Source: Massilicoli timonensis
Lineage (GTDB): Bacteria > Bacillota_I > Bacilli_A > Erysipelotrichales > Erysipelotrichaceae
Direction: 5' to 3'
Assembly: GCF_900199515.1 (NCBI RefSeq)
Contig: NZ_LT963434.1
Span: 174,057 to 206,056 of the forward strand
Length of the DNA stretch: 32,000 nucleotides
Every line of letters begins with the position of its first letter. The first letter of the stretch is position 1. Position numbers and translations under genes: made by a program. Shown here one piece after another: positions 1-32,000 of this stretch. Below the pieces are notes generated by a model. That model saw only the letters and a list, made by a program, of their open reading frames with translations. It was not told where the DNA came from and did no database searches.

Positions 1-819
1 AAAATAACCGTTCAAAGCGATCAGAAATTAAATGAATCGGACTTAAAAGCAGATCTTGCCCGTTTTGATATTGAGCCTAGTACGATTCAGATCAATGGCG
101 AAAATAAAACAAGTGCCGAGATTTCCATTACCGATGTGATCGATTCTGAAACGATGCAGGAAGTGAAAGCTTATCTGAAAGATACATATGGCTATCCTGC
201 CAGTGACAATGTCGTTACTCCGGTAATCGGCCGCGACTTGGTAAAATCGGCGGTTTTGATCTCGATACTTGCCTGGATCGGTATTTTGATCTATGTGTCA
301 TTCCGCTTTAAGTGGGACTATGCCATCAGCGGTATCGTGGCCTTATTACATGATGTGATCATCATCTTGGCTGCTTGTGCGATCCTGCGCTTGGAGGTCA
401 ATACGGAAATCGTAGCGGTACTGCTTACGATCGTCGGTTACTCCATCAATAACTCGATCGTCGTATTCGATCGGATCCGTGATTACATGAAAGGCGTAAA
501 ACCACATGAGATCACGAAGGAGCGCTTGATTAGCATTGTAAACAGTGCGCTTGGCGATACGGCGCTGCGTTCCTTGTTCTCTACGTTTACAACGATGCTT
601 CCGGTCATCTGTCTGTTGTTTATGGGCAGCTCGGCAATCTTTAACTTTAACCTGCTGTTGATCGTTGGATTAGTTGCCGGCGGGGGTTCTTCGATGTTTA
701 TCGCGGCACAGCTTTGGTACTTTATCCGTTTACATCACAAACCAAAGCAAAAGAAGCGTAAAAAAGCGAAAAAATTAGATGAATTGACAGAGATGATCAT
801 TCCCGGCGTAAATGACTGA
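1..819 (+). CDS. secF: Protein translocase subunit SecF (or the SecF part of a fused SecDF), 5'-truncated by the window edge
   Basis: Frame 1 is open from nt 1 into the listed ORF 136..819. SecF-type membrane motifs are present (LLHDVIIILAACAIL, LLTIVGYSINNSIVVFDRIRD), followed by a Lys-rich tail and a stop at 817-819. Confidence 0.85.
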   Translation, partial: KITVQSDQKLNESDLKADLARFDIEPSTIQINGENKTSAEISITDVIDSETMQEVKAYLKDTYGYPASDNVVTPVIGRDLVKSAVLISILAWIGILIYVSFRFKWDYAISGIVALLHDVIIILAACAILRLEVNTEIVAVLLTIVGYSINNSIVVFDRIRDYMKGVKPHEITKERLISIVNSALGDTALRSLFSTFTTMLPVICLLFMGSSAIFNFNLLLIVGLVAGGGSSMFIAAQLWYFIRLHHKPKQKKRKKAKKLDELTEMIIPGVND

Positions 820-839
820 GAAATCTATATGCATGCATG

Positions 840-870
840 AACTGCCCGTCTTATGATGGTGCAGTTTTTA
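840..870 (+). terminator. Probable intrinsic terminator after secF
   Basis: aactgc (840-845) pairs with gcagtt (861-866) and is followed by a T-run. The loop is fairly large. Confidence 0.45.
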
Positions 871-903
871 TTTGGCATTGCAGATGTAGGATCAACGCTT
901 TTG

Positions 904-912
904 TGTTACAAT
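904..912 (+). promoter_or_regulatory. Extended -10 promoter (TGtTACAAT) upstream of recJ
   Basis: TG at 904-905 and TACAAT at 907-912, 20 nt before the recJ ATG. No good -35. Confidence 0.4.
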
Positions 913-932
913 AGTAAAAATGAGGTAGAATT

Positions 933-2558
933 ATGAATTATAAAATCGTTGCTATAACCGATACACAGTATTATGAAGAAAACTTTTCCTTAAAGAAGCT
1001 GGCCGCAAAAGTTGCTTGTGCAAAAGCGCTTGATGATCAAACGCTGCATGAATTACTGGCAGATCCACTGCTTGCGTCAACCGCACAGATCGAACCGCTT
1101 GCGCAGATCATCGACCGTCTGAAGCTGGCAAAAAAACGACAGGAACACGTATTGGTCTGCGGTGATTATGATGCAGATGGGATCTGTGCGACGACGATCA
1201 TGGTCTATGCACTGCGCCGCTATGGCATCACCTGTGGCTATTATATTCCCAATCGTTTTCGAGAAGGGTATGGCTTATCGTGCAATACCGTGGAGCTGGC
1301 TTATGAAAAGGGCTATCAGCTGTTGATTACCGTCGATAACGGAGTAAAGGCATTTGCGGCATGTGAGCGGGCACAGGCGTTACAGTTAGATCTGATCTTG
1401 ACGGATCATCACCAATATGAGGAACTGCCGCCGCATCTTTTGTTTTTACATCCGGCGATCTTGCCGAAGCGTTTTGCTAATATGTGCGGGGCGGCGATGG
1501 CATTGCTCATTGCCAATGCACTGATCGGGGAACAGTATGATACGATGATCTGGGCCATGATCGCGACCATCGGCGATGTCATGCCGCTGGAGGCGGAAAA
1601 TCGGATGATCGTGCGCAAGGGGCTTTCTTATCTGCGACGCGGTTTCGCAGTTCCGATCCAAAAACTGGCGGCGCCTTTTGTGAAATGGGATGAAACCGCT
1701 GTGGCATTCCAGATCGTTCCCAAACTGAATGCGATCGGCAGAATGGCAGATGAAGCCAATGCGAACATGGCAGTGCGCTATCTGTTGTCCGGCAATATGG
1801 AAGAAATCGAAAAGTGTGCGCAGCAGATCATTGCGCTCAATGCCTACCGCAAGGTAAAAAGCGAGGAGATGTATCAGCGCTGCATGCAGCTAACGTTTCC
1901 ACAAACACAGTTTCAGATCTTATATGATCCAACCTTTCATGAGGGTTTATTAGGTATCGCGGCAGGACGTATTGCAAATGAGCTGCATGTTCCGACAATG
2001 GTATTGACAAAGAAAGACGATCATGTGAGCGGCAGTGTGCGCAGTGTCGGCAGTTTGGATCTGATGACATTTTTTGCGCCATGGAAAGATCGCTTCATCC
2101 GCTTTGGCGGACATCAAAAAGCCTGCGCGATCACGATAGACGCAGAACAGCTGCCGCAGCTGCGCGCGTATTGTGAACAGGAAATCGATCCAACGCTCTT
2201 ACAAGAGGAGCACGATGAAACGCTGATTTGCTTAGAGCCGGAGGAAATCACCTTGGAAGCAGCGCTGGACTTGATGCGTTTGGCGCCCTTTGGAGAAGGG
2301 TGGAAGAAACCGCTTTTTCTTGTGAAACTAGACGATCTGACGATGACGCGCTTAAAAGGCGGACACTTAAAATTCAACAAAGGAGATCTGGAATTGATCT
2401 ATTTTAACGCTCCGCAGTTAGATGAAGCTTTCTTTGATCAGGACGATCATGCGTTTGTCGTATCCGTTGCGATCAAGCATTATCGCGGCAAACAAAGTGT
2501 GCTGCTTCAAATACAGGATGTGATTTCCGTAAGCGATGGTACCAGTGTGCTCTTATAG
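933..2558 (+). CDS. recJ: Single-stranded-DNA-specific exonuclease RecJ (DHH/DHHA1 family)
   Basis: DHH motifs VCGDYDADGICAT, VDNG and LTDHH, plus DHHA1 RFGGHQKA. SD gaggt sits 6 nt before the ATG. The recJ-apt-relA order matches Bacillus. Confidence 0.85.
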   Translation: MNYKIVAITDTQYYEENFSLKKLAAKVACAKALDDQTLHELLADPLLASTAQIEPLAQIIDRLKLAKKRQEHVLVCGDYDADGICATTIMVYALRRYGITCGYYIPNRFREGYGLSCNTVELAYEKGYQLLITVDNGVKAFAACERAQALQLDLILTDHHQYEELPPHLLFLHPAILPKRFANMCGAAMALLIANALIGEQYDTMIWAMIATIGDVMPLEAENRMIVRKGLSYLRRGFAVPIQKLAAPFVKWDETAVAFQIVPKLNAIGRMADEANANMAVRYLLSGNMEEIEKCAQQIIALNAYRKVKSEEMYQRCMQLTFPQTQFQILYDPTFHEGLLGIAAGRIANELHVPTMVLTKKDDHVSGSVRSVGSLDLMTFFAPWKDRFIRFGGHQKACAITIDAEQLPQLRAYCEQEIDPTLLQEEHDETLICLEPEEITLEAALDLMRLAPFGEGWKKPLFLVKLDDLTMTRLKGGHLKFNKGDLELIYFNAPQLDEAFFDQDDHAFVVSVAIKHYRGKQSVLLQIQDVISVSDGTSVLL

Positions 2559-2632
2559 GTATTTGTTTCCGCAAGAAAGATCGATGCGGATGAAAATGCA
2601 CTGATTTATGTAATGCAAAAACACGGAATATT

Positions 2633-2641
2633 TGATATAAT
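2633..2641 (+). promoter_or_regulatory. Extended -10 promoter (TGaTATAAT) upstream of apt
   Basis: TG at 2633-2634 and TATAAT at 2636-2641. Confidence 0.45.
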
Positions 2642-2683
2642 GATACTATCTATAAAACAAGCGATAAACAGGGAGGCATGGTT

Positions 2684-3202
2684 ATGGATTACAAAAAATA
2701 TATTGCGGATATCGAAGGATTTCCAAAAGAAGGGATCTTGTTTCGAGATATTACGCCTTTGATGGCTGATGGCAAAGCGTTTCATACAGCATGTGATGAA
2801 ATGATCGCCTTTGCCAAAGAAGTAAAAGCAGATGTGATCGTCGGTCCAGAATCTAGAGGGTTTATTTTCGGATGTCCGGTTGCTTATCAGCTCGGCATCG
2901 GTTTTGTGCCGGTGCGCAAACCGGGGAAGCTGCCGCGCAAGACCGTCAGCGTTTCTTATGATCTGGAATATGGCAGCAATGAACTGCATGTCCATGCGGA
3001 CGGCATCACAAAAGGACAGAGAGTGCTGATCATTGACGATTTACTGGCAACCGGTGGAACGGTGAGGGCAACAATGGATATTGTCAAGCAGCTGGGCGGT
3101 GAAGTTGTCGGCTGTGCCTTTTTGATCGAATTGAAGGATCTGAACGGTCGTGCTGCGATCGGGGTACAAACACCGATCAAGACATTGATCTCATACGAGT
3201 AA
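2684..3202 (+). CDS. apt: Adenine phosphoribosyltransferase
   Basis: [14 protein letters not shown] and the PRPP-binding loop [14 protein letters not shown] prefer ATG 2684 (GGGAGG 7 nt upstream) over the ORF-track ATG 2678, which has only 1 nt of spacing. Confidence 0.9.
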
Positions 3203-3203
3203 C

Positions 3204-3224
3204 AAAGGGGCGTTCCCCCTTTTT
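3204..3224 (+). terminator. Short hairpin plus T-run between apt and relA (possible partial terminator)
   Basis: aaagggg-cgtt-cccccttttt immediately after the apt stop. Confidence 0.5.
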
Positions 3225-3246
3225 GAAATAGAAAGAGGGTGATGGT

Positions 3247-5448
3247 ATGGTAAGAAAGACAGCGGTCGGCTATCCGGAACTGATGGAGGAAGTCAGACAG
3301 TACATTCATAAGGAAGAAAATATCAAGCTGATCGAAGATGCTTATGCGTTTGCTCATGAAAAGCATGAAGGGCAATTTCGCAAAAGCGGCGAGCCTTATG
3401 TTGTACATGTGATCCAGGTCGGCTATATTTTAGCGCAGCTGCGCACCGGGCCGCAGACGATCGCAGCAGGACTGCTTCATGATGTGATCGAAGACTGCAG
3501 TGTCAGCGATGATGATTTTAAGCAGCGCTTCGGGGAAGAAGTGTATCGGCTGGTAGAAGCGGTTACCAAGATTGGCAATCTGAAATTCAAGGATGAAAAA
3601 GAATATCTTGCCAGCAATCACCGCAAGATCTTTATCGCGATGGCGCAGGATGTCCGCGTCATTCTCATTAAATTGTCCGACCGTCTTCATAATATGCGCA
3701 CGCTGCAATACATGAAGGAGGAAAAGCAGAAAAAGATCGCTTCGGAAACACTGGAGGTCTATGCACCGATCGCCCATCGTTTGGGTATCAGCGAAATCAA
3801 AAATGAACTGGAGGATCTTTGTTTCCAATATCTGAATCCGGAGAAATATTATGAAATTGCGCATTTGGTAGAAAAACGCAAAACCGAGCGGGATGAACAG
3901 GTGCACCAGATGATCGATGAAATATCGGCTTTACTGGATGAACACCATATCGCTTATCGGATATTCGGCAGAAGCAAGCATCTTTACAGCATCTATAAAA
4001 AGATGGTGACCAAGAAAAAACGCTTTGAGGAGATACTTGATCTTCTGGCGATCCGCATCATCACCAGCGATGAAACGGCATGCTATGAAATATTAGGCTA
4101 TATCCATGCGAAATATCGGCCGATCCCGGGTCGCTTCAAAGATTATATCGCAATGCCGAAGGTCAATATGTATCAGTCCTTGCATACGACGATCGTTGCG
4201 GAAGAAGGCAATATTTTCGAAGTGCAGATCCGTACGGAAAAGATGGATGAGATCGCCGAACAGGGGATCGCAGCGCACTGGCGCTATAAAGAAAACCGCA
4301 ATGGCGGAAAAGAAGTGCCGCAGAAGGAAATTGAGGAACAACTGCACTGGCTGCGTGATTTCTCGCTTATGAGCGATGAGGTCAGTGATGATGCAATGGA
4401 ATATATGAATCTGTTGCAAAAGGATATTTTTGAAGCCAATGTGTATGTCATGTCGCCTAAGGGCAGGGTGATCGCTTTGCCAAATGGAGCGACCCCGATC
4501 GATTTTGCCTATCGCATCCATACGGAAATCGGACATAAAATGATCGGGGCGACGGTAAACGGCGGCATCGTGCCGTTGAATACACCGTTAAAGACAGGTG
4601 ATGTTGTATCGATTCGCACCAGCAATCAATCCAACGGTCCAAGCGAAGACTGGCTTAAAATCGTCAAGTCCTCACATGCCCGCAATAAGATTCGTGCCTT
4701 TTTTGCCAAACAAGAGGTAGAACGGAAAAAAGAAGGAATCCGCAAAGGGGAAGAACTGCTGGGAGAGGAATTGAAGAAACGCGGCTTGGATGTTTCTTTC
4801 ATGGAAGAAAAGCGTATCAATGCAATTACCAATTCCATGAGCTTTGCCTCTTATGACGATATCATGTACGCCATCGGCACTAAGATCGTATCCGTTTCTT
4901 CGGTCATTGAACGATTGACGAAGCATAAACAGTTCAATCAGTTGGATAATCAGGAAATGATCGAAATGTTTAACCGGCAAGAAGGACGGAAAAAAACGAT
5001 CTCGCGTTCCGGTATCAGTGTGGCGGGAATCGGCAGCATGAAGATCACGCTGGCGGCGTGCTGCTCACCGGTGCCGGGTGATGAGATCATCGGCTATATT
5101 ACCAAGGGACAGGGCGTAAAAGTACACCGCAAAGACTGTCCAAACATTATAAATGAAACCAAGCGGTTAATTGAAGTGGAATGGGATGATGATCTTGAAT
5201 CACGTAATTATGAGGTGAAGCTGCTGATCAAGTCCAATGACCGCAATTATCTGCTTTCGGATATCGTAACCATTGTTTCACAGTGTAAAGCAGGCTTAAA
5301 TCATGTGGACAGTAAGGTCAATGAGGATGGTGTTACGGCAACGACCAAGATGACGGTGGTGGTAAACGATGCGCAGCATCTGCGCACGCTGATCGCGAAT
5401 CTCAGTAAGGTCAATTCGGTCAAAAGCGTGGAGCGAGTCGTTTTATAG
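3247..5448 (+). CDS. relA: Bifunctional (p)ppGpp synthetase/hydrolase Rel (long RSH)
   Basis: 733 aa. HD hydrolase motifs (HEGQFRKSGEPYVVH, LLHDVIED), synthetase motifs (GRSKHLYSIYKKM, DLLAIRII, YQSLHTT, FEVQIRTEKMDEIAEQGIAAHWRYK), and TGS and ACT-like C-terminal regions. Confidence 0.95.
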   Translation: MVRKTAVGYPELMEEVRQYIHKEENIKLIEDAYAFAHEKHEGQFRKSGEPYVVHVIQVGYILAQLRTGPQTIAAGLLHDVIEDCSVSDDDFKQRFGEEVYRLVEAVTKIGNLKFKDEKEYLASNHRKIFIAMAQDVRVILIKLSDRLHNMRTLQYMKEEKQKKIASETLEVYAPIAHRLGISEIKNELEDLCFQYLNPEKYYEIAHLVEKRKTERDEQVHQMIDEISALLDEHHIAYRIFGRSKHLYSIYKKMVTKKKRFEEILDLLAIRIITSDETACYEILGYIHAKYRPIPGRFKDYIAMPKVNMYQSLHTTIVAEEGNIFEVQIRTEKMDEIAEQGIAAHWRYKENRNGGKEVPQKEIEEQLHWLRDFSLMSDEVSDDAMEYMNLLQKDIFEANVYVMSPKGRVIALPNGATPIDFAYRIHTEIGHKMIGATVNGGIVPLNTPLKTGDVVSIRTSNQSNGPSEDWLKIVKSSHARNKIRAFFAKQEVERKKEGIRKGEELLGEELKKRGLDVSFMEEKRINAITNSMSFASYDDIMYAIGTKIVSVSSVIERLTKHKQFNQLDNQEMIEMFNRQEGRKKTISRSGISVAGIGSMKITLAACCSPVPGDEIIGYITKGQGVKVHRKDCPNIINETKRLIEVEWDDDLESRNYEVKLLIKSNDRNYLLSDIVTIVSQCKAGLNHVDSKVNEDGVTATTKMTVVVNDAQHLRTLIANLSKVNSVKSVERVVL

Positions 5449-5499
5449 GACGCCCCTTTGTGAAAACAAGAAAAACCATGCGATTTTCATGACAAATAC

Positions 5500-5528
5500 T
5501 TGCCAAGAACGCTGTTTTTGATTATACT
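5500..5528 (+). promoter_or_regulatory. Sigma-A-type promoter of the hisS-aspS leader
   Basis: TTGCCA (5500-5505), 17-nt spacer, TATACT (5523-5528). Confidence 0.6.
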
Positions 5529-5534
5529 GTACCT

Positions 5535-5742
5535 AGATTCGATGAAGAAGAGAAAGAACGGATGCATGGCACAGAGAGGGAAGGACGCTGAAAATTCCTG
5601 CATGCGAAGGACTGGGACACTTTGGAGAAGTATCTGCAAAACAGGTACCGTCGGCGGCGTTATCGCATGAAAGGGCATATCGTTTCGATATGAACTAAGG
5701 TGGCACCGCGTATCATACGTCCTTAGACAAGGACGTTTTTTT
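5535..5742 (+). promoter_or_regulatory. T-box riboswitch leader (tRNA-sensing transcription attenuator) of hisS-aspS
   Basis: GA/K-turn gatgaag (5541-5547), AGAGA (5573-5577), distal-loop gctgaaaa (5587-5594) and T-box sequence aactaaggtggcaccgcg (5693-5710). The terminator is acgtcctt/aaggacgt (5717-5724 / 5729-5736) plus a T-run to 5742, 21 nt before the hisS ATG. Confidence 0.9.
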
Positions 5743-5763
5743 ATACTAAAGGAGGAATGAAAC

Positions 5764-7065
5764 ATGAGTTATCAAATGCCAAGAGGCACACAGGATATTT
5801 TACCGAAGGATATTGCAAAATGGCATCGTTTGGAAGAGCTGATCCGGCAGTTTTGCTATGTGTATAACTATAACGAGATCCGCACGCCGATCTTTGAACA
5901 TACCGAGGTCTTTAAGCGCGGCAACGATTCCAGCGATATGGTAAACAAGGAAATGTATACATTTCAATTAACAAACAGCCGTACTTCTTTGACTTTGCGT
6001 CCGGAAGGGACAGCCGGTGTCGTACGCAGCTTTGTCGAGCATAAGATGTATGGCGATGCGGAGCTGCCGGCAAAGCTGTATTATCTGGGACCGCAGTTTC
6101 GTCATGAACGTCCGCAGAAAGGACGGCAGCGCATCTTTCATCAGTTCGGCGTCGAAGTCATCGGTGCGAAAAATCCATTGTTGGATGTGGAAGTGATCGC
6201 ACTGGGATGGTCCTTTGTGAATGCTTTGGGCTTAAAAGATATGAAGGTCTTATTAAATACACTGGGTGATGATGCTTCAAGAGATGCTTATCGCGCAGCC
6301 TTAAAGGCACATTTTGCCGATGCGATCGACGACATGTGCGCAGACTGCAAACGTCGCTATGAACAAAACCCGCTGCGCATCTTAGATTGTAAGATCGACG
6401 CTGAGAAAGATATCATGAAAACAGCGCCGCATATGAAAGACTATCTAAATGAGGAATCAAAAGCATATTTTGCGAAAGTATGCGAAGGATTGGAAGCCTT
6501 AGGCATTCCTTATGAAATCGATGATCGTTTGGTACGCGGCTTAGATTATTATACGCATACCGTCTTTGAGGTCGTATCGGTCAATCAGGAAATGGGCAGT
6601 CAGTCCACCGTATTTGCGGGCGGCCGTTATGACGGCTTGGTTTCCTATTTCGGCGGTCCGGAAGGCATGAGCGGTATTGGATGGGCAATGGGCTTAGAGC
6701 GGCTGATCCTCGCTTGTGAAGCGGAGGGGATCGTCTTATCAGAAGAAGAAGGACTGGATGCTTACGTGCTTTGCTTAGATGAATCGGCATCGGTTGCGGC
6801 GCTGCAGATCACGACGATGCTGCGGGCTGCCGGTTATCGCTGTGAACGCGATTATCTGGGACGTTCTTTCAAAGCACAGTTCAAAAGCGTAGAGCGCCGT
6901 CATGCGAAATATGCGATCTTGGTCGGTGAAAAAGAGGTGCAAAGCGGTGTGCTTACGATCAAGCGTACAGCGGATCGCATGCAGTTTGAGGGAGCGATCG
7001 ATGAGCTGGTAGAAGTCATGGATCGGTTGATGGAAGAAGAGGAAGGAGCACATCACCATGAATAG
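5764..7065 (+). CDS. hisS: Histidine--tRNA ligase
   Basis: Class II HisRS motifs (MPRGTQD, LRPEGTA, YYLGPQFRHERPQKGRQRIFHQFG, GGRYDGL). The protein ends ...GAHHHE. Confidence 0.95.
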   Translation: MSYQMPRGTQDILPKDIAKWHRLEELIRQFCYVYNYNEIRTPIFEHTEVFKRGNDSSDMVNKEMYTFQLTNSRTSLTLRPEGTAGVVRSFVEHKMYGDAELPAKLYYLGPQFRHERPQKGRQRIFHQFGVEVIGAKNPLLDVEVIALGWSFVNALGLKDMKVLLNTLGDDASRDAYRAALKAHFADAIDDMCADCKRRYEQNPLRILDCKIDAEKDIMKTAPHMKDYLNEESKAYFAKVCEGLEALGIPYEIDDRLVRGLDYYTHTVFEVVSVNQEMGSQSTVFAGGRYDGLVSYFGGPEGMSGIGWAMGLERLILACEAEGIVLSEEEGLDAYVLCLDESASVAALQITTMLRAAGYRCERDYLGRSFKAQFKSVERRHAKYAILVGEKEVQSGVLTIKRTADRMQFEGAIDELVEVMDRLMEEEEGAHHHE

Positions 7066-8797
7066 AACACATTACTGCGGCGCATTGCGCATGAGCGATG
7101 TCGGGAAAGAAGTCGTATTAAAAGGCTGGGTAGCGAAGCGCCGCAATTTCGGAGCATTGGTCTTCATCGATCTAAGAGATCGTGAAGGCATTGCCCAGCT
7201 GGTTTTTGACGAAACCCTTTCCGCACAGATCGTAGAAGTGCGAAATGAATATGTATTGTCCGTGAAAGGAAAAGTCGTAGAGCGTCAGGATAAAAACGCG
7301 AAGATCGCCACCGGTGATGTCGAAGTGCTGGTAGAAGCGGTTTCGATCATGAACAGCGCCAAAACAACGCCGCTCATTATCGCTGATGAAACCGACGCAT
7401 TAGAAGATACACGCTTAAAGTATCGTTATTTGGATCTGCGCCGCAGCGTTTTACAGAAAAACCTAAAGCTGCGTCATCAGGTTACACTATTGACACGCAA
7501 TTATTTGGCGAACAAAGGATTTTATGAGATCGAAACACCGATCCTTTGTAAATCCACACCGGAAGGGGCAAGGGATTATCTAGTGCCGAGCAGAATTACC
7601 AAAGGTGGTTTTTATGCCTTGCCGCAATCGCCGCAAATCTATAAACAATTATTGATGATCGGCGGTTTTGACCGGTATTTTCAAATTGCCCGCTGTTTCC
7701 GTGATGAAGATCTGCGTGCGGATCGACAGCCGGAATTTACCCAGATCGACATTGAAATGAGCTTCGTAGAAGAAAACGATGTATTTGCCTTAGTGGAAGG
7801 GTTGATGGGTGAGATCTTTGATAAGATCAAAGGCATCAAGCTGCCGTCTTTTACCAGACTGCCATATGTGGAATGTATGAAGCGCTTTGGCAGTGATAAG
7901 CCGGATATGCGCTTTGCGATGGAACTGCACTGTGTGAATGAAGCCTTCGCTCATACCGATTTTACGATCTTTCAGCAGGTTTTGGCACAGGGTGGAGAAA
8001 TCAATGCGATCAATGTAAAAAATGCCGCAGATCGCTTCTCTCGCAAGCAGCTGGATCAGTTACAGGAATATGTTAAGATCTATGGTGCAAAAGCGCTGGC
8101 ACATCTCAAATACAAGGATAGCACGTTTACCGGCAGCATTGCCAAAGTGACAAGTGATGCAGAGCAAGCCTCCCTGATCAAAATGCTGGAGGTAGAAGAA
8201 AACGACCTGCTTTTCTTTGTGGCTGATCAAAAACGCGTATCGCAGACGGCTTTAGGCGCACTGCGTTTGAAGCTTGGGAAAGAACTGCATCTGATCGATG
8301 AAAGCAAATACCAGTTCCTCTGGGTAACCGATTTCCCGATGTTTGAATACAGCGAGGAAGAACAGCGCTATGTCGCGGCACATCATCCGTTCACTTCGCC
8401 AAATTTAGAAGATGTCGATAAACTGCTCGATGACAAGGCAAACTGCTATTCACGCGCATATGACTTGGTTTTGAACGGCTATGAATTATTGAGCGGTTCG
8501 ATCCGTATTCACGACCAACAGTTACAGGAAAAAGTATTTGAAGCGATCGGCATGACAAAAGCAGAAGCAAAGGCGCGTTTTGGCTTCTTTCTCGATGCTT
8601 TTCAGTATGGCACCCCACCGCATGGAGGGGTAGGAATCGGCCTGGAGCGTTTGATCATGATCTTAGCCGGTACCGATAATATTCGTGATGTGGTGGCTTT
8701 TCCAAAGACTGCCAGTGCCTCTGATCTGATGAGTGAAGCGCCAAGCAGCGTCGATCAAAAACAGTTGGAAGAATTACATTTGACGATTACAGAATAA
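7058..8797 (+). CDS. aspS: Aspartate--tRNA ligase
   Basis: Class IIb AspRS motifs (FIDLRDREG, FYALPQSPQIYKQLLM, FRDEDLRADRQPEFTQID, GGVGIGLERL). The ATG overlaps the last hisS codons; SD GGAAGGAG is at 7041-7048. Confidence 0.95.
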   Translation: MNRTHYCGALRMSDVGKEVVLKGWVAKRRNFGALVFIDLRDREGIAQLVFDETLSAQIVEVRNEYVLSVKGKVVERQDKNAKIATGDVEVLVEAVSIMNSAKTTPLIIADETDALEDTRLKYRYLDLRRSVLQKNLKLRHQVTLLTRNYLANKGFYEIETPILCKSTPEGARDYLVPSRITKGGFYALPQSPQIYKQLLMIGGFDRYFQIARCFRDEDLRADRQPEFTQIDIEMSFVEENDVFALVEGLMGEIFDKIKGIKLPSFTRLPYVECMKRFGSDKPDMRFAMELHCVNEAFAHTDFTIFQQVLAQGGEINAINVKNAADRFSRKQLDQLQEYVKIYGAKALAHLKYKDSTFTGSIAKVTSDAEQASLIKMLEVEENDLLFFVADQKRVSQTALGALRLKLGKELHLIDESKYQFLWVTDFPMFEYSEEEQRYVAAHHPFTSPNLEDVDKLLDDKANCYSRAYDLVLNGYELLSGSIRIHDQQLQEKVFEAIGMTKAEAKARFGFFLDAFQYGTPPHGGVGIGLERLIMILAGTDNIRDVVAFPKTASASDLMSEAPSSVDQKQLEELHLTITE

Positions 8798-8818
8798 AGC
8801 GAGCTGTTTCGCTTTTTT
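8796..8818 (+). terminator. Intrinsic terminator after aspS
   Basis: aaagcga (8796-8802) pairs with tcgcttt (8809-8815) and is followed by a T-run. Confidence 0.7.
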
Positions 8819-8950
8819 CTTATCCGCATATCGATCTATATATGTGATCGTACAATAGATAAAAAACAGAAAATAAGGCATCACCGATCTGTAAGCAGCA
8901 TAAACTGGCAATATATCTTGGCATCTGTATGATCAGCAATACTTGAAAAA

Positions 8951-8979
8951 TTGACAGATACGCATAGGAATGCTACAAT
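8951..8979 (+). promoter_or_regulatory. Strong sigma-A promoter with extended -10
   Basis: TTGACA (8951-8956), 17-nt spacer, TGcTACAAT (8971-8979). The ORF-track TTG 'start' at 8951 is this -35 box. Confidence 0.75.
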
Positions 8980-9061
8980 AATGCCATTCAGAATGTTTCT
9001 GGCTGAATGGCTGCTTCAAAAAGCGGCGATTCATGAAAGAAACGAGGAGGTAATTGAATAT

Positions 9062-10372
9062 ATGGACGATGTCCCCGAGCAGACTTTAATTATTTTGGTA
9101 GTATTTTTGGTATTGTGCTCCGCTTTTTTCAGCGCATCAGAGACGGCATACTCGACATGCAATAAGATTCGTTTGAAGCAAATGCACAACCGCGGCAACG
9201 CGAAAGCCGGCAAGGTACTGGCACTGGCTGAAAATTATGATCAGTTGATTTCTGGTATTTTGGTCGGAAATAACTTCGTAAATATCTTTGCGACGACGAT
9301 CGCAACAATGTTGTTTACCAGCCTTCTGGGCAGCACACAGGGACCTAGTGTTTCGACTGTGGTCATGACGGTAACGATCTTGATCTTCGGTGAGATTACG
9401 CCGAAAACATTGGCACGCTATCGTCCGGATGCGTTTGCGATGTTTGCTTATCCGCTTTTGAAAGCAACGATCGTTTTATTAACGCCGATCGTGTTCCTGT
9501 TCAATGTATGGCAGAAATTAGTCGGCAGCTTTTTCAAGGATGACGACAATCAAGGCATGAGCGGCGAAGAACTGATCACGATGATCGAGGAAGTCGAAAA
9601 AGAAGGCAATCTGGAAAAAGAGGAAAGTGAACTGATCCAGTCCGCAATCGAATTTAGTGAGGTAGACATTGCTGATATTTATACACCGCGTGTGGATATG
9701 ATCGCTTTTGATCTGGATGACTCTCGTGAAGAACTGGCACAGTTGTTTCAAAACTATCCTTATTCGCGTATTCCGCTTTATCGCAAGAGCGTCGACAACA
9801 TCGTTGGTTTTATCCATTACCGCGATTTCTTTGAACTGGGTGACGATCAGCCGATCGAGTCTGTGATCCAGATTCCGGCTTATCTGCCGCTTACTACTTC
9901 CATCAGCGATGCCCTGAAAGAATTTCAATCACGCAAAGTACATTTAGGCGTCGTCTTCGATGAGTTTGGCGGCACAGCGGGCATTATCACGCTGGAAGAT
10001 ATTATCGAGGAGCTGGTCGGCGAGATCTGGGATGAGCACGATGAAGTGAAAGAAGAAATATTGCCGATGGGCGATGATATTTATAAGATCGATGGAACCG
10101 TAAATATTGACGATGTATTTGAATTGTACGATCTGTATGAAGATGATATTTACGACTCTAATACCTTGAGCGGTTTCATTATCGAAATCAGTGAACATGT
10201 GCCTGCCGTCAATGAAGTCATTTACTTCAAAAATCTCGAATTTAAGATTTTACAGGCAGATGGTAAAACGATTCGCTGGGTATTGGTTTCCAAGGCCGAT
10301 ATTTCTGAAGAGGAAGAAAATGCGGCGGTACTGCAGGCGGAGGCAGAAATTCAGCCAACTGATGAAAAATAA
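9062..10372 (+). CDS. CNNM/CorC-HlyC family transporter (DUF21 membrane domain, CBS pair, CorC_HlyC C-terminal domain), putative Mg2+/Co2+ efflux
   Basis: N-terminal TM region with ASETAY, GEITPKT, a CBS-pair region and a C-terminal transporter-associated domain. I chose ATG 9062 (GAGGAGG 9 nt upstream, downstream of the promoter) over the ORF-track 8951. Confidence 0.85.
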   Translation: MDDVPEQTLIILVVFLVLCSAFFSASETAYSTCNKIRLKQMHNRGNAKAGKVLALAENYDQLISGILVGNNFVNIFATTIATMLFTSLLGSTQGPSVSTVVMTVTILIFGEITPKTLARYRPDAFAMFAYPLLKATIVLLTPIVFLFNVWQKLVGSFFKDDDNQGMSGEELITMIEEVEKEGNLEKEESELIQSAIEFSEVDIADIYTPRVDMIAFDLDDSREELAQLFQNYPYSRIPLYRKSVDNIVGFIHYRDFFELGDDQPIESVIQIPAYLPLTTSISDALKEFQSRKVHLGVVFDEFGGTAGIITLEDIIEELVGEIWDEHDEVKEEILPMGDDIYKIDGTVNIDDVFELYDLYEDDIYDSNTLSGFIIEISEHVPAVNEVIYFKNLEFKILQADGKTIRWVLVSKADISEEEENAAVLQAEAEIQPTDEK

Positions 10373-10375
10373 ACG

Positions 10376-10404
10376 AACGGCAGTTTCAGCGACTGCCGTT
10401 TTTT
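10376..10404 (+). terminator. Intrinsic terminator after the CNNM gene
   Basis: Perfect 9-bp stem aacggcagt (10376-10384) / actgccgtt (10392-10400), 7-nt loop, six T. Confidence 0.85.
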
Positions 10405-10514
10405 GATCGTATCGAAATCGTTTTGGATGATGAGGAAAAGCGCAAAATATTATATTCAGAAACTTCTAAAAGTCAAGAGTGTATCATTTGCGGGAACCGT
10501 GTTATACTATAATT

Positions 10515-10704
10515 GTTCAGAAGGATAACATTTTTCCTACACTTTGAGATAAGGGAATCCGGACGTTGTGTTTTGGTGTCGAATACCGGCAAAGCTTGCA
10601 GGGATCCTAAAAAATCACACAGGATACCCACCTGTACTGACAGGGAAAGATCTCACCTTCTGAACTTTAAGAAAAAAAGCCTGCTTGACGCAGGTTTTAT
10701 TTTT
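10515..10704 (+). ncRNA. ssrS: Stand-alone structured small RNA, best interpreted as 6S RNA (ssrS/bsrA-like)
   Basis: Own promoter (TGtTATACT 10500-10508) and own terminator, with no downstream + strand gene. The fold is a rod: 10-bp closing stem 10515-10524/10656-10665, 8-bp helix 10530-10537/10644-10651, large internal bubble 10538-10552/10630-10643, helix 10553-10560/10622-10629, helix 10567-10574/10611-10619, apical region. In B. subtilis (from memory) 6S-1 lies just downstream of aspS. Confidence 0.55.
10673..10704. terminator. Bidirectional intrinsic terminator shared by the small RNA (+) and ttcA (-)
   Basis: CCTGC (10680-10684) / GCAGG (10690-10694), extended by A:T pairs. An A-run lies on one side and a T-run on the other, so it reads as hairpin plus U-tract on both strands. 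Confidence 0.7.
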
Positions 10705-11485
10705 GCTTCAGCTGTGCGCGAGCGGCGTGAAAAGCGCGTTTATTGTTTTCAAAAGTGGGATCTTTGTGCCAGAGCTTTACCTGTTCTTCATTATGAAGCG
10801 CTAACAGCAGGTTCTCTTTGGCAAGCGGATCGTGTTGATAAAGCATCTGTAAAAAACGCTTCATGTCCGTGCGTTTGGTAATGCCTTCCTTTTCACAGGT
10901 AGAAGCAACAAACGGGATGTCGTTCGTCCGCAAGGCATGGGTGATTTCCTCTTCAAAGCAATAGATGAGCGGGCGGATAAAGGTGATCGCTTCACGGGTA
11001 AGGTACATGCTCGGCTCAAAGGTTGCCAATTTTCCGCCATACATCATATTTAAGAAAAGCGTTTCAACTGCATCATCACCATGATGACCGAAAGCGACTT
11101 TATTACAGCCGCGTTTTTTTGCTTCTTTGATCACAGCGCCTTTTTTTAAGGCAGAGCAGCGCGAACACTGGATCTTTCCATCTTTTCCCGGATATTGTCT
11201 CAAGATCGCATATAAATTGCTGGGACAGTCCTCATAAGCGATCCCATATTTTGCGCAGTATTGCCTGACCGCTGTAAAATCCATGTCGGGAAACCCCATT
11301 TCAATATGAATGCCGACTACCTCAAAATGCTTATCTTTGAACTTGGAATACCAATGCAGAGCGGTAAGCAGCACCATTGAATCCTTACCGCCGGATACAC
11401 CGACCGCAATGCGATCTCCTTCTTCGATCATATGGTAGTGATGATCTGCTTTGCGTAGCTTTGCCAGTATATTTTTTAATTCCAT
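10697..11485 (-). CDS. ttcA: tRNA 2-thiocytidine biosynthesis protein TtcA-like PP-loop ATPase
   Basis: PP-loop SGGKDS, CSRCSALKKG, GHHGDDAVETLFLNMMYGGK. I prefer the start at ATG 11485 (MELKNIL, GAGGGA upstream). The ORF-track N-terminal extension to 11578 lies upstream of a -10 (TATAAT on the minus strand, 11511-11516). ATG 11500 is an alternative start. Confidence 0.8.
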   Translation of the reverse strand: MELKNILAKLRKADHHYHMIEEGDRIAVGVSGGKDSMVLLTALHWYSKFKDKHFEVVGIHIEMGFPDMDFTAVRQYCAKYGIAYEDCPSNLYAILRQYPGKDGKIQCSRCSALKKGAVIKEAKKRGCNKVAFGHHGDDAVETLFLNMMYGGKLATFEPSMYLTREAITFIRPLIYCFEEEITHALRTNDIPFVASTCEKEGITKRTDMKRFLQMLYQHDPLAKENLLLALHNEEQVKLWHKDPTFENNKRAFHAARAQLKQK

Positions 11486-11609
11486 CGTTAGATCCCTCAT
11501 TTCGTTTCCTATTATAGCGTATTTTGAGAAAATTAGAAACCTGATGCAGGGAAAGGGGAAGAAATGAGGTGATTTCACATCAAATCAATGATATTCGATA
11601 GGATTTCTA

Positions 11610-11618
11610 TGATATAAT
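11610..11618 (+). promoter_or_regulatory. Extended -10 promoter (TGaTATAAT) upstream of truB
   Basis: TG at 11610-11611 and TATAAT at 11613-11618. Confidence 0.45.
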
Positions 11619-11644
11619 GCTAAAAGGAATGAATAGGTGATATT

Positions 11645-12475
11645 GTGAATGGAATTTTATTGATCAATAAAGAAAAGGGCATGACCAGCCATGATGTAGT
11701 CAATCGGCTGCGTAAGATCCTGCATATGAAAAAAATCGGACATACCGGCACACTGGATCCGCAGGCGAGCGGATTGCTGGTCGTGCTGCTTGGAACAGCA
11801 TGCAAGGCGCTTCCTTATTTAGAAGATGTCGATAAAGAATATATTGCGGAAATGGAACTGGGGCGCAAAACGATCAGTGATGATATTTGGGGAGAAGTAC
11901 AGGAAGTAAGAGAAGTAACGCCAATCGCAGATTTTCCTGCGCTGGTGCGTTCCATGATCGGTGTGCAGCAGCAAGTGCCGCCGTTGATTTCCAGCATCAA
12001 GGTAAACGGTAAAAAGCTCTATGAGTATGCACGGGCCAAGCAAAGCGTTACCGTTAAACCGCGCCAGGTGGAAATTTATGAAATGGAAGTATTAGAGGAG
12101 GCAAGCCTGCGGTTTCGCTGCAGGTGCAGCAGCGGTACGTATGTGCGGGCCATTTGCCGAGACATGGCTTTGCAAAGCGGTAATCTGGGTTGCATGAAAT
12201 CCTTGGTGCGCACTCAGGTTGGCCGTTTTAAGCTAAGCGATGCCGTAACGCTGGAACAAGTGGAAAAAGGCATGTTTCAGATCATCCCGCTGAAAGAAGC
12301 GCTGCGGCATTATCCGCAAGTCGCCCTTACGGATCCAAGTGATGTGCTGAATGGGAAACATCTGCGTTTGGATGTGCCTTACGACCAGTTCCTGTTTACG
12401 TATCAGGATGAACCGCTGGCGATTTACAGAAGGCACCATGACTGTGTGTTCGCCTGTGTGCGCGGGCTTTGGTAG
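11645..12475 (+). CDS. truB: tRNA pseudouridine(55) synthase TruB
   Basis: GILLINKEKGMTSHDVV and the catalytic motif GHTGTLDPQASGLLVV. GTG start with AGGTGA upstream. Confidence 0.9.
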   Translation: MNGILLINKEKGMTSHDVVNRLRKILHMKKIGHTGTLDPQASGLLVVLLGTACKALPYLEDVDKEYIAEMELGRKTISDDIWGEVQEVREVTPIADFPALVRSMIGVQQQVPPLISSIKVNGKKLYEYARAKQSVTVKPRQVEIYEMEVLEEASLRFRCRCSSGTYVRAICRDMALQSGNLGCMKSLVRTQVGRFKLSDAVTLEQVEKGMFQIIPLKEALRHYPQVALTDPSDVLNGKHLRLDVPYDQFLFTYQDEPLAIYRRHHDCVFACVRGLW

Positions 12476-12483
12476 GTGAGCAT

Positions 12484-13410
12484 ATGGAAATTATTACAGT
12501 GAAGATCCATGCAGGAGAAATTGTCATACCAGATGATCTATGTGCCTGTATCGGTTATTTTGACGGGATGCACATCGGGCATCAGTCGCTTTTTCATCAG
12601 GTATTTCAGGTTTGTAAGCAAAGTGCTTTACGATCCGCGCTCATTACCTTCGATCCGGATCCTTGGACGATTACGAAGCAGCAGCAGGAATTAAAGCATC
12701 TGATGACGATGAAACAAAGAATTGCCTATGGAGAAGCATTTGGGTTTGCTTATTGGATCATTTTGCACTTTGATGAAGCGATGGCTTCCTTATCGGTTTC
12801 TGCCTTCCATGCACTGTTAAAAAGCTTACGGGTAAAGGTGCTGGTAAGCGGCTTTGATTTTCACTATGCGCATTTTGGTGCGGGGAATTGTGATACTTTG
12901 CAAGAGCAGCGTGATTTCGATGTCATCATCTGCAAGGAGGTCAAGCTGCTGGATGAAAAGATTTCTTCCACCCGTATCGAGCAGGCGCTGGATCATGGCG
13001 ATGTAGAACTGGCAGCAGCGCTTTTGGGAAGGCCGTTTTGTGTAGAGGGCATGGTTGTTCATGGAAGAGGATTAGGCAGGACCATCGGTTTTCCGACGGC
13101 TAATTTACGATGTGAAAAAGAGCAGTACTTGCCTGCTTCCGGTGTTTATGCCGGTTATGCGGAAGTAGGTGGTGAACGCTACCGCGCTATTTTGAATATC
13201 GGTCATAACCCGACCTTTAACTTAAAAGAACAGTTATCTTTGGAGGTCCACTTATTAGGCTTTAGCGGTGATCTGTACGATCGCCATCTAACTGTTTCGT
13301 TTTATGATTATCTGCGTGATGAAAAAAAGTTTGCATCGCAAGACGCTCTGATCGAGCAGTTAAAGCAGGATCAGATGCGGGCGATCGCATTACTGCATAT
13401 GCCAGAGTAG
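12484..13410 (+). CDS. ribF: Bifunctional riboflavin kinase / FMN adenylyltransferase
   Basis: GYFDGMHIGHQSL (FAD synthetase) and GRGLGRTIGFPTANL...LEVHLLGFSGDLY (riboflavin kinase). I prefer ATG 12484 over the ORF-track TTG 12469. Confidence 0.9.
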   Translation: MEIITVKIHAGEIVIPDDLCACIGYFDGMHIGHQSLFHQVFQVCKQSALRSALITFDPDPWTITKQQQELKHLMTMKQRIAYGEAFGFAYWIILHFDEAMASLSVSAFHALLKSLRVKVLVSGFDFHYAHFGAGNCDTLQEQRDFDVIICKEVKLLDEKISSTRIEQALDHGDVELAAALLGRPFCVEGMVVHGRGLGRTIGFPTANLRCEKEQYLPASGVYAGYAEVGGERYRAILNIGHNPTFNLKEQLSLEVHLLGFSGDLYDRHLTVSFYDYLRDEKKFASQDALIEQLKQDQMRAIALLHMPE

Positions 13411-13422
13411 GAGGGAAAGAAA

Positions 13423-14796
13423 GTGCAGCTACCGGTTTTTAGAACGATTGATGAAACTTTGTGTCTGCTGGATAAAAAAAATACCCAGCTGGAAAAGATC
13501 CGCCGCCAAGTCAAACGCTTCTGGATGAACTTCTTTATCGATAAACAGGAGGCGATCGTCGATGTGACTTCCCGCGTAAAAGGGAAGGAAAGCCTGCGTG
13601 AGAAAATCATCCGCAATCGTCTTTATATTGAAAAAGACAGTCCGCAGCAGATCTTAGCGGATCTAAGCGATCTGATCGGGTTCGCGATCGAATGCCGTTT
13701 TATCGATGAAGAAAACGAAATCCTGCAAGAACTGCGCAGTCGTTTTACGATTCCTTCTTTAACGGATGATGGTTATTCACGCTGTGAGGAAGATGCCCAT
13801 TTATTTCTGGAATTGAACAGTCCGCAGCCACAGATGCAGAAAAACGGGTTTTCGATCTATCGCATCGACGGTTATTATGTGAATCATGAGGAAAAAGTGC
13901 GTTTTGAATTACAGATCAAGTCTTTGGTACACATGTTTTGGGGAGAGATCGAGCATAAGCTGGTATATAAGAATTCCAATTTCTATGTCTATGATAATTT
14001 CATGAAAGAGATCTTGGCTTCGATCATGGCCAATTTAACGATCTTGGACAAACAGCTGCGGATCGTTTACAAACAGATGGATCAGATGTCGCGTGATGGA
14101 CATGGCATGTCTGAACATGATTTTGAACAAGTGATCATCAAGGCGATCAACGACTTATTCTTAATGAAGATGAGCGCCTCGATCGGCTTTACGCTGAATA
14201 TCAAAAATACGAGTTCGATCCTAGGCCATTACCTGTTCATCAAGGATTTTCGCAATGAGAGCAAGAACAGCGATCAGGTGTCCCGCTTATTTGCGACGTT
14301 CAAGAAGTTAAACAGCGTCGATCTCGACTTTGAAAACGAAATTCGTATCACCGGTAATTTTTCTTCATCCGATGTATTTATTGATACGTTGGGAAATTAT
14401 CTGCTTTCCATCATCAATTTTGATTATGACTGGTATGTGTTCTTCAAAATGCTGTTTGTGATCGAACCGGGCGACGATCTGGAGGATTTTTCTCTGTTTT
14501 TGAAGGTCATCAAGAACTATCTGGTCGATTCCTATTGGCTGGACACCAGCTTTGCCCGCTTGCCGCTTGCGGAAAGTGAACAGATCCATCATGATCTATG
14601 GAAGATCCTAGCGGACGCTTTGGTGGAGATCGGCAGTATTCGCATGATCCATGACGATAAGATGATCATGATCAATCAGGCCTTTGTGGAATTTGTGAAT
14701 GAACTGGAAGAACGCGTCATCTCCTACGATGATTTCCGCCATTATAAAGAAGCTTACTATGAGGAATGGCTGAAACGCATTCATCGCTTCTTTTGA
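13423..14796 (+). CDS. RelA/SpoT-fold (small alarmone synthetase-like) nucleotidyltransferase domain fused to an uncharacterised ~270-aa C-terminal domain
   Basis: Ordered SAS-type motifs: SRVKGKESLREKIIRN, DLIGFAIECRFIDE, NGFSIYRIDGYY, RFELQIKSLVHMFWGEIEHKLVYKN. GTG start 7 nt after AGGAGGG, 12 nt after the ribF stop. I recognise nothing in the C-terminal ~270 aa. Confidence 0.7.
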   Translation: MQLPVFRTIDETLCLLDKKNTQLEKIRRQVKRFWMNFFIDKQEAIVDVTSRVKGKESLREKIIRNRLYIEKDSPQQILADLSDLIGFAIECRFIDEENEILQELRSRFTIPSLTDDGYSRCEEDAHLFLELNSPQPQMQKNGFSIYRIDGYYVNHEEKVRFELQIKSLVHMFWGEIEHKLVYKNSNFYVYDNFMKEILASIMANLTILDKQLRIVYKQMDQMSRDGHGMSEHDFEQVIIKAINDLFLMKMSASIGFTLNIKNTSSILGHYLFIKDFRNESKNSDQVSRLFATFKKLNSVDLDFENEIRITGNFSSSDVFIDTLGNYLLSIINFDYDWYVFFKMLFVIEPGDDLEDFSLFLKVIKNYLVDSYWLDTSFARLPLAESEQIHHDLWKILADALVEIGSIRMIHDDKMIMINQAFVEFVNELEERVISYDDFRHYKEAYYEEWLKRIHRFF

Positions 14797-14801
14797 TCCA
14801 G

Positions 14802-14830
14802 GCATGTTTTGTTTCCTCCTTGCATACAGT
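14802..14830 (+). promoter_or_regulatory. Candidate sigma-E-type (mother-cell) promoter for the spoIIIAH-like gene
   Basis: GCATGTT (14802-14808), 14-nt spacer, CATACAGT (14823-14830), compared with the remembered B. subtilis sigma-E consensus ZHATAXX-14-CATACAHT. That is 13 of 15 positions. Confidence 0.35.
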
Positions 14831-14852
14831 GAAGTAGCAAGGAGGATTTTTT
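14814..14852 (+). terminator. Intrinsic terminator of the truB-ribF-RSH operon; its 3' arm contains the SD of the next gene
   Basis: Perfect 10-bp stem tcctccttgc (14814-14823) / gcaaggagga (14837-14846), 13-nt loop, six T (14847-14852) abutting ATG 14853. Confidence 0.85.
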
Positions 14853-15335
14853 ATGAACAGACAAGCTTTGGCATTCTTAACGCTGTTTTCGCTCATCCTG
14901 ATGTTGTCGGTCTACTATGTTACCATACCTGCCGATGATATGAGCGTATCCACAAAGGAACATAACAGCGAGCCACTTACTACATCAAAGCAAGAAACCA
15001 GTGAAACATTGCAGGAAAACGCCGATGAAAAGAAGGATCAGCAGCTGAGCGAAGAATCGGCAACGCTTTCCGATGAAGCCGCCAGCGAGGAAGACAAGAA
15101 AGAAGCGCTGGAAACGATGGATGCGATCAAGGATACGAAAAAGACCGAAACAAAGATCAAGGAAGCATTGCAGAAAAGCGGTTTTGAAAGCGTTGTGGAA
15201 ATCGAGGATGAAGTGTGCAGCGTTTCGATCTTTCACAGTGAGGACAATAAAGAAAATGCGAAAATCGTATTAAAGCAGGTATATGATATCGTAGGCCAGC
15301 AATATTTTGTGGAAGTTACTTTCAAAAGCGAATAA
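14853..15335 (+). CDS. spoIIIAH: SpoIIIAH-like sporulation protein (N-terminal TM anchor, acidic linker, YscJ/FliF-like C-terminal domain)
   Basis: TM segment ending LSVYYV, a long Glu/Ser/Lys-rich linker, and a C-terminal pattern (EALETMD...KIKEALQKSGFESVVEIEDE...VEVTF) resembling B. subtilis SpoIIIAH as I remember it. It lies just upstream of the Asp23-family gene and nusB. Confidence 0.6.
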   Translation: MNRQALAFLTLFSLILMLSVYYVTIPADDMSVSTKEHNSEPLTTSKQETSETLQENADEKKDQQLSEESATLSDEAASEEDKKEALETMDAIKDTKKTETKIKEALQKSGFESVVEIEDEVCSVSIFHSEDNKENAKIVLKQVYDIVGQQYFVEVTFKSE

Positions 15336-15339
15336 TATC

Positions 15340-15348
15340 TGCTATAAT
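15340..15348 (+). promoter_or_regulatory. Extended -10 promoter (TGcTATAAT) upstream of the Asp23-family gene
   Basis: TG at 15340-15341 and TATAAT at 15343-15348. Confidence 0.45.
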
Positions 15349-15368
15349 GGTGGCAGAAGGTGATAAGC

Positions 15369-15695
15369 ATGGCACAAGAATATTTATTAGCCAAAAATAA
15401 AAATCAGTTGGGACAGATCGCACTCAGCAAATCGGTGTTCGAAACGATCGCGAAGATCGCGGTGGAAGAGGAAGAACAGCTTGCTTTGGCGGATGGGGCG
15501 TTTCGATCTGCCCTCACATGCAAGATTACCGATGATCAGTTGATCATCACGCTTGATGTGAAAGTAAAATATCTTGCCAAGGTCGAAGAGATTTGCGCGC
15601 GTTTACAGGCGAAGATTTATGACAGTATTTCACATATGAGCGATTACAGTCCCGATGTGATCGATATTCGCATTGTCGGATTTCTGTTTGAATAA
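15369..15695 (+). CDS. Asp23/Gls24 family envelope stress protein (YqhY-like)
   Basis: Size about 108 aa. N-terminal pattern GQIALSKSVFETIAKIAVEE is typical of the Asp23 family, and the gene sits upstream of nusB as yqhY does in Bacillus. ATG 15369 is preferred (AAGGTGA 5 nt upstream). Confidence 0.65.
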   Translation: MAQEYLLAKNKNQLGQIALSKSVFETIAKIAVEEEEQLALADGAFRSALTCKITDDQLIITLDVKVKYLAKVEEICARLQAKIYDSISHMSDYSPDVIDIRIVGFLFE

Positions 15696-15697
15696 GT

Positions 15698-15728
15698 AAA
15701 AATCCACTTCGTGTGGTTTTTTCTTTTT
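15698..15728 (+). terminator. Probable intrinsic terminator after the Asp23-family gene
   Basis: ccac (15704-15707) / gtgg (15713-15716) with flanking A:T extension and a long T-rich tract. Confidence 0.5.
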
Positions 15729-15750
15729 GTTTGATGAGGAGGTATATTAT

Positions 15751-17064
15751 ATGAATGTAAATGAACGATTATTCGCTTTTATCAAAAACAGTCCCAGTAT
15801 GTTTCACGCGGTTGATACGATGAAAAAAGAGCTGGCGGCACATGGTTTTATCCTGCTGGATGAAACAAAGCCATGGAAGCTGGAGGCGGGAAAGGACTAT
15901 ATGGTTACCCGCAATCACAGCAGCATCATCGCTTTTCGCATGCCGCAGACAGACGATTATCATTACCAGATCGTCGCCAGCCACAGCGATTCTCCCTGCT
16001 TTTTAGTGAAACCGCATGCAGAGCTTGCCTGCGAAGGTTTTATCAAGCTGAATGTAGAAGTGTACGGCGGTACTTTATTGAGCACCTGGTTTGATCGTCC
16101 GCTTTCTTTAGCCGGCCGTTTGCTGGTAAAGGAAGACGGGAAGATCGTATCCAAATATGTCAATGTCGATCAGGATCTGCTGATCATTCCCAATTTAGCC
16201 ATTCATATGAATCGTGAGGCCAATCAAGGAGTCCGCATCGCCGCGCAGAATGATATTTTGCCTTTGTACGCGATGGGTGAACACACTGATCTGCTGGCAT
16301 GTGTCGCACAGGCAGCCTGTGTAGAGAAAGATGCGATCGTAACGCATGAGCTGTATGTATATCCACGTGCACAGGGAACGCTGCTTGGTGATGGCGGCGC
16401 ATGGATCGGCTGTCCGAAACTGGATAATCTGCAAAGTGCCTTTTCCTCTTTACAGGCGCTCTTGCAGGCTCATCATCCGGGTCACGTCAGCATGCTTTGC
16501 TGCTTCGATAATGAGGAGATCGGCAGCGGCAGCAGACAGGGAGCAGACGGCTGCTTTCTTGCCGATGTGATGGTGCGCATCGATGCGGCTTATGAGAAAA
16601 CACCCGCCCAGCAGGCGGCGATACGGGCACGATCTTTCTTTGTGTCCTGTGACAATGCGCATGCGTTCCATCCGAATTACCCGCAAAAAGCAGATCCCAA
16701 CCATCATGTTTATCTAAACAAAGGGGTCGTGATCAAGCACAGTGCCCGTAAAGCTTATACTTCCGACGCTTTCAGTGCGGCGCTGTTTCGCACGCTCTGT
16801 GAGCAGGCAGACGTGCCGGTACAGGATTTTGTCAATCACAATGAAATCATCGGCGGAGGAACGCTGGGGGCGATCTCCAGCTCACATGTGTCGATTCCCA
16901 GCATCGACATCGGCTTGGCACAGCTGGCAATGCATTCCGCCTATGAAATCGGCGGCGCCAAGGACACTGCTTATATGATCGCTGCTTTAAGCGCTTTTTT
17001 CAGTCATGACATCATCTTATCAAAGGATGGAGAAGGAGCGATACATCCATGCCCAAATCACTAG
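15751..17064 (+). CDS. M18 family aminopeptidase (aspartyl aminopeptidase-like)
   Basis: SPSMFHAV, IVASHSDSPCF, LDNLQS, CFDNEEIGSGSRQGA and LAQLAMHSAYE. ATG 15751 is preferred (GAGGAGG 8 nt upstream) over the ORF-track TTG 15727. Confidence 0.8.
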   Translation: MNVNERLFAFIKNSPSMFHAVDTMKKELAAHGFILLDETKPWKLEAGKDYMVTRNHSSIIAFRMPQTDDYHYQIVASHSDSPCFLVKPHAELACEGFIKLNVEVYGGTLLSTWFDRPLSLAGRLLVKEDGKIVSKYVNVDQDLLIIPNLAIHMNREANQGVRIAAQNDILPLYAMGEHTDLLACVAQAACVEKDAIVTHELYVYPRAQGTLLGDGGAWIGCPKLDNLQSAFSSLQALLQAHHPGHVSMLCCFDNEEIGSGSRQGADGCFLADVMVRIDAAYEKTPAQQAAIRARSFFVSCDNAHAFHPNYPQKADPNHHVYLNKGVVIKHSARKAYTSDAFSAALFRTLCEQADVPVQDFVNHNEIIGGGTLGAISSSHVSIPSIDIGLAQLAMHSAYEIGGAKDTAYMIAALSAFFSHDIILSKDGEGAIHPCPNH

Positions 17065-17948
17065 CGGGCTGTCTGGCCGTAGGGATCAGTTCCCGGGCAT
17101 TGTTTGATCTCTCTTATGAGAATGCGATCTTTGAAAAGGCGGGACTAGAGGCATATACAGACTATCAGCGAGAACATGAGCATGATGTTTTGAAGCCCGG
17201 CACCGGTTTTCCGCTCGTGCGTTCGTTATTAACACTCAATGACCTGGAACCGAAACGCAAACGGGTGGAAGTGGTGATCTTGTCGCATAACAGTGTGGAA
17301 ACAGGATTACGTATCTTTCATTCGATCGCTCACTATCAATTAGATATTTCGCGAGCGGCATTTTGCGGCGATCATGATCTGTTTCCTTATCTGCGTGCCT
17401 TTTCGATCGATCTGTTTTTATCGGCAGAGGAAAGCGATGTGCAAGAGGCGATCCGTCATCACTATGCAGCGGGTTTGATCTATCCTTCTGTAAGCAACGA
17501 GTATGAAGCACTGCCGATCCGCATTGCGTTTGACGGCGACGCGGTCTTATTTTCCGATGAAGCTGAACAGATCTACCAGAAAGAAGGACTGGACGCCTTT
17601 GTCCGCCATGAAGTAGAAAACGCTGCCAAACCGCTTCCACAGGGACCTTTTGCGCATTTCTTGCAGGCGATTGCGCAGCTGCAAGAGGAATTCAAGGGGC
17701 GAGAAGCGCCGATCATCACTGCGCTTGTAACCGCCCGCAATGCACCGGCGCATGAACGGGTCGTATCGACTTTTCGGGCATGGCATGTTACGGTCGATCA
17801 GTCCTTTTTCTTGGGCGGACTAAGCAAACAGCCAATCTTGGCGGCATTTCGTCCGCATATTTTCTTTGATGATCAGCAGGTTCATGGGGAAGCGGCCAGT
17901 GCATTTGTGCCAAGTGCCAGAGTTGCGTACCCAAAGCGGGAATCATGA
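17049..17948 (+). CDS. HAD-superfamily 5'-nucleotidase-like protein (bacterial '5-nucleotidase' family)
   Basis: N-terminal AVGISSRALFDL...YQREHE pattern, HAD motif I IAFDGDAVLF, motif II-like VTARNAP and motif IV IFFDDQ. It overlaps the upstream aminopeptidase gene by 16 nt. Confidence 0.6.
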   Translation: MPKSLAGCLAVGISSRALFDLSYENAIFEKAGLEAYTDYQREHEHDVLKPGTGFPLVRSLLTLNDLEPKRKRVEVVILSHNSVETGLRIFHSIAHYQLDISRAAFCGDHDLFPYLRAFSIDLFLSAEESDVQEAIRHHYAAGLIYPSVSNEYEALPIRIAFDGDAVLFSDEAEQIYQKEGLDAFVRHEVENAAKPLPQGPFAHFLQAIAQLQEEFKGREAPIITALVTARNAPAHERVVSTFRAWHVTVDQSFFLGGLSKQPILAAFRPHIFFDDQQVHGEAASAFVPSARVAYPKRES

Positions 17949-17999
17949 TCAAATTTGTGGTGTTTTTACAACGAATAGTAGCCACATAATTGTGATTTA

Positions 18000-18008
18000 T
18001 GATAAAAT
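18000..18008 (+). promoter_or_regulatory. Extended -10 promoter (TGaTAAAAT) upstream of nusB
   Basis: TG at 18000-18001 and TAAAAT at 18003-18008. Confidence 0.4.
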
Positions 18009-18033
18009 AGGGAAGATGAATGGAGGAATCATT

Positions 18034-18426
18034 ATGCAGGCAAAAAAAGGGATGAACAGACATCAGCTGCGCGAGGTGGGGATGACTTGTCTGTATCAGT
18101 CATTTCTTTTGAACGGCAACATTCGCCAGATCGTATTTGAAAACAGTGAAAGCAATGAGATCGATCCGTTTTTATATACGATCACCATTGATGCAATGAA
18201 ATATAAAGACATCTACATACAAAAGATCAATGCCGTGATCAACAAAGACTGGTCGTTTGATCGTCTGGGCTATGTCGAACAGGCGATCTTGTTAATGGCG
18301 TGCTGTGAACTGGATCTGGAAACGGCGCAAAAAGCAATCGTGATTGATGAAGCGATCACGCTGGCCAAGAAATATTGCGATGATGATGCTTACAAGCTGA
18401 TCAACGGTGTATTGGATCGTCTATGA
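18034..18426 (+). CDS. nusB: Transcription antitermination factor NusB
   Basis: About 130 aa. RHQLREVGMTCLYQ, AILLMACCELD and AITLAKKYCDDDAYKLINGVLD. ATG 18034 has GGAGG 7 nt upstream, so the ORF-track start 17866 is an upstream extension. Confidence 0.85.
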   Translation: MQAKKGMNRHQLREVGMTCLYQSFLLNGNIRQIVFENSESNEIDPFLYTITIDAMKYKDIYIQKINAVINKDWSFDRLGYVEQAILLMACCELDLETAQKAIVIDEAITLAKKYCDDDAYKLINGVLDRL

Positions 18427-19751
18427 AACCGGTATATTCGGTCGGCGCACTGCTTCGCTATATCAAAGCAAGCTATGAACAAGACGAACAACTGCGTGCG
18501 ATTTTGGTAAAAGGTGAAATTTCTAACTTCACTGCACATCGCAGCGGACATTACTATTTCTCTTTGAAGGATACAAGCGGCAGGATCAGCTGCGTGATGT
18601 TTGCGAGCTATGTGCGGAAACTGAATATCAAACTGGAAGAAGGCATGAAAGTAATCGTTCATGCTTCTTTGTCTATGTATGAGGCAACCGGTTCTACGCA
18701 GCTTTATGTAACCGGGGTGCAGGCAGATGGCATCGGCGATCTGTTTCTTCGCTTTGAACAGCTGAAGCGACAGCTAAGGGAAGAAGGACTGTTTGACGAT
18801 GCCCATAAAAAGAAGCTGCCGCTGTATCCGATGGATATCGCGATCATTACCGCTAAAGAAGGAGCGGCGGTCCATGACATCATGACGACGATGAACAAAC
18901 GCTGGCCAATCGCCAAAATATCGCTTTATCCTTCCTTGGTGCAGGGAGAAGGAGCGGCGCTGAATTTGATGGAGCGTTTGCTTCAGGCGGATGAAGCCGG
19001 TCATGATTTGATCATACTGGCACGCGGAGGCGGTTCACTTGAGGATCTGTGGTGTTTCAATGACGAGCGTTTGGCACGTTTGATCTATGATCTGAAAACG
19101 GTCATCGTTACCGGGGTCGGTCATGAAAGCGATACGACACTTGTCGATTATGTTGCCGATCAGCGATTTGCGACACCGACGGCAGCCGTTGCACACAGCG
19201 TCCCGGACTTACGGGAAGTAAAAGAACAGCTGGAAGCGATGAGGAAATATCTTTATGAACGCATATGGACAAGACTGCGTCATGCACATAGCGAGTTGCT
19301 GCTCATCAAACGGTTTCGTTATTTCGATCAGCCGATGCTGTTATTGCATGATGAAGAGATGCGCTTCGCGATGCAGGAACGCCGTTTCTTGGAAACCCGT
19401 CAGCGCTTTTACAAACAGCGTGAGACTTTACAGAAACGCAGTGCGCAGTTCGCCTATTTGAGCAGCCGCTGCATGAAAAAAGAGGAACAGGCATTGCTTA
19501 CGAAAAGACATACGCTCCTTTCTCACATACAGGAAAAACTGAAGATCACCAAGAACACGATGGAAAAGCAGATTGCTCTGTTAGATGCTTATAATCCGCT
19601 TGCGGTGTTAAAGCGAGGCTATGCGATCGTTTCTGATGAAGAAGGGATCATTCGCTCGATCCGCGATGTACATGACAAGGATCGTTTGAGCATTCGCTTG
19701 CAGGATGGACGCATACAAGTCGAAGTCGTGAATCAGGAGGAAAGCAAATGA
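18423..19751 (+). CDS. xseA: Exodeoxyribonuclease VII large subunit
   Basis: OB-fold N-terminus (VKGEISNF...SGHYYFSLKD), RGGGSLEDLW and GHESDTT. It overlaps nusB through ATGA. Confidence 0.95.
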   Translation: MKPVYSVGALLRYIKASYEQDEQLRAILVKGEISNFTAHRSGHYYFSLKDTSGRISCVMFASYVRKLNIKLEEGMKVIVHASLSMYEATGSTQLYVTGVQADGIGDLFLRFEQLKRQLREEGLFDDAHKKKLPLYPMDIAIITAKEGAAVHDIMTTMNKRWPIAKISLYPSLVQGEGAALNLMERLLQADEAGHDLIILARGGGSLEDLWCFNDERLARLIYDLKTVIVTGVGHESDTTLVDYVADQRFATPTAAVAHSVPDLREVKEQLEAMRKYLYERIWTRLRHAHSELLLIKRFRYFDQPMLLLHDEEMRFAMQERRFLETRQRFYKQRETLQKRSAQFAYLSSRCMKKEEQALLTKRHTLLSHIQEKLKITKNTMEKQIALLDAYNPLAVLKRGYAIVSDEEGIIRSIRDVHDKDRLSIRLQDGRIQVEVVNQEESK

Positions 19752-19963
19752 AAGAAAAAATGACATTTCAGGACGCAATGGCGCGTTTAGATGAAATCAC
19801 TGCACAGTTGGAACAAAATGATATCGCTTTAGAAGAAGCCATTGATTTATTTGAAGAGGGGCTGAAGCTGATCCATCAGTGTGATGGACAGCTGAAAGGC
19901 TTTGAAGAAAAGGTTAGCGCTTTATTGGAGCAGTATCAGGAGCGTGATGAAGATGCACTTTGA
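19748..19963 (+). CDS. xseB: Exodeoxyribonuclease VII small subunit
   Basis: 71 aa. FQDAMARLDEITAQLEQNDIALEEAIDLFEEGLKL. It overlaps xseA through ATGA. Confidence 0.9.
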   Translation: MKEKMTFQDAMARLDEITAQLEQNDIALEEAIDLFEEGLKLIHQCDGQLKGFEEKVSALLEQYQERDEDAL

Positions 19964-20789
19964 TACGTATTTGCAAACGACGCTTGATCATCTTGACGCT
20001 TCACGGGTAAAAGAGGCGATGTCCTATTCCTTATTTGCGGGTGGTAAACGGGTGCGCCCACAGCTCGCCATAGCGGCGATGGAAGCATATGGAAAAGATC
20101 CTCAGCAGATCTATCCTTTTGCGGCAGCGCTGGAGATGATCCATACCTATTCTTTGATCCATGACGATCTGCCGGCGATGGATGACGATACGCTGAGACG
20201 AGGCAAGCCGACCTGTCATGTAGCCTTTGATGAAGCAACGGCGATCTTGGCCGGTGACGCATTGTTGAGCGAAGCTTTTTATCAGGTGACGCTTTGTCAT
20301 TGTGATGACAGACAAAAGGTCGCTTTGATCAAGCTGCTTTCTCTTTACAGCGGGGCAAACGGCATGGTGCTCGGTCAGATCTTAGATATGGAAGGGGAGC
20401 GGGGCGATCTAACGGCAGCACAGTTAGAGCGGATCCACGAAAACAAAACGGGGAGGTTATTGACGATTCCTTTTCTGGCAGCGGCCGTTTTATGCGAAAG
20501 GGAAGCGGATCTGCCAATTTGGGAAGAAATCGGCAAACGCTTGGGCTTGTCTTTTCAGATACAGGATGACATATTAGATGTGACCAGCAGCAGTGCGGTC
20601 CTCGGTAAAAATATCAACAGTGATGAAGAAAATCACAAGACGACTTATGTAACGCTTTTGGGTCTTACGCAGGCCAAAGCGCTGGCCGCAGCTTATTATG
20701 AGGAAGCGACGAACTTGCTTCATACGTTGGCGATCGATCCAAAACCGCTGTTACAAGTATTTGAGGCACTTGCCCACCGCAGCTTCTAA
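19947..20789 (+). CDS. ispA: Farnesyl diphosphate synthase (polyprenyl synthetase)
   Basis: FARM LIHDDLPAMDDDTLRRG and SARM FQIQDDILD. The start is uncertain: ATG 19947 or 19953 after AGGAG at 19938-19942. The ORF-track start 19902 lies deep inside xseB. Confidence 0.85.
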   Translation: MKMHFDTYLQTTLDHLDASRVKEAMSYSLFAGGKRVRPQLAIAAMEAYGKDPQQIYPFAAALEMIHTYSLIHDDLPAMDDDTLRRGKPTCHVAFDEATAILAGDALLSEAFYQVTLCHCDDRQKVALIKLLSLYSGANGMVLGQILDMEGERGDLTAAQLERIHENKTGRLLTIPFLAAAVLCEREADLPIWEEIGKRLGLSFQIQDDILDVTSSSAVLGKNINSDEENHKTTYVTLLGLTQAKALAAAYYEEATNLLHTLAIDPKPLLQVFEALAHRSF

Positions 20790-20803
20790 GTAGGAGGGAT
20801 AGT

Positions 20804-22660
20804 ATGAATCTTTTTGATCTGCGATCGCCTGACGATATCAAGGCGCTTAAGGAAGAAGAACTGAAAGAGCTTGCCGAGGAGATCCGCCGTTTTCTGATAA
20901 TGAGCATCGCTAAGACCGGCGGTCATCTCTCCAGCAATCTGGGTGTCGTCGAATTGACGATCGCTTTGCATAAAGTGTTTGATTCTCCACGTGATAAGAT
21001 CTTTTTCGATGTGGGACATCAAAGCTATGTGCATAAGATACTGACCGGGCGGATCAAAGAGTTTAAGACCCTGCGGCAGTATAAAGGACTTTCCGGCTTT
21101 CAGAAGCGGCGTGAGAGCGTGCACGATGTCTGGGAAGCAGGTCATTCTTCAACATCGCTTTCCGCGGCGTTAGGTATGGCGATTGCCCGTGATCTGCAAA
21201 AGGAGCACTATCAAGTCATTCCGGTGATCGGCGACGCCGCATTTGCTTCCGGGATGAGCTTTGAGGCATTGAATCAGATCGGTGAACAGCAGCGCAATAT
21301 GATCATCATTTTGAATGATAATGATATGTCGATTTCTAAAAATGTCGGAGCGATCCAGCAGACCTTGACCAAGATGCGGGTATCGAAGTCTTATACGGCA
21401 TTAAAAAGCGACCTGAAAGGCGCGTTATCAGGCAATCAGGCAGGAAATGCACTATTAAAAGCGATGCGCAGCGTAAAAAACGCTGTGAAGGAAAATGTGA
21501 TTCCGGACAATATTTTTACGGAACTGCACATTGACTATATCGGACCGGTAGACGGACATGACATCGGCGAATTGATCAAAGTATTTGAAAGTGCCAAGCA
21601 GCATCAGGGACCGCTCGTCATACACGTCATCACCAAAAAAGGGAAAGGCTATCCTTATGCAGAAAACGACAAAGAAGGGAAATGGCATGGTGTTTCGCCC
21701 TTTGATATTGAAAGCGGACGTTCGCTGTCCATGCTGCCGCATGGACACAAAAGCTGGAGCGAGATCATAACGGATGCGGTCTGCGATCTGGCTGAGCAAA
21801 ACAAACAGATCGTAGCGATCACACCGGCGATGATCAGCGGCAGTAAATTAGAACGTTTCTTTAGCGCCTATCCGCAGCGCAGCTTTGATTGTGGAATTGC
21901 GGAGGAGCACGCGATGACTTTTGCGGCTGCCTTGGCATTAAACGGATTTCGCCCTTTTATCAGTGTATATTCCTCTTTCTTACAGCGCGCCTATGATCAG
22001 ATCAACCACGATGTGGCCAGAATGGATCTGCCGGTGGTGATCGGTGTCGATCGCGCTGGTCTGGTAGGCGAAGATGGGGAAACGCATCATGGAGTCTTTG
22101 ATATCGCAATGCTGCGCAGTATTCCCAACCTCATCATCGCCCAGCCAAAGGATGCAAAGGAAGCGCGTTCGCTGTTGAAACTGGCATTTTCCGGCAGTCA
22201 TCCTTTTGTGATCCGTTATCCGCGCGGCAGTGAAGCACAGAGCACGGAGTGCGAAGCCATCACCTGCGGTACTTGGGTGAAATATCCATGTATTGCTGAA
22301 GCGAAAGCAATCGTGATCGCATATGGCAGCGATGTGGATAAGATCATCGCAAAGGCAAAGGTCAATGAGATCGCACTGCTCGTTGTGAATGCCCGTTTCT
22401 TTAAGCCGTTAGACCATAACTGTTTAGATGAACTGGCACAAATGCACTTGCCGATCTTCGTTTATGAAACGGATCTGCTTGCGGGCGGCTTATCCTCCGC
22501 CATTTTGGAATATGGAAATGACAGTGGCAAAGACTGGAAGATCCATCGCATCGGCATCGGCGATCATTTTGTCGAACACGGCTCACTGCCGAATTTGCGC
22601 AAGCAGGAGCATATCGATCTGAATACCTTATTTGAGGAGCTGCTGCATGTCATCCGCTAA
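20804..22660 (+). CDS. dxs: 1-deoxy-D-xylulose-5-phosphate synthase
   Basis: GGHLSSNLGVVELT, GHSSTSLSAALGMA, the ThDP motif GDAAF...LNDN, and IAEEHAMTFAAA. Confidence 0.95.
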   Translation: MNLFDLRSPDDIKALKEEELKELAEEIRRFLIMSIAKTGGHLSSNLGVVELTIALHKVFDSPRDKIFFDVGHQSYVHKILTGRIKEFKTLRQYKGLSGFQKRRESVHDVWEAGHSSTSLSAALGMAIARDLQKEHYQVIPVIGDAAFASGMSFEALNQIGEQQRNMIIILNDNDMSISKNVGAIQQTLTKMRVSKSYTALKSDLKGALSGNQAGNALLKAMRSVKNAVKENVIPDNIFTELHIDYIGPVDGHDIGELIKVFESAKQHQGPLVIHVITKKGKGYPYAENDKEGKWHGVSPFDIESGRSLSMLPHGHKSWSEIITDAVCDLAEQNKQIVAITPAMISGSKLERFFSAYPQRSFDCGIAEEHAMTFAAALALNGFRPFISVYSSFLQRAYDQINHDVARMDLPVVIGVDRAGLVGEDGETHHGVFDIAMLRSIPNLIIAQPKDAKEARSLLKLAFSGSHPFVIRYPRGSEAQSTECEAITCGTWVKYPCIAEAKAIVIAYGSDVDKIIAKAKVNEIALLVVNARFFKPLDHNCLDELAQMHLPIFVYETDLLAGGLSSAILEYGNDSGKDWKIHRIGIGDHFVEHGSLPNLRKQEHIDLNTLFEELLHVIR

Positions 22661-23447
22661 AACACGCTTAGATGTGGCTTTAACAGCCCGCGGCTTATTT
22701 GAAACAAGAACACTGGCACAAGATGCGATCAAGGGCGGCTATGTCAAGGTCAATGGTACGACCGTTGTCAAAAGCAGTTATGTGCTAAAGGAAGAAGATA
22801 CCATCGAAGTGCTGCACCGTGAGCTGCAATTTGCTTCACGAGCCGGTTTTAAGCTATACGGTGCGTTGGTTGATTTTGGGATCGATCTGAACGGGCGCAT
22901 CATCGCCGATATCGGTGCCAGTACCGGCGGTTTCAGCGATGTCTGTCTGAAAGAGGGCGCAAAGCATGTTTATGCGATCGATGTCGGGTCGAATCAATTA
23001 TTGCCAAGACTTAGAGATGATCCGCGCATCACGAATTTAGAGCAAGTAAACTGCCGTTACCTCGATCGTTCCTATTTTACAGAACTTCCCGATTTTGCCT
23101 GTGTCGATGTATCCTTTATTTCCTTAAAGCTGATCTTGCCCGCACTGCTTTCTGTCTTATGCGGCGAACAGGAAATGCTGCTGCTTGTCAAACCGCAGTT
23201 TGAGGCAGGGAAGGCGGATATCGGCAAAAACGGCATCGTGAAAAATAAAAAGGTACATATCCGCATACTGCGGGAAATGATGGCTTTCATCCAGTCATTA
23301 GGGTTATCTGTGCAGCACTTGGATGTCAGTTCCATTGCCGGAAGAGATGGCAATCGGGAATATGTGCTGCATGTTTCCAAAAGATGCGCACAACATGATT
23401 TTGATCTGAAACAGATCGTTGAAAAGAAAATAGAAAACAGGTGGTGA
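22647..23447 (+). CDS. tlyA: TlyA/YqxC family rRNA 2'-O-methyltransferase (S4 domain plus FtsJ-like methyltransferase)
   Basis: RLDVALTARGLFETRTLAQDAIKGGYVKVNG (S4 domain) and the SAM motif DIGASTGGFSD. ATG 22647 has GAGGAG 7 nt upstream and overlaps the dxs end by 14 nt. Confidence 0.85.
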   Translation: MSSAKTRLDVALTARGLFETRTLAQDAIKGGYVKVNGTTVVKSSYVLKEEDTIEVLHRELQFASRAGFKLYGALVDFGIDLNGRIIADIGASTGGFSDVCLKEGAKHVYAIDVGSNQLLPRLRDDPRITNLEQVNCRYLDRSYFTELPDFACVDVSFISLKLILPALLSVLCGEQEMLLLVKPQFEAGKADIGKNGIVKNKKVHIRILREMMAFIQSLGLSVQHLDVSSIAGRDGNREYVLHVSKRCAQHDFDLKQIVEKKIENRW

Positions 23448-23451
23448 TCAG

Positions 23452-25104
23452 ATGTTAAAGCAGATCTATGTAAAGGATTTTATCTTATTTGAAGAAATCG
23501 AAATGGAATTTGACCGTGCTTTTTCCGTTTTCTGCGGGGAAACCGGTGCCGGGAAATCACTGCTGATCGATGCGATCAGCGCATTATTAGGCGGCAGGGT
23601 CAATGGAACGCTGGTAAAAAACGGTAAACCAAAAGCGGTCATCGAAGGTGTATTTGAGATTGAAAGCAAAGCAGTACAAGCACTTTTAGAAGAAGCCGGG
23701 ATCGCATTTGAGGAAGATCTGATCATCACCAGAGAAATTAACAGCGATGGGAAAAGTACGGCACGCATCAATCATCGTGTGGTTACGGCTTCGTTATTAA
23801 AGCAGTTAGGGACGCTCTTGGTCGATATCCATTCTCAGCATGACAATCAGTATCTGTTGAATCAACGGTATCATTTACAGCTGTTAGATCAATATGCGGC
23901 TTTACAAGAGCAGCGAAATGCGGTAAGAAAGGCCTATCAGGATTATCAGCGAGAACAGCAAAAGCTTGAGGATGCGCTGCATACCACCTATAACGAAGAT
24001 GATCTGGAGTTTTTACGCTTTCAGATCGATGAGATCGAAAAGGTTGCCTTGGATGAAGAAGCTTATGACGCTTTGCTTGCCGAGGAAAAGCATTGGCTAT
24101 CTTTTGAAAAGCGCGCCACACACCTGAAGCACGCTTTGGCATATTTTGATGATGGCGCTATGAGTGCGCTTTATGAGGGCTGCAAGGCGTTAGATGGAAT
24201 GGATGATGAAATAGTCGAAAAGATCCAAACAGCGCTCTACGATGGCTATTATGCACTGGAAGAAGCCATTTCGGATCTGCATCGCTATGATGAAGGCATG
24301 GAATATGACGAAGCACGCTTCAACGAAGTGCAGGAGCAGTTGTTTGAACTGCATAAGGTCATGCGTAAATCCGGCGGTACGCTGCTTTCCATGATGCAGA
24401 AAAAACAGATGATGGAAGAACGTGTAGAACAGATTACGCATCGGCAGGCATTTCTCGATGAGCAGCAGGCGAAAGTCGATGCTTGTAAAAAAACTTATTT
24501 TGCATTAGCGGAAAAGCTTTCCAAACAGCGCAAGGCAAAGGCCAAAGAACTGGAGCAGGCAATTTTGGTGCAGCTGCGGGATCTGTATTTGGAGCATGCC
24601 CGCTTTACGATCGCTTTTGAGGAAACGATGCAGGCTGATGGCATCGATCAGGTTTCTTTCTTGATCAGTATGAATCCCGGAGCGAAACCGGCTCCGCTTG
24701 CAAAAGTTGCTTCCGGTGGTGAGCTTTCTCGTTTTATGCTGGGCATGAAAGTGATCTTTACTGCACTGGCCGGGATCGATACGGTCATCTTTGATGAAAT
24801 CGATACCGGGGTCAGCGGTCGCGTTGCCCTTGCGATCGGCAGCAAGATGTCCGCGGTTGCGAAACACTCACAAGTATTCGCCGTTACCCATCTTGCTCAG
24901 GTAGCAGCCTATGGGGATACGCAATATCTCGTGGAAAAGCAGATCGAAGCGCATTCGACGCTGACTAAGATCAAAAAGCTGGAACGTCGGGAACGCATTG
25001 AAACGCTCGGTTATATGGCAACTGGTACAACGAGCGAGAGCAGCGTCCATGCGGCCAGTGAACTGTTTGAACAAGTGCGCAAAGAGAAAACAAACGCAGA
25101 CTGA
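23452..25104 (+). CDS. recN: DNA repair protein RecN
   Basis: Walker A GETGAGKS, a long coiled-coil middle region, the signature SGGELSR and Walker B VIFDEIDTG. Confidence 0.95.
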   Translation: MLKQIYVKDFILFEEIEMEFDRAFSVFCGETGAGKSLLIDAISALLGGRVNGTLVKNGKPKAVIEGVFEIESKAVQALLEEAGIAFEEDLIITREINSDGKSTARINHRVVTASLLKQLGTLLVDIHSQHDNQYLLNQRYHLQLLDQYAALQEQRNAVRKAYQDYQREQQKLEDALHTTYNEDDLEFLRFQIDEIEKVALDEEAYDALLAEEKHWLSFEKRATHLKHALAYFDDGAMSALYEGCKALDGMDDEIVEKIQTALYDGYYALEEAISDLHRYDEGMEYDEARFNEVQEQLFELHKVMRKSGGTLLSMMQKKQMMEERVEQITHRQAFLDEQQAKVDACKKTYFALAEKLSKQRKAKAKELEQAILVQLRDLYLEHARFTIAFEETMQADGIDQVSFLISMNPGAKPAPLAKVASGGELSRFMLGMKVIFTALAGIDTVIFDEIDTGVSGRVALAIGSKMSAVAKHSQVFAVTHLAQVAAYGDTQYLVEKQIEAHSTLTKIKKLERRERIETLGYMATGTTSESSVHAASELFEQVRKEKTNAD

Positions 25105-25162
25105 TGCTTGCTATGGTCGGGCAATGTGCGCTGTTTACATGAAATGATTTCTATATATTTTC

Positions 25163-25191
25163 AGATCTGTCTGATCAGGCAGGTCTTTTTT
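25163..25191 (+). terminator. Intrinsic terminator after recN
   Basis: agatctgtc (25163-25171) pairs with the complementary arm ending at 25186 (G:U pairs included), around the palindromic tgatca, followed by six T. Confidence 0.75.
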
Positions 25192-25210
25192 CTGCTGTTA
25201 GGAACTTCCA

Positions 25211-25240
25211 GTATAGTGCTGCTTGCTTACGCCGATACTA
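25211..25240 (+). promoter_or_regulatory. Candidate forespore (sigma-G/F-type) promoter for spoIVB
   Basis: GTATA (25211-25215), 18-nt spacer, GATACTA (25234-25240), compared with the remembered sigma-G consensus GnATR-18-CATnnTA. The first -10 base is a mismatch. Confidence 0.3.
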
Positions 25241-25258
25241 GGCGATAGGAGGTGTTAT

Positions 25259-26248
25259 ATGACAAGGAAGAAACTCATGCTTGCACTTTTTTTATTCCTG
25301 TTATTTCCGGTTTCGGTATTTGCGAACGATCAAGTTATCTTAGGCGGAGAAAGCATCGGTATCGTAATGGAATATGACGGTGTTATGATCAACGGCACCT
25401 ATTCGATCACGGTCGATGGCAAGGCCTATGATCCAAAACAAGATGATTTTCAAGCCGGTGATGTGATCATCAGCGCCAATGGCAAACGCGTTGCCTCGAT
25501 TGAAGAGCTGAATCAGATCGTACGCACTTATCAAGAACCGATCAATTCTATTCCGATCGTCATCAGACGCGGTGATAAAGAGCTGAAGAAAACCCTGATC
25601 AGTGTTTATCAAAAGGAAATCAATGCCTATCAAAGCGGTCTATATGTAAAAGATGAAATAACCGGGATCGGTACGATGACGTACTATGATCCAATCCATC
25701 ATACTTTCGGCGCACTGGGACATGCCATCGATCCAAGCGGCCAAGCGCAAAACGGCTTGCTTTACGGATCGATCGTAACCGGGATCATTCCCTCAAAGCC
25801 GAATGCGGCCGGCGAGAAGAGCGCAACGATTGATTTTGAGGATCCGATCGCTACTGTCACATTAAACGATACGATCGGTTTATATGGTACTTATGAGCGA
25901 AAAGTAAATGGTCAGACCATCGAAATCGCCAAGCAGGAAGAAGTGCACACCGGCAAAGCGCAAATCTATACCGTGATCGAAGGCACACAGGTAGAGGCCT
26001 TTGATGTGGAAATTACCCAAGTCAATCCACAAGATCAAAAAGCGATCAAAGGCATTGAATTTACCGTAACCGATCCGAAACTGATCGAAAAAAGCGGTGG
26101 GATCGTACAGGGAATGAGCGGATCGCCGATCGTGCAGGATGGCAAGCTGGTCGGAGCGATTACCCATGTCATTACCAGTGAACCAACGAAGGCATACGGC
26201 GTCTATTTGAGCTTTATGAAAGAATTATCAGACAGCGCAGCCGACTAG
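25259..26248 (+). CDS. spoIVB: SpoIVB peptidase (S55 signalling serine protease, PDZ domain)
   Basis: Signal/TM segment, PDZ region (GDVIISANGKRV) and catalytic region GIVQGMSGSPIVQDGKLVGAITHV. ATG 25259 has AGGAGG upstream. The recN-spoIVB-spo0A order matches Bacillus. Confidence 0.9.
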   Translation: MTRKKLMLALFLFLLFPVSVFANDQVILGGESIGIVMEYDGVMINGTYSITVDGKAYDPKQDDFQAGDVIISANGKRVASIEELNQIVRTYQEPINSIPIVIRRGDKELKKTLISVYQKEINAYQSGLYVKDEITGIGTMTYYDPIHHTFGALGHAIDPSGQAQNGLLYGSIVTGIIPSKPNAAGEKSATIDFEDPIATVTLNDTIGLYGTYERKVNGQTIEIAKQEEVHTGKAQIYTVIEGTQVEAFDVEITQVNPQDQKAIKGIEFTVTDPKLIEKSGGIVQGMSGSPIVQDGKLVGAITHVITSEPTKAYGVYLSFMKELSDSAAD

Positions 26249-26281
26249 GAACAGACAAATTCTCATATGATCTTGAAAAAA

Positions 26282-26304
26282 ACGGCAGGACCCTGCTGTT
26301 TTTA
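26282..26304 (+). terminator. Intrinsic terminator after spoIVB
   Basis: acggcag (26282-26288) / ctgctgt (26294-26300) with one G:U pair, followed by a T-run. Confidence 0.6.
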
Positions 26305-26333
26305 TTCACAATTCCTAAAAAAACAGCTAGCTG

Positions 26334-26340
26334 TTCGACA
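26334..26340 (-). promoter_or_regulatory. Consensus Spo0A box (TGTCGAA on the minus strand) upstream of spo0A
   Basis: The + strand reads ttcgaca, the reverse complement of TGTCGAA. It lies 57 nt upstream of the spo0A ATG and abuts the 12-nt palindrome acagctagctgt (26323-26334). Confidence 0.4.
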
Positions 26341-26368
26341 AAACTCTCGTTTCTTCTTTCCGTGCGTT

Positions 26369-26377
26369 TGACATAAT
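26369..26377 (+). promoter_or_regulatory. Extended -10-like element (TGaCATAAT) upstream of spo0A
   Basis: TG at 26369-26370 and CATAAT at 26372-26377, 20 nt before the ATG. Confidence 0.35.
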
Positions 26378-26396
26378 AGAACACGGAGGAAAGAGT

Positions 26397-27224
26397 ATGA
26401 AAGAGAAAACAAGTGTTTATATTGTCGATGACAATCAGGACAATGTCCTAAAACTAAAAAATGAGTTTCGCAAGCAAGGATTTTATGAAGTGGTGGGAAG
26501 CGCCGCCAATGGGGAAAACTGTATCAAGGAACTGAGCAATAAAGCGGTCGATGTACTGGTATTAGATCTCATCATGCCGAAAATGGATGGATTAGAGGTA
26601 TTGAAGCAGATGAAGCTGCACAACATCAAAGCCAAGCATATCATTGCCACGACGCCTTACTTAAACGAAGTGATGATCGCGGCACTGGGGGAACATCATG
26701 TGGATTATATGATGTTACAGCCTTTTGAGGCGGCGACATTGATTGATAAACTGAATATCGTACAGGGATTCCATCAGCGAAGATCTTATGAAGAACAGAT
26801 CACTTCCAACGTGATCGACAATGAAGAAAAAAAACGGCTGATGAAGATCCAGCTGGAAAGCGAGATTACCGAGGTCTTACATGAAATCGGTATTCCCGCA
26901 CATATCAAAGGTTATATGTACTTACGCACCGCTATTTTAGAAACGTACCTGAATGTTGATTTCTTAGGACAGATCACCAAAGTGCTGTATCCGGAAATCG
27001 CCCGCAAATATAAAACGACGGCATCCAGAGTGGAACGTGCGATCCGCCATGCGATCGAGGTAGCGTGGAACCGCGGCAATATCGATGCGATCGACGATAT
27101 TTTCGGTTATACCATATCGGCATCGAAAGCAAAACCGACCAATTCTGAATTTATTGCGATGATCTCCGACAAGCTGCGTTTGGAGCATCGGCTGCGTCAT
27201 CAGCAATATACAAGAAACTATTAA
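26397..27224 (+). CDS. spo0A: Sporulation master regulator Spo0A (receiver domain plus Spo0A-specific DNA-binding domain)
   Basis: Receiver domain (VYIVDDN...[14 protein letters not shown]) and Spo0A_C signature ([51 protein letters not shown]). Confidence 0.95.
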
Positions 27225-27274
27225 GAAGATGAGAATCAGTGAGAGGCGAGGAGAAGAAGCAGGCTCACTTTTTC

Positions 27275-27302
27275 TTTACAATCCCATAATTTGCTTTATA
27301 AT
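27275..27302 (+). promoter_or_regulatory. Sigma-A promoter upstream of dinB
   Basis: TTTACA (27275-27280), 16-nt spacer, TATAAT (27297-27302). The predicted transcription start is only about 10 nt before ATG 27320. Confidence 0.55.
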
Positions 27303-27319
27303 GAATGGCGGGTGATAGT

Positions 27320-28498
27320 ATGGGCAGAGTGATATTTCACATCGATCTCAATTCTTTTTTTGCCAGTGCGGAAATCATGCGCAACAGCGCTTTGGCAGGA
27401 CAGCCGCTTGCGATATCCGGCTTGTCCCGTCGGGCAGTCGTTTCTACCGCTTCTTATGAAGCGCGCAAATATGGGGTGCATAGCGCCATGCCGCTGCATC
27501 AGGCGCTTGAGAAATGTCCGGATCTGGTCGTCGTACAAGGGGATTATGCTTGGTATGAACAATTAAGTGAGCGTTTTCTCAGCTTTATTCGATCGATCAC
27601 GCCGCTTGTCGAACAGGCGAGCATCGATGAGTGCTATGCGGATATGAGCGAAGTCATCCGCGCCTATAAACGGCCGCTTGATTTGGCATGGATCATTCAA
27701 AAGCGTCTGTATGAAGAATTGAAGCTGCCTTGCAGCATCGGCATCGGTCCTAATAAGTTTCTTGCCAAGATGGCCAGTGATATGCACAAACCGATGGGCA
27801 TCACCATTTTGCGCAAGCAGGAAATTGCGAAAAAGCTTTGGCCATTGCCGATCGGATCGATGATCGGGATCGGGAAGAAAAGTACGCCCTTATTAGAAAA
27901 AGCGGGTATTGAAACGATCGGAGACCTCGCTGATCCGACAAACGAGAACCGCGTGATGCAGATTTTAGGAAAGGCCTCGTATCAACTGATTCAGAACGCC
28001 CGCGGCAACGGCACCAATGTTTTGACCTTCAGTCACAGCGTACAGTCGATCTCACGCTCTACCACTCTTGATAAGGATACATTAGACGATCAGGAAATTC
28101 GTCTTGCCTTTCAAAAGCTGTGCCATGCACTCGTACAAGGGTGTAGAGAGGAAGGTGTCGTCGGTAAGATGATATCGATCACGATTCGTTATTTTGATTT
28201 CAAAAACATCGTGCGAAGTGCAAGCCTAGAACATTACAGCGATCGCTTTGCGGATTTCTATGAAACAGCACTGCTGTTATTCGATAATCATCATACGGCG
28301 GATATTCCGATACGCCACCTTGGCGTAACGCTGGGCACTTTGGCATCTACGACGCGTGCGATTCAGCAGTTAGATCTGTTTACAGCGCAAAAGGCGGAGA
28401 AAATAGATGTGCTGGAGGAATTAAATGCGCAGCTAAGCACTGGAAAGCTGGTTTTTGCCAGCAGTCTGCTGTCGAAAAAAGACGATCAAAAGCGATGA
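27320..28498 (+). CDS. dinB: DNA polymerase IV (Y-family translesion polymerase)
   Basis: IFHIDLNSFFASAE, ASIDECYADM and GIGPNKFLAKMASD. I prefer ATG 27320 (GGGTGA upstream) over the ORF-track 27305. Confidence 0.9.
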   Translation: MGRVIFHIDLNSFFASAEIMRNSALAGQPLAISGLSRRAVVSTASYEARKYGVHSAMPLHQALEKCPDLVVVQGDYAWYEQLSERFLSFIRSITPLVEQASIDECYADMSEVIRAYKRPLDLAWIIQKRLYEELKLPCSIGIGPNKFLAKMASDMHKPMGITILRKQEIAKKLWPLPIGSMIGIGKKSTPLLEKAGIETIGDLADPTNENRVMQILGKASYQLIQNARGNGTNVLTFSHSVQSISRSTTLDKDTLDDQEIRLAFQKLCHALVQGCREEGVVGKMISITIRYFDFKNIVRSASLEHYSDRFADFYETALLLFDNHHTADIPIRHLGVTLGTLASTTRAIQQLDLFTAQKAEKIDVLEELNAQLSTGKLVFASSLLSKKDDQKR

Positions 28499-28527
28499 GA
28501 GAAAGAGGTATTTCTCTCTTTTTTTTT
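28497..28527 (+). terminator. Intrinsic terminator after dinB
   Basis: Perfect 8-bp stem gagagaaa (28497-28504) / tttctctc (28511-28518) plus nine T. Confidence 0.85.
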
Positions 28528-28555
28528 CATAGAATGGATTAGGCGGGTGAATTCT

Positions 28556-29155
28556 ATGAAAAAAATGTTACGGTTTCTGTTTCAAAAATACCAGAATGTC
28601 TATCTGTTTATTACGATCTTGATGGTAAGCGGTGCGCTTGCCGGATTATTGTTTTCCACCTTCATCAATGTGCACGATATTTCACAGTTTTCTTCTTATT
28701 TGAATGCGGTCAATGCTTCAATCGATAAATATGCTTTTTTTCTGGATCAGTTTGGCAGCGGGATCTCGTTTGTCGGTGTGCTGTTTTTGCTTGGCACATC
28801 GATCATCGGTATGCCTTTTCTCAGTTTTATCATCTTCTCGAAAGGACTGCAGATCGGGTTTTCCTGTGCCTTATTTATTTATGCCTATCAATTAAAGGGA
28901 ATCGTCGGCATCTTTATCGCTTTATTGCCGCAGGTATTGTTTGATGTGGCAGGGAGTTTTCTTGCCAGCGCCTGTGCCATTCAGCTATCGCTCCATCTCA
29001 TGCACACCGCCACCAGCAAAGATCGTCTGGATCTGCGTAAACTGTTCAATTATATATTAAGTGATGTCTGTATCGTTTGTATCATCGTCTTGCTCGGCGC
29101 TTATGTAAAATCAACGTTGGTGATCGAATTGATCCGTTTGTTTAATCTTCTTTAG
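28556..29155 (+). CDS. spoIIM: Stage II sporulation protein M (SpoIIM-like polytopic membrane protein)
   Basis: About 199 aa with multiple TM segments. The GTSIIGMPFLSFIIFSKGLQIGF and LLPQ patterns resemble B. subtilis SpoIIM as remembered. The spoIIM-xerD-deoB neighbourhood also parallels Bacillus. Confidence 0.65.
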   Translation: MKKMLRFLFQKYQNVYLFITILMVSGALAGLLFSTFINVHDISQFSSYLNAVNASIDKYAFFLDQFGSGISFVGVLFLLGTSIIGMPFLSFIIFSKGLQIGFSCALFIYAYQLKGIVGIFIALLPQVLFDVAGSFLASACAIQLSLHLMHTATSKDRLDLRKLFNYILSDVCIVCIIVLLGAYVKSTLVIELIRLFNLL

Positions 29156-29174
29156 CGAATTTTCTCTCGGCCTG

Positions 29175-29183
29175 TGTTATAAT
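29175..29183 (+). promoter_or_regulatory. Extended -10 promoter (TGtTATAAT) upstream of xerD
   Basis: TG at 29175-29176 and TATAAT at 29178-29183. Confidence 0.45.
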
Positions 29184-29199
29184 AGAAACAGGTGATGAG

Positions 29200-30099
29200 A
29201 TGCGAATGCAGGATGCACTGGAAGCGTACCAGTATCATATTACATATGTCAAAATGAAAAGCAAAAGAACGATCGATTCCTATATGCGTGAATTAAAGCA
29301 TTATATTGCTTATATGAAGCAGTTTGGCGAGGGAATGGATACGATTACTTACGGGCGGATCAGCGATTATCTGGATGAATGCGCAGTAACCAAAAAAGCT
29401 GCTTCCATCAATCACATCATAACCGTCATTCGTACATTTCACCATTATCTGACGTTTATGAATCCGGATCTTGCCGATCCGACGCTGTTTTTGAAAAACA
29501 TGAAGTCGGGACGCAAGCTGCCGCGTTATTTGAATGAACAGGATGTAGCAAAGCTATTAGCGAGCTTCGACAACAGTGATGAAGGCGTATTTGAAAAAGC
29601 ACTTTTTGAAGCGCTTTATGGATGTGGCATGCGAGTAAGCGAGCTATGTTCGCTCAAACTGAATCAGCTTCACTTATCACAGTCCTTTATTCGCTGTATC
29701 GGCAAAGGCGATAAGGAAAGAATGCTGCCGATCAATCAAAGTGCGATCGCGGCGCTGGAAGCCTATTTGCATCTGGTAAGAGGAAACTGGGAGAAAAAGC
29801 GCAGCCCTTATGTTTTTATCAATCATTTGGGCCATCCGCTCAATCGTCAATATGTGCATCGATTGATCAAGGAAAAACTAGCGCAGCTCGGCTTATCTTC
29901 GGCTTTATCGGCGCATAGTTTTCGACATTCCTATGCGACCCATCTGTTAAATGGCGGTGCGGATCTTCGAGTGGTGCAGGAGCTTTTAGGACACAGTGAC
30001 ATCGCCACCACGCAAATTTATACACATGTGCAGGATCAGCGGTTAAAAGCCGTTTATGATGCGGCGCATCCAAGAGCAAACAAGGAGGAAACAAAATGA
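29200..30099 (+). CDS. xerD: Site-specific tyrosine recombinase XerD (RipX-like)
   Basis: [50 protein letters not shown] (R..HxxR..Y catalytic set). ATG 29206 is an alternative start. Confidence 0.85.
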
Positions 30100-31280
30100 A
30101 ACAGTATAAGCGAATCTTTACGATCGTCATCGACTCGATGGGCATCGGCGGCGCAATTGATGCGGCAGACTTTCACGATGAAGGAGCGGATACGCTGGGA
30201 CACATCGATGAGGTGATGGAATCTTTTACGATCCCGAATCTGAAAAAGCTGGGACTTTCCAATCTGCATCCTTTGACCAAGGTGGCATATGAGCCTTCAC
30301 CGATCGGCTATTATGCCCGCATGCAGGAAGCAGCCGTCAGCAAGGATACGATGAGCGGACACTGGGAAATGATGGGACTGCATATTACAACGCCGTTTCA
30401 GACATTTACCGAAACCGGATTTCCGCAAGATCTGATCAAAGCGCTGGAGGAACGATGCGGACATAAAGTAATCGGCAACAAAGCGGCCAGCGGTACGGAA
30501 ATATTGGATGAGCTTGCTGAAGAGGAGATCGCTACCGGTAATATGATCGTTTATACTTCGGCAGATTCGGTCTTACAGATCTGTGGAAATGAGGAAACAT
30601 TTGGATTAGAAGAGCTATACCGCTGCTGTGAGATCGCTAGAGAGCTGACCATGCGTGATGAATGGAAGGTGGGCAGAGTCATCGCCCGTCCTTATATCGG
30701 TAAGAAAAAAGGTGAATTTAAGCGTACTGCCAACCGTCATGACTATGCGTTGAAGCCTTATGATCGCACCGCTTTGGATTTTTTGCGTGATAAAGGCTAT
30801 GATGTGATCAGCGTCGGTAAGATCAAAGATATTTTCGATGGGGAAGGGATCAGCGAAGCCTATAAGTCAAAAAGCAGTGTGCATGGCATGGAACAAACCA
30901 TTGAACTGATGGATCAGGATTTCACCGGTCTTTGCTTTGTGAACCTGGTCGATTTTGACGCACTCTGGGGCCATCGCCGCAATCCGATCGGATATGGTAA
31001 GGAATTAGAGGCATTTGATGAAAAGCTGGGCGTTGTGCTCTCTAAATTAAAAGAGGATGATCTATTGATCATTACGGCTGATCACGGCACTGATCCAACC
31101 TATCGCGGAAGCGATCACACACGGGAAATGGTACCGTTTCTTGCATACAGTCCTTCCATGAAGGGAAGCGGCTTGCTTCCGCAGACGGATACTTTTGCGG
31201 TCATCGGCGCAACGATCTGTGATAATTTTGAATGCGAGATGCCAAAACTGGGGCATTCGCTGTTACCGCTGCTGCGCTAG
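30096..31280 (+). CDS. deoB: Phosphopentomutase
   Basis: [35 protein letters not shown] and TADHGTDP. It overlaps xerD through ATGA. Confidence 0.95.
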
Positions 31281-31284
31281 TGAA

Positions 31285-31313
31285 TTGACAAAGCGAACAG
31301 TGCGTACTAAAAT
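31285..31313 (+). promoter_or_regulatory. Sigma-A promoter upstream of the mrp-like gene
   Basis: TTGACA (31285-31290), 17-nt spacer, TAAAAT (31308-31313). Confidence 0.65.
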
Positions 31314-31341
31314 AGCAAATAGAGTGTAATGGAGGGATAAT

Positions 31342-32000
31342 ATGAGTGATTGCAGTACATGTCCAAGCAAAGGAAGCTGCGGCAAAGATGAGGCAACCTG
31401 CGGCATCGTTTCTAACCCGCATAGTCATATCCGGCATGTGATCGGAATCATGAGCGGAAAGGGCGGTGTCGGAAAGTCTTCAATGACCGTCTTGCTTGCC
31501 AAACAGTTATGCAAAGCGGGTTATCGGGTCGGTATTATGGATGCCGACATGACCGGACCAAGCATTCCGCGTTTGATGGGACTGGCTCATGAGCATGCAT
31601 ATGGCAGCAATGATGCGATTGAACCGGTAGTGGATAAAGACGGCATTAAAGTGATGTCGCTGAACTTTCTTTTGGAAGATGAAAATCAGCCGGTCGTATG
31701 GCGTGGCCCGATCATCGCCAATGCGGTAAAGCAATTTTGGAGCGATGTGGTATGGGGCGATCTGGATTTTCTATTGATCGATATGCCGCCGGGAACCGGT
31801 GATGTCGCGCTTACTTTAATGCAGAGCTTGCCGATCAGCGGCATGGTAATGGTTTCAACACCACAGCCGATGGTGTCGATGATCGTATCAAAGGCGATCA
31901 ATATGTGCAAGGAAATGAAGATTCGTGTCTTAGGCGTCATTGAAAACATGAGTTATATCATCTGTCCGGACTGTCAAAAACGGATCGATCTATATCAGTC
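31342..32000 (+). CDS. mrp: Mrp/NBP35/ApbC family Fe-S cluster carrier ATPase, 3'-truncated by the window edge (absent from the ORF track because there is no stop)
   Basis: My own translation from ATG 31342 (GGAGGG 5 nt upstream): MSDCSTCPSKGSCGKDEATCG..., the deviant Walker A GKGGVGKS, DADMTGPSIPRL, DMPPGTGD and ICPDC near the end. The frame stays open to nt 32000. Confidence 0.85.
   Translation, partial: MSDCSTCPSKGSCGKDEATCGIVSNPHSHIRHVIGIMSGKGGVGKSSMTVLLAKQLCKAGYRVGIMDADMTGPSIPRLMGLAHEHAYGSNDAIEPVVDKDGIKVMSLNFLLEDENQPVVWRGPIIANAVKQFWSDVVWGDLDFLLIDMPPGTGDVALTLMQSLPISGMVMVSTPQPMVSMIVSKAINMCKEMKIRVLGVIENMSYIICPDCQKRIDLYQ

Follow-up and report, generated by a model that had tools for sequence, protein, structure and literature searches.

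A divergent RSH synthetase-fold protein of the cloRel/RelC family encoded downstream of truB-ribF in Massilicoli timonensis

The window, a 32,000-nucleotide stretch of Massilicoli timonensis DNA analysed here at its full length, contains a gene for a divergent protein of the RSH superfamily, 457 amino acids (aa) long, in addition to the canonical long Rel encoded upstream (3247-5448). Sequence comparisons indicate that this protein is a full-length homologue of RelC (CDR20291_1607) of Clostridioides difficile and that its architecture, which the earlier note had left unplaced, is that of the cloRel/RelC family. This architecture was catalogued in 2011 as cloRel and flagged in C. difficile in 2021 as RelC, and the M. 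timonensis gene is one more orthologue rather than a new kind of system. Among the Firmicutes RSH subgroups of these organisms, this family is the only one without a known activity. New in the present analysis are a family-wide signature, composed of invariant catalytic and ATP-site residues, the predicted acceptor loop QPxxQ[KR]NG...IY[RK] and an acidic helical C-terminal domain matching no solved or viral predicted fold, and the finding that the gene is a constant member of the truB-ribF operon throughout an entire bacterial order, the Erysipelotrichales. Together, the signature and the synteny provide concrete residues for mutation and speak against a function in toxicity or defence; gut Erysipelotrichaceae offer an alternative to C. 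difficile for the study of RelC.

Family assignment and domain layout

The start of the ORF falls in the same alignment column in 36 homologues, and gene prediction carried out independently on four metagenome contigs gave the same bounds (Table 1). A BLASTP comparison with the 455-aa C. difficile RelC revealed 33% identity over residues 1-457 (239 bits, E 1e-78). Poudel et al. described RelC as a divergent SAS whose C-terminal region of 250 residues has no assigned function (bioRxiv 10.1101/2021.08.02.454818); Q137 of the C. difficile protein lies in the sequence QPNKQKNGF, exactly at the position stated in that paper. The two proteins share the full-length architecture, in which the SAS domain is followed by a C-terminal region of ~230-250 aa without a known domain, as well as the same ATP motif, insert and QPxxQKNG loop (Q137 in C. 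difficile, Q139 in M. timonensis). Many Clostridium homologues are longer (505-540 aa) and carry an extra C-terminal tail. The genomic contexts differ: the M. timonensis gene follows truB-ribF, whereas relC of C. difficile precedes molybdenum-cofactor genes, and the location is variable in Clostridium.

The cloRel group was introduced as a SAS subgroup by Atkinson et al. in 2011, and in that census C. tetani E88 possesses Rel, RelP and cloRel only (PMC3153485). The C. tetani E88 genome encodes a homologue of the M. timonensis protein, AAO35055.1, which is neither a long Rel nor RelP-sized. The RelC family is very probably the cloRel subgroup, an assignment made by elimination in C. tetani E88 and from the citation in the RelC paper. 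As cloRel coexists with Rel and a RelP/RelQ-type SAS in C. tetani, C. difficile and C. perfringens (PMC3153485), it is probably not redundant. The family, including the M. timonensis protein, was found in Firmicutes only. In the literature, the name cloRel appears only in the 2011 paper and RelC, or CDR20291_1607, only in the 2021 preprint, with no activity reported for any member; the sole reported attempt to express C. difficile RelC in E. coli failed (bioRxiv 10.1101/2021.08.02.454818), and toxicity or insolubility could account for this failure.

Table 1. Features of the RelC/cloRel locus of M. timonensis (coordinates of the window)
Feature	Coordinates	Strand	Basis or remarks
truB	11645-12475	+	Pfam; upstream operon partner
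ribF	12469-13410	+	Pfam; directly 5' of the RelC/cloRel gene
Shine-Dalgarno sequence GGAGGG	13410..13415	+	7 nt ahead of the GTG; overlaps the final base of the ribF stop
RelC/cloRel-family RSH gene	13423..14796	+	Complete ORF, GTG start, 457 aa and stop
SAS-fold catalytic module, residues 1-225	13423..14097	+	AF2 model, Foldseek to RelQ/RelP, HMMER to 3l9d
Pfam RelA_SpoT (PF04607), residues 50-185	13570..13977	+	50.2 bits vs gathering score 27, E 3.5e-13
ATP-binding motif R51-x-K53-xxx-S57-xx-E60-K61-xx-R64	13573..13614	+	94-100% conserved in 109 representatives
D83-LIG86-FA88-IEC91-RF	13669..13701	+	D83 and G86 invariant; position 88 is Ala here
Family-specific insert, ~residues 118-130	13774..13812	+	MAFFT alignment vs RelP/RelQ; predicted small β-hairpin before the acceptor loop
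Acceptor (G-loop) Q135-P136-Q-M-Q139-K-N141-G142-F143-S-I145-Y146-R147-I-D149-G150	13825..13872	+	Replaces P-x-x-G-Y-R-S-x-H
Catalytic strand and helix E162-L-Q164-I-K166...W173...E177-H178...Y182-K183-N184	13906..13974	+	Conservation in 109 representatives
C-terminal acidic all-helical domain, residues 226-457	14098..14793	+	AF2 models
Terminator-like hairpin	14814..14852	+	TCCTCCTTGC, 13-nt loop, GCAAGGAGGA, then T6

The protein is a member of the RSH superfamily, as evidenced by a PF04607 match above the cut-off, a Foldseek match and conserved ATP and Mg2+ residues; the proposal of a second, divergent RSH synthetase-fold protein in the window therefore holds. The nearest solved structures by sequence are those of RelP/RelQ (3l9d at 7.7e-8, followed by 2be3, 6fgk and 5dec). 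The AlphaFold model of the 457-aa protein (pLDDT 79.8, pTM 0.50, with low confidence in residues 184-300) matched RelQ/RelP structures in Foldseek with E ~5e-7 and a target TM of 0.6-0.7 over ~215 aligned columns. RelP/RelQ (SAS2/SAS1, YwaC/YjbM) are thus the closest proteins by both sequence and fold, with identical ligands of the ATP phosphates, Mg2+ and ribose, and share the N-terminal helix and the α5 helix with its L-D motif. The sole NCBIfam match, to the YjbM equivalog NF053588, is sub-threshold, however (36.5 bits vs a cut-off of 320), and the M. timonensis protein differs from RelP/RelQ by a hairpin insert, a helical domain of ~230 aa and the lack of the conserved G-loop Tyr. The long Rel of the window also contains a RelA_SpoT domain, and an N-G-aromatic register of its G-loop can be aligned (NGF vs the xMYQSLH / NGYQSxH type); unlike the long Rel, which has HD, TGS, AH/RIS and ACT domains, the 457-aa protein contains none of these and no hydrolase domain.

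In the AF2 model, the SAS-fold module is made up of an N-terminal helix (residues 4-37), a β-sheet core and an α5-like helix (residues 192-224). The SAS fold still includes this last helix: the alignment to RelP by HMMER extends to residue 213 and includes the L-D motif of this helix, and L205 and D209 are conserved family-wide. Therefore, the C-terminal module comprises ~230 aa (residues 226-457) and not the ~270 estimated in the earlier note, which was right in finding no placeable motif in this half of the protein: it had no Pfam match and no match to PDB profiles. Both the full-length and the dedicated AF2 models predict an all-helical domain, with high confidence for the last ~140 residues. 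A Foldseek search with the model of the domain revealed no match in the PDB (best E 0.59) or in the BFVD (best E 0.14). The domain is strongly acidic, with a net charge of -16 in M. timonensis and a family median of -13 (the median for the N-domain is -5), and its sequence is weakly conserved across the wider family, with the exceptions of W337 and F340-F341. Candidate stand-alone C-terminal-domain proteins were rejected, as the short matches in the search of representatives look like truncated gene calls.

Catalytic site and acceptor loop

Conservation was estimated in 109 divergent representatives of the family, with identities down to ~25-30%. R51, K53, K61, D83, G86, E162, Q164, H178, Y182 and K183 are invariant in 109/109, and S57, E60, R64, K166, W173 and N184 are conserved in 94-99% (the last three in 97-99%). 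The four SAS/RelQ motifs that had been read in residues ~45-185 are all present, at residues 50-65, 83-96, 141-152 and 160-184, and the catalytic Asp and Glu, D83 and E162, are indeed retained. The ATP motif has its counterparts in Arg78, Lys80, Ser84, Lys88 and Arg91 of S. aureus RelP, D83 is equivalent to the Mg2+ ligand Asp107, and E162 and H178 correspond to Glu174 and His190, the roles of which have been described for that enzyme (PMC5794853). Judging from this correspondence, all residues contacting the ATP phosphates, ribose and Mg2+ in RelP are kept in the 457-aa protein.

Position 88 corresponds to Arg112 of S. aureus RelP, the second residue stacking on the donor adenine (PMC5794853). 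An Arg is found here in 73 of the 109 representatives, including those of C. difficile and C. tetani (GLRIECRF/GIRIECRF), whereas M. timonensis has GFAIECRF; members of the Erysipelotrichales clade contain A, T, I, V, S or K, and the loss of Arg is specific to the M. timonensis gene's own clade. The loss of the second adenine-clamping Arg (A88) may weaken the binding of ATP. The earlier note had listed three changed contacts of the acceptor nucleotide. The departure of the G-loop from the canonical form stands, but the Arg of the GLR motif is a donor-adenine clamp, and the replacement of QIRT by QIKS is conservative.

The acceptor loop is preceded by the family-specific insert, in which AF2 predicts strands at residues 119-121 and 124-129; a "ten residue insert" was noted in the GDP-recognition motif of C. 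difficile RelC, where the missing G-loop tyrosine (Gln in the published alignment) was reported as well (bioRxiv 10.1101/2021.08.02.454818). As far as the alignment of the representatives indicates, QPxxQ[KR]NG...IY[RK] is a family-specific acceptor-loop motif: Q135, P136, Q139 and N141 are 97-100% conserved, position 146 is Tyr in 97/109, and position 147 is R or K throughout. Residue 143, a Phe in M. timonensis, is variable (F in 48, L in 13, Y in 12, K in 9 and H in 8 of the 109). In RelP/RelQ, the guanine is stacked against a conserved tyrosine of the G-loop, namely Tyr151 in S. aureus RelP and Tyr116 in B. subtilis RelQ (PMC5794853); the 457-aa protein has no such conserved tyrosine. Its equivalent would be either Gln139, in the gapless register of HMMER and MAFFT, or residue 143, in the NGF/NGY register; the latter register fits the predicted geometry of the hairpin.

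Operon and inheritance

Pfam searches confirmed truB, ribF, a SpoIIIAH-like gene, Asp23 and the long Rel in the surroundings of the RelC/cloRel gene, which is separated from ribF by 12 nt and has its own Shine-Dalgarno sequence, as the earlier note had described. In the Erysipelotrichales, the homologue immediately follows ribF in 46/46 informative loci, and truB is present wherever the locus extends far enough. The order truB-ribF-gene-(spoIIIAH)-asp23-nusB is found in Longicatena, Amedibacillus, Merdibacter, Dielma, Breznakia and Copranaerobaculum, with protein identities of 40-64%, and an rsmF-like gene interrupts the otherwise unchanged order in Solobacterium and a Bacillota MAG. The position after truB-ribF is fixed in the Erysipelotrichales, where the gene is passed on vertically. 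The spacing and the synteny indicate that it is probably co-transcribed with truB-ribF, and promoter-like sites are fewer than expected by chance (3 found vs 8.8 expected); both the long residence of the gene and its co-transcription had been suggested from the sequence of the window, and the survey of homologues agrees with them.

The gene is followed, in line with the earlier note, by a terminator-like hairpin with a U-run (RNA fold ΔG -26.7 kcal/mol, z -3.98), which a simple terminator scan missed because its loop is 13 nt long. The 3' arm of the hairpin holds the Shine-Dalgarno sequence of the downstream SpoIIIAH-like gene (ATG at 14853), and many related loci with a SpoIIIAH-like gene contain an equivalent hairpin. 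An Rfam search of the whole window matched no family.

Clostridial homologues are found in variable genomic contexts with no conserved neighbours. Clustering of the flanking ORFs of 34 loci of other than Erysipelotrichaceae type revealed no conserved small or antitoxin-like partner, and only unrelated transporters (MatE, SDF, ABC) recurred; the survey of homologue neighbours suggested in the earlier note thus showed truB-ribF to be conserved in the Erysipelotrichales and brought to light no antitoxin-like genes. A 2'-5' RNA ligase and a GNAT protein encoded next to the gene in C. butyricum were considered as partners and discarded, since they are not conserved elsewhere. No full-length copy of the gene was detected in 50,697 phage records, and copies in the plasmid collection are limited to the 0.7-0.9 Mb non-mobilizable replicons of C. 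butyricum and a 2.6 Mb Acetoanaerobium record. This survey led to the rejection of an association with mobile elements.

Proposed function and alternative explanations

We favour, with moderate confidence, the view that this cloRel/RelC orthologue is an active, non-toxic pyrophosphokinase with a non-canonical mode of acceptor binding, a helical regulatory or oligomerisation module and constitutive housekeeping expression. A Mg2+-dependent enzyme of this kind would move the β,γ-pyrophosphate of ATP onto a free purine nucleotide at its 3'-OH, and the invariant Gln/Asn, instead of the canonical stacking tyrosine, would read the base of this acceptor. The acceptor preference is probably unlike that of RelP/RelQ and hence the alarmone made probably differs, too. 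The C-terminal helical domain might act as the regulatory or oligomerisation module, and the protein would be expressed constitutively with the housekeeping operon and have no role as a toxin or defence effector. A wider and rather doubtful extension of this view is that RelC/cloRel proteins are widespread Firmicutes housekeeping RSH enzymes that make a nucleotide other than (pp)pGpp, e.g., an adenosine-based or otherwise unusual 3'-pyrophosphorylated product, where the invariant QPxxQxN loop would select the acceptor and the all-helical domain would be a novel sensor controlling the activity; the Erysipelotrichaceae enzyme would then belong to an operon for translation and RNA modification (truB-ribF, joined in some lineages by rsmF).

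It seems unlikely that the protein is instead a non-catalytic RSH-fold sensor or scaffold that binds ATP or an alarmone and acts via its helical C-terminal domain. The family lacks, or does not conserve, the tyrosine said to be critical for every (p)ppGpp synthetase, one of the adenine-stacking arginines is lost in the M. timonensis clade and the literature records no activity for the family, but the invariance or 97% conservation of the Mg2+ ligands D83 and E162 and of Q164, K166 and H178 would be hard to explain for a pure binder, and the loop that replaces the canonical one is invariant as well (Q135, P136, Q139, N141), which points to a functional signature of the substrate site and not to decay. 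Less probable still is a toxSAS like CapRel, either a fused toxin-antitoxin or an anti-phage protein, an analogy drawn in the earlier note. In that case, the SYNTH domain would pyrophosphorylate the 3'-CCA ends of tRNA or overload the cell with (pp)pApp, and the C-terminal domain would keep it inactive until a trigger sets it free. CapRel(SJ46), FaRel2 and PhRel2 share the RSH synthetase fold, and CapRel, like the M. timonensis protein, combines the RSH catalytic domain with a large C-terminal extension in one polypeptide; the non-canonical G-loop and the unsuccessful expression of C. difficile RelC in E. coli, as might result from toxicity, also agree with this idea, as do weak Foldseek matches to CapRel and FaRel2 (E 4e-4 to 8e-4). 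However, the RelQ/RelP matches are far better (TM 0.26-0.41 for CapRel/FaRel2 vs the values given above), and the comparison with CapRel itself (Foldseek E 4e-4) gave a TM of 0.26-0.36 and an rmsd of 12-14 Å for 7ztb; the C-terminal domain resembles nothing searched, CapRel included. No PADLOC match was found at E up to 10, and phmmer matched no toxSAS chain even at the same limit. The tRNA-targeting toxSAS have a basic groove for the CCA end (PMC11245113), whereas both domains of the M. timonensis protein are acidic, which is a weak argument against tRNA binding. In each of the 46 informative Erysipelotrichales loci, the gene is a fixed core gene of the same housekeeping operon; it has no conserved partner, and its full-length copies are missing from the phage records and confined to large replicons in the plasmid collection. 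Defence genes are typically patchy in distribution. The searches and surveys lend no support to the analogy with CapRel.

The idea that the gene is recently acquired cargo, inserted where synteny breaks between truB-ribF and the spoIIIAH-yqhY-nusB block, is scarcely credible. It could be prompted by the location of the gene, which occupies the position of Bacillus rpsO and adjoins an orphan SpoIIIAH-like gene, and by the unrelated, variable contexts of the Clostridium homologues, but it is contradicted by the synteny across Erysipelotrichales genera and by the lack of flanking mobile-element genes. The composition of the gene also resembles that of the rest of the window, over the whole of which the GATC richness pointed out earlier extends (465 occurrences vs 186 +/- 12 expected).

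The cloRel/RelC family and its domain architecture

A word-indexed search returned 989 relatives of the 457-aa relC product (the window protein), and an exhaustive search returned 551 clusters (50% identity) at E ≤ 1e-3, 111 of these at E ≤ 1e-30; among the best 150 of the 551, the majority are ~450 aa long and aligned over their full length. When genomes were scanned, 297 species representatives proved to carry a relative. The window-like branch (40–64% identity) comprises Erysipelotrichales (Copranaerobaculum, Longicatena, Amedibacillus, Merdibacter, Dielma and Breznakia), and a second branch (33–38% identity) includes Clostridium (C. tetani, C. argentinense, C. fallax and others), Sarcina, Vallitalea, Oceanirhabdus, Oscillospiraceae and Tissierellaceae. 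Homologues are named 'RelA/spoT family protein', 'GTP pyrophosphokinase' or '(p)ppGpp synthetase' in the databases.

Atkinson et al. defined cloRel in 2011 as a Firmicutes subgroup of small alarmone synthetases (SASs), listed exactly three RelA-SpoT homologues (RSHs) in C. tetani E88, namely cloRel, Rel and RelP, and found cloRel also in C. difficile and C. perfringens (PMC3153485). The C. tetani homologue of the window protein (locus L070; Pfam RelA_SpoT, 70.7 bits), which clusters with the E88 protein AAO35055.1, is neither a long Rel nor RelP-sized and is therefore, by elimination, very probably cloRel. The C. difficile protein CDR20291_1607 was named RelC by Poudel et al., who reported that RelC homologues are confined to Firmicutes, that the ATP motif is conserved, that the tyrosine of the acceptor loop (G-loop) is missing (Q137), that a ten-residue insert is present and that expression in E. 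coli was unsuccessful (bioRxiv 10.1101/2021.08.02.454818). A search seeded with a Romboutsia member led to a 455-aa C. difficile protein (P0423, 422 member sequences), where Q137 sits in QPNKQKNGF; it matches residues 1–457 of the window protein with 33% identity (239 bits, E 1e-78). The window protein is an orthologue of the RelC (2021) family, which is very probably the same as cloRel (2011). The architecture, whose C-terminal half an earlier note could not place, was already catalogued in 2011 and described in 2021, and the missing G-loop tyrosine and uncharacterised C-terminal region listed there are real features already present in the RelC literature. A literature search for cloRel, RelC and CDR20291_1607 found no mention beyond these two papers; the remaining C. 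difficile literature counts RSH and RelQ alone.

AAO35055.1 (L070, 5953–7560) is annotated with 535 aa from an upstream TTG and the proteins of other C. tetani strains with 519 aa, starting at a Met that corresponds to the N-terminus of the family; the start annotated for E88 probably lies too far upstream. A second tier of 510–553-aa RelA_SpoT proteins (P0227, P0232–P0270) carries the motif GIRLVCLL ... QPExQKN and matches only query residues ~8–370; these proteins, found in Bacillus cereus-group (P0273 and P0274 of Bacillus paranthracis) and Paenibacillus genomes, may form a sister family that differs at its C-terminal end. P0264, a 743-aa Oscillospiraceae variant, has an N-terminal extension of ~240 aa with no Pfam match.

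Pfam RelA_SpoT covers residues 50–185 (50.2 bits, gathering score 27, E 3.5e-13), and the closest solved structures by sequence are RelP/RelQ enzymes (3l9d, 7.7e-8, then 2be3, 6fgk and 5dec). Foldseek searches with the AlphaFold model (37 input sequences, pLDDT 79.8, pTM 0.50) retrieved the same structures (E ~5e-7, target TM 0.6–0.7, ~215 aligned columns), so the SAS-like RSH domain proposed earlier is supported by both sequence and predicted fold. The helix 192–224 is part of this fold: the HMMER alignment to RelP runs to residue 213 with an L-D motif in common, and L205 and D209 are kept in 94–97% of the family. The unknown C-terminal domain does exist, but since this helix belongs to the SAS fold, its size is ~230 aa (about 226–457) and not ~270.

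The C-terminal module is predicted to be all-helical (pLDDT ~85–95 for residues 300–457, ~50–65 for 184–300) and is strongly acidic (net charge −16; family median −13). Neither Pfam nor a profile search of PDB sequences gave a match for it, and Foldseek searches with a dedicated C-terminal model yielded none from either PDB (lowest E 0.59) or BFVD (lowest E 0.14); these negative fold searches are new here. Short matches in the representative search, considered as stand-alone C-terminal-domain proteins, look like truncated gene calls.

Donor site and acceptor loop

A new, family-wide conservation map comes from 109 aligned sequences, the window protein plus 108 divergent representatives. R51, K53, K61, D83, G86, E97, P136, N141, E162, Q164, H178, Y182 and K183 are invariant, and S57, E60, R64, C91, Q135, Q139, I165, K166, W173 and N184 are conserved in 94–99% of the 109 sequences. 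The catalytic Asp and Glu, expected to be retained, are D83 and E162. The replacement of GLR by GFA, attributed earlier to acceptor contacts, is real but concerns the donor site, since residue 88 corresponds to the second adenine clamp. Arg occupies position 88 in 73 of the 109 representatives, C. difficile (GLRIECRF) and C. tetani (GIRIECRF) among them; the entire Erysipelotrichales branch has A, T, I, V, S or K there and retains two other residues of this strand, E90 and R92. This newly recognised loss of the clamp is specific to that clade and may represent donor-site remodelling.

The acceptor region does depart from the canonical one. Gapless alignments (HMMER, MAFFT), in agreement with the published RelC alignment, place Q139 opposite the canonical tyrosine; in an alternative register, N141-G142-F143 pairs with the N-G-Y motif seen in B. 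subtilis YwaC, and residue 143 then precedes the strand partner of the catalytic Glu by six residues (predicted hairpin, strands 144–154 and 157–167). The latter spacing would agree with the geometry of long Rel and RelQ deduced from their sequences. Residue 143 is variable (F 48, L 13, Y 12, K 9, H 8, N 5; n = 109), and the conserved stacking tyrosine is missing whichever register applies; in its stead stands the invariant motif QPxxQ[KR]NG...I-Y146-[RK]147. A β-hairpin insert of ~12 residues is predicted at 118–130.

Genomic setting of relC

Four metagenome contigs with an identical protein, whose genes were called independently, show identical relC bounds, and 36 homologues share the start column, in agreement with the ORF and start as first read. 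Domain searches likewise bore out the neighbours named earlier.

Features of the relC region, donor-site residues and methyltransferase genes in related loci
Feature	Position	Strand	Description
Canonical long Rel	3247–5448		HD, RelA_SpoT, TGS, AH/RIS and ACT domains
truB	11645–12475	+	Pfam
ribF	12469–13410	+	Pfam
Shine-Dalgarno GGAGGG	13410–13415	+	sequence; relC GTG 12 nt past ribF stop
relC	13423–14796	+	GTG start, 457 aa
Hairpin and U-run	14814–14852		strong, RNA folding; CCTCCTTGC, loop, GCAAGGAGG, T-run
SpoIIIAH-like gene	14853–15335		Pfam, 32.2 bits, just over cut-off 30.6
Asp23/YqhY-like gene	15360–15695		Pfam
R51			S. aureus RelP Arg78; adenine stacking (PMC5794853)
K53, S57, K61, R64			RelP Lys80, Ser84, Lys88, Arg91; ATP phosphates (PMC5794853)
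D83, E162			RelP Asp107, Glu174; Mg2+ ligands (PMC5794853)
A88	13684–13686		RelP Arg112; second adenine clamp (PMC5794853)
H178			RelP His190; ribose (PMC5794853)
RsmF/RsmB-type gene, L064 (Solobacterium)	4685–5995
RsmF/RsmB-type gene, L079	4642–5982
RsmF/RsmB-type gene, L059	2089–3400

In the Erysipelotrichales, ribF directly precedes the homologue in 46/46 loci with enough upstream sequence, and truB precedes ribF in every locus reaching far enough. This order-wide fixation in the truB-ribF operon is new here and upholds the view of relC as long-resident rather than a recent island. Promoter-like sites from truB to relC are rarer than chance, consistent with the claimed lack of an own promoter, and relC is probably expressed together with truB-ribF. 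Downstream there is usually a SpoIIIAH-like gene, followed by asp23 and nusB where sequence extends; in seven loci without the SpoIIIAH-like gene, asp23 follows directly. ribF and the homologue are separated by a gene for an RsmF-like (RsmF/RsmB-type m5C) rRNA methyltransferase in Solobacterium (where infC follows asp23), an uncultured Erysipelotrichaceae MAG and a Bacillota MAG, so the homologue stays among RNA-modification and translation genes in distant lineages.

The hairpin after relC resembles an intrinsic terminator, and the ATG of the SpoIIIAH-like gene directly follows its T-run. An equivalent lies just past the homologue's stop codon in L001, L002, L004, L008, L009, L013, L019, L020, L032, L033, L041 and L048, and none was found in the compared loci without a SpoIIIAH-like gene. 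Such recurrence is compatible with an operon end, as suggested earlier, but the 3' arm doubles as the Shine-Dalgarno sequence of the SpoIIIAH-like gene, so the hairpin could also sequester the ribosome-binding site.

Clostridial homologues (452–539 aa) showed no conserved neighbours in the survey; MatE, SDF and ABC transporters alone recur, in some close relatives, and GNAT and 2'-5' RNA ligase, neighbours in C. butyricum, are not conserved elsewhere. The neighbours directly downstream of relC in Peptostreptococcaceae are molybdenum-cofactor genes. In C. difficile (L086, 96–5948) the first, MobA-like, follows after 16 nt and precedes MoCF_biosynth, moaA, moaC and MOSC; in Peptacetobacter (L087, 6001–8496) it is moaA. 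Both MoaA and MobA use GTP. The linkage may be functional or no more than local synteny.

The window represents core chromosome of a spore-forming member of the Firmicutes, with the blocks secF-recJ-apt-rel-hisS-aspS and, later, truB-ribF-relC-spoIIIAH-yqhY-nusB-xseA-ispA-dxs-rrmJ-recN-spoIVB-spo0A-dinB-spoIIM-xerD. The SpoIIIAH-like gene keeps its Bacillus placement relative to yqhY-nusB, with truB-ribF-relC in place of spoIIIAA-AG; it is entirely absent from several related loci. The genes spo0A, spoIVB and spoIIM are still present in the window. The longest nusB ORF (17866–18426, TTG at 17866) overlaps the end of a 5'-nucleotidase gene (17049–17948) by ~80 nt; the true start is probably further downstream, since the Pfam NusB match begins only at residue 73. 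The GATC richness noticed earlier is confirmed across the entire window (465 sites versus 186 ± 12 expected from dinucleotide-preserving shuffles, 2.5-fold); codon or dipeptide bias, or Dam-type methylation biology, may account for it. In many Firmicutes a T-box leader precedes hisS-aspS; Rfam gave no family at gathering score in window 1–32000, including the 5449–5763 gap upstream of these genes.

Putative function of the relC product

The function of the relC family is a testable question. The product would probably be a catalytically active, ATP-dependent pyrophosphokinase whose acceptor is a free purine nucleotide with a non-canonical mode of binding, and the predicted helical C-terminal domain would regulate or oligomerise the enzyme. 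A pseudoenzyme, retaining the RSH fold without catalysis, is opposed by the invariance of the Mg2+ ligands and of the replacement acceptor loop, which argues for a functional, different substrate site rather than decay.

The analogy drawn earlier with CapRel, a fused toxin-antitoxin/defence protein, retains a small probability because C. difficile RelC could not be expressed in E. coli. It fits poorly with the fixed truB-ribF synteny, the poor structural match to CapRel, the lack of a PADLOC match and the acidity of both domains, as against the basic grooves of tRNA-targeting toxic SASs (toxSASs). No mobile-element or partner-gene association was seen in the phage, plasmid and neighbour surveys: the phage collection contained only distant, SYNTH-domain-only relatives, and full-length copies in the plasmid collection were confined to 0.7–0.9 Mb non-mobilizable C. 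butyricum replicons and a 2.6 Mb Acetoanaerobium record. This evidence against a defence or toxin-antitoxin role is new here. C. tetani, C. difficile and C. perfringens each combine cloRel with Rel and a RelP/RelQ-type SAS, which speaks for a role of cloRel that is not redundant.
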